Origin: Auanema rhodensis | Lineage: Eukaryota; Animalia; Nematoda | Assembly (NCBI GenBank): GCA_964057225.1 | Contig: OZ059896.1 | Span: 5,890,001 to 5,954,000 of the forward strand | Reading direction: 5' to 3' | DNA length: 64,000 nucleotides | In this document: positions 1 to 64,000 of the stretch, piece after piece | Numbering within the stretch: position 1 is the first letter of the stretch | Layout of the letters: each line of letters opens with the position of its first letter | Notes under the pieces: model-generated | What the model was told of the DNA's origin: nothing | Database searches by the model: none | The model's input: only the letters and a program-made list of their open reading frames with translations | Made by a program: the position numbers and the translations under genes

Positions 1-204
1 TCCATGTACACTCAAAATTGCTTCCAAAAACATTTTGACAAAAATTTTTTCGAAAAATTTCAAAATAATTTAGTAAAAAGTAGATGTTTTTAGATTCCTT
101 TTTTCAAGGCAAAAACGATAGACAATGTTATTCAACGAAAAAATTAATTCTTCAGGGTGAAAATCGAGGATATAAGTGTGAACTTATATCAGTTGATATC
201 TCGG

Positions 205-263
205 TGCATTTTTAAGCTAGCGCAAATCTGATAACACAGATCGACGCAGCTTAAAAATCCGCA
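205..263. other. Intra-monomer dyad symmetry or potential stem-loop (shown for monomer 1; present in every monomer)
   Basis: atttttaagct (208-218) and agcttaaaaat (248-258) form a perfect 11-bp inverted repeat enclosing gcg/cgc and atctg/cagat around a 6-nt loop (231-236). Actual folding is not shown by sequence. Confidence 0.8.
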
Positions 264-3200
264 TCGAATGCACTATACTACATTGAGAAACGCTTAATAC
301 AAAAATTAGTTATGATCGTTTGAAAAATGATGCATTAGTGTATGTTGAGTTTCCATGTACACTCAAAATTGCTTCCAAAAACATTTTGACAAAAATTTTT
401 TCGAAAAATTTCAAAATAATTTAGCAAAAAGTAGATGTTTTTAGATTCCTTTTTTCAAGGCAAAAACGATGGACAATGTTATTCAACGAAAAAATTAATT
501 CTTCAGGGTGAAAATCGAGGATATAGGTGTGAACTTATATCAGTTGATATCTCGGTGCATTTTCAAGCTAGCGCAAATCTGATAGTACAGATCGACGCAG
601 CTTAAAAATCCGCATCGAATGCACTATACTACATTGAGAAACGCTTAATACAAAAATTAGTTATGATCGTTTGAAAAATGATGCATTAGTGTATGTTGGG
701 TTTCCATGTACACTCAACATTGCTTCCAAAAACATTTTGACAAAAATTTTTTCGAAAAATTTCAAAATAATTTAGCAAAAAGTAGATGTTTTTAGATTCC
801 TTTTTTCAAGGCAAAAACGATGGACAATGTTATTCAACGAAAAAATTGATTCTTCAAGGTGAAAATCGAGGATATAGGTGTGAACTTATATCAGTTGATA
901 TCTCGGTGCATTTTTAAGCTAGCGCAAATCTGATAACACAGATCGACGCAGCTTAAAAATCCGCATCGAATGCACTATACTACATTGAGAAACGCTTAAT
1001 ACAAAAATTAGTTATGATCGTTTGAAAAATGATGCATTAGTGTATGTTGAGTTTCCATGTACACTCAAAATTGCTTCCAAAAACATTTTGACAAAAATTT
1101 TTTCGAAAAATTTCAGAATAATTTAGCAAAAAGTAGATGTTTTTAGATTCCTTTTTTCAAGGCAAAAACGATGGACAATGTCATTCAACGAAAAAATTAA
1201 TTCTTCAGGGTGAAAATCGAGGATATAGGTGTGAACTTATATCAGTTGATATCTCGGTGCATTTTCAAGCTAGCGCAAATCTGATAACACAGATCGACGC
1301 AGCTTAAAAATCCGCATCGAATGCACTATACTACATTGAGAAAAGCTAAATACAAAAATTAGTTATGATCGTTTGAAAAATGATGCATTAGTGTATGTTG
1401 AGTTTCCATGTACACTCAAAATTGCTTCCAAAAACATTTTGACAAAAATTTTTTCGAAAAATTTCAAAATAATTTAGTAAAAAGTAGATGTTTTTAGATT
1501 CCTTTTTTCAAGGCAAAAACGATAGACAATGTTATTCAACGAAAAAATTAATTCTTCAGGGTGAAAATCGAGGATATAAGTGTGAACTTATATCAGTTGA
1601 TATCTCGGTGCATTTTTAAGCTAGCGCAAATCTGATAACACAGATCGACGCAGCTTAAAAATCCGCATCGAATGCACTATACTACATTGAGAAAAGCTAA
1701 ATACAAAAATTAGTTATGATCGTTTGGAAAATGATGCATTAGTGTATGTTGAGTTTCCATGTACACTCAAAATTTCTTCCAAAAACATTTTGACAAAAAT
1801 TTTTTCGAAAAATTTCAAAATAATTTAGCAAAAAGTAGATGTTTTTAGATTTCTTTTTTCAAGGCAAAAACGATGGACAATGTTATTCAACGAAAAAATT
1901 AATTCTTCAGGGTGAAAATCGAGGATATAGGTGTGAACTTTGATATCTCGGTGCAATGTCAAGCTAGCGCAAATCTGATAGTACAGATCGACGCAGCTTA
2001 AAAATCCGCATCGATTGCACTATACTACATTGAGAAAAGCTAAATACAAAAATTAGTTATGATCGTTTGGAAAATGATGCATTAGTGTATGTTGAGTTTC
2101 CATGTACACTCAAAATTTCTTCCAAAAACATTTTGACAAAAATTTTTTCGAAAAATTTCAAAATAATTTAGCAAAAAGTAGATGTTTTTAGATTTCTTTT
2201 TTCAAGGCAAAAACGATGGACAATGTTATTCAACGAAAAAATTAATTCTTCAGGGTGAAAATCGAGGATATAAGTGTGAACTTATATCAGTTGATATCTC
2301 GGTGCATTTTTAAGCTAGCGCAAATCTGATAACACAGATCGACGCAGCTTAAAAATCCGCATCGAATGCACTATACTACATTGAGAAAAGCTAAATACAA
2401 AAATTAGTTATGATCGTTTGGAAAATGATGCATTAGTGTATGTTGAGTTTCCATGTACACTCAAAATTTCTTCCAAAAACATTTTGACAAAAATTTTTTC
2501 GAAAAATTTCAAAATAATTTAGCAAAAAGTAGATGTTTTTAGATTTCTTTTTTCAAGGCAAAAACGATGGACAATGTTATTCAACGAAAAAATTAATTCT
2601 TCAGGGTGAAAATCGAGGATATAGGTGTGAACTTTGATATCTCGGTGCAATGTCAAGCTAGCGCAAATCTGATAGTACAGATCGACGCAGCTTAAAAATC
2701 CGCATCGATTGCACTATACTACATTGAGAAAAGCTAAATACAAAAATTAGTTATGATCGTTTGGAAAATGATGCATTAGTGTATGTTGAGTTTCCATGTA
2801 CACTCAAAATTTCTTCCAAAAACATTTTGACAAAAATTTTTTCGAAAAATTTCAAAATAATTTAGCAAAAAGTAGATGTTTTTAGATTTCTTTTTTCAAG
2901 GCAAAAACGATGGACAATGTTATTCAACGAAAAAATTAATTCTTCAGGGTGAAAATCGAGGATATAGGTGTGAACTTATATCAGTTGATATCTCGGTGCA
3001 TTTTCAAGCTAGCGCAAATCTGATAGTACAGATCGACGCAGCTTAAAAATCCGCATCGAATGCACTATATTACATTGAGAAAAGCTAAATACAAAAATTA
3101 GTTATGATCGTTTGGAAAATGATGCATTAGTGTATGTTGAGTTTCCATGTACACTCAAAATTTCTTCCAAAAACATTTTGACAAAAATTTTTTCGAAAAA

Positions 3201-5189
3201 TTTCAAAATAATTTAGCAAAAAGTAGATGTTTTTAGATTTCTTTTTTCAAGGCAAAAACGATGGACAATGTTATTCAACGAAAAAATTAATTCTTCAGGG
3301 TGAAAATCGAGGATATAAGTGTGAACTTATATCAGTTGATATCTCGGTGCATTTTTAAGCTAGCGCAAATCTGATAACACAGATCGACGCAGCTTAAAAA
3401 TCCGCATCGAATGCACTATATTCCATTGAGAAAAGCTAAATACAAAAATTAGTTATGATCGTTAGAAAAATGATGCATTAGTGTATGTTGAGTTTCCATG
3501 TACACTCAACATTGCTTCCAAAAACATTTTGACAAAAATTTTTTCGAAAAATTTCAAAATAATTTAGCAAAAAGTAGATGTTTTTAGATTCCTTTTTTCA
3601 AGGCAAAAACGATGGACAATGTTATTCAACGAAAAAATTAATTCTTCAGGGTGAAAATCGAGGATATAAGTGTGAACTTATATCAGTTGATATCTCGGTG
3701 CATTTTTAAGCTAGCGCAAATCTGATAACACAGATCGACGCAGCTTAAAAATCCGCATCGAATGCACTATATTCCATTGAGAAAAGCTAAATACAAAAAT
3801 TAGTTATGATCGTTAGAAAAATGATGCATTAGTGTATGTTGAGTTTCCATGTACACTCAACATTGCTTCCAAAAACATTTTGACAAAAATTTTTTCGAAA
3901 AATTTCCAAATAATTTAGCAAAAAGTAGATGTTTTTAGATTCCTTTTTTCAAGGCAAAAACGATGGACAATGTTATTCAACGAAAAAATTAATTCTTCAG
4001 GGTGAAAATCGAGGATATAAGTGTGAACTTATATCAGTTGATATCTCGGTGCATTTTTAAGCTAGCGCAAATCTGATAACACAGATCGACGCAGCTTAAA
4101 AATCCGCATCGAATGCACTATATTCCATTGAGAAAAGCTAAATACAAAAATTAGTTATGATCGTTAGAAAAATGATGCATTAGTGTATGTTGAGTTTCCA
4201 TGTACACTCAACATTGCTTCCAAAAACATTTTGACAAAAATTTTTTCGAAAAATTTCAAAATAATTTAGCAAAAAGTAGATGTTTTTAGATTCCTTTTTT
4301 CAAGGCAAAAACGATGGACAATGTTATTCAACGAAAAAATTGATTCTTCAAGGTGAAAATCGAGGATATAGGTGTGAACTTATATCAGTTGATATCTCGG
4401 TGCATTGTCAAGCTAGCGCAAATCTGATAGTACAGATCGACGCAGCTTAAAAATCCGCATCGAATGCACTATACTACATTGAGAAAAGCTAAATACAAAA
4501 ATTAGTTATGATCGTTTGAAAAATGATGCATTAGTGTATGTTGAGTTTCCATGTACACTCAACATTGCTTCCAAAAACATTTTGACAAAAATTTTTTCGA
4601 AAAATTTCAAAATAATTTAGTAAAAAGTAGATGTTTTTAGATTCCTTTTTTCAAGGCAAAAACGATAGACAATGTTATTCAACGAAAAAATTAATTCTTC
4701 AGGGTGAAAATCGAGGATATAAGTGTGAACTTATATCAGTTGATATCTCGGTGCATTTTTAAGCTAGCGCAAATCTGATAACACAGATCGACGCAGCTTA
4801 AAAATCCGCATTGAATGCACTATACTACATTGAGAAACGCTTAATACAAAAATTAGTTATGATCGTTTGAAAAATGATGCATTAGTGTATGTTGAGTTTC
4901 CATGTACACTCAAAATTGCTTCCAAAAACATTTTGACAAAAATTTTTTCGAAAAATTTCAGAATAATTTAGCAAAAAGTAGATGTTTTTAGATTCCTTTT
5001 TTCAAGGCAAAAACGATGGACAATGTCATTCAACGAAAAAATTAATTCTTCAGGGTGAAAATCGAGGATATAGGTGTGAACTTATATCAGTTGATATCTC
5101 GGTGCATTTTTAAGCTAGCGCAAATCTGATAACACAGATCGACGCAGCTTAAAAATCCGCATCGAATGCACTATATTCCATTGAGAAAA

Positions 5190-8100
5190 GCTAAATACAA
5201 AAATTTTTTCGAAAAATTTCAAAATAATTTAGCAAAAAGTAGATGTTTTTAGATTCCTTTTTTCAAGGCAAAAACGATAGACAATGTTATTCAACGAAAA
5301 AATTAATTCTTCAGGGTGAAAATCGAGGATATAAGTGTGAACTTATATCAGTTGATATCTCGGTGCATTTTTAAGCTAGCGCAAATCTGATAACATAGAT
5401 CTACGCAGCTTAAAAATCCGCATCGAATGCACTATACTACATTGAGAAACGCTTAATACAAAAATTAGTTATGATCGTTTGAAAAATGATGCATTAGTGT
5501 ATGTTGAGTTTCCATGTACACTCAAAATTGCTTCCAAAAACATTTTGACAAAAATTTTTTCGAAAAATTTCAGAATAATTTAGCAAAAAGTAGATGTTTT
5601 TAGATTCCTTTTTTCAAGGCAAAAACGATGGACAATGTTATTCAACGAAAAAATTGATTCTTCAAGGTGAAAATCGAGGATATAGGTGTGAACTTATATC
5701 AGTTGATATCTCGGTGCATTTTTAAGCTAGCGCAAATCTGATAACACAGATCGACGCAGCTTAAAAATCCGCATCGAATGCACTATACTACATTGAGAAA
5801 AGCTAAATACAAAAATTAGTTATGATCGTTTGAAAAATGATGCATTAGTGTATGTTGAGTTTCCATGTACACTCAAAATTGCTTCCAAAAACATTTTGAC
5901 AAAAATTTTTTCGAAAAATTTCAGAATAATTTAGCAAAAAGTAGATGTTTTTAGATTCCTTTTTTCAAGGCAAAAACGATGGACAATGTTATTCAACGAA
6001 AAAATTAATTCTTCAGGGTGAAAATCGAGGATATAGGTGTGAACTTATATCAGTTGATTTCTCGGTGCATTTTCAAGCTAGCGCAAATCTGATAGTACAG
6101 ATCGACGCAGCTTAAAAATCCGCATCGAATGCACTATACTACATTGAGAAACGCTTAATACAAAAATTAGTTATGATCGTTTGAAAAATGATGCATTAGT
6201 GTATGTTGAGTTTCCATGTACACTCAAAATTGCTTCCAAAAACATTTTGACAAAAATTTTTTCGAAAAATTTCAGAATAATTTAGCAAAAAGTAGATGTT
6301 TTTAGATTCCTTTTTTCAAGGCAAAAACGATGGACAATGTCATTCAACGAAAAAATTAATTCTTCAGGGTGAAAATCGAGGATATAGGTGTGAACTTATA
6401 TCAGTTGATATCTCGGTGCATTTTTAAGCTAGCGCAAATCTGATAACACAGATCGACGCAGCTTAAAAATCCGCATCGAATGCACTATACTACATTGAGA
6501 AAAGCTAAATACAAAAATTAGTTATGATCGTTTGAAAAATGATGCATTAGTGTATGTTGAGTTTCCATGTACACTCAAAATTGCTTCCAAAAACATTTTG
6601 ACAAAAATTTTTTCGAAAAATTTCAGAATAATTTAGCAAAAAGTAGATGTTTTTAGATTCCTTTTTTCAAGGCAAAAACGATGGACAATGTTATTCAACG
6701 AAAAAATTAATTCTTCAGGGTGAAAATCGAGGATATAGGTGTGAACTTATATCAGTTGATTTCTCGGTGCATTTTCAAGCTAGCGCAAATCTGATAGTAC
6801 AGATCGACGCAGCTTAAAAATCCGCATCGAATGCACTATACTACATTGAGAAACGCTTAATACAAAAATTAGTTATGATCGTTTGAAAAATGATGCATTA
6901 GTGTATGTTGAGTTTCCATGTACACTCAAAATTGCTTCCAAAAACATTTTGACAAAAATTTTTTCGAAAAATTTCAGAATAATTTAGCAAAAAGTAGATG
7001 TTTTTAGATTCCTTTTTTCAAGGCAAAAACGATGGACAATGTCATTCAACGAAAAAATTAATTCTTCAGGGTGAAAATCGAGGATATAGGTGTGAACTTA
7101 TATCAGTTGATATCTCGGTGCATTTTTAAGCTAGCGCAAATCTGATAACACAGATCGACGCAGCTTAAAAATCCGCATCGAATGCACTATACTACATTGA
7201 GAAACGCTAAATACAAAAATTTTTTCGAAAAATTTCAAAATAATTTAGCAAAAAGTAGATGTTTTTAGATTCCTTTTTTCAAGGCAAAAACGATAGACAA
7301 TGTTATTCAACGAAAAAATTAATTCTTCAGGGTGAAAATCGAGGATATAAGTGTGAACTTATATCAGTTGATATCTCGGTGCATTTTTAAGCTAGCGCAA
7401 ATCTGATAACATAGATCTACGCAGCTTAAAAATCCGCATCGAATGCACTATACTACATTGAGAAACGCTTAATACAAAAATTAGTTATGATCGTTTGAAA
7501 AATGATGCATTAGTGTATGTTGAGTTTCCATGTACACTCAAAATTGCTTCCAAAAACATTTTGACAAAAATTTTTTCGAAAAATTTCAGAATAATTTAGC
7601 AAAAAGTAGATGTTTTTAGATTCCTTTTTTCAAGGCAAAAACGATGGACAATGTTATTCAACGAAAAAATTGATTCTTCAAGGTGAAAATCGAGGATATA
7701 GGTGTGAACTTATATCAGTTGATATCTCGGTGCATTTTTAAGCTAGCGCAAATCTGATAACACAGATCGACGCAGCTTAAAAATCCGCATCGAATGCACT
7801 ATACTACATTGAGAAAAGCTAAATACAAAAATTAGTTATGATCGTTTGAAAAATGATGCATTAGTGTATGTTGAGTTTCCATGTACACTCAAAATTGCTT
7901 CCAAAAACATTTTGACAAAAATTTTTTCGAAAAATTTCAGAATAATTTAGCAAAAAGTAGATGTTTTTAGATTCCTTTTTTCAAGGCAAAAACGATGGAC
8001 AATGTTATTCAACGAAAAAATTAATTCTTCAGGGTGAAAATCGAGGATATAGGTGTGAACTTATATCAGTTGATTTCTCGGTGCATTTTCAAGCTAGCGC

Positions 8101-9221
8101 AAATCTGATAGTACAGATCGACGCAGCTTAAAAATCCGCATCGAATGCACTATACTACATTGAGAAACGCTTAATACAAAAATTAGTTATGATCGTTTGA
8201 AAAATGATGCATTAGTGTATGTTGAGTTTCCATGTACACTCAAAATTGCTTCCAAAAACATTTTGACAAAAATTTTTTCGAAAAATTTCAGAATAATTTA
8301 GCAAAAAGTAGATGTTTTTAGATTCCTTTTTTCAAGGCAAAAACGATGGACAATGTCATTCAACGAAAAAATTAATTCTTCAGGGTGAAAATCGAGGATA
8401 TAGGTGTGAACTTATATCAGTTGATATCTCGGTGCATTTTTAAGCTAGCGCAAATCTGATAACACAGATCGACGCAGCTTAAAAATCCGCATCGAATGCA
8501 CTATACTACATTGAGAAAAGCTAAATACAAAAATTAGTTATGATCGTTTGAAAAATGATGCATTAGTGTATGTTGAGTTTCCATGTACACTCAAAATTGC
8601 TTCCAAAAACATTTTGACAAAAATTTTTTCGAAAAATTTCAGAATAATTTAGCAAAAAGTAGATGTTTTTAGATTCCTTTTTTCAAGGCAAAAACGATGG
8701 ACAATGTTATTCAACGAAAAAATTAATTCTTCAGGGTGAAAATCGAGGATATAGGTGTGAACTTATATCAGTTGATTTCTCGGTGCATTTTCAAGCTAGC
8801 GCAAATCTGATAGTACAGATCGACGCAGCTTAAAAATCCGCATCGAATGCACTATACTACATTGAGAAACGCTTAATACAAAAATTAGTTATGATCGTTT
8901 GAAAAATGATGCATTAGTGTATGTTGAGTTTCCATGTACACTCAAAATTGCTTCCAAAAACATTTTGACAAAAATTTTTTCGAAAAATTTCAGAATAATT
9001 TAGCAAAAAGTAGATGTTTTTAGATTCCTTTTTTCAAGGCAAAAACGATGGACAATGTCATTCAACGAAAAAATTAATTCTTCAGGGTGAAAATCGAGGA
9101 TATAGGTGTGAACTTATATCAGTTGATATCTCGGTGCATTTTTAAGCTAGCGCAAATCTGATAACACAGATCGACGCAGCTTAAAAATCCGCATCGAATG
9201 CACTATACTACATTGAGAAAC
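5190..9221 (+). repeat. Tandem duplication of a 6-monomer block (2016 bp) containing a 90-bp deletion
   Basis: Fused junction tacaaaaattttttcg at 5197 and 7213, and the private variant atagatctacg at ~5395 and ~7411. Offset 2016 = 6x351-90, with the same order of monomer types in both copies. Confidence 0.9.
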
Positions 9222-12200
9222 GCTTAATACAAAAATTAGTTATGATCGTTTGAAAAATGATGCATTAGTGTATGTTGAGTTTCCATGTACACTCAAAATT
9301 GCTTCCAAAAACATTTTGACAAAAATTTTTTCGAAAAATTTCAGAATAATTTAGCAAAAAGTAGATGTTTTTAGATTCCTTTTTTCAAGGCAAAAACGAT
9401 GGACAATGTTATTCAACGAAAAAATTAATTCTTCAGGGTGAAAATCGAGGATATAGGTGTGAACTTATATCAGTTGATTTCTCGGTGCATTTTCAAGCTA
9501 GCGCAAATCTGATAGTACAGATCGACGCAGCTTAAAAATCCGCATCGAATGCACTATACTACATTGAGAAACGCTTAATACAAAAATTAGTTATGATCGT
9601 TTGAAAAATGATGCATTAGTGTATGTTGAGTTTCCATGTACACTCAAAATTGCTTCCAAAAACATTTTGACAAAAATTTTTTCGAAAAATTTCAGAATAA
9701 TTTAGCAAAAAGTAGATGTTTTTAGATTCCTTTTTTCAAGGCAAAAACGATGGACAATGTTATTCAACGAAAAAATTGATTCTTCAGGGTGAAAATCGAG
9801 GATATAGGTGTGAACTTATATCAGTTGATATCTCGGTGCATTTTTAAGCTAGCGCAAATCTGATAACACAGATCGACGCAGCTTAAAAATCCGCATCGAA
9901 TGCACTATACTACATTGAGAAACGCTTAATACAAAAATTAGTTATGATCGTTTGAAAAATGATGCATTAGTGTATGTTGAGTTTCCATGTACACTCAAAA
10001 TTGCTTCCAAAAACATTTTGACAAAAATTTTTTCGAAAAATTTCAGAATAATTTAGCAAAAAGTAGATGTTTTTAGATTCCTTTTTTCAAGGCAAAAACG
10101 ATGGACAATGTTATTCAACGAAAAAATTAATTCTTCAGGGTGAAAATCGAGGATATAGGTGTGAACTTATATCAGTTGATTTCTCGGTGCATTTTCAAGC
10201 TAGCGCAAATCTGATAGTACAGATCGACGCAGCTTAAAAATCCGCATCGAATGCACTATACTACATTGAGAAACGCTTAATACAAAAATTAGTTATGATC
10301 GTTTGAAAAATGATGCATTAGTGTATGTTGAGTTTCCATGTACACTCAAAATTGCTTCCAAAAACATTTTGACAAAAATTTTTTCGAAAAATTTCAGAAT
10401 AATTTAGCAAAAAGTAGATGTTTTTAGATTCCTTTTTTCAAGGCAAAAACGATGGACAATGTTATTCAACGAAAAAATTGATTCTTCAGGGTGAAAATCG
10501 AGGATATAGGTGTGAACTTATATCAGTTGATATCTCGGTGCATTTTTAAGCTAGCGCAAATCTGATAACACAGATCGACGCAGCTTAAAAATCCGCATCG
10601 AATGCACTATACTACATTGAGAAACGCTTAATACAAAAATTAGTTATGATCGTTTGAAAAATGATGCATTAGTGTATGTTGAGTTTCCATGTACACTCAA
10701 AATTGCTTCCAAAAACATTTTGACAAAAATTTTTTCGAAAAATTTCAGAATAATTTAGCAAAAAGTAGATGTTTTTAGATTCCTTTTTTCAAGGCAAAAA
10801 CGATGGACAATGTCATTCAACGAAAAAATTAATTCTTCAGGGTGAAAATCGAGGATATAGGTGTGAACTTATATCAGTTGATTTCTCGGTGCATTTTCAA
10901 GCTAGCGCAAATCTGATAGTACAGATCGACGCAGCTTAAAAATCCGCATCGAATGCACTATACTACATTGAGAAACGCTTAATACAAAAATTAGTTATGA
11001 TCGTTTGAAAAATGATGCATTAGTGTATGTTGAGTTTCCATGTACACTCAAAATTGCTTCCAAAAACATTTTGACAAAAATTTTTTCGAAAAATTTCAGA
11101 ATAATTTAGCAAAAAGTAGATGTTTTTAGATTCCTTTTTTCAAGGCAAAAACGATGGACAATGTCATTCAACGAAAAAATTAATTCTTCAGGGTGAAAAT
11201 CGAGGATATAGGTGTGAACTTATATCAGTTGATATCTCGGTGCATTTTTAAGCTAGCGCAAATCTGATAACACAGATCGACGCAGCTTAAAAATCCGCAT
11301 CGAATGCACTATACTACATTGAGAAACGCTTAATACAAAAATTAGTTATGATCGTTTGAAAAATGATGCATTAGTGTATGTTGAGTTTCCATGTACACTC
11401 AAAATTGCTTCCAAAAACATTTTGACAAAAATTTTTTCGAAAAATTTCAGAATAATTTAGCAAAAAGTAGATGTTTTTAGATTCCTTTTTTCAAGGCAAA
11501 AACGATGGACAATGTTATTCAACGAAAAAATTGATTCTTCAGGGTGAAAATCGAGGATATAGGTGTGAACTTATATCAGTTGATATCTCGGTGCATTTTT
11601 AAGCTAGCGCAAATCTGATAACACAGATCGACGCAGCTTAAAAATCCGCATCGAATGCACTATACTACATTGAGAAACGCTTAATACAAAAATTAGTTAT
11701 GATCGTTTGAAAAATGATGCATTAGTGTATGTTGAGTTTCCATGTACACTCAAAATTGCTTCCAAAAACATTTTGACAAAAATTTTTTCGAAAAATTTCA
11801 GAATAATTTAGCAAAAAGTAGATGTTTTTAGATTCCTTTTTTCAAGGCAAAAACGATGGACAATGTTATTCAACGAAAAAATTGATTCTTCAAGGTGAAA
11901 ATCGAGGATATAGGTGTGAACTTATATCAGTTGATATCTCGGTGCATTTTTAAGCTAGCGCAAATCTGATAACACAGATCGACGCAGCTTAAAAATCCGC
12001 ATCGAATGCACTATACTACATTGAGAAACGCTTAATACAAAAATTAGTTATGATCGTTTGAAAAATGATGCATTAGTGTATGTTGAGTTTCCATGTACAC
12101 TCAAAATTGCTTCCAAAAACATTTTGACAAAAATTTTTTCGAAAAATTTCAGAATAATTTAGCAAAAAGTAGATGTTTTTAGATTCCTTTTTTCAAGGCA

Positions 12201-13140
12201 AAAACGATGGACAATGTCATTCAACGAAAAAATTAATTCTTCAGGGTGAAAATCGAGGATATAGGTGTGAACTTATATCAGTTGATATCTCGGTGCATTT
12301 TCAAGCTAGCGCAAATCTGATAACACAGATCGACGCAGCTTAAAAATCCGCATCGAATGCACTATACTACATTGAGAAAAGCTAAATACAAAAATTAGTT
12401 ATGATCGTTTGAAAAATGATGCATTAGTGTATGTTGAGTTTCCATGTACACTCAAAATTGCTTCCAAAAACATTTTGACAAAAATTTTTTCGAAAAATTT
12501 CAGAATAATTTAGCAAAAAGTAGATGTTTTTAGATTCCTTTTTTCAAGGCAAAAACGATGGACAATGTTATTCAACGAAAAAATTGATTCTTCAAGGTGA
12601 AAATCGAGGATATAGGTGTGAACTTATATCAGTTGATATCTCGGTGCATTTTAAGCTAGCGCAAATCTGATAACACAGATCGACGCAGCTTAAAAATCCG
12701 CATCGAATGCACTATACTACATTGAGAAACGCTTAATACAAAAATTAGTTATGATCGTTTGAAAAATGATGCATTAGTGTATGTTGAGTTTCCATGTACA
12801 CTCAAAATTGCTTCCAAAAACATTTTGACAAAAATTTTTTCGAAAAATTTCAGAATAATTTAGCAAAAAGTAGATGTTTTTAGATTCCTTTTTTCAAGGA
12901 AAAAACGATGGACAATGTTATTCAACGAAAAAATTAATTCTTCAGGGTGAAAATCGAGGATATAGGTGTGAACTTATATCAGTTGTATCTCGGTGCATTT
13001 TCAAGCTAGCGCAAATCTGATAACACAGATCGACGCAGCTTAAAAATCCGCATCGAATGCACTATACTACATTGAGAAAAGCTAAATACAAAAATTAGTT
13101 ATGATCGTTTGAAAAATGATGCATTAGTGTATGTTGAGTT

Positions 13141-16100
13141 TCCATGTACACTCAAAATTGCTTCCAAAAACATTTTGACAAAAATTTTTTCGAAAAATTT
13201 CAGAATAATTTAGCAAAAAGTAGATGTTTTTAGATTCCTTTTTTCAAGGCAAAAACGATGGACAATGTTATTCAACGAAAAAATTAATTCTTCAGGGTGA
13301 AAATCGAGGATATAGGTGTGAACTTTGATATCTCGGTGCAATGTCAAGCTAGCGCAAATCTGATAGTACAGATCGACGCAGCTTAAAAATCCGCATCGAT
13401 TGCACTATATTACATTGAGAAAAGCTAAATACAAAAATTAGTTATGATCGTTTGAAAAATGATGCATTAGTGTATGTTGAGTTTCCATGTACACTCAAAA
13501 TTTCTTCCAAAAACATTTTGACAAAAATTTTTTCGAAAAATTTCAAAATAATTTAGCAAAAAGTAGATGTTTTTAGATTTCTTTTTCCAAGGCAAAAACG
13601 ATGGACAATGTTATTCAACGAAAAAATTAATTCTTCAGGGTGAAAATCGAGGATATAAGTGTGAACTTATATCAGTTGATATCTCGGTGCATTTTTAAGC
13701 TAGCGCAAATCTGATAACACAGATCGACGCAGCTTAAAAATCCGCATCGAATGCACTATATTCCATTGAGAAAAGCTAAATACAAAAATTAGTTATGATC
13801 GTTTGAAAAATGATGCATTAGTGTATGTTGAGTTTCCATGTACACTCAAAATTGCTTCCAAAAACATTTTGACAAAAATTTTTTCGAAAAATTTCAGAAT
13901 AATTTAGCAAAAAGTAGATGTTTTTAGTTTCCTTTTTTCAAGGCAAAAACGATGGACAATGTCATTCAACGAAAAAATTAATTCTTCAGGGTGAAAATCG
14001 AGGATATAGGTGTGAACTTATATCAGTTGATTTCTCGGTGCATTTTCAAGCTAGCGCAAATCTGATAGTACAGATCGACGCAGCTTAAAAATCCGCATCG
14101 AATGCACTATATTACATTGAGAAAAGCTAAATACAAAAATTAGTTATGATCGTTTGAAAAATGATGCATTAGTGTATGTTGAGTTTCCATGTACACTCAA
14201 AATTGCTTCCAAAAACATTTTGACAAAAATTTTTTCGAAAAATTTCAAATTAATTTAGTAAAAAGTAGATGTTTTTAGATTCCTTTTTTCAAGGCAAAAA
14301 CGATGGACAATGTTATTCAACGAAAAAATTAATTCTTCAGGGTGAAAATCGAGGATATAGGTGTGAACTTATATCAGTTGATTTCTCGGTGCATTTTCAA
14401 GCTAGCGCAAATCTGATAGTACAGATCGACGCAGCTTAAAAATCCGCATCGAATGCACTATACTACATTGAGAAACGCTTAATACAAAAATTAGTTATGA
14501 TCGTTTGAAAAATGATGCATTAGTGTATGTTGAGTTTCCATGTACACTCAAAATTGCTTCCAAAAACATTTTGACAAAAATTTTTTCGAAAAATTTCAGA
14601 ATAATTTAGCAAAAAGTAGATGTTTTTAGATTCCTTTTTTCAAGGCAAAAACGATGGACAATGTTATTCAACGAAAAAATTAATTCTTCAGGGTGAAAAT
14701 CGAGGATATAGGTGTGAACTTATATCAGTTGATATCTCGGTGCATTTTCAAGCTAGCGCAAATCTGATAACACAGATCGACGCAGCTTAAAAATCCGCAT
14801 CGAATGCACTATACTACATTGAGAAAAGCTAAATACAAAAATTAGTTATGATCGTTTGAAAAATGATGCATTAGTGTATGTTGAGTTTCCATGTACACTC
14901 AAAATTGCTTCCAAAAACATTTTGACAAAAATTTTTTCGAAAAATTTCAGAATAATTTAGCAAAAAGTAGATGTTTTTAGATTCCTTTTTTCAAGGCAAA
15001 AACGATGGACAATGTTATTCAACGAAAAAATTAATTCTTCAGGGTGAAAATCGAGGATATAGGTGTGAACTTTGATATCTCGGTGCAATGTCAAGCTAGC
15101 GCAAATCTGATAGTACAGATCGACGCAGCTTAAAAATCCGCATCGATTGCACTATACTACATTGAGAAAAGCTAAATACAAAAATTAGTTATGATCGTTT
15201 GAAAAATGATGCATTAGTGTATGTTGAGTTTCCATGTACACTCAAAATTTCTTCCAAAAACATTTTGACAAAAATTTTTTCGAAAAATTTCAAAATAATT
15301 TAGCAAAAAGTAGATGTTTTTAGATTTCTTTTTCCAAGGCAAAAACGATGGACAATGTTATTCAACGAAAAAATTAATTCTTCAGGGTGAAAATCGAGGA
15401 TATAAGTGTGAACTTATATCAGTTGATATCTCGGTGCATTTTTAAGCTAGCGCAAATCTGATAACACAGATCGACGCAGCTTAAAAATCCGCATCGAATG
15501 CACTATATTCCATTGAGAAAAGCTAAATACAAAAATTAGTTATGATCGTTTGAAAAATGATGCATTAGTGTATGTTGAGTTTCCATGTACACTCAAAATT
15601 GCTTCCAAAAACATTTTGACAAAAATTTTTTCGAAAAATTTCAGAATAATTTAGCAAAAAGTAGATGTTTTTAGTTTCCTTTTTTCAAGGCAAAAACGAT
15701 GGACAATGTCATTCAACGAAAAAATCAATTCTTCAGGGTGAAAATCGAGGATATAGGTGTGAACTTATATCAGTTGATTTCTCGGTGCATTTTCAAGCTA
15801 GCGCAAATCTGATAGTACAGATCGACGCAGCTTAAAAATCCGCATCGAATGCACTATATTACATTGAGAAAAGCTAAATACAAAAATTAGTTATGATCGT
15901 TTGAAAAATGATGCATTAGTGTATGTTGAGTTTCCATGTACACTCAAAATTGCTTCCAAAAACATTTTGACAAAAATTTTTTCGAAAAATTTCAAATTAA
16001 TTTAGTAAAAAGTAGATGTTTTTAGATTCCTTTTTTCAAGGCAAAAACGATGGACAATGTTATTCAACGAAAAAATTAATTCTTCAGGGTGAAAATCGAG

Positions 16101-16634
16101 GATATAGGTGTGAACTTATATCAGTTGATTTCTCGGTGCATTTTCAAGCTAGCGCAAATCTGATAGTACAGATCGACGCAGCTTAAAAATCCGCATCGAA
16201 TGCACTATACTACATTGAGAAACGCTTAATACAAAAATTAGTTATGATCGTTTGAAAAATGATGCATTAGTGTATGTTGAGTTTCCATGTACACTCAAAA
16301 TTGCTTCCAAAAACATTTTGACAAAAATTTTTTCGAAAAATTTCAGAATAATTTAGCAAAAAGTAGATGTTTTTAGATTCCTTTTTTCAAGGCAAAAACG
16401 ATGGACAATGTCATTCAACGAAAAAATTAATTCTTCAGGGTGAAAATCGAGGATATAGGTGTGAACTTATATCAGTTGATTTCTCGGTGCATTTTCAAGC
16501 TAGCGCAAATCTGATAGTACAGATCGACGCAGCTTAAAAATCCGCATCGAATGCACTATACTACATTGAGAAACGCTTAATACAAAAATTAGTTATGATC
16601 GTTTGAAAAATGATGCATTAGTGTATGTTGAGTT
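13141..16634 (+). repeat. 5-monomer higher-order duplication (1747 bp)
   Basis: The 8-bp-deleted monomer starts at 13141 and 14888. Markers tttttccaagg, ttagtttcc and caaattaat repeat at offset 1747 = 4x351+343. The right boundary is approximate. Confidence 0.8.
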
Positions 16635-19600
16635 TCCATGTACACTCAAAATTGCTTCCAAAAACATTTTGACAAAAATTTTTTCGAAAAATTTCAGAAT
16701 AATTTAGCAAAAAGTAGATGTTTTTAGATTCCTTTTTTCAAGGCAAAAACGATGGACAATGTCATTCAACGAAAAAATTAATTCTTCAGGGTGAAAATCG
16801 AGGATATAGGTGTGAACTTATATCAGTTGATATCTCGGTGCATTTTTAAGCTAGCGCAAATCTGATAACACAGATCGACGCAGCTTAAAAATCCGCATCG
16901 AATGCACTATACTACATTGAGAAACGCTTAATACAAAAATTAGTTATGATCGTTTGAAAAATGATGCATTAGTGTATGTTGAGTTTCCATGTACACTCAA
17001 AATTGCTTCCAAAAACATTTTGACAAAAATTTTTTCGAAAAATTTCAGAATAATTTAGCAAAAAGTAGATGTTTTTAGATTCCTTTTTTCAAGGCAAAAA
17101 CGATGGACAATGTTATTCAACGAAAAAATTGATTCTTCAGGGTGAAAATCGAGGATATAGGTGTGAACTTATATCAGTTGATATCTCGGTGCATTTTTAA
17201 GCTAGCGCAAATCTGATAACACAGATCGACGCAGCTTAAAAATCCGCATCGAATGCACTATACTACATTGAGAAACGCTTAATACAAAAATTAGTTATGA
17301 TCGTTTGAAAAATGATGCATTAGTGTATGTTGAGTTTCCATGTACACTCAAAATTGCTTCCAAAAACATTTTGACAAAAATTTTTTCGAAAAATTTCAGA
17401 ATAATTTAGCAAAAAGTAGATGTTTTTAGATTCCTTTTTTCAAGGCAAAAACGATGGACAATGTTATTCAACGAAAAAATTGATTCTTCAAGGTGAAAAT
17501 CGAGGATATAGGTGTGAACTTATATCAGTTGATATCTCGGTGCATTTTCAAGCTAGCGCAAATCTGATAGTACAGATCGACGCAGCTTAAAAATCCGCAT
17601 CGAATGCACTATACTACATTGAGAAACGCTTAATACAAAAATTAGTTATGATCGTTTGAAAAATGATGCATTAGTGTATGTTGAGTTTCCATGTACACTC
17701 AAAATTGCTTCCAAAAACATTTTGACAAAAATTTTTTCGAAAAATTTCAGAATAATTTAGCAAAAAGTAGATGTTTTTAGATTCCTTTTTTCAAGGCAAA
17801 AACGATGGACAATGTTATTCAACGAAAAAATTGATTCTTCAGGGTGAAAATCGAGGATATAGGTGTGAACTTATATCAGTTGATATCTCGGTGCATTTTT
17901 AAGCTAGCGCAAATCTGATAACACAGATCGACGCAGCTTAAAAATCCGCATCGAATGCACTATACTACATTGAGAAACGCTTAATACAAAAATTAGTTAT
18001 GATCGTTTGAAAAATGATGCATTAGTGTATGTTGAGTTTCCATGTACACTCAAAATTGCTTCCAAAAACATTTTGACAAAAATTTTTTCGAAAAATTTCA
18101 GAATAATTTAGCAAAAAGTAGATGTTTTTAGATTCCTTTTTTCAAGGCAAAAACGATGGACAATGTCATTCAACGAAAAAATTAATTCTTCAGGGTGAAA
18201 ATCGAGGATATAGGTGTGAACTTATATCAGTTGATTTCTCGGTGCATTTTCAAGCTAGCGCAAATCTGATAGTACAGATCGACGCAGCTTAAAAATCCGC
18301 ATCGAATGCACTATACTACATTGAGAAACGCTTAATACAAAAATTAGTTATGATCGTTTGAAAAATGATGCATTAGTGTATGTTGAGTTTCCATGTACAC
18401 TCAAAATTGCTTCCAAAAACATTTTGACAAAAATTTTTTCGAAAAATTTCAGAATAATTTAGCAAAAAGTAGATGTTTTTAGATTCCTTTTTTCAAGGCA
18501 AAAACGATGGACAATGTCATTCAACGAAAAAATTAATTCTTCAGGGTGAAAATCGAGGATATAGGTGTGAACTTATATCAGTTGATATCTCGGTGCATTT
18601 TCAAGCTAGCGCAAATCTGATAACACAGATCGACGCAGCTTAAAAATCCGCATCGAATGCACTATACTACATTGAGAAAAGCTAAATACAAAAATTAGTT
18701 ATGATCGTTTGAAAAATGATGCATTAGTGTATGTTGAGTTTCCATGTACACTCAAAATTGCTTCCAAAAACATTTTGACAAAAATTTTTTCGAAAAATTT
18801 CAGAATAATTTAGCAAAAAGTAGATGTTTTTAGATTCCTTTTTTCAAGGCAAAAACGATGGACAATGTTATTCAACGAAAAAATTGATTCTTCAGGGTGA
18901 AAATCGAGGATATAGGTGTGAACTTATATCAGTTGATATCTCGGTGCATTTTTAAGCTAGCGCAAATCTGATAACACAGATCGACGCAGCTTAAAAATCC
19001 GCATCGAATGCACTATACTACATTGAGAAAAGCTAAATACAAAAATTAGTTATGATCGTTTGAAAAATGATGCATTAGTGTATGTTGAGTTTCCATGTAC
19101 ACTCAAAATTGCTTCCAAAAACATTTTGACAAAAATTTTTTCGAAAAATTTCAGAATAATTTAGCAAAAAGTAGATGTTTTTAGATTCCTTTTTTCAAGG
19201 CAAAAACGATGGACAATGTTATTCAACGAAAAAATTGATTCTTCAGGGTGAAAATCGAGGATATAGGTGTGAACTTATATCAGTTGATATCTCGGTGCAT
19301 TTTTAAGCTAGCGCAAATCTGATAACACAGATCGACGCAGCTTAAAAATCCGCATCGAATGCACTATACTACATTGAGAAACGCTTAATACAAAAATTAG
19401 TTATGATCGTTTGAAAAATGATGCATTAGTGTATGTTGAGTTTCCATGTACACTCAAAATTGCTTCCAAAAACATTTTGACAAAAATTTTTTCGAAAAAT
19501 TTCAGAATAATTTAGCAAAAAGTAGATGTTTTTAGATTCCTTTTTTCAAGGCAAAAACGATGGACAATGTTATTCAACGAAAAAATTGATTCTTCAAGGT

Positions 19601-22600
19601 GAAAATCGAGGATATAGGTGTGAACTTATATCAGTTGATATCTCGGTGCATTTTCAAGCTAGCGCAAATCTGATAGTACAGATCGACGCAGCTTAAAAAT
19701 CCGCATCGAATGCACTATACTACATTGAGAAACGCTTAATACAAAAATTAGTTATGATCGTTTGAAAAATGATGCATTAGTGTATGTTGAGTTTCCATGT
19801 ACACTCAAAATTGCTTCCAAAAACATTTTGACAAAAATTTTTTCGAAAAATTTCAGAATAATTTAGCAAAAAGTAGATGTTTTTAGATTCCTTTTTTCAA
19901 GGCAAAAACGATGGACAATGTTATTCAACGAAAAAATTGATTCTTCAGGGTGAAAATCGAGGATATAGGTGTGAACTTATATCAGTTGATATCTCGGTGC
20001 ATTTTCAAGCTAGCGCAAATCTGATAACACAGATCGACGCAGCTTAAAAATCCGCATCGAATGCACTATACTACATTGAGAAAAGCTAAATACAAAAATT
20101 AGTTATGATCGTTTGAAAAATGATGCATTAGTGTATGTTGAGTTTCCATGTACACTCAAAATTGCTTCCAAAAACATTTTGACAAAAATTTTTTCGAAAA
20201 ATTTCAGAATAATTTAGCAAAAAGTAGATGTTTTTAGATTCCTTTTTTCAAGGCAAAAACGATGGACAATGTTATTCAACGAAAAAATTAATTCTTCAGG
20301 GTGAAAATCGAGGATATAGGTGTGAACTTTGATATCTCGGTGCAATGTCAAGCTAGCGCAAATCTGATAGTACAGATCGACGCAGCTTAAAAATCCGCAT
20401 CGATTGCACTATACTACATTGAGAAAAGCTAAATACAAAAATTAGTTATGATCGTTTGAAAAATGATGCATTAGTGTATGTTGAGTTTCCATGTACACTC
20501 AAAATTTCTTCCAAAAACATTTTGACAAAAATTTTTTCGAAAAATTTCAAAATAATTTAGCAAAAAGTAGATGTTTTTAGATTTCTTTTTCCAAGGCAAA
20601 AACGATGGACAATGTTATTCAACGAAAAAATTAATTCTTCAGGGTGAAAATCGAGGATATAAGTGTGAACTTATATCAGTTGATATCTCGGTGCATTTTT
20701 AAGCTAGCGCAAATCTGATAACACAGATCGACGCAGCTTAAAAATCCGCATCGAATGCACTATATTCCATTGAGAAAAGCTAAATACAAAAATTAGTTAT
20801 GATCGTTTGAAAAATGATGCATTAGTGTATGTTGAGTTTCCATGTACACTCAAAATTGCTTCCAAAAACATTTTGACAAAAATTTTTTCGAAAAATTTCA
20901 GAATAATTTAGCAAAAAGTAGATGTTTTTAGTTTCCTTTTTTCAAGGCAAAAACGATGGACAATGTCATTCAACGAAAAAATCAATTCTTCAGGGTGAAA
21001 ATCGAGGATATAGGTGTGAACTTATATCAGTTGATTTCTCGGTGCATTTTCAAGCTAGCGCAAATCTGATAGTACAGATCGACGCAGCTTAAAAATCCGC
21101 ATCGAATGCACTATATTACATTGAGAAAAGCTAAATACAAAAATTAGTTATGATCGTTTGAAAAATGATGCATTAGTGTATGTTGAGTTTCCATGTACAC
21201 TCAAAATTGCTTCCAAAAACATTTTGACAAAAATTTTTTCGAAAAATTTCAAATTAATTTAGTAAAAAGTAGATGTTTTTAGATTCCTTTTTTCAAGGCA
21301 AAAACGATGGACAATGTTATTCAACGAAAAAATTAATTCTTCAGGGTGAAAATCGAGGATATAGGTGTGAACTTATATCAGTTGATTTCTCGGTGCATTT
21401 TCAAGCTAGCGCAAATCTGATAGTACAGATCGACGCAGCTTAAAAATCCGCATCGAATGCACTATACTACATTGAGAAACGCTTAATACAAAAATTAGTT
21501 ATGATCGTTTGAAAAATGATGCATTAGTGTATGTTGAGTTTCCATGTACACTCAAAATTGCTTCCAAAAACATTTTGACAAAAATTTTTTCGAAAAATTT
21601 CAGAATAATTTAGCAAAAAGTAGATGTTTTTAGATTCCTTTTTTCAAGGCAAAAACGATGGACAATGTCATTCAACGAAAAAATTAATTCTTCAGGGTGA
21701 AAATCAAGGATATAGGTGTGAACTTATATCAGTTGATTTCTCGGTGCATTTTCAAGCTAGCGCAAATCTGATAGTACAGATCGACGCAGCTTAAAAATCC
21801 GCATCGAATGCACTATACTACATTGAGAAACGCTTAATACAAAAATTAGTTATGATCGTTTGAAAAATGATGCATTAGTGTATGTTGAGTTTCCATGTAC
21901 ACTCAAAATTGCTTCCAAAAACATTTTGACAAAAATTTTTTCGAAAAATTTCAGAATAATTTAGCAAAAAGTAGATGTTTTTAGATTCCTTTTTTCAAGG
22001 CAAAAACGATGGACAATGTCATTCAACGAAAAAATTAATTCTTCAGGGTGAAAATCGAGGATATAGGTGTGAACTTATATCAGTTGATATCTCGGTGCAT
22101 TTTTAAGCTAGCGCAAATCTGATAACACAGATCGACGCAGCTTAAAAATCCGCATCGAATGCACTATACTACATTGAGAAACGCTTAATACAAAAATTAG
22201 TTATGATCGTTTGAAAAATGATGCATTAGTGTATGTTGAGTTTCCATGTACACTCAAAATTGCTTCCAAAAACATTTTGACAAAAATTTTTTCGAAAAAT
22301 TTCAGAATAATTTAGCAAAAAGTAGATGTTTTTAGATTCCTTTTTTCAAGGCAAAAACGATGGACAATGTCATTCAACGAAAAAATTAATTCTTCAGGGT
22401 GAAAATCGAGGATATAGGTGTGAACTTATATCAGTTGATTTCTCGGTGCATTTTCAAGCTAGCGCAAATCTGATAGTACAGATCGACGCAGCTTAAAAAT
22501 CCGCATCGAATGCACTATACTACATTGAGAAACGCTTAATACAAAAATTAGTTATGATCGTTTGAAAAATGATGCATTAGTGTATGTTGAGTTTCCATGT

Positions 22601-25600
22601 ACACTCAAAATTGCTTCCAAAAACATTTTGACAAAAATTTTTTCGAAAAATTTCAGAATAATTTAGCAAAAAGTAGATGTTTTTAGATTCCTTTTTTCAA
22701 GGCAAAAACGATGGACAATGTCATTCAACGAAAAAATTAATTCTTCAGGGTGAAAATCGAGGATATAGGTGTGAACTTATATCAGTTGATATCTCGGTGC
22801 ATTTTCAAGCTAGCGCAAATCTGATAACACAGATCGACGCAGCTTAAAAATCCGCATCGAATGCACTATACTACATTGAGAAAAGCTAAATACAAAAATT
22901 AGTTATGATCGTTTGAAAAATGATGCATTAGTGTATGTTGAGTTTCCATGTACACTCAAAATTGCTTCCAAAAACATTTTGACAAAAATTTTTTCGAAAA
23001 ATTTCAGAATAATTTAGCAAAAAGTAGATGTTTTTAGATTCCTTTTTTCAAGGCAAAAACGATGGACAATGTTATTCAACGAAAAAATTGATTCTTCAAG
23101 GTGAAAATCGAGGATATAGGTGTGAACTTATATCAGTTGATATCTCGGTGCATTTTAAGCTAGCGCAAATCTGATAACACAGATCGACGCAGCTTAAAAA
23201 TCCGCATCGAATGCACTATACTACATTGAGAAACGCTTAATACAAAAATTAGTTATGATCGTTTGAAAAATGATGCATTAGTGTATGTTGAGTTTCCATG
23301 TACACTCAAAATTGCTTCCAAAAACATTTTGACAAAAATTTTTTCGAAAAATTTCAGAATAATTTAGCAAAAAGTAGATGTTTTTAGATTCCTTTTTTCA
23401 AGGCAAAAACGATGGACAATGTCATTCAACGAAAAAATTAATTCTTCAGGGTGAAAATCGAGGATATAGGTGTGAACTTATATCAGTTGATTTCTCGGTG
23501 CATTTTCAAGCTAGCGCAAATCTGATAGTACAGATCGACGCAGCTTAAAAATCCGCATCGAATGCACTATACTACATTGAGAAACGCTTAATACAAAAAT
23601 TAGTTATGATCGTTTGAAAAATGATGCATTAGTGTATGTTGAGTTTCCATGTACACTCAAAATTGCTTCCAAAAACATTTTGACAAAAATTTTTTCGAAA
23701 AATTTCAGAATAATTTAGCAAAAAGTAGATGTTTTTAGATTCCTTTTTTCAAGGCAAAAACGATGGACAATGTCATTCAACGAAAAAATTAATTCTTCAG
23801 GGTGAAAATCGAGGATATAGGTGTGAACTTATATCAGTTGATTTCTCGGTGCATTTTCAAGCTAGCGCAAATCTGATAGTACAGATCGACGCAGCTTAAA
23901 AATCCGCATCGAATGCACTATACTACATTGAGAAACGCTTAATACAAAAATTAGTTATGATCGTTTGAAAAATGATGCATTAGTGTATGTTGAGTTTCCA
24001 TGTACACTCAAAATTGCTTCCAAAAACATTTTGACAAAAATTTTTTCGAAAAATTTCAGAATAATTTAGCAAAAAGTAGATGTTTTTAGATTCCTTTTTT
24101 CAAGGCAAAAACGATGGACAATGTCATTCAACGAAAAAATTAATTCTTCAGGGTGAAAATCGAGGATATAGGTGTGAACTTATATCAGTTGATATCTCGG
24201 TGCATTTTTAAGCTAGCGCAAATCTGATAACACAGATCGACGCAGCTTAAAAATCCGCATCGAATGCACTATACTACATTGAGAAACGCTTAATACAAAA
24301 ATTAGTTATGATCGTTTGAAAAATGATGCATTAGTGTATGTTGAGTTTCCATGTACACTCAAAATTGCTTCCAAAAACATTTTGACAAAAATTTTTTCGA
24401 AAAATTTCAGAATAATTTAGCAAAAAGTAGATGTTTTTAGATTCCTTTTTTCAAGGCAAAAACGATGGACAATGTCATTCAACGAAAAAATTAATTCTTC
24501 AGGGTGAAAATCGAGGATATAGGTGTGAACTTATATCAGTTGATATCTCGGTGCATTTTCAAGCTAGCGCAAATCTGATAACACAGATCGACGCAGCTTA
24601 AAAATCCGCATCGAATGCACTATACTACATTGAGAAAAGCTAAATACAAAAATTAGTTATGATCGTTTGAAAAATGATGCATTAGTGTATGTTGAGTTTC
24701 CATGTACACTCAAAATTGCTTCCAAAAACATTTTGACAAAAATTTTTTCGAAAAATTTCAGAATAATTTAGCAAAAAGTAGATGTTTTTAGATTCCTTTT
24801 TTCAAGGCAAAAACGATGGACAATGTTATTCAACGAAAAAATTGATTCTTCAAGGTGAAAATCGAGGATATAGGTGTGAACTTATATCAGTTGATATCTC
24901 GGTGCATTTTAAGCTAGCGCAAATCTGATAACACAGATCGACGCAGCTTAAAAATCCGCATCGAATGCACTATACTACATTGAGAAACGCTTAATACAAA
25001 AATTAGTTATGATCGTTTGAAAAATGATGCATTAGTGTATGTTGAGTTTCCATGTACACTCAAAATTGCTTCCAAAAACATTTTGACAAAAATTTTTTCG
25101 AAAAATTTCAGAATAATTTAGCAAAAAGTAGATGTTTTTAGATTCCTTTTTTCAAGGCAAAAACGATGGACAATGTCATTCAACGAAAAAATTAATTCTT
25201 CAGGGTGAAAATCGAGGATATAGGTGTGAACTTATATCAGTTGATATCTCGGTGCATTTTCAAGCTAGCGCAAATCTGATAACACAGATCGACGCAGCTT
25301 AAAAATCCGCATCGAATGCACTATACTACATTGAGAAAAGTTAAATACGAAAATTAGTTATGATCGTTTGAAAAATGATGCATTAGTGTATGTTGAGTTT
25401 CCATGTACACTCAAAATTGCTTCCAAAAACATTTTGACAAAAATTTTTTCGAAAAATTTCAGAATAATTTAGCAAAAAGTAGATGTTTTTAGATTCCTTT
25501 TTTCAAGGCAAAAACGATGGACAATGTTATTCAACGAAAAAATTAATTCTTCAGGGTGAAAATCGAGGATATAGGTGTGAACTTATATCAGTTGATATCT

Positions 25601-28600
25601 CGGTGCATTTTCAAGCTAGCGCAAATCTGATAACACAGATCGACGCAGCTTAAAAATCCGCATCGAATGCACTATACTACATTGAGAAAAGCTAAATACA
25701 AAAATTAGTTATGATCGTTTGAAAAATGATGCATTAGTGTATGTTGAGTTTCCATGTACACTCAAAATTGCTTCCAAAAACATTTTGACAAAAATTTTTT
25801 CGAAAAATTTCAGAATAATTTAGCAAAAAGTAGATGTTTTTAGATTCCTTTTTTCAAGGCAAAAACGATGGACAATGTTATTCAACGAAAAAATTAATTC
25901 TTCAGGGTGAAAATCGAGGATATAGGTGTGAACTTTGATATCTCGGTGCAATGTCAAGCTAGCGCAAATCTGATAGTACAGATCGACGCAGCTTAAAAAT
26001 CCGCATCGATTGCACTATACTACATTGAGAAAAGCTAAATACAAAAATTAGTTATGATCGTTTGAAAAATGATGCATTAGTGTATGTTGAGTTTCCATGT
26101 ACACTCAAAATTTCTTCCAAAAACATTTTGACAAAAATTTTTTCGAAAAATTTCAAAATAATTTAGCAAAAAGTAGATGTTTTTAGATTTCTTTTTTCAA
26201 GGCAAAAACGATGGACAATGTTATTCAACGAAAAAATTAATTCTTCAGGGTGAAAATCGAGGATATAAGTGTGAACTTATATCAGTTGATATCTCGGTGC
26301 ATTTTTAAGCTAGCGCAAATCTGATAACACAGATCGACGCAGCTTAAAAATCCGCATCGAATGCACTATATTCCATTGAGAAAAGCTAAATACAAAAATT
26401 AGTTATGATCGTTTGAAAAATGATGCATTAGTGTATGTTGAGTTTCCATGTACACTCAAAATTGCTTCCAAAAACATTTTGACAAAAATTTTTTCGAAAA
26501 ATTTCAGAATAATTTAGCAAAAAGTAGATGTTTTTAGTTTCCTTTTTTCAAGGCAAAAACGATGGACAATGTCATTCAACGAAAAAATTAATTCTTCAGG
26601 GTGAAAATCGAGGATATAGGTGTGAACTTATATCAGTTGATTTCTCGGTGCATTTTCAAGCTAGCGCAAATCTGATAGTACAGATCGACGCAGCTTAAAA
26701 ATCCGCATCGAATGCACTATACTACATTGAGAAACGCTTAATACAAAAATTAGTTATGATCGTTTGAAAAATGATGCATTAGTGTATGTTGAGTTTCCAT
26801 GTACACTCAAAATTGCTTCCAAAAACATTTTGACAAAAATTTTTTCGAAAAATTTCAAATTAATTTAGTAAAAAGTAGATGTTTTTAGATTCCTTTTTTC
26901 AAGGCAAAAACGATGGACAATGTTATTCAACGAAAAAATTAATTCTTCAGGGTGAAAATCGAGGATATAGGTGTGAACTTATATCAGTTGATTTCTCGGT
27001 GCATTTTCAAGCTAGCGCAAATCTGATAGTACAGATCGACGCAGCTTAAAAATCCGCATCGAATGCACTATACTACATTGAGAAACGCTTAATACAAAAA
27101 TTAGTTATGATCGTTTGAAAAATGATGCATTAGTGTATGTTGAGTTTCCATGTACACTCAAAATTGCTTCCAAAAACATTTTGACAAAAATTTTTTCGAA
27201 AAATTTCAGAATAATTTAGCAAAAAGTAGATGTTTTTAGATTCCTTTTTTCAAGGCAAAAACGATGGACAATGTTATTCAACGAAAAAATTGATTCTTCA
27301 GGGTGAAAATCGAGGATATAGGTGTGAACTTATATCAGTTGATATCTCGGTGCATTTTTAAGCTAGCGCAAATCTGATAACACAGATCGACGCAGCTTAA
27401 AAATCCGCATCGAATGCACTATACTACATTGAGAAACGCTTAATACAAAAATTAGTTATGATCGTTTGAAAAATGATGCATTAGTGTATGTTGAGTTTCC
27501 ATGTACACTCAAAATTGCTTCCAAAAACATTTTGACAAAAATTTTTTCGAAAAATTTCAGAATAATTTAGCAAAAAGTAGATGTTTTTAGATTCCTTTTT
27601 TCAAGGCAAAAACGATGGACAATGTCATTCAACGAAAAAATTAATTCTTCAGGGTGAAAATCGAGGATATAGGTGTGAACTTATATCAGTTGATTTCTCG
27701 GTGCATTTTCAAGCTAGCGCAAATCTGATAGTACAGATCGACGCAGCTTAAAAATCCGCATCGAATGCACTATACTACATTGAGAAACGCTTAATACAAA
27801 AATTAGTTATGATCGTTTGAAAAATGATGCATTAGTGTATGTTGAGTTTCCATGTACACTCAAAATTGCTTCCAAAAACATTTTGACAAAAATTTTTTCG
27901 AAAAATTTCAGAATAATTTAGCAAAAAGTAGATGTTTTTAGATTCCTTTTTTCAAGGCAAAAACGATGGACAATGTCATTCAACGAAAAAATTAATTCTT
28001 CAGGGTGAAAATCGAGGATATAGGTGTGAACTTATATCAGTTGATTTCTCGGTGCATTTTCAAGCTAGCGCAAATCTGATAGTACAGATCGACGCAGCTT
28101 AAAAATCCGCATCGAATGCACTATACTACATTGAGAAACGCTTAATACAAAAATTAGTTATGATCGTTTGAAAAATGATGCATTAGTGTATGTTGAGTTT
28201 CCATGTACACTCAAAATTGCTTCCAAAAACATTTTGACAAAAATTTTTTCGAAAAATTTCAGAATAATTTAGCAAAAAGTAGATGTTTTTAGATTCCTTT
28301 TTTCAAGGCAAAAACGATGGACAATGTCATTCAACGAAAAAATTAATTCTTCAGGGTGAAAATCGAGGATATAGGTGTGAACTTATATCAGTTGATATCT
28401 CGGTGCATTTTTAAGCTAGCGCAAATCTGATAACACAGATCGACGCAGCTTAAAAATCCGCATCGAATGCACTATACTACATTGAGAAACGCTTAATACA
28501 AAAATTAGTTATGATCGTTTGAAAAATGATGCATTAGTGTATGTTGAGTTTCCATGTACACTCAAAATTGCTTCCAAAAACATTTTGACAAAAATTTTTT

Positions 28601-31600
28601 CGAAAAATTTCAGAATAATTTAGCAAAAAGTAGATGTTTTTAGATTCCTTTTTTCAAGGCAAAAACGATGGACAATGTCATTCAACGAAAAAATTAATTC
28701 TTCAGGGTGAAAATCGAGGATATAGGTGTGAACTTATATCAGTTGATATCTCGGTGCATTTTTAAGCTAGCGCAAATCTGATAGTACAGATCGACGCAGC
28801 TTAAAAATCCGCATCGAATGCACTATATTACATTGAGAAAAGCTAAATACAAAAATTAGTTATGATCGTTTGAAAAATGATGCATTAGTGTATGTTGAGT
28901 TTCCATGTACACTCAAAATTGCTTCCAAAAACATTTTGACAAAAATTTTTTCGAAAAATTTCAGAATAATTTAGCAAAAAGTAGATGTTTTTAGATTCCT
29001 TTTTTCAAGGCAAAAACGATGGACAATGTTATTCAACGAAAAAATTAATTCTTCAGGGTGAAAATCGAGGATATAGGTGTGAACTTATATCAGTTGATTT
29101 CTCGGTGCATTTTCAAGCTAGCGCAAATCTGATAGTACAGATCGACGCAGCTTAAAAATCCGCATCGAATGCACTATACTACATTGAGAAACGCTTAATA
29201 CAAAAATTAGTTATGATCGTTTGAAAAATGATGCATTAGTGTATGTTGAGTTTCCATGTACACTCAAAATTGCTTCCAAAAACATTTTGACAAAAATTTT
29301 TTCGAAAAATTTCAGAATAATTTAGCAAAAAGTAGATGTTTTTAGATTCCTTTTTTCAAGGCAAAAACGATGGACAATGTTATTCAACGAAAAAATTGAT
29401 TCTTCAGGGTGAAAATCGAGGATATAGGTGTGAACTTATATCAGTTGATATCTCGGTGCATTTTTAAGCTAGCGCAAATCTGATAACACAGATCGACGCA
29501 GCTTAAAAATCCGCATCGAATGCACTATACTACATTGAGAAACGCTTAATACAAAAATTAGTTATGATCGTTTGAAAAATGATGCATTAGTGTATGTTGA
29601 GTTTCCATGTACACTCAAAATTGCTTCCAAAAACATTTTGACAAAAATTTTTTCGAAAAATTTCAGAATAATTTAGCAAAAAGTAGATGTTTTTAGATTC
29701 CTTTTTTCAAGGCAAAAACGATGGACAATGTCATTCAACGAAAAAATTAATTCTTCAGGGTGAAAATCGAGGATATAGGTGTGAACTTATATCAGTTGAT
29801 ATCTCGGTGCATTTTTAAGCTAGCGCAAATCTGATAGTACAGATCGACGCAGCTTAAAAATCCGCATCGAATGCACTATATTACATTGAGAAAAGCTAAA
29901 TACAAAAATTAGTTATGATCGTTTGAAAAATGATGCATTAGTGTATGTTGAGTTTCCATGTACACTCAAAATTGCTTCCAAAAACATTTTGACAAAAATT
30001 TTTTCGAAAAATTTCAGAATAATTTAGCAAAAAGTAGATGTTTTTAGATTCCTTTTTTCAAGGCAAAAACGATGGACAATGTCATTCAACGAAAAAATTA
30101 ATTCTTCAGGGTGAAAATCGAGGATATAGGTGTGAACTTATATCAGTTGATTTCTCGGTGCATTTTCAAGCTAGCGCAAATCTGATAGTACAGATCGACG
30201 CAGCTTAAAAATCCGCATCGAATGCACTATACTACATTGAGAAACGCTTAATACAAAAATTAGTTATGATCGTTTGAAAAATGATGCATTAGTGTATGTT
30301 GAGTTTCCATGTACACTCAAAATTGCTTCCAAAAACATTTTGACAAAAATTTTTTCGAAAAATTTCAGAATAATTTAGCAAAAAGTAGATGTTTTTAGAT
30401 TCCTTTTTTCAAGGCAAAAACGATGGACAATGTCATTCAACGAAAAAATTAATTCTTCAGGGTGAAAATCGAGGATATAGGTGTGAACTTATATCAGTTG
30501 ATATCTCGGTGCATTTTTAAGCTAGCGCAAATCTGATAACACAGATCGACGCAGCTTAAAAATCCGCATCGAATGCACTATACTACATTGAGAAACGCTT
30601 AATACAAAAATTAGTTATGATCGTTTGAAAAATGATGCATTAGTGTATGTTGAGTTTCCATGTACACTCAAAATTGCTTCCAAAAACATTTTGACAAAAA
30701 TTTTTTCGAAAAATTTCAGAATAATTTAGCAAAAAGTAGATGTTTTTAGATTCCTTTTTTCAAGGCAAAAACGATGGACAATGTCATTCAACGAAAAAAT
30801 TAATTCTTCAGGGTGAAAATCGAGGATATAGGTGTGAACTTATATCAGTTGATATCTCGGTGCATTTTTAAGCTAGCGCGAATCTGATAGTACAGATCGA
30901 CGCAGCTTAAAAATCCGCATCGAATGCACTATATTACATTGAGAAAAGCTAAATACAAAAATTAGTTATGATCGTTTGAAAAATGATGCATTAGTGTATG
31001 TTGAGTTTCCATGTACACTCAAAATTGCTTCCAAAAACATTTTGACAAAAATTTTTTCGAAAAATTTCAGAATAATTTAGCAAAAAGTAGATGTTTTTAG
31101 ATTCCTTTTTTTCAAGGCAAAAACGATGGACAATGTCATTCAACGAAAAAATTAATTCTTCAGGGTGAAAATCGAGGATATAGGTGTGAACTTATATCAG
31201 TTGATTTCTCGGTGCATTTTCAAGCTAGCGCAAATCTGATAGTACAGATCGACGCAGCTTAAAAATCCGCATCGAATGCACTATACTACATTGAGAAACG
31301 CTTAATACAAAAATTAGTTATGATCGTTTGAAAAATGATGCATTAGTGTATGTTGAGTTTCCATGTACACTCAAAATTGCTTCCAAAAACATTTTGACAA
31401 AAATTTTTTCGAAAAATTTCAGAATAATTTAGCAAAAAGTAGATGTTTTTAGATTCCTTTTTTCAAGGCAAAAACGATGGACAATGTCATTCAACGAAAA
31501 AATTAATTCTTCAGGGTGAAAATCGAGGATATAGGTGTGAACTTATATCAGTTGATATCTCGGTGCATTTTTAAGCTAGCGCAAATCTGATAACACAGAT

Positions 31601-34600
31601 CGACGCAGCTTAAAAATCCGCATCGAATGCACTATACTACATTGAGAAACGCTTAATACAAAAATTAGTTATGATCGTTTGAAAAATGATGCATTAGTGT
31701 ATGTTGAGTTTCCATGTACACTCAAAATTGCTTCCAAAAACATTTTGACAAAAATTTTTTCGAAAAATTTCAGAATAATTTAGCAAAAAGTAGATGTTTT
31801 TAGATTCCTTTTTTCAAGGCAAAAACGATGGACAATGTTATTCAACGAAAAAATTGATTCTTCAGGGTGAAAATCGAGGATATAGGTGTGAACTTATATC
31901 AGTTGATATCTCGGTGCATTTTTAAGCTAGCGCAAATCTGATAACACAGATCGACGCAGCTTAAAAATCCGCATCGAATGCACTATACTACATTGAGAAA
32001 CGCTTAATACAAAAATTAGTTATGATCGTTTGAAAAATGATGCATTAGTGTATGTTGAGTTTCCATGTACACTCAAAATTGCTTCCAAAAACATTTTGAC
32101 AAAAATTTTTTCGAAAAATTTCAGAATAATTTAGCAAAAAGTAGATGTTTTTAGATTCCTTCTTTCAAGGCAAAAACGATGGACAATGTTATTCAACGAA
32201 AAAATTGATTCTTCAAGGTGAAAATCGAGGATATAGGTGTGAACTTATATCAGTTGATATCTCGGTGCATTTTAAGCTAGCGCAAATCTGATAACACAGA
32301 TCGACGCAGCTTAAAAATCCGCATCGAATGCACTATACTACATTGAGAAACGCTTAATACAAAAATTAGTTATGATCGTTTGAAAAATGATGCATTAGTG
32401 TATGTTGAGTTTCCATGTACACTCAAAATTGCTTCCAAAAACATTTTGACAAAAATTTTTTCGAAAAATTTCAGAATAATTTAGCAAATAGTAGATGTTT
32501 TTAGATTCCTTTTTTCAAGGCAAAAACGATGGACAATGTCATTCAACGAAAAAATTAATTCTTCAGGGTGAAAATCGAGGATATAGGTGTGAACTTATAT
32601 CAGTTGATATCTCGGTGCATTTTCAAGCTAGCGCAAATCTGATAACACAGATCGACGCAGCTTAAAAATCCGCATCGAATGCACTATACTACATTGAGAA
32701 AAGTTAAATACAAAAATTAGTTATGATCGTTTGAAAAATGATGCATTAGTGTATGTTGAGTTTCCATGTACACTCAAAATTGCTTCCAAAAACATTTTGA
32801 CAAAAATTTTTTCGAAAAATTTCAGAATAATTTAGCAAAAAGTAGATGTTTTTAGATTCCTTTTTTCAAGGCAAAAACGATGGACAATGTTATTCAACGA
32901 AAAAATTAATTCTTCAGGGTGAAAATCGAGGATATAGGTGTGAACTTATATCAGTTGATATCTCGGTGCATTTTCAAGCTAGCGCAAATCTGATAACACA
33001 GATCGACGCAGCTTAAAAATCCGCATCGAATGCACTATACTACATTGAGAAAAGCTAAATACAAAAATTAGTTATGATCGTTTGAAAAATGATGCATTAG
33101 TGTATGTTGAGTTTCCATGTACACTCAAAATTGCTTCCAAAAACATTTTGACAAAAATTTTTTCGAAAAATTTCAGAATAATTTAGCAAAAAGTAGATGT
33201 TTTTAGATTCCTTTTTTCAAGGCAAAAACGATGGACAATGTTATTCAACGAAAAAATTAATTCTTCAGGGTGAAAATCGAGGATATAGGTGTGAACTTTG
33301 ATATCTCGGTGCAATGTCAAGCTAGCGCAAATCTGATAGTACAGATCGACGCAGCTTAAAAATCCGCATCGATTGCACTATACTACATTGAGAAAAGCTA
33401 AATACAAAAATTAGTTATGATCGTTTGAAAAATGATGCATTAGTGTATGTTGAGTTTCCATGTACACTCAAAATTTCTTCCAAAAACATTTTGACAAAAA
33501 TTTTTTCGAAAAATTTCAAAATAATTTAGCAAAAAGTAGATGTTTTTAGATTTCTTTTTTCAAGGCAAAAACGATGGACAATGTTATTCAACGAAAAAAT
33601 TAATTCTTCAGGGTGAAAATCGAGGATATAAGTGTGAACTTATATCAGTTGATATCTCGGTGCATTTTTAAGCTAGCGCAAATCTGATAACACAGATCGA
33701 CGCAGCTTAAAAATCCGCATCGAATGCACTATATTCCATTGAGAAAAGCTAAATACAAAAATTAGTTATGATCGTTTGAAAAATGATGCATTAGTGTATG
33801 TTGAGTTTCCATGTACACTCAAAATTGCTTCCAAAAACATTTTGACAAAAATTTTTTCGAAAAATTTCAGAATAATTTAGCAAAAAGTAGATGTTTTTAG
33901 TTTCCTTTTTTCAAGGCAAAAACGATGGACAATGTCATTCAACGAAAAAATTAATTCTTCAGGGTGAAAATCGAGGATATACGTGTGAACTTATATCAGT
34001 TGATTTCTCGGTGCATTTTCAAGCTAGCGCAAATCTGATAGTACAGATCGACGCAGCTTAAAAATCCGCATCGAATGCACTATATTACATTGAGAAAAGC
34101 TAAATACAAAAATTAGTTATGATCGTTTGAAAAATGATGCATTAGTGTATGTTGAGTTTCCATGTACACTCAAAATTGCTTCCAAAAACAGTTTGACAAA
34201 AATTTTTTCGAAAAATTTCAAATTAATTTAGTAAAAAGTAGATGTTTTTAGATTCCTTTTTTCAAGGCAAAAACGATGGACAATGTTATTCAACGAAAAA
34301 ATTAATTCTTCAGGGTGAAAATCGAGGATATAAGTGTGAACTTATATCAGTTGATATCTCGGTGCATTTTTAAGCTAGCGCAAATCTGATAACACAGATC
34401 GACGCAGCTTAAAAATCCGCATCGCATGCACTATATTACATTGAGAAAAGCTAAATACAAAAATTAGTTATGATCGTTTGGAAAATGATGCATTAGTGTA
34501 TGTTGAGTTTCCATGTACACTCAAAATTTCTTCCAAAAACATTTTGACAAAAATTTTTTCGAAAAATTTCAAAATAATTTAGTAAAGAGTAGATGTTTTT

Positions 34601-35913
34601 AGATTCCTTTTTTCAAGGCAAAAACGATAGACAATGTCATTCAACGAAAAAATTGATTCTTCAAGGTGAAAATCGAGGATATAGGTGTGAACTTATATCA
34701 GTTGATATCTCGGTGCATTTTTAAGCTAGCGCAAATCTGATAACACAGATCGACGCAGCTTAAAAATCCGCATCGAATGCACTATATTCCATTGAGAAAA
34801 GCTAAATACAAAAATTAGTTATGATCGTTAGAAAAATGATGCATTAGTGTATGTTGAGTTTCCATGTACACTCAACATTGCTTCCGAAAACATTTTGACA
34901 AAAATTTTTTCGAAAAATTTCAAAATAATTTAGCAAAAAGTAGATGTTTTTAGATTCCTTTTTTCAAGACAAAAACGATGGACAATGTTATTCAACGAAA
35001 AAATTGATTCTTCAAGGTGAAAATCGAGGATTTAGGTGTGAACTTATATCAGTTGATATCTCGGTGCATTTTTAAGCTAGCGCAAATCTGATAACACAGA
35101 TCGACGCAGCTTAAAAATCCGCATCGAATGCACTATATTCCATTGAGAAAAGCTAAATACAAAAATTAGTTATGATCGTTAGAAAAATGATGCATTAGTG
35201 TATGTTGAGTTTCCATGTACACTCAACATTGCTTCCAAAAACATTTTGACAAAAATTTTTTCGAAAAATTTCAAAATAATTTAGCAAAAAGTAGATGTTT
35301 TTAGATTCCTTTTTTCAAGGCAAAAACGATGGACAATGTTATTCAACGAAAAAATTAATTCTTCAGGGTGAAAATCGAGGATATAAGTGTGAACTTATAT
35401 CAGTTGATATCTCGGTGCATTTTTAAGCTAGCGCAAATCTGATAACACAGATCGACGCAGCTTAAAAATCCGCATCGAATGCACTATATTCCATTGAGAA
35501 AAGCTAAATACAAAAATTAGTTATGATCGTTAGAAAAATGATGCATTAGTGTATGTTGAGTTTCCATGTACACTCAACATTGCTTCCAAAAACATTTTGA
35601 CAAAAATTTTTTCGAAAAATTTCAAAATAATTTAGTAAAAAGTAGATGTTTTTAGATTCCTTTTTTCAAGGCAAAAACGATGGACAATGTTATTCAACGA
35701 AAAAATTAATTCTTCAGGGTGAAAATCGAGGATATAAGTGTGAACTTATATCAGTTGATATCTCGGTGCATTTTTAAGCTAGCGCAAATCTGATAACACA
35801 GATCGACGCAGCTTAAAAATCCGCATCGAATGCACTATATTCCATTGAGAAAAGCTAAATACAAAAATTAGTTATGATCGTTTGAAAAATGATGCATTAG
35901 TGTATGTTGAGTT

Positions 35914-38900
35914 TCCATGTACACTCAACATTGCTTCCAAAAACATTTTGACAAAAATTTTTTCGAAAAATTTCAAAATAATTTAGCAAAAAGTAGATGT
36001 TTTTAGATTCCTTTTTTCAAGGCAAAAACGATAGACAATGTTATTCAACGAAAAAATTGATTCTTCAAGGTGAAAATCGAGGATATAGGTGTGAACTTAT
36101 ATCAGTTGATATCTCGGTGCATTGTCAAGCTAGCGCAAATCTGATAGTACAGATCGACGCAGCTTAAAAATCCGCATCGAATGCACTATACTACATTGAG
36201 AAAAGCTAAATACAAAAATTAGTTATGATCGTTTGAAAAATGATGCATTAGTGTATGTTGAGTTTCCATGTACACTCAACATTGCTTCCAAAAACATTTT
36301 GACAAAAATTTTTTCGAAAAATTTCAAAATAATTTAGTAAAAAGTAGATGTTTTTAGATTCCTTTTTTCAAGGCAAAAACGATAGACAATGTTATTCAAC
36401 GAAAAAATTAATTCTTCAGGGTGAAAATCGAGGATATAAGTGTGAACTTATATCAGTTGATATCTCGGTGCATTTTTAAGCTAGCGCAAATCTGATAACA
36501 CAGATCGACGCAGCTTAAAAATCCGCATTGAATGCACTATACTACATTGAGAAACGCTTAATACAAAAATTAGTTATGATCGTTTGAAAAATGATGCATT
36601 AGTGTATGTTGAGTTTCCATGTACACTCAACATTGCTTCCAAAAACATTTTGACAAAAATTTTTTCGAAAAATTTCAAAATAATTTAGCAAAAAGTAGAT
36701 GTTTTTAGATTCCTTTTTTCAAGGCAAAAACGATAGACAATGTTATTCAACGAAAAAATTAATTCTTCAGGGTGAAAATCGAGGATATAAGTGTGAACTT
36801 ATATCAGTTGATATCTCGGTGCATTTTTAAGCTAGCGCAAATCTGATAACACAGATCGACGCAGCTTAAAAATCCGCATCGAATGCACTATACTACATTG
36901 AGAAACGCTTAATACAAAAATTAGTTATGATCGTTTGAAAAATGATGCATTAGTGTATGTTGAGTTTCCATGTACACTCAAAATTGCTTCCAAAAACATT
37001 TTGACAAAAATTTTTTCGAAAAATTTCAGAATAATTTAGCAAAAAGTAGATGTTTTTAGATTCCTTTTTTCAAGGCAAAAACGATGGACAATGTTATTCA
37101 ACGAAAAAATTGATTCTTCAAGGTGAAAATCGAGGATATAGGTGTGAACTTATATCAGTTGATATCTCGGTGCATTTTTAAGCTAGCGCAAATCTGATAA
37201 CACAGATCGACGCAGCTTAAAAATCCGCATCGAATGCACTATACTACATTGAGAAAAGCTAAATACAAAAATTAGTTATGATCGTTTGAAAAATGATGCA
37301 TTAGTGTATGTTGAGTTTCCATGTACACTCAAAATTGCTTCCAAAAACATTTTGACAAAAATTTTTTCGAAAAATTTCAGAATAATTTAGCAAAAAGTAG
37401 ATGTTTTTAGATTCCTTTTTTCAAGGCAAAAACGATGGACAATGTTATTCAACGAAAAAATTAATTCTTCAGGGTGAAAATCGAGGATATAGGTGTGAAC
37501 TTATATCAGTTGATTTCTCGGTGCATTTTCAAGCTAGCGCAAATCTGATAGTACAGATCGACGCAGCTTAAAAATCCGCATCGAATGCACTATACTACAT
37601 TGAGAAACGCTTAATACAAAAATTAGTTATGATCGTTTGAAAAATGATGCATTAGTGTATGTTGAGTTTCCATGTACACTCAAAATTGCTTCCAAAAACA
37701 TTTTGACAAAAATTTTTTCGAAAAATTTCAGAATAATTTAGCAAAAAGTAGATGTTTTTAGATTCCTTTTTTCAAGGCAAAAACGATGGACAATGTCATT
37801 CAACGAAAAAATTAATTCTTCAGGGTGAAAATCGAGGATATAGGTGTGAACTTATATCAGTTGATATCTCGGTGCATTTGTAAGCTAGCGCAAATCTGAT
37901 AACACAGATCGACGCAGCTTAAAAATCCGCATCGAATGCACTATACTACATTGAGAAACGCTTAATACAAAAATTAGTTATGATCGTTTGAAAAATGATG
38001 CATTAGTGTATGTTGAGTTTCCATGTACACTCAAAATTGCTTCCAAAAACATTTTGACAAAAATTTTTTCGAAAAATTTCAGAATAATTTAGCAAAAAGT
38101 AGATGTTTTTAGATTCCTTTTTTCAAGGCAAAAACGATGGACAATGTTATTCAACGAAAAAATTGATTCTTCAAGGTGAAAATCGAGGATATAGGTGTGA
38201 ACTTATATCAGTTGATATCTCGGTGCATTTTCAAGCTAGCGCAAATCTGATAACACAGATCGACGCAGCTTAAAAATCCGCATCGAATGCACTATACTAC
38301 ATTGAGAAACGCTTAATACAAAAATTAGTTATGATCGTTTGAAAAATGATGCATTAGTGTATGTTGAGTTTCCATGTACACTCAAAATTGCTTCCAAAAA
38401 CATTTTGACAAAAATTTTTTCGAAAAATTTCAGAATAATTTAGCAAAAAGTAGATGTTTTTAGATTCCTTTTTTCAAGGCAAAAACGATGGACAATGTTA
38501 TTCAACGAAAAAATTAATTCTTCAGGGTGAAAATCGAGGATATAGGTGTGAACTTTGATATCTCGGTGCAATGTCAAGCTAGCGCAAATCTGATAGTACA
38601 GATCGACGCAGCTTAAAAATCCGCATCGATTGCACTATACTACATTGAGAAAAGCTAAATACAAAAATTAGTTATGATCGTTTGAAAAATGATGCATTAG
38701 TGTATGTTGAGTTTCCATGTACACTCAAAATTTCTTCCAAAAACATTTTGACAAAAATTTTTTCGAAAAATTTCAAAATAATTTAGCAAAAAGTAGATGT
38801 TTTTAGATTTCTTTTTCCAAGGCAAAAACGATGGACAATGTTATTCAACGAAAAAATTAATTCTTCAGGGTGAAAATCGAGGATATAAGTGTGAACTTAT

Positions 38901-41900
38901 ATCAGTTGATATCTCGGTGCATTTTTAAGCTAGCGCAAATCTGATAACACAGATCGACGCAGCTTAAAAATCCGCATCGAATGCACTATACTACATTGAG
39001 AAACGCTTAATACAAAAATTAGTTATGATCGTTTGAAAAATGATGCATTAGTGTATGTTGAGTTTCCATGTACACTCAAAATTGCTTCCAAAAACATTTT
39101 GACAAAAATTTTTTCGAAAAATTTCAGAATAATTTAGCAAAAAGTAGATGTTTTTAGATTCCTTTTTTCAAGGCAAAAACGATGGACAATGTTATTCAAC
39201 GAAAAAATTGATTCTTCAAGGTGAAAATCGAGGATATAGGTGTGAACTTATATCAGTTGATATCTCGGTGCATTTTCAAGCTAGCGCAAATCTGATAACA
39301 CAGATCGACGCAGCTTAAAAATCCGCATCGAATGCACTATACTACATTGAGAAACGCTTAATACAAAAATTAGTTATGATCGTTTGAAAAATGATGCATT
39401 AGTGTATGTTGAGTTTCCATGTACACTCAACATTGCTTCCAAAAACATTTTGACAAAAATTTTTTCGAAAAATTTCAAAATAATTTAGCAAAAAGTAGAT
39501 GTTTTTAGATTCCTTTTTTCAAGGCAAAAACGATAGACAATGTTATTCAACGAAAAAATTGATTCTTCAAGGTGAAAATCGAGGATATAGGTGTGAACTT
39601 ATATCAGTTGATATCTCGGTGCATTGTCAAGCTAGCGCAAATCTGATAGTACAGATCGACGCAGCTTAAAAATCCGCATCGAATGCACTATACTACATTG
39701 AGAAAAGCTAAATACAAAAATTAGTTATGATCGTTTGAAAAATGATGCATTAGTGTATGTTGAGTTTCCATGTACACTCAACATTGCTTCCAAAAACATT
39801 TTGACAAAAATTTTTTCGAAAAATTTCAAAATAATTTAGTAAAAAGTAGATGTTTTTAGATTCCTTTTTTCAAGGCAAAAACGATAGACAATGTTATTCA
39901 ACGAAAAAATTAATTCTTCAGGGTGAAAATCGAGGATATAAGTGTGAACTTATATCAGTTGATATCTCGGTGCATTTTTAAGCTAGCGCAAATCTGATAA
40001 CACAGATCGACGCAGCTTAAAAATCCGCATTGAATGCACTATACTACATTGAGAAACGCTTAATACAAAAATTAGTTATGATCGTTTGAAAAATGATGCA
40101 TTAGTGTATGTTGAGTTTCCATGTACACTCAACATTGCTTCCAAAAACATTTTGACAAAAATTTTTTCGAAAAATTTCAAAATAATTTAGCAAAAAGTAG
40201 ATGTTTTTAGATTCCTTTTTTCAAGGCAAAAACGATAGACAATGTTATTCAACGAAAAAATTAATTCTTCAGGGTGAAAATCGAGGATATAAGTGTGAAC
40301 TTATATCAGTTGATATCTCGGTGCATTTTTAAGCTAGCGCAAATCTGATAACACAGATCGACGCAGCTTAAAAATCCGCATCGAATGCACTATACTACAT
40401 TGAGAAACGCTTAATACAAAAATTAGTTATGATCGTTTGAAAAATGATGCATTAGTGTATGTTGAGTTTCCATGTACACTCAAAATTGCTTCCAAAAACA
40501 TTTTGACAAAAATTTTTTCGAAAAATTTCAGAATAATTTAGCAAAAAGTAGATGTTTTTAGATTCCTTTTTTCAAGGCAAAAACGATGGACAATGTTATT
40601 CAACGAAAAAATTGATTCTTCAAGGTGAAAATCGAGGATATAGGTGTGAACTTATATCAGTTGATATCTCGGTGCATTTTTAAGCTAGCGCAAATCTGAT
40701 AACACAGATCGACGCAGCTTAAAAATCCGCATCGAATGCACTATACTACATTGAGAAAAGCTAAATACAAAAATTAGTTATGATCGTTTGAAAAATGATG
40801 CATTAGTGTATGTTGAGTTTCCATGTACACTCAAAATTGCTTCCAAAAACATTTTGACAAAAATTTTTTCGAAAAATTTCAGAATAATTTAGCAAAAAGT
40901 AGATGTTTTTAGATTCCTTTTTTCAAGGCAAAAACGATGGACAATGTTATTCAACGAAAAAATTAATTCTTCAGGGTGAAAATCGAGGATATAGGTGTGA
41001 ACTTATATCAGTTGATTTCTCGGTGCATTTTCAAGCTAGCGCAAATCTGATAGTACAGATCGACGCAGCTTAAAAATCCGCATCGAATGCACTATACTAC
41101 ATTGAGAAACGCTTAATACAAAAATTAGTTATGATCGTTTGAAAAATGATGCATTAGTGTATGTTGAGTTTCCATGTACACTCAAAATTGCTTCCAAAAA
41201 CATTTTGACAAAAATTTTTTCGAAAAATTTCAGAATAATTTAGCAAAAAGTAGATGTTTTTAGATTCCTTTTTTCAAGGCAAAAACGATGGACAATGTCA
41301 TTCAACGAAAAAATTAATTCTTCAGGGTGAAAATCGAGGATATAGGTGTGAACTTATATCAGTTGATATCTCGGTGCATTTGTAAGCTAGCGCAAATCTG
41401 ATAACACAGATCGACGCAGCTTAAAAATCCGCATCGAATGCACTATACTACATTGAGAAACGCTTAATACAAAAATTAGTTATGATCGTTTGAAAAATGA
41501 TGCATTAGTGTATGTTGAGTTTCCATGTACACTCAAAATTGCTTCCAAAAACATTTTGACAAAAATTTTTTCGAAAAATTTCAGAATAATTTAGCAAAAA
41601 GTAGATGTTTTTAGATTCCTTTTTTCAAGGCAAAAACGATGGACAATGTTATTCAACGAAAAAATTGATTCTTCAAGGTGAAAATCGAGGATATAGGTGT
41701 GAACTTATATCAGTTGATATCTCGGTGCATTTTCAAGCTAGCGCAAATCTGATAACACAGATCGACGCAGCTTAAAAATCCGCATCGAATGCACTATACT
41801 ACATTGAGAAACGCTTAATACAAAAATTAGTTATGATCGTTTGAAAAATGATGCATTAGTGTATGTTGAGTTTCCATGTACACTCAAAATTGCTTCCAAA

Positions 41901-42917
41901 AACATTTTGACAAAAATTTTTTCGAAAAATTTCAGAATAATTTAGCAAAAAGTAGATGTTTTTAGATTCCTTTTTTCAAGGCAAAAACGATGGACAATGT
42001 TATTCAACGAAAAAATTAATTCTTCAGGGTGAAAATCGAGGATATAGGTGTGAACTTTGATATCTCGGTGCAATGTCAAGCTAGCGCAAATCTGATAGTA
42101 CAGATCGACGCAGCTTAAAAATCCGCATCGATTGCACTATACTACATTGAGAAAAGCTAAATACAAAAATTAGTTATGATCGTTTGAAAAATGATGCATT
42201 AGTGTATGTTGAGTTTCCATGTACACTCAAAATTTCTTCCAAAAACATTTTGACAAAAATTTTTTCGAAAAATTTCAAAATAATTTAGCAAAAAGTAGAT
42301 GTTTTTAGATTTCTTTTTCCAAGGCAAAAACGATGGACAATGTTATTCAACGAAAAAATTAATTCTTCAGGGTGAAAATCGAGGATATAAGTGTGAACTT
42401 ATATCAGTTGATATCTCGGTGCATTTTTAAGCTAGCGCAAATCTGATAACACAGATCGACGCAGCTTAAAAATCCGCATCGAATGCACTATACTACATTG
42501 AGAAACGCTTAATACAAAAATTAGTTATGATCGTTTGAAAAATGATGCATTAGTGTATGTTGAGTTTCCATGTACACTCAAAATTGCTTCCAAAAACATT
42601 TTGACAAAAATTTTTTCGAAAAATTTCAGAATAATTTAGCAAAAAGTAGATGTTTTTAGATTCCTTTTTTCAAGGCAAAAACGATGGACAATGTTATTCA
42701 ACGAAAAAATTGATTCTTCAAGGTGAAAATCGAGGATATAGGTGTGAACTTATATCAGTTGATATCTCGGTGCATTTTCAAGCTAGCGCAAATCTGATAA
42801 CACAGATCGACGCAGCTTAAAAATCCGCATCGAATGCACTATACTACATTGAGAAACGCTTAATACAAAAATTAGTTATGATCGTTTGAAAAATGATGCA
42901 TTAGTGTATGTTGAGTT
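35914..42917 (+). repeat. 10-monomer higher-order tandem duplication (3502 bp x2)
   Basis: Private markers catttgtaag (37880, 41382), gcattgaat (~36528, ~40030) and the 8-bp deletion (~38555, ~42057) all lie at offset 3502 = 9x351+343. Confidence 0.92.
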
Positions 42918-44994
42918 TCCATGTACACTCAAAATTGCTTCCAAAAACATTTTGACAAAAATTTTTTCGAAAAATTTCAGAATAATTTAGCAAAAAGTAG
43001 ATGTTTTTAGATTCCTTTTTTCAAGGCAAAAACGATGGACAATGTTATTCAACGAAAAAATTAATTCTTCAGGGTGAAAATCGAGGATATAGGTGTGAAC
43101 TTATATCAGTTGATATCTCGGTGCATTTTCAAGCTAGCGCAAATCTGATAACACAGATCGACGCAGCTTAAAAATCCGCATCGAATGCACTATACTACAT
43201 TGAGAAAAGCTAAATACAAAAATTAGTTATGATCGTTTGAAAAATGATGCATTAGTGTATGTTGAGTTTCCATGTACACTCAAAATTGCTTCCAAAAACA
43301 TTTTGACAAAAATTTTTTCGAAAAATTTCAGAATAATTTAGCAAAAAGTAGATGTTTTTAGATTCCTTTTTTCAAGGCAAAAACGATGGACAATGTTATT
43401 CAACGAAAAAATTAATTCTTCAGGGTGAAAATCGAGGATATAGGTGTGAACTTATATCAGTTGATATCTCGGTGCATTTTCAAGCTAGCGCAAATCTGAT
43501 AACACAGATCGACGCAGCTTAAAAATCCGCATCGAATGCACTATACTACATTGAGAAACGCTTAATACAAAAATTAGTTATGATCGTTTGAAAAATGATG
43601 CATTAGTGTATGTTGAGTTTCCATGTACACTCAAAATTGCTTCCAAAAACATTTTGACAAAAATTTTTTCGAAAAATTTCAGAATAATTTAGCAAAAAGT
43701 AGATGTTTTTAGATTCCTTTTTTCAAGGCAAAAACGATGGACAATGTTATTCAACGAAAAAATTAATTCTTCAGGGTGAAAATCGAGGATATAGGTGTGA
43801 ACTTATATCAGTTGATATCTCGGTGCATTTTCAAGCTAGCGCAAATCTGATAACACAGATCGACGCAGCTTAAAAATCCGCATCGAATGCACTATACTAC
43901 ATTGAGAAAAGCTAAATACAAAAATTAGTTATGATCGTTTGAAAAATGATGCATTAGTGTATGTTGAGTTTCCATGTACACTCAAAATTGCTTCCAAAAA
44001 CATTTTGACAAAAATTTTTTCGAAAAATTTCAGAATAATTTAGCAAAAAGTAGATGTTTTTAGATTCCTTTTTTCAAGACAAAAACGATGGACAATGTTA
44101 TTCAACGAAAAAATTGATTCTTCAAGGTGAAAATCGAGGATATAGGTGTGAACTTATATCAGTTGATATCTCGGTGCATTTTCAAGCTAGCGCAAATCTG
44201 ATAACACAGATCGACGCAGCTTAAAAATCCGCATCGAATGCACTATACTACATTGAGAAACGCTTAATACAAAAATTAGTTATGATCGTTTGAAAAATGA
44301 TGCATTAGTGTATGTTGAGTTTCCATGTACACTCAAAATTGCTTCCAAAAACATTTTGACAAAAATTTTTTCGAAAAATTTCAGAATAATTTAGCAAAAA
44401 GTAGATGTTTTTAGATTCCTTTTTTCAAGGCAAAAACGATGGACAATGTTATTCAACGAAAAAATTAATTCTTCAGGGTGAAAATCGAGGATATAGGTGT
44501 GAACTTATATCAGTTGATATCTCGGTGCATTTTCAAGCTAGCGCAAATCTGATAACACAGATCGACGCAGCTTAAAAATCCGCATCGAATGCACTATACT
44601 ACATTGAGAAAAGCTAAATACAAAAATTAGTTATGATCGTTTGAAAAATGATGCATTAGTGTATGTTGAGTTTCCATGTACACTCAAAATTGATTCCAAA
44701 AACATTTTGACAAAAATTTTTTCGAAAAATTTCAGAATAATTTAGCAAAAAGTAGATGTTTTTAGATTTCTTTTTTCAAGGCAAAAACGATGGACAATGT
44801 TATTCAACGAAAAAATTAATTCTTCAGGGTGAAAATCGAGGATATAAGTGTGAACTTATATCAGTTGATATCTCGGTGCATTTTTAAGCTAGCGCAAATC
44901 TGATAACACAGATCGACGCAGCTTAAAAATCCGCATCGAATGCACTATATTCCATTGAGAAAAGCTAAATACAAAAATTAGTTATGATCGTTTG

Positions 44995-47900
44995 GAAAAT
45001 GATGCATTAGTGTATGTTGAGTTTCCATGTACACTCAAAATTTCTTCCAAAAACATTTTGACAAAAATTTTTTCGAAAAATTTCAAAATAATTTAGCAAA
45101 AAGTAGATGTTTTTAGATTTCTTTTTTCAAGGCAAAAACGATGGACAATGTTATTCAACGAAAAAATTAATTCTTCAGGGTGAAAATCGAGGATATAAGT
45201 GTGAACTTATATCAGTTGATATCTCGGTGCATTTTTAAGCTAGCGCAAATCTGATAGTACAGATCGACGCAGCTTAAAAATCCGCATCGAATGCACTATA
45301 CTACATTGAGAAACGCTTAATACAAAAATTAGTTATGATCGTTAGAAAAATGATGCATTAGTGTATGTTGAGTTTCCATGTACACTCAACATTGCTTCCA
45401 AAAACATTTTGACAAAAATTTTTTCGAAAAATTTCAAAATAATTTAGCAAAAAGTAGATGTTTTTAGATTCCTTTTTTCAAGACAAAAACGATGGACAAT
45501 GTTATTCAACGAAAAAATTGATTCTTCAAGGTGAAAATCGAGGATTTAGGTGTGAACTTATATCAGTTGATATCTCGGTGCATTTTTAAGCTAGCGCAAA
45601 TCTGATAACACAGATCGACGCAGCTTAAAAATCCGCATCGAATGCACTATATTCCATTGAGAAAAGCTAAATACAAAAATTAGTTATGATCGTTAGAAAA
45701 ATGATGCATTAGTGTATGTTGAGTTTCCATGTACACTCAACATTGCTTCCAAAAACATTTTGACAAAAATTTTTTCGAAAAATTTCAAAATAATTTAGCA
45801 AAAAGTAGATGTTTTTAGATTCCTTTTTTCAAGGCAAAAACGATGGACAATGTTATTCAACGAAAAAATTAATTCTTCAGGGTGAAAATCGAGGATATAA
45901 GTGTGAACTTATATCAGTTGATATCTCGGTGCATTTTTAAGCTAGCGCAAATCTGATAACACAGATCGACGCAGCTTAAAAATCCGCATCGAATGCACTA
46001 TATTCCATTGAGAAAAGCTAAATACAAAAATTAGTTATGATCGTTAGAAAAATGATGCATTAGTGTATGTTGAGTTTCCATGTACACTCAACATTGCTTC
46101 CAAAAACATTTTGACAAAAATTTTTTCGAAAAATTTCAAAATAATTTAGCAAAAAGTAGATGTTTTTAGATTCCTTTTTTCAAGGCAAAAACGATGGACA
46201 ATGTTATTCAACGAAAAAATTAATTCTTCAGGGTGAAAATCGAGGATATAAGTGTGAACTTATATCAGTTGATATCTCGGTGCATTTTTAAGCTAGCGCA
46301 AATCTGATAACACAGATCGACGCAGCTTAAAAATCCGCATCGAATGCACTATATTCCATTGAGAAAAGCTAAATACAAAAATTAGTTATGATCGTTAGAA
46401 AAATGATGCATTAGTGTATGTTGAGTTTCATGTACACTCAACATTGCTTCCAAAAACATTTTGACAAAAATTTTTTCGAAAAATTTCAAAATAATTTAGC
46501 AAAAAGTAGATGTTTTTAGATTCCTTTTTTCAAGGCAAAAACGATGGACAATGTTATTCAACGAAAAAATTGATTCTTCAAGGTGAAAATCGAGGATATA
46601 GGTGTGAACTTATATCAGTTGATATCTCGGTGCATTGTCAAGCTAGCGCAAATCTGATAGTACAGATCGACGCAGCTTAAAAATCCGCATCGAATGCACT
46701 ATACTACATTGAGAAAAGCTAAATACAAAAATTAGTTATGATCGTTTGAAAAATGATGCATTAGTGTATGTTGAGTTTCCATGTACACTCAACATTGCTT
46801 CCAAAAACATTTTGACAAAAATTTTTTCGAAAAATTTCAAAATAATTTAGTAAAAAGTAGATGTTTTTAGATTCCTTTTTTCAAGGCAAAAACGATAGAC
46901 AATGTTATTCAACGAAAAAATTAATTCTTCAGGGTGAAAATCGAGGATATAAGTGTGAACTTATATCAGTTGATATCTCGGTGCATTTTTAAGCTAGCGC
47001 AAATCTGATAACACAGATCGACGCAGCTTAAAAATCCGCATCGAATGCACTATACTACATTGAGAAACGCTTAATACAAAAATTAGTTATGATCGTTTGA
47101 AAAATGATGCATTAGTGTATGTTGAGTTTCCATGTACACTCAAAATTGCTTCCAAAAACATTTTGACAAAAATTTTTTCGAAAAATTTCAGAATAATTTA
47201 GCAAAAAGTAGATGTTTTTAGATTCCTTTTTTCAAGGCAAAAACGATGGACAATGTTATTCAACGAAAAAATTAATTCTTCAGGGTGAAAATCGAGGATA
47301 TAGGTGTGAACTTATATCAGTTGATATCTCGGTGCATTTTCAAGCTAGCGCAAATCTGATAACACAGATCGACGCAGCTTAAAAATCCGCATCGAATGCA
47401 CTATACTACATTGAGAAAAGCTAAATACAAAAATTAGTTATGATCGTTTGAAAAATGATGCATTAGTGTATGTTGAGTTTCCATGTACACTCAAAATTGA
47501 TTCCAAAAACATTTTGACAAAAATTTTTTCGAAAAATTTCAGAATAATTTAGCAAAAAGTAGATGTTTTTAGATTCCTTTTTTCAAGGCAAAAACGATGG
47601 ACAATGTTATTCAACGAAAAAATTAATTCTTCAGGGTGAAAATCGAGGATATAGGTGTGAACTTTGATATCTCGGTGCAATGTCAAGCTAGCGCAAATCT
47701 GATAGTACAGATCGACGCAGCTTAAAAATCCGCATCGATTGCACTATACTACATTGAGAAAAGCTAAATACAAAAATTAGTTATGATCGTTTGGAAAATG
47801 ATGCATTAGTGTATGTTGAGTTTCCATGTACACTCAAAATTTCTTCCAAAAACATTTTGACAAAAATTTTTTCGAAAAATTTCAAAATAATTTAGCAAAA

Positions 47901-50000
47901 AGTAGATGTTTTTAGATTTCTTTTTTCAAGGCAAAAACGATGGACAATGTTATTCAACGAAAAAATTAATTCTTCAGGGTGAAAATCGAGGATATAAGTG
48001 TGAACTTATATCAGTTGATATCTCGGTGCATTTTTAAGCTAGCGCAAATCTGATAGTACAGATCGACGCAGCTTAAAAATCCGCATCGAATGCACTATAC
48101 TACATTGAGAAACGCTTAATACAAAAATTAGTTATGATCGTTAGAAAAATGATGCATTAGTGTATGTTGAGTTTCCATGTACACTCAACATTGCTTCCAA
48201 AAACATTTTGACAAAAATTTTTTCGAAAAATTTCAAAATAATTTAGCAAAAAGTAGATGTTTTTAGATTCCTTTTTTCAAGACAAAAACGATGGACAATG
48301 TTATTCAACGAAAAAATTGATTCTTCAAGGTGAAAATCGAGGATTTAGGTGTGAACTTATATCAGTTGATATCTCGGTGCATTTTTAAGCTAGCGCAAAT
48401 CTGATAACACAGATCGACGCAGCTTAAAAATCCGCATCGAATGCACTATATTCCATTGAGAAAAGCTAAATACAAAAATTAGTTATGATCGTTAGAAAAA
48501 TGATGCATTAGTGTATGTTGAGTTTCCATGTACACTCAACATTGCTTCCAAAAACATTTTGACAAAAATTTTTTCGAAAAATTTCAAAATAATTTAGCAA
48601 AAAGTAGATGTTTTTAGATTCCTTTTTTCAAGGCAAAAACGATGGACAATGTTATTCAACGAAAAAATTAATTCTTCAGGGTGAAAATCGAGGATATAAG
48701 TGTGAACTTATATCAGTTGATATCTCGGTGCATTTTTAAGCTAGCGCAAATCTGATAACACAGATCGACGCAGCTTAAAAATCCGCATCGAATGCACTAT
48801 ATTCCATTGAGAAAAGCTAAATACAAAAATTAGTTATGATCGTTAGAAAAATGATGCATTAGTGTATGTTGAGTTTCCATGTACACTCAACATTGCTTCC
48901 AAAAACATTTTGACAAAAATTTTTTCGAAAAATTTCAAAATAATTTAGCAAAAAGTAGATGTTTTTAGATTCCTTTTTTCAAGGCAAAAACGATGGACAA
49001 TGTTATTCAACGAAAAAATTAATTCTTCAGGGTGAAAATCGAGGATATAAGTGTGAACTTATATCAGTTGATATCTCGGTGCATTTTTAAGCTAGCGCAA
49101 ATCTGATAACACAGATCGACGCAGCTTAAAAATCCGCATCGAATGCACTATATTCCATTGAGAAAAGCTAAATACAAAAATTAGTTATGATCGTTAGAAA
49201 AATGATGCATTAGTGTATGTTGAGTTTCATGTACACTCAACATTGCTTCCAAAAACATTTTGACAAAAATTTTTTCGAAAAATTTCAAAATAATTTAGCA
49301 AAAAGTAGATGTTTTTAGATTCCTTTTTTCAAGGCAAAAACGATGGACAATGTTATTCAACGAAAAAATTGATTCTTCAAGGTGAAAATCGAGGATATAG
49401 GTGTGAACTTATATCAGTTGATATCTCGGTGCATTGTCAAGCTAGCGCAAATCTGATAGTACAGATCGACGCAGCTTAAAAATCCGCATCGAATGCACTA
49501 TACTACATTGAGAAAAGCTAAATACAAAAATTAGTTATGATCGTTTGAAAAATGATGCATTAGTGTATGTTGAGTTTCCATGTACACTCAACATTGCTTC
49601 CAAAAACATTTTGACAAAAATTTTTTCGAAAAATTTCAAAATAATTTAGTAAAAAGTAGATGTTTTTAGATTCCTTTTTTCAAGGCAAAAACGATAGACA
49701 ATGTTATTCAACGAAAAAATTAATTCTTCAGGGTGAAAATCGAGGATATAAGTGTGAACTTATATCAGTTGATATCTCGGTGCATTTTTAAGCTAGCGCA
49801 AATCTGATAACACAGATCGACGCAGCTTAAAAATCCGCATCGAATGCACTATACTACATTGAGAAACGCTTAATACAAAAATTAGTTATGATCGTTTGAA
49901 AAATGATGCATTAGTGTATGTTGAGTTTCCATGTACACTCAAAATTGCTTCCAAAAACATTTTGACAAAAATTTTTTCGAAAAATTTCAGAATAATTTAG
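44995..50000 (+). repeat. 8-monomer higher-order duplication (2799-bp offset, second copy incomplete)
   Basis: The 1-bp deletion gagtttcatg occurs at 46428 and 49227. aagacaaaa/ggatttagg occur at ~45482/45546 and ~48281/48345. 2799 = 8x351-8-1. Boundaries are approximate. Confidence 0.85.
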
Positions 50001-51331
50001 CAAAAAGTAGATGTTTTTAGATTCCTTTTTTCAAGGCAAAAACGATGGACAATGTTATTCAACAAAAAAATTAATTCTTCAGGGTGAAAATCGAGGATAT
50101 AAGTGTGAACTTATATCAGTTGATATCTCGGTGCATTTTTAAGCTAGCGCAAATCTGATAACACAGATCGACGCAGCTTGAAAATCCACATCGAATGCAC
50201 TATACTACATTGAGAAACGCTTAATACAAAAATTAGTTATGATCGTTTGAAAAATGATGCATTAGTGTATGTTGAGTTTCCATGTACACTCAAAATTGCT
50301 TCCAAAAACATTTTGACAAAAATTTTTTCGAAAAATTTCAGAATAATTTAGCAAAAAGTAGATGTTTTTAGATTCCTTTTTTCAAGGCAAAAACGATGGA
50401 CAATGTTATTCAACGAAAAAATTAATTCTTCAGGGTGAAAATCGAGGATATAGGTGTGAACTTATATCAGTTGATTTCTCGGTGCATTTTCAAGCTAGCG
50501 CAAATCTGATAGTACAGATCGACGCAGCTTAAAAATCCGCATCGAATGCACTATACTACATTGAGAAACGCTTAATACAAAAATTAGTTATGATCGTTTG
50601 AAAAATGATGCATTAGTGTATGTTGAGTTTCCATGTACACTCAAAATTGCTTCCAAAAACATTTTGACAAAAATTTTTTCGAAAAATTTCAGAATAATTT
50701 AGCAAAAAGTAGATGTTTTTAGATTCCTTTTTTCAAGGCAAAAACGATGGACAATGTTATTCAACAAAAAAATTAATTCTTCAGGGTGAAAATCGAGGAT
50801 ATAAGTGTGAACTTATATCAGTTGATATCTCGGTGCATTTTTAAGCTAGCGCAAATCTGATAACACAGATCGACGCAGCTTGAAAATCCACATCGAATGC
50901 ACTATACTACATTGAGAAACGCTTAATACAAAAATTAGTTATGATCGTTTGAAAAATGATGCATTAGTGTATGTTGAGTTTCCATGTACACTCAAAATTG
51001 CTTCCAAAAACATTTTGACAAAAATTTTTTCGAAAAATTTCAGAATAATTTAGCAAAAAGTAGATGTTTTTAGATTCCTTTTTTCAAGGCAAAAACGATG
51101 GACAATGTTATTCAACGAAAAAATTAATTCTTCAGGGTGAAAATCGAGGATATAGGTGTGAACTTATATCAGTTGATTTCTCGGTGCATTTTCAAGCTAG
51201 CGCAAATCTGATAGTACAGATCGACGCAGCTTAAAAATCCGCATCGAATGCACTATACTACATTGAGAAACGCTTAATACAAAAATTAGTTATGATCGTT
51301 TGAAAAATGATGCATTAGTGTATGTTGAGTT
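49928..51331 (+). repeat. 2-monomer duplication (702 bp x2)
   Basis: Private variants caacaaaaaaa and agcttgaaaatccaca occur at ~50064/50180 and ~50766/50882 only. Confidence 0.9.
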
Positions 51332-52033
51332 TCCATGTACACTCAAAATTGCTTCCAAAAACATTTTGACAAAAATTTTTTCGAAAAATTTCAGAATAAT
51401 TTAGCAAAAAGTAGATGTTTTTAGATTCCTTTTTTCAAGGCAAAAACGATGGACAATGTTATTCAACGAAAAAATTAATTCTTCAGGGTGAAAATCGAGG
51501 ATATAGGTGTGAACTTATATCAGTTGATATCTCGGTGCATTTTTAAGCTAGCGCAAATCTGATAACACAGATCGACGCAGCTTAAAAATCCGCATCGAAT
51601 GCACTATACTACATTGAGAAACGCTTAATACAAAAATTAGTTATGATCGTTTGAAAAATGATGCATTAGTGTATGTTGAGTTTCCATGTACACTCAAAAT
51701 TGCTTCCAAAAACATTTTGACAAAAATTTTTTCGAAAAATTTCAGAATAATTTAGCAAAAAGTAGATGTTTTTAGATTCCTTTTTTCAAGGCAAAAACGA
51801 TGGACAATGTTATTCAACGAAAAAATTGATTCTTCAGGGTGAAAATCGAGGATATAGGTGTGAACTTATATCAGTTGATATCTCGGTGCATTTTTAAGCT
51901 AGCGCAAATCTGATAACACAGATCGACGCAGCTTAAAAATCCGCATCGAATGCACTATACTACATTGAGAAACGCTTAATACAAAAATTAGTTATGATCG
52001 TTTGAAAAATGATGCATTAGTGTATGTTGAGTT

Positions 52034-54137
52034 TCCATGTACACTCAAAATTGCTTCCAAAAACATTTTGACAAAAATTTTTTCGAAAAATTTCAGAATA
52101 ATTTAGCAAAAAGTAGATGTTTTTAGATTCCTTTTTTCAAGGCAAAAACGATGGACAATGTTATTCAACGAAAAAATTGATTCTTCAAGGTGAAAATCGA
52201 GGATATAGGTGTGAACTTATATCAGTTGATATCTCGGTGCATTTTTAAGCTAGCGCAAATCTGATAACACAGATCGACGCAGCTTAAAAATCCGCATCGA
52301 ATGCACTATACTACATTGAGAAACGCTTAATACAAAAAATAGTTATGATCGTTTGAAAAATGATGCATTAGTGTATGTTGAGTTTCCATGTACACTCAAA
52401 ATTGCTTCCAAAAACATTTTGACAAAAATTTTTTCGAAAAATTTCAGAATAATTTAGCAAAAAGTAGATGTTTTTAGATTCCTTTTTTCAAGGCAAAAAC
52501 GATGGACAATGTCATTCAACGAAAAAATTAATTCTTCAGGGTGAAAATCGAGGATATAGGTGTGAACTTATATCAGTTGATATCTCGGTGCATTTTCAAG
52601 CTAGCGCAAATCTGATAACACAGATCGACGCAGCTTAAAAATCCGCATCGAATGCACTATACTACATTGAGAAAAGCTAAATACAAAAATTAGTTATGAT
52701 CGTTTGAAAATCGATGCATTAGTGTATGTTGAGTTTCCATGTACACTCAAAATTGCTTCCAAAAACATTTTGACAAAAATTTTTTCGAAAAATTTCAGAA
52801 TAATTTAGCAAAAAGTAGATGTTTTTAGATTCCTTTTTTCAAGGCAAAAACGATGGACAATGTTATTCAACGAAAAAATTGATTCTTCAAGGTGAAAATC
52901 GAGGATATAGGTGTGAACTTATATCAGTTGATATCTCGGTGCATTTTAAGCTAGCGCAAATCTGATAACACAGATCGACGCAGCTTAAAAATCCGCATCG
53001 AATGCACTATACTACATTGAGAAACGCTTAATACAAAAATTAGTTATGATCGTTTGAAAAATGATGCATTAGTGTATGTTGAGTTTCCATGTACACTCAA
53101 AATTGCTTCCAAAAACATTTTGACAAAAATTTTTTCGAAAAATTTCAGAATAATTTAGCAAAAAGTAGATGTTTTTAGATTCCTTTTTTCAAGGCAAAAA
53201 CGATGGACAATGTTATTCAACGAAAAAATTGATTCTTCAAGGTGAAAATCGAGGATATAGGTGTGAACTTATATCAGTTGATATCTCGGTGCATTTTTAA
53301 GCTAGCGCAAATCTGATAACACAGATCGACGCAGCTTAAAAATCCGCATCGAATGCACTATACTACATTGAGAAACGCTTAATACAAAAAATAGTTATGA
53401 TCGTTTGAAAAATGATGCATTAGTGTATGTTGAGTTTCCATGTACACTCAAAATTGCTTCCAAAAACATTTTGACAAAAATTTTTTCGAAAAATTTCAGA
53501 ATAATTTAGCAAAAAGTAGATGTTTTTAGATTCCTTTTTTCAAGGCAAAAACGATGGACAATGTCATTCAACGAAAAAATTAATTCTTCAGGGTGAAAAT
53601 CGAGGATATAGGTGTGAACTTATATCAGTTGATATCTCGGTGCATTTTCAAGCTAGCGCAAATCTGATAACACAGATCGACGCAGCTTAAAAATCCGCAT
53701 CGAATGCACTATACTACATTGAGAAAAGCTAAATACAAAAATTAGTTATGATCGTTTGAAAATCGATGCATTAGTGTATGTTGAGTTTCCATGTACACTC
53801 AAAATTGCTTCCAAAAACATTTTGACAAAAATTTTTTCGAAAAATTTCAGAATAATTTAGCAAAAAGTAGATGTTTTTAGATTCCTTTTTTCAAGGCAAA
53901 AACGATGGACAATGTTATTCAACGAAAAAATTGATTCTTCAAGGTGAAAATCGAGGATATAGGTGTGAACTTATATCAGTTGATATCTCGGTGCATTTTA
54001 AGCTAGCGCAAATCTGATAACACAGATCGACGCAGCTTAAAAATCCGCATCGAATGCACTATACTACATTGAGAAACGCTTAATACAAAAATTAGTTATG
54101 ATCGTTTGAAAAATGATGCATTAGTGTATGTTGAGTT
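52034..54137 (+). repeat. 3-monomer duplication (1052 bp x2)
   Basis: aaaatcgatgc at 52711 and 53763, aaaaaatagtt at ~52339 and ~53391, and the 1-bp deletion gcattttaag in both copies. 1052 = 3x351-1. Confidence 0.9.
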
Positions 54138-57100
54138 TCCATGTACACTCAAAATTGCTTCCAAAAACATTTTGACAAAAATTTTTTCGAAAAATTTCAG
54201 AATAATTTAGCAAAAAGTAGATGTTTTTAGATTCCTTTTTTCAAGGCAAAAACGATGGACAATGTCATTCAACGAAAAAATTAATTCTTCAGGGTGAAAA
54301 TCGAGGATATAGGTGTGAACTTTGATATCTCGGTGCAATGTCAAGCTAGCGCAAATCTGATAGTACAGATCGACGCAGCTTAAAAATCCGCATCGATTGC
54401 ACTATACTACATTGAGAAAAGCTAAATACAAAAATTAGTTATGATCGTTTGGAAAATGATGCATTAGTGTATGTTGAGTTTCCATGTACACTCAAAATTT
54501 CTTCCAAAAACATTTTGACAAAAATTTTTTCGAAAAATTTCAAAATAATTTAGCAAAAAGTAGATGTTTTTAGATTTCTTTTTTCAAGGCAAAAACGATG
54601 GACAATGTTATTCAACGAAAAAATTAATTCTTCAGGGTGAAAATCGAGGATATAAGTGTGAACTTATATCAGTTGATATCTCGGTGCATTTTCAAGCTAG
54701 CGCAAATCTGATAGTACAGATCGACGCAGCTTAAAAATCCGCATCGCATGCACTATATTACATTGAGAAAAGCTAAATACAAAAATTAGTTATGATCGTT
54801 TGGAAAATGATGCATTAGTGTATGTTGAGTTTCCATGTACACTCAAAATTTCTTCCAAAAACATTTTGACAAAAATTTTTTCGAAAAATTTCAAAATAAT
54901 TTAGCAAAAAGTAGATGTTTTTAGATTTCTTTTTTCAAGGCAAAAACGATGGACAATGTTATTCAACGAAAAAATTAATTCTTCAGGGTGAAAATCGAGG
55001 ATATAAGTGTGAACTTATATCAGTTGATATCTCGGTGCATTTTTAAGCTAGCGCAAATCTGATAACACAGATCGACGCAGCTTAAAAATCCGCATCGAAT
55101 GCACTATATTCCATTGAGAAAAGCTAAATACAAAAATTAGTTATGATCGTTTGAAAAATGATGCATTAGTGTATGTTGAGTTTCCATGTACACTCAAAAT
55201 TGCTTCCAAAAACATTTTGACAAAAATTTTTTCGAAAAATTTCAGAATAATTTAGCAAAAAGTAGATGTTTTTAGATTCCTTTTTTCAAGGCAAAAACGA
55301 TGGACAATGTCATTCAACGAAAAAATTAATTCTTCAGGGTGAAAATCGAGGATATAGGTGTGAACTTATATCAGTTGATTTCTCGGTGCATTTTCAAGCT
55401 AGCGCAAATCTGATAGTACAGATCGACGCAGCTTAAAAATCCGCATCGAATGCACTATATTACATTGAGAAAAGCTAAATACAAAAATTAGTTATGATCG
55501 TTTGAAAAATGATGCATTAGTGTATGTTGAGTTTCCATGTACACTCAAAATTGCTTCCAAAAACATTTTGACAAAAATTTTTTCGAAAAATTTCAAATTA
55601 ATTTAGTAAAAAGTAGATGTTTTTAGATTCCTTTTTTCAAGGCAAAAACGATGGACAATGTTATTCAACGAAAAAATTAATTCTTCAGGGTGAAAATCGA
55701 GGATATAAGTGTGAACTTATATCAGTTGATATCTCGGTGCATTTTTAAGCTAGCGCAAATCTGATAACACAGATCGACGCAGCTTAAAAATCCGCATCGC
55801 ATGCACTATATTACATTGAGAAAAGCTAAATACAAAAATTAGTTATGATCGTTTGGAAAATGATGCATTAGTGTATGTTGAGTTTCCATGTACACTCAAA
55901 ATTTCTTCCAAAAACATTTTGACAAAAATTTTTTCGAAAAATTTCAAAATAATTTAGTAAAGAGTAGATGTTTTTAGATTCCTTTTTTCAAGGCAAAAAC
56001 GATAGACAATGTCATTCAACGAAAAAATTGATTCTTCAAGGTGAAAATCGAGGATATAGGTGTGAACTTATATCAGTTGATATCTCGGTGCATTTTTAAG
56101 CTAGCGCAAATCTGATAACACAGATCGACGCAGCTTAAAAATCCGCATCGAATGCACTATATTCCATTGAGAAAAGCTAAATACAAAAATGAGTTATGAT
56201 CGTTAGAAAAATGATGCATTAGTGTATGTTGAGTTTCCATGTACACTCAAAATTGCTTCCAAAAACATTTTGACAAAAATTTTTTCGAAAAATTTCAAAA
56301 TAATTTAGTAAAAAGTAGATGTTTTTAGATTCCTTTTTTCAAGGCAAAGACGATGGACAATGTTATTCAACGAAAAAATTAATTCTTCAGGGTGAAAATC
56401 GAGGATATAAGTGTGAACTTATATCAGTTGATATCTCGGTGCATTTTTAAGCTAGCGCAAATCTGATAACACAGATCGACGCAGCTTAAAAATCCGCATC
56501 GCATGCACTATATTACATTGAGAAAAGCTAAATACAAAAATTAGTTATGATCGTTTGGAAAATGATGCATTAGTGTATGTTGAGTTTCCATGTACACTCA
56601 ACATTGCTTCCAAAAACATTTTGACAAAAATTTTTTCGAAAAATTTCGAAATAATTTAGTAAAAAGTAGATGTTTTTAGATTCCTTTTTCTAAGGCAAAG
56701 ACGATGGACAATGTTATTCAACGAAAAAATTAATTCTTCAGGGTGAAAATCGAGGATATAAGTGTGAACTTATATCAGTTGATATCTCGGTGCATTTTTA
56801 AGCTAGCGCAAATCTGATAACACAGATCGACGCAGCTTAAAAATCCGCATCGCATGCACTATATTACATTGAGAAAAGCTAAATACAAAAATTAGTTATG
56901 ATCGTTTGGAAAATGATGCATTAGTGTATGTTGAGTTTCCATGTACACTCAAAATTGCTTCCAAAAACATTTTGACAAAAATTTTTTCGAAAAATTTCAA
57001 AATAATTTAGTAAAAAGTAGATGTTTTTAGATTCCTTTTTTCAAGGCAAAGACGATGGACAATGTTATTCAACGAAAAAATTAATTCTTCAGGGTGAAAA

Positions 57101-57990
57101 TCGAGGATATAAGTGTGAACTTATATCAGTTGATATCTCGGTGCATTTTTAAGCTAGCGCAAATCTGATAACACAGATCGACGCAGCTTAAAAATCCGCA
57201 TCGCATGCACTATATTACATTGAGAAAAGCTAAATACAAAAATTAGTTATGATCGTTTGGAAAATGATGCATTAGTGTATGTTGAGTTTCCATGTACACT
57301 CAACATTGCTTCCAAAAACATTTTGACAAAAATTTTTTCGAAAAATTTCAAAATAATTTAGTAAAAAGTAGATGTTTTTAGATTCCTTTTTTCAAGGCAA
57401 AGACGATGGACAATGTTATTCAACGAAAAAATTAATTCTTCAGGGTGAAAATCGAGGATATAAGTGTGAACTTATATCAGTTGATATCTCGGTGCATTTT
57501 TAAGCTAGCGCAAATCTGATAACACAGATCGACGCAGCTTAAAAATCCGCATCGCATGCACTATATTACATTGAGAAAAGCTAAATACAAAAATTAGTTA
57601 TGATCGTTTGGAAAATGATGCATTAGTGTATGTTGAGTTTCCATGTACACTCAAAATTGCTTCCAAAAACATTTTGACAAAAATTTTTTCGAAAAATTTC
57701 AAAATAATTTAGTAAAAAGTAGATGTTTTTAGATTCCTTTTTCTAAGGCAAAGACGATGGACAATGTTATTCAACGAAAAAATTAATTCTTCAGGGTGAA
57801 AATCGAGGATATAAGTGTGAACTTATATCAGTTGATATCTCGGTGCATTTTTAAGCTAGCGCAAATCTGATAACACAGATCGACGCAGCTTAAAAATCCG
57901 CATCGCATGCACTATATTACATTGAGAAAAGCTAAATACAAAAATTAGTTATGATCGTTTGGAAAATGATGCATTAGTGTATGTTGAGTT

Positions 57991-60900
57991 TCCATGTACA
58001 CTCAACATTGCTTCCAAAAACATTTTGACAAAAATTTTTTCGAAAAATTTCAAAATAATTTAGCAAAAAATAGATGTTTTTAGATTTCTTTTTTCAAGGC
58101 AAAGACGATGGACAATGTTATTCAACGAAAAAATTAATTCTTTAGGGTGAAAATCGAGGATATAAGTGTGAACTTATATCAGTTGATATCTCGGTGCATT
58201 TTTAAGCTAGCGCAAATCTGATAACACAGATCGACGCAGCTTAAAAATCCGCATCGAATGTACTATACTACATTGAGAAACGCTTAATACAAAAATTAGT
58301 TATGATCGTTTGAAAAATGGTGCATTAGTGTATGTTGAGTTTCCATGTACACTCAACATTGCTTCCAAAAACATTTTGACAAAAATGTTTTCGAAAATAT
58401 TCAAAATAATTTAGCAAAAAGTAGATGTTTTCAAATTCCTTTTTTCAAGGCAAAGACGATGGACAATGTTATTCAACGAAAAAATTAATTCTTCAGGGTG
58501 AAAATCGAGGGTATAAGTGTGAACTTATATCAGTTGATATCTCGGTGCATTTTCAAGCTAGCGCAAATCTGATAACACAGATCGACGCAGCTTAAAAATC
58601 CGCATCGAATGCACTATACTACATTGAGAAACGCTTAATACAAAAATTAGTTATGATCGTTAGAAAAATGATGCATTAGTGTATGTTGAGTTTCCATGTA
58701 CACTCAACATTGCTTCCAAAAACATTTTGACAAAAATTTTTTCGAAAAATTTCAAAATAATTTAGCAAAAAGTAGATGTTTTGAGATTCCTTTTTTCAAG
58801 GCAAAGACGATGGACAATGTTATTCAACGAAAAAATTAATTCTTCAGGGTGAAAATCGAGGATATAAGTGTGAACTTATATCAGTTGATATCTCGGTGCA
58901 TTTTTAAGCTAGCGCAAATCTGATAACACAGATCGACGCAGCTTAAAAATCCGCATCGAATGCACTATACTACATTGAGAAACGCTTAATACAAAAATTA
59001 GTTATGATCGTTTGAAAAATGATGCATTAGTGTATGTTGAGTTTCCATGTACACTCAACATTGCTTCCAAAAACATTTTGACAAAAATTTTTTCGAAAAA
59101 TTTCAAAATAATTTAGCAAAAAGTAGATGTTTTCAGATTCCTTTTTTCAAGGCAAAGACGATGGACAATGTTATTCAACGAAAAAATTAATTCTTCAGGG
59201 TGAAAATCGAGGATATAAGTGTGAACTTATATCAGTTGATATCTCGGTGCATTTTTAAGCTAGCGCAAATCTGATAACACAGATCGACGCAGCTTAAAAA
59301 TCCGCATCGAATGCACTATACCACATTGAGAAACGCTTAATACAAAAATTAGTTATGATCGTTTGAAAAATGATGCATTAGTGTATGTTGAGTTTTCATG
59401 TACACTCAACATTGCTTCCAAAAACATTTTGACAAAAATTTTTTCGAAAAATTTCAAAATAATTTAGCAAAAAGTAGATGTTTTCAGATTCCTTTTTCTA
59501 AGGCAAAGACGATGGACAATGTTATTCAACGAAAAAATTAATTCTTCAAGGTGAAAATCGAGGATATAGGTGTGAACTTATATCAGTTGATATCTCGGTG
59601 CATTTTTAAGCTAGCGCAAATCTGATAACACAGATCGACGCAGCTTAAAAATCCGCATCGAATGCACTATATTCCATTGAGAAAAGCTAAATACAAAAAT
59701 TAGTTATGATCGTTAGAAAAATGATGCATTAGTGTATGTTGAGTTTCCATGTACACTCAACATTGCTTCCAAAAACATTTTGACAAAAATTTTTTCGAAA
59801 AATTTCAAAATAATTTAGTAAAGAGTAGATGTTTTTAGATTCCTTTTTTCAAGGCAAAAACGATAGACAATGTCATTCAACGAAAAAATTGATTCTTCAA
59901 GGTGAAAATCGAGGATATAGGTGTGAACTTATATCAGTTGATATCTCGGTGCATTTTTAAGCTAGCGCAAATCTGATAACACAGATCGACGCAGCTTAAA
60001 AATCCGCATCGAATGCACTATATTCCATTGAGAAAAGCTAAATACAAAAATTAGTTATGATCGTTAGAAAAATGATGCATTAGTGTATGTTGAGTTTCCA
60101 TGTACACTCAACATTGCTTCCAAAAACATTTTGACAAAAATTTTTTCGAAAAATTTCAAAATAATTTAGCAAAAAGTAGATGTTTTTAGATTCCTTTTTT
60201 CAAGGCAAAAACGATGGACAATGTTATTCAACGAAAAAATTGATTCTTCAAGGTGAAAATCGAGGATATAGGTGTGAACTTATATCAGTTGATATCTCGG
60301 TGCATTGTCAAGCTAGCGCAAATCTGATAGTACAGATCGACGCAGCTTAAAAATCCGCATCGAATGCACTATACTACATTGAGAAAAGCTAAATACAAAA
60401 ATTAGTTATGATCGTTTGAAAAATGATGCATTAGTGTATGTTGAGTTTCCATGTACACTCAAAATTGCTTCCAAAAACATTTTGACAAAAATTTTTTCGA
60501 AAAATTTCAAAATAATTTAGTAAAAAGTAGATGTTTTTAGATTCCTTTTTTCAAGGCAAAAACGATAGACAATGTTATTCAACGAAAAAATTAATTCTTC
60601 AGGGTGAAAATCGAGGATATAAGTGTGAACTTATATCAGTTGATATCTCGGTGCATTTTTAAGCTAGCGCAAATCTGATAACACAGATCGACGCAGCTTA
60701 AAAATCCGCATCGCATGCACTATATTACATTGAGAAAAGCTAAATACAAAAATTAGTTATGATCGTTTGAAAAATGATGCATTAGTGTATGTTGAGTTTC
60801 CATGTAAACTCAAAATTGCTTCCAAAAACATTTTGACAAAAATTTTTTCGAAAAATTTGAAAATAATTTAGCAAAAAGTAGATGTTTTTAGATTCCTTTT

Positions 60901-62652
60901 TTCAAGGCAAAAACGATGGACAATGTTATTCAACGAAAAAATTAATTCTTCAGGGTAAAAATCGAGGATATAGGTGTGAAATTATATCAGTTGATATCTC
61001 GGTGCATTTTCAAGCTAGCGCAAATCTGATAGTACAGATCGACGCAGCTTAAAAATCCGCATCGCATGCACTATATTACATTGAGAAAAGCTAAATACAA
61101 AAATTAGTTATGATCGTTTGGAAAATGATGCATTAGTGTATGTTGAGTTTCCATGTACACTCAACATTGCTTCCAAAAACATTTTGACAAAAATTTTTTC
61201 GAAAAATTTCAAAATAATTTAGCAAAAAATAGATGTTTTTAGATTTCTTTTTTCAAGGCAAAGACGATGGACAATGTTATTCAACGAAAAAATTAATTCT
61301 TTAGGGTGAAAATCGAGGATATAAGTGTGAACTTATATCAGTTGATATCTCGGTGCATTTTTAAGCTAGCGCAAATCTGATAACACAGATCGACGCAGCT
61401 TAAAAATCCGCATCGAATGTACTATACTACATTGAGAAACGCTTAATACAAAAATTAGTTATGATCGTTTGAAAAATGGTGCATTAGTGTATGTTGAGTT
61501 TCCATGTACACTCAACATTGCTTCCAAAAACATTTTGACAAAAATTTTTTCGAAAAATTTCAAAATAATTTAGCAAAAAGTAGATGTTTTCAAATTCCTT
61601 TTTTCAAGGCAAAGACGATGGACAATGTTATTCAACGAAAAAATTAATTCTTCAGGGTGAAAATCGAGGGTATAAGTGTGAACTTATATCAGTTGATATC
61701 TCGGTGCATTTTTAAGCTAGCGCAAATCTGATAACACAGATCGACGCAGCTTAAAAATCCGCATCGAATGCACTATACTACATTGAGAAACGCTTAATAC
61801 AAAAATTAGTTATGATCGTTAGAAAAATGATGCATTAGTGTATGTTGAGTTTCCATGTACACTCAACATTGCTTCCAAAAACATTTTGACAAAAATTTTT
61901 TCGAAAAATTTCAAAATAATTTAGCAAAAAGTAGATGTTTTGAGATTCCTTTTTTCAAGGCAAAGACGATGGACAATGTTATTCAACGAAAAAATTAATT
62001 CTTCAGGGTGAAAATCGAGGATATAAGTGTGAACTTATATCAGTTGATATCTCGGTGCATTTTTAAGCTAGCGCAAATCTGATAACACAGATCGACGCAG
62101 CTTAAAAATCCGCATCGAATGCACTATACTACATTGAGAAACGCTTAATACAAAAATTAGTTATGATCGTTTGAAAAATGATGCATTAGTGTATGTTGAG
62201 TTTCCATGTACACTCAACATTGCTTCCAAAAACATTTTGACAAAAATTTTTTCGAAAAATTTCAAAATAATTTAGCAAAAAGTAGATGTTTTCAGATTCC
62301 TTTTTTCAAGGCAAAGACGATGGACAATGTTATTCAACGAAAAAATTAATTCTTCAGGGTGAAAATCGAGGATATAAGTGTGAACTTATATCAGTTGATA
62401 TCTCGGTGCATTTTTAAGCTAGCGCAAATCTGATAACACAGATCGACGCAGCTTAAAAATCCGCATCGAATGCACTATACCACATTGAGAAACGCTTAAT
62501 ACAAAAATTAGTTATGATCGTTTGAAAAATGATGCATTAGTGTATGTTGAGTTTTCATGTACACTCAACATTGCTTCCAAAAACATTTTGACAAAAATTT
62601 TTTCGAAAAATTTCAAAATAATTTAGCAAAAAGTAGATGTTTTCAGATTCCT
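57991..62652 (+). repeat. Diverged ~4-5-monomer block repeated at a 9-monomer (3159 bp) offset; second copy truncated by the array end
   Basis: Markers aaaaaatagatg, tctttaggg, gaatgtact, aaatggtgc, gagggtata, ttgagattcc, ataccacatt and ttttcatg occur in the same order from 57991 and from 61150. Confidence 0.9.
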
Positions 62653-62656
62653 CAGA

Positions 62657-63075
62657 CGCATCTCTTTATCTTTCACGTGAAGCGAGTTACATACCAAGTG
62701 CACATCACGTGTACATTTAATTAGCATAAATTAAAGTTCACGTAAATTTCAAAGTCATGGTTACCATGCACCAATATGAATAAAAATTTGTTTTTAGACT
62801 AATATGGACATGGGGAATCTAATTTTGAAAACCGCATCTTTTTATCTTTCACGTGAAGCGAGTTACATACCAGGTGCACATCACATGTACATTTAATTAG
62901 CATAAATTAAAGTTCACGTAAATTTCAAAGTCATGGTTACCATGCACCAATATGAATAAAAATTTGTTTTTAGACTAATATGGACATGGGGAATCTAATT
63001 TTGAAAACCGCATCTTTTTATTTTCCACGTGAAGCGAGTTACATACCAAGTGCACATCACGTTTATATTTAATTA
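62657..63075 (+). repeat. Second tandem repeat with a 176-bp unit, about 2.4 copies
   Basis: cacgtgaagcgagttacatacc starts at 62674, 62850 and 63026 (period 176). Copies differ at only a few positions (e.g. ccaagtg/ccaggtg, cacgtgtac/cacatgtac/cacgtttat). The sequence is not a copy of the 351-bp monomer. Confidence 0.97.
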
Positions 63076-63281
63076 CTTTAATTTATGCTGATTAAATGTA
63101 CATGTGATGTGCACCTGGTATGTAACTCGCTTCACGTGAAAGATAAAAAGATGCGGTTTTCAAAATTAGATTCCCCATGTCCATATTAGTCTAAAAACAA
63201 ATTTTTATTCATATTGGTGCATGGTAACCATGACTTTGAAATTTACGTGAACTTTAATTTATGCTAATTAAATGTACACGT
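63075..63281 (-). repeat. Inverted 176-bp repeat, about 1.2 copies (207 bp)
   Basis: Reverse complement of 62707-62913 with one mismatch (63090). actttaattt occurs at 63075 and 63251 (period 176). Confidence 0.96.
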
Positions 63282-64000
63282 ATATCCTCGATTTTCACCC
63301 TGAAGAATTAATTTTTTCGTTGAATAACATTGTCCATCGTCTTTGCCTTAAAAAAAGGAATCTGAAAACATCTACTTTTTGCTAAATTATTTTGAAATTT
63401 TTCGAAAAAATTTTTGTCAAAATGTTTTTGGAAGCAATGTTGAGTGTACATGAAAACTCAACATACACTAATGCATCATTTTTCAAACGATCATAACTAA
63501 TTTTTGTATTAAGCGTTTCTCAATGTGGTATAGTGCATTCGATGCGGATTTTTAAGCTGCGTCGATCTGTGTTATCAGATTTGCGCTAGCTTAAAAATGC
63601 ACCGAGATATCAACTGATATAAGTTCACACTTATATCCTCGATTTTCACCCTGAAGAATTAATTTTTTCGTTGAATAACATTGTCCATCGTCTTTGCCTT
63701 GAAAAAAGGAATCTGAAAACATCTACTTTTCGCTAAATTATTTTGAAATTTTTCGAAAAAATTTTTGTCAAAATGTTTTTGGAAGCAATGTTGAGTGTAC
63801 ATGGAAACTCAACATACACTAATGCATCATTTTTCAAACGATCATAACTAAATTTTGTATTGAGCGTTTCTCAATGTAGTATAGTGCATTCGATGCGGAT
63901 TTTTAAGCTGCGTCAATCTGTGTTATCAGATTTGCGCTAGCTTAAAAATGCACCGAGATATCAACTGATATAAGTTCACACTTATATCCTCGATTTTCAC
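63281..64000 (-). repeat. 351-bp satellite in inverted orientation (about 2 monomers, runs off the right window edge)
   Basis: tatatcctcgattttcaccc is the reverse complement of monomer positions 155-174. Monomer position 1 maps to 63454 and 63805 (period 351). Confidence 0.99.

Follow-up and report, generated by a model that had tools for sequence, protein, structure and literature searches.

A patch of about 1.8 kb lying between two large satellite arrays of Auanema rhodense is probably a repair scar without a function of its own, in which two broken ends were each extended by fold-back synthesis and then joined with microhomologies of 0-5 nt. The locus is a known kind of scar and not a special hinge. 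It is located at the right end of the window, that is, the whole 64,000-nt stretch of DNA that was analysed (contig OZ059896.1, positions 5,890,001 to 5,954,000 of the forward strand), and, taken alone, it adds another fold-back scar resolved to the base within satellite DNA. What gives it value is the context, DNA that is discarded from every body cell and in which little selection on structure is to be expected; the block around it is nonetheless rich in strand switches, with a repeated border layout.

The terminal blocks of A. rhodense autosomes consist almost wholly of two autosome-specific repeats, AT-1 and AT-2, and the terminal repeat DNA at the locus is confined to the germline and lost from somatic cells (bioRxiv 10.64898/2026.08.27.747507). 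As judged from a term search, strand switches, fold-backs and border structure are not described for the terminal blocks in the main text of the same paper (bioRxiv 10.64898/2026.08.27.747507). The published AT-1 FISH probe has an exact match at 62689-62716, against a chance expectation of 0 matches, and the 176-bp repeat is therefore AT-1, one of this species' two major terminal repeats on autosomes. The 351-bp repeat is probably the published AT-2, an equation that we infer, and the 351-bp unit showed no homology to a 176-bp dimer (352 nt). Most of the window (1-62652) is occupied by a plus-strand array of the 351-bp satellite, with about 178 monomers (TRF period 351, 97% matches; BLAST map), which extends leftwards to about C4:5,770,216 and reaches a total of about 180 kb (BLAST map, short probes to the left and L098). 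A minus-strand array of the 176-bp repeat, about 210-245 kb in length, begins 420 bp beyond the window end, and the first plus-strand 176-bp unit, from 62657 on, is identical to monomers of this big array. The 176-bp repeat had been described, from the letters of the window, as a short island of a different satellite, a description that does not hold for AT-1 with a neighbouring array of this size. The suggested centromeric angle does not fit DNA that is lost from somatic cells either, and nematodes of this kind are holocentric.

The order proposed in the sequence-only reading, 351(+), 2.4 units of 176(+), 1.2 units of 176(-) and 351(-), was borne out by TRF and an inverted-repeat scan. The 351(+) array is followed by J1 (62653-62656), a 4-nt filler (CAGA) with no microhomology when compared with both sources, and then by 2.38 units of 176(+) at 62657-63075 (TRF; AT-1 probe). 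The loop of the first fold-back comprises 161 nt (62914-63074; inverted-repeat scan) and carries 4-5 unusual substitutions at 63016-63066; at least four differences from the consensus in any 45-nt stretch were observed in only 7 of 382 array monomers. At the turn, J2, whose microhomology is a single A at 63075, the sequence continues as 207 nt (1.2 units) of 176(-) at 63075-63281, an inverted copy of 62707-62913 at 206 of 207 positions, which passes into 351(-) at J3 (63276-63281) through a microhomology of five nucleotides in six (ACAC.T). The 351(-) block, the start of which was called at 63269 or 63282 (TRF and inverted-repeat scan), fills the window to 64000 and ends 361 bp past it, at window-equivalent 64361, giving a total of 1,080 nt or 3.08 monomers. 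J4, again with 1 nt of microhomology, connects this block to a 57-nt piece of 176(+) (64362-64418), which matches the initial 57 nt of the 176(-) array in reverse complement at 56 of 57 positions and is separated from that array by a 7-nt spacer. This last turn, J5, also has 1 nt of microhomology, and the 57-nt arms with their spacer are predicted to fold into a hairpin of -70 kcal/mol (z = -21). All five junctions are located within 1.77 kb and every template within about 4 kb, and J1, J3, J4 and J5 were each found once in the 181-Mb assembly (up to 3 mismatches, J5 by an exact gapped pattern).

The window had also been read as an array inversion forming a nested macro-palindrome, and continuation of the mirrored order past 64 kb had been set beforehand as the test. 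The inverted 351 arm is only 1.08 kb long, against about 180 kb of plus array, and the 176-bp repeat occupies 0.42 kb (+) against 0.21 kb (-). The mirrored order breaks down at 64361, where the 57 nt of 176(+), the flip and the 176(-) array follow, and the inversion is consequently not borne out.

The copy relations within the patch are close. The 375 nt at 63356-63730 (-) are, as had been claimed, identical to the reverse complement of 62278-62652, and they match 59119-59493 equally well; the four private changes previously noted at 63731, 63852, 63862 and 63915 are indeed the next differences beyond this mirror. Two local sources fit the mirrored block equally well because the last 1.6 kb of the 351(+) array (61034-62652) repeats 57875-59493, nine monomers further upstream, almost exactly and in direct orientation; a lag of 3,159 nt gives 4 differences, whereas other lags give 34-62. 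Between the 375-nt block and other monomers, 3 to 11 or more bases are different, and the match is far beyond chance. The mirror copy had initially been argued from shared rare alleles, which both strands do carry: in the window, ATACCACATT is present at 59318 and 62477 (+) and at 63522 (-), GAGTTTTCATG at 59390 and 62549 (+) and at 63449 (-), TTTTCAGATT four times on the plus and twice on the minus strand, and AAAGACG 14 times and three times, respectively. While the first two occur elsewhere in the window only near 59.3-59.4 kb, as stated, they are rare only inside it; with flanking bases, ATACCACATT and GAGTTTTCATG have about 1,008 and 558 occurrences genome-wide, and such numbers rule out these alleles as unique markers. 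The case for a local copy is made instead by the exact 375-nt haplotype and by the local array, which is the best genome-wide match to the mirrored haplotype among the scored candidates, supporting the view that local sequence was copied into the right arm in inverted, fold-back fashion.

Compared with the reverse complement of the plus-array end, the 351(-) block shows 11 differences in 1006 positions overall and none in sub-blocks of 375, 120 and 251 nt, the outermost 251 nt matching the source one monomer out of register. Nine of the differences are clustered in 63731-63930 and 64051-64110. They are not established as new mutations, as the checked variants (four of the nine) exist elsewhere in the genome: the pair 63852/63862 recurs together at four other sites, each of these two is found singly in thousands of monomers, and 337 occurrences were counted for the variant at 63915. 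A stretch on another contig fits the piece with this cluster of differences better than the local source does. The two 351/176 junctions, J1 and J3, are not mirror images, the left arm having 54 nt (the 4-nt filler and 176-bp repeat) between the exact-mirror blocks and the right arm 74 nt of 351-bp repeat.

Given that the inner pieces are near-exact copies of the outer ones, fold-back copying is indicated, and from the observed geometry, copy relations, junction microhomologies and uniqueness of J1, J3, J4 and J5 an order of events may be proposed. The left end would have consisted of the 351(+) array with its 2.4 units of 176(+), the units at 62657-63075 representing the original left end. 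Its 3' end may have folded back over the 161-nt loop to copy 207 nt of 176 and then 1,080 nt of 351 in reverse, and the right end, the putative edge of the 176(-) array, may have folded back over the 7-nt loop to copy 57 nt, after which J4 would have united the two extensions through a single nucleotide of microhomology. Most likely, the left arm later underwent a small repair in which 74 nt of 351 were swapped for the 4-nt filler and 50 nt of 176, and this would account for the lack of mirror symmetry between J1 and J3. This asymmetry weighs against the two-end model in that it demands either a further event or one more template switch, and so does the 351(-) block, which is not a clean colinear copy. 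The two ends could derive from one break, from inversion of the 176 array or from a fusion. With regard to the enzymes, the single-base priming would resemble nematode polymerase-theta end joining, and the kilobase tracts would need a more processive synthesis, similar to break-induced replication.

Fold-back inverted duplications, known from microhomology-mediated end capping as in breakage-fusion-bridge cycles (PMC3834830), share with the locus the mutually copied inverted arms, the short asymmetric spacer (7 nt and 161 nt here), a turn with 1 nt of microhomology and the occurrence of several fold-backs along one chromosome region. J2 and J5 both display copied arms in opposite orientation around a short spacer with little priming homology. 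Unlike those duplications, the locus contains two facing, joined fold-backs, its tracts, of 57 nt and 1.3 kb, are short and not of arm length, and it belongs to a nematode germline-restricted satellite rather than to a tumour amplicon (PMC3834830). In C. elegans, single-base priming and flank-templated reverse-complement inserts have been documented for polymerase theta, with inserts averaging about 10 bp and a minor snap-back class (PMC5068794). Similar to this end-joining pathway (PMC5068794, PMC4490562), the locus shows single-base priming at three of the five junctions, reverse-complement flank templates, a small untemplated filler and errors in the copied tracts. Short microhomology and flank-templated inserts are thus both present, but the inserts, of 57, 207 and 1,080 nt, are of a different size class, and the copied tracts of 57 to 1,287 nt, compared with the documented average of about 10 bp, speak against polymerase theta in the two-end model (PMC5068794).

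A single replicative event by serial template switching (FoSTeS/MMBIR), in which one nascent strand would have moved from 351(+) to 176(+), back, to 351(-), to 176(+) and finally to the 176(-) array, is in our view rather unlikely. Complex rearrangements of this type, reportedly described by Lee et al. in 2007 and Hastings et al. in 2009, resemble the locus in their clustered breakpoints, nearby templates in both orientations and junction microhomology or small insertions. The locus, with five junctions in 1.77 kb, goes beyond the at least two clustered breakpoints with nearby-templated pieces in either orientation that characterise them; its templates within about 4 kb, microhomologies of 0-5 nt and 4-nt filler, as well as substitutions concentrated near the turns, are in line with such an event. 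Nor would a second event be needed to explain the mismatch between J1 and the mirrored J3, as the template could have been the upstream duplicate at 59119-59567, which is intact (2 mismatches in 449 nt). However, a strand copying itself should have re-copied J4 and 351 after the 57 nt, and instead 176(-) continues for more than 200 kb, suggesting that the 57-nt piece is the copy and the array the original. The geometry of this last turn favours a second, independent end over one wandering strand, as in the proposed joining of two fold-backs, with a strand that invaded the array as the less favoured possibility.

An assembly or read artefact, i.e. a chimeric or fold-back long read that joined the 351 array to the 176 array, is improbable. 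Satellite arrays are difficult to assemble, fold-back chimeras do occur in long-read data and each of the four searched junctions is present just once; artefactual fold-backs, however, are simple perfect palindromes, whereas the patch contains five junctions, a filler and non-mirror junctions, its arms diverge at 1/57, 1/207 and 11/1006 positions, and comparable structures are present at two other borders on the contig. A patch of 1.8 kb is well within a single HiFi read.

Very improbable, too, is an organised and selected two-satellite dyad in which the 176-bp repeat acts as a recurring hinge or spacer at 351 inversion points, as put forward in the sequence-only reading. Among the five 351 turns examined, the locus itself included, the 176-bp repeat is present in two (this locus and L097), and the order 351(+), 351(-), 176(+), 176(-) was observed at all three sampled 351(+)-to-176(-) borders of the contig, both in keeping with the proposal. 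Three of the four other switches fetched (C3:~370,206, C4:~20,314,313 and C4:~4,819,623), all plus-to-minus turns of the 351-bp repeat, are nevertheless free of it, and the hinge idea therefore fails as a rule. Both 176-bearing turns are no more than a few kb away from a 176 array, as copying from nearby templates predicts, and the supposed hinge of L097 holds 176 in one orientation only, so that no dyad exists there. The junction positions are different at every locus compared, with none conserved, and the pieces range from 57 nt to 5.2 kb. Tribolium macro-dyads or 'cassettes' (PMC13081366) are similar in that two satellites are intermingled in blocks of several megabases, strand switches are common inside the arrays, and long hairpins are predicted where the orientation turns. 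In that beetle, inversion sites and transition zones are conserved in thousands of copies with 98-99% identity, and sub-arrays tend to be symmetric (PMC13081366). In contrast, J1, J3, J4 and J5 are unique here, the 351 arms are grossly unequal (about 180 kb and 1.08 kb), and A. rhodense eliminates this DNA from body cells, whereas that of Tribolium is (peri)centromeric; neither conserved, repeated junctions nor symmetric sub-arrays were found. A simple two-break inversion of a pre-existing segment without duplication, which would account for the change of orientation and for a reversed part that includes the border of both satellites, has a negligible chance of being correct, because near-exact source copies still adjoin the reversed pieces, demonstrating that sequence was duplicated and not merely turned round.

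The layout of the locus recurs on the contig. The three sampled borders consist of a long 351(+), a short 351(-), a short 176(+) and a long 176(-) stretch, and at the two other borders the order is likewise one of outer originals and inner copies. Within the 176-bp repeat, breakpoints concentrate at a single small hairpin (monomer positions 44-63), where the 3' end of a LINE inserts site-specifically as well; at the other small 176 breakpoint cluster (monomer 143-160), no (TAAA)n-tail junction indicative of a second LINE target was found in either orientation. We tentatively suggest, as a possibility, that the multi-megabase, germline-restricted terminal blocks of A. rhodense may grow and reshuffle by repeated fold-back (breakage-fusion-like) repair, giving borders between oppositely oriented 351 and 176 arrays that regularly hold two facing fold-backs (351> <351 176> <176), with the breaks in 176 seeded at the LINE-target hairpin. 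If so, the LINE's own nicking could drive rearrangement of its host satellite, macro-dyad satellite organisation would exist outside Tribolium and outside centromeres, and this would argue that such symmetry arises incidentally from repair and is not a feature of centromeres. Were the pattern to hold genome-wide, it would show how huge eliminated repeat blocks grow and rearrange, and would provide a non-centromeric control for the claim that beetle satellite macro-dyads are functional.

Between the locus and the one 208 kb upstream, the junction phases differ and the 351(-) blocks differ by about 3.4%. With regard to common descent of these two loci, it may be observed that in periodic arrays any junction is derivable from any other by deletion. 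Plain fold-backs whose arms span at least 1.5-1.8 kb and are 99-100% identical are present elsewhere in the assembly, in favour of the two-end fold-back model.

The layout of the locus was agreed by TRF, an inverted-repeat scan and a BLAST map, which bore out the order 351(+), 176(+), 176(-), 351(-) given by the sequence-only reading (351 and 176 being the 351-bp and 176-bp satellite repeats, with their orientation in brackets). About 178 monomers of 351(+) (window 1-62652) are followed by 2.38 units of 176(+) (62657-63075), 1.18 units of 176(-) (63075-63281) and 1,080 nt, or 3.08 monomers, of 351(-) (63282 to window-equivalent 64361, in window numbering continued past 64000). Taking in 200 kb right of the window for extension of the arms revealed that the mirrored 351(-) arm stops there and gives way to 57 nt of 176(+) (window-equivalent 64362-64418), beyond which 176(-) starts after a 7-nt spacer. 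The locus is thus not the proposed array inversion, nor a nested macro-palindrome, but a 1.77-kb patchwork where a ~180-kb 351(+) array and a ~210-245-kb 176(-) array meet. Probes left of the window traced the former to about C4:5,770,216 (C4, contig OZ059896.1), and the latter is unbroken to at least C4:6,160,400 except for one 5.1-kb retrotransposon; short probes placed the start of non-satellite DNA between C4:6.16 and 6.20 Mb, a point presumably close to where elimination begins or ends. The window spans C4:5,890,001-5,954,000 of an assembly of 180,911,798 bases in 112 contigs; a new A. rhodense germline assembly is reported at 180.9 Mb (bioRxiv 10.64898/2026.08.27.747507). Because the published FISH probe for the autosomal terminal repeat AT-1 matches window 62689-62716 exactly, the 176-bp repeat was taken as AT-1, and the 351-bp repeat would, by inference, be AT-2.

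Five junctions delimit the pieces. J1, from 351(+) to 176(+), carries a 4-nt filler (CAGA) and no microhomology, while J3, from 176(-) to 351(-), shows microhomology at 5 of 6 nt (ACAC.T). A single nucleotide is shared at J2, where the 176-bp repeat turns, at J4 (351(-) to 176(+)) and at J5, the second 176 turn, with its 7-nt spacer. J1 does not mirror J3: what separates the exact blocks is, on the left arm, 54 nt made up of the filler and 176-bp repeat and, on the right arm, 74 nt of 351-bp repeat.

Comparison of the pieces revealed that the inner ones are copies and the outer arrays originals. The 176(-) piece matches the reverse complement of 62707-62913 at 206 of 207 positions, one unit out of register with its source, leaving a 161-nt loop; the 4-5 unusual substitutions in this first fold-back's loop are weak evidence. 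The 57-nt 176(+) piece agrees at 56 positions with the opening 57 nt of the 176(-) array in reverse complement, the two forming a predicted hairpin (-70 kcal/mol, z = -21). The short piece must be the copy: were the array the copy, a mirror of J4 followed by 351-bp repeat would come next in it, and neither does. The 351(-) block differs from the plus-array end at 11 unevenly spread sites in 1,006 nt, with exact sub-blocks of 375, 120 and 251 nt, the outermost one monomer out of register. As the sequence-only reading had claimed, 63356-63730 mirrors 62278-62652 exactly, and the next differences lie at 63731, 63852, 63862 and 63915. Nine differences are grouped in 63731-63930 and 64051-64110. 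Four of these clustered variants were checked genome-wide: the 63852/63862 pair occurs together at four other sites and each member singly in thousands of monomers, the 63915 variant occurs 337 times, and another contig holds a stretch closer than the local source to the piece carrying the clustered variants. Since they recur elsewhere, these variants may reflect conversion or recurrent change, not new mutation. Among the genome-wide candidates scored, it is the local array that matches the mirrored block best. The alleles described as rare kept their window counts, and their rarity proved local only, ATACCACATT and GAGTTTTCATG with flanking bases occurring ~1,008 and ~558 times genome-wide. 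Marker alleles also appear near 59.3-59.4 kb because the final 1.6 kb of the plus array duplicates a stretch nine monomers upstream; this recent direct duplication (61034-62652 from 57875-59493, 4 differences in 1,619 nt) terminates at the array border.

The simplest account of the patch invokes two DNA ends. The left end, made up of the 351(+) array and 2.4 units of 176(+), would have folded back to copy its own sequence, first 207 nt and then 1,080 nt; the right end, the edge of the 176(-) array, would have folded back and copied 57 nt; and both extensions would have been joined at J4. If the left 351/176 junction once mirrored J3, the run of 176(-), J3 and 351(-) would be a faithful self-copy, and J1 would have been edited by a later small repair. 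The main rival, in which the template switched serially within one event, is difficult to tell apart from the two-end account. An assembly artefact is unlikely given the five junctions, the imperfect arms and the parallels elsewhere on the contig. Like nematode polymerase theta scars, the patch combines single-base priming with flank-templated reverse-complement inserts, although those inserts are roughly 10 bp and the tracts here far longer (PMC5068794). The patch is a fresh instance of an already known kind of repair scar.

Two joined, facing fold-backs would give the border layout that recurs on this contig. Short probes (stretches L037-L076 among them) showed the terminal repeat block at C4:4.4-7.2 Mb to be a mosaic, in which 351 arrays and 176 arrays measure tens to hundreds of kb apiece and the strand switches several times per megabase. 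All three long-351(+)-to-long-176(-) transitions probed there run through short 351(-), short 176(+) and long 176(-): 1.08 kb, 57 nt and ~210-245 kb at the window; 5.2 kb, 59 nt and ~18 kb at C4:5.7457 Mb; and 4.1 kb, ~1.4 kb and ~40 kb at C4:4.8196 Mb. The C4:5.7457-Mb border (L097, C4:5,745,001-5,755,000), 208 kb upstream of the window border, is composite: 351(+), an 11-nt filler, seven units of 176(-), 14.9 of 351(-), TCTA, the 59 nt of 176(+), a turn around a 28-nt spacer and the ~18 kb of 176(-), whose far end meets 351(+) at a clean junction sharing 3 nt of microhomology (L098, C4:5,770,001-5,775,000). At C4:4.81-4.83 Mb (L137-L139, probes L099-L136), 351(+) passes by a direct fold-back turn at ~4,819,623 into 351(-), then 176(+), a turn near 4,825,100 and 176(-), the array being 176(+) again by 4.87 Mb. 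Since junction positions differ at all three borders and the C4:5.7457-Mb 351(-) block has no close mirror among its neighbours, the borders appear to be separate or old events, not one unit copied.

The genome-wide picture comes from the probes of one contig and five 351 (+ to -) turns, the window's own and four others. The turn at C3:~370,206 (L035, C3:368,600-371,900, on another contig) is a clean 351-bp palindrome whose arms, running beyond the stretch examined, measure 1,549 nt or more at ~100% identity around a 51-nt spacer; that at C4:~20,314,313 (L036, C4:20,312,500-20,316,500) has 1,814-nt arms at 99% and a 270-nt loop; and that at C4:~4,819,623 (L137) has 247-nt arms at ~100% and a 131-nt loop. 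None of these three contains the 176-bp repeat, and the turn at C4:~5,745,700 (L097) contains seven units in one orientation only. The 176-bp repeat, proposed as a recurring hinge, is thus present at two of the five turns, and J1, J3, J4 and J5, the junctions searched, each occur once in the assembly. Because each 176-bearing turn has a 176 array no more than a few kb away, copying from a nearby template fits and a dedicated hinge does not. The original observation is confirmed, and its interpretation partly supported.

Breakpoints within the 176-bp monomer are clustered. Seven of 15 176-side edges fall at monomer positions 50-64, a small hairpin (TTTAATT-AGCATA-AATTAAA), compared with ~1.3 expected (15 positions, ~8.5% of the monomer); the rough binomial estimate of ~1e-4 is post hoc, and its paired edges are not independent. 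The 5.1-kb non-LTR retrotransposon inside the 176(-) array (L020:1409-6550, C4:6,045,409-6,050,550, window-equivalent 155409-160550) has two domains, endonuclease/exonuclease/phosphatase and reverse transcriptase, and a (TAAA)n tail. The element's 3' junction lies at monomer position 60, with ~33 nt of target absent on the 5' side, and nine sites genome-wide show the same tail/target junction; we infer that nicking by the element may be linked to satellite breakage. Three 176(+) segment starts within 17 nt (window 62657, L138:646 and L097:7174) may mark a second, weaker cluster at positions 143-160, where a search for a LINE tail junction found none.

Among organised systems the nearest is the 'macro-dyad' or 'cassette' arrangement of Tribolium, whose defining features are inversion and transition sequences conserved across thousands of copies, together with sub-arrays of roughly equal extent on either side; the same source describes satellite macro-dyads as known to date from Tribolium alone (PMC13081366). 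Tests at the present locus found neither conserved, high-copy inversion or transition sequences nor roughly symmetric sub-arrays. The A. rhodense blocks have frequent fold-back turns, are non-centromeric and are eliminated from body cells. The scar itself is modest; the leads of value are the recurrent border layout and the breakpoint hot spot, and a full survey of the A. rhodense blocks is worthwhile.

Within the 351 array, TRF also gave a 261-bp period at window 4936-5466 and 6952-7482; these sites, spaced ~2 kb, are monomer variants with a ~90 bp deletion.
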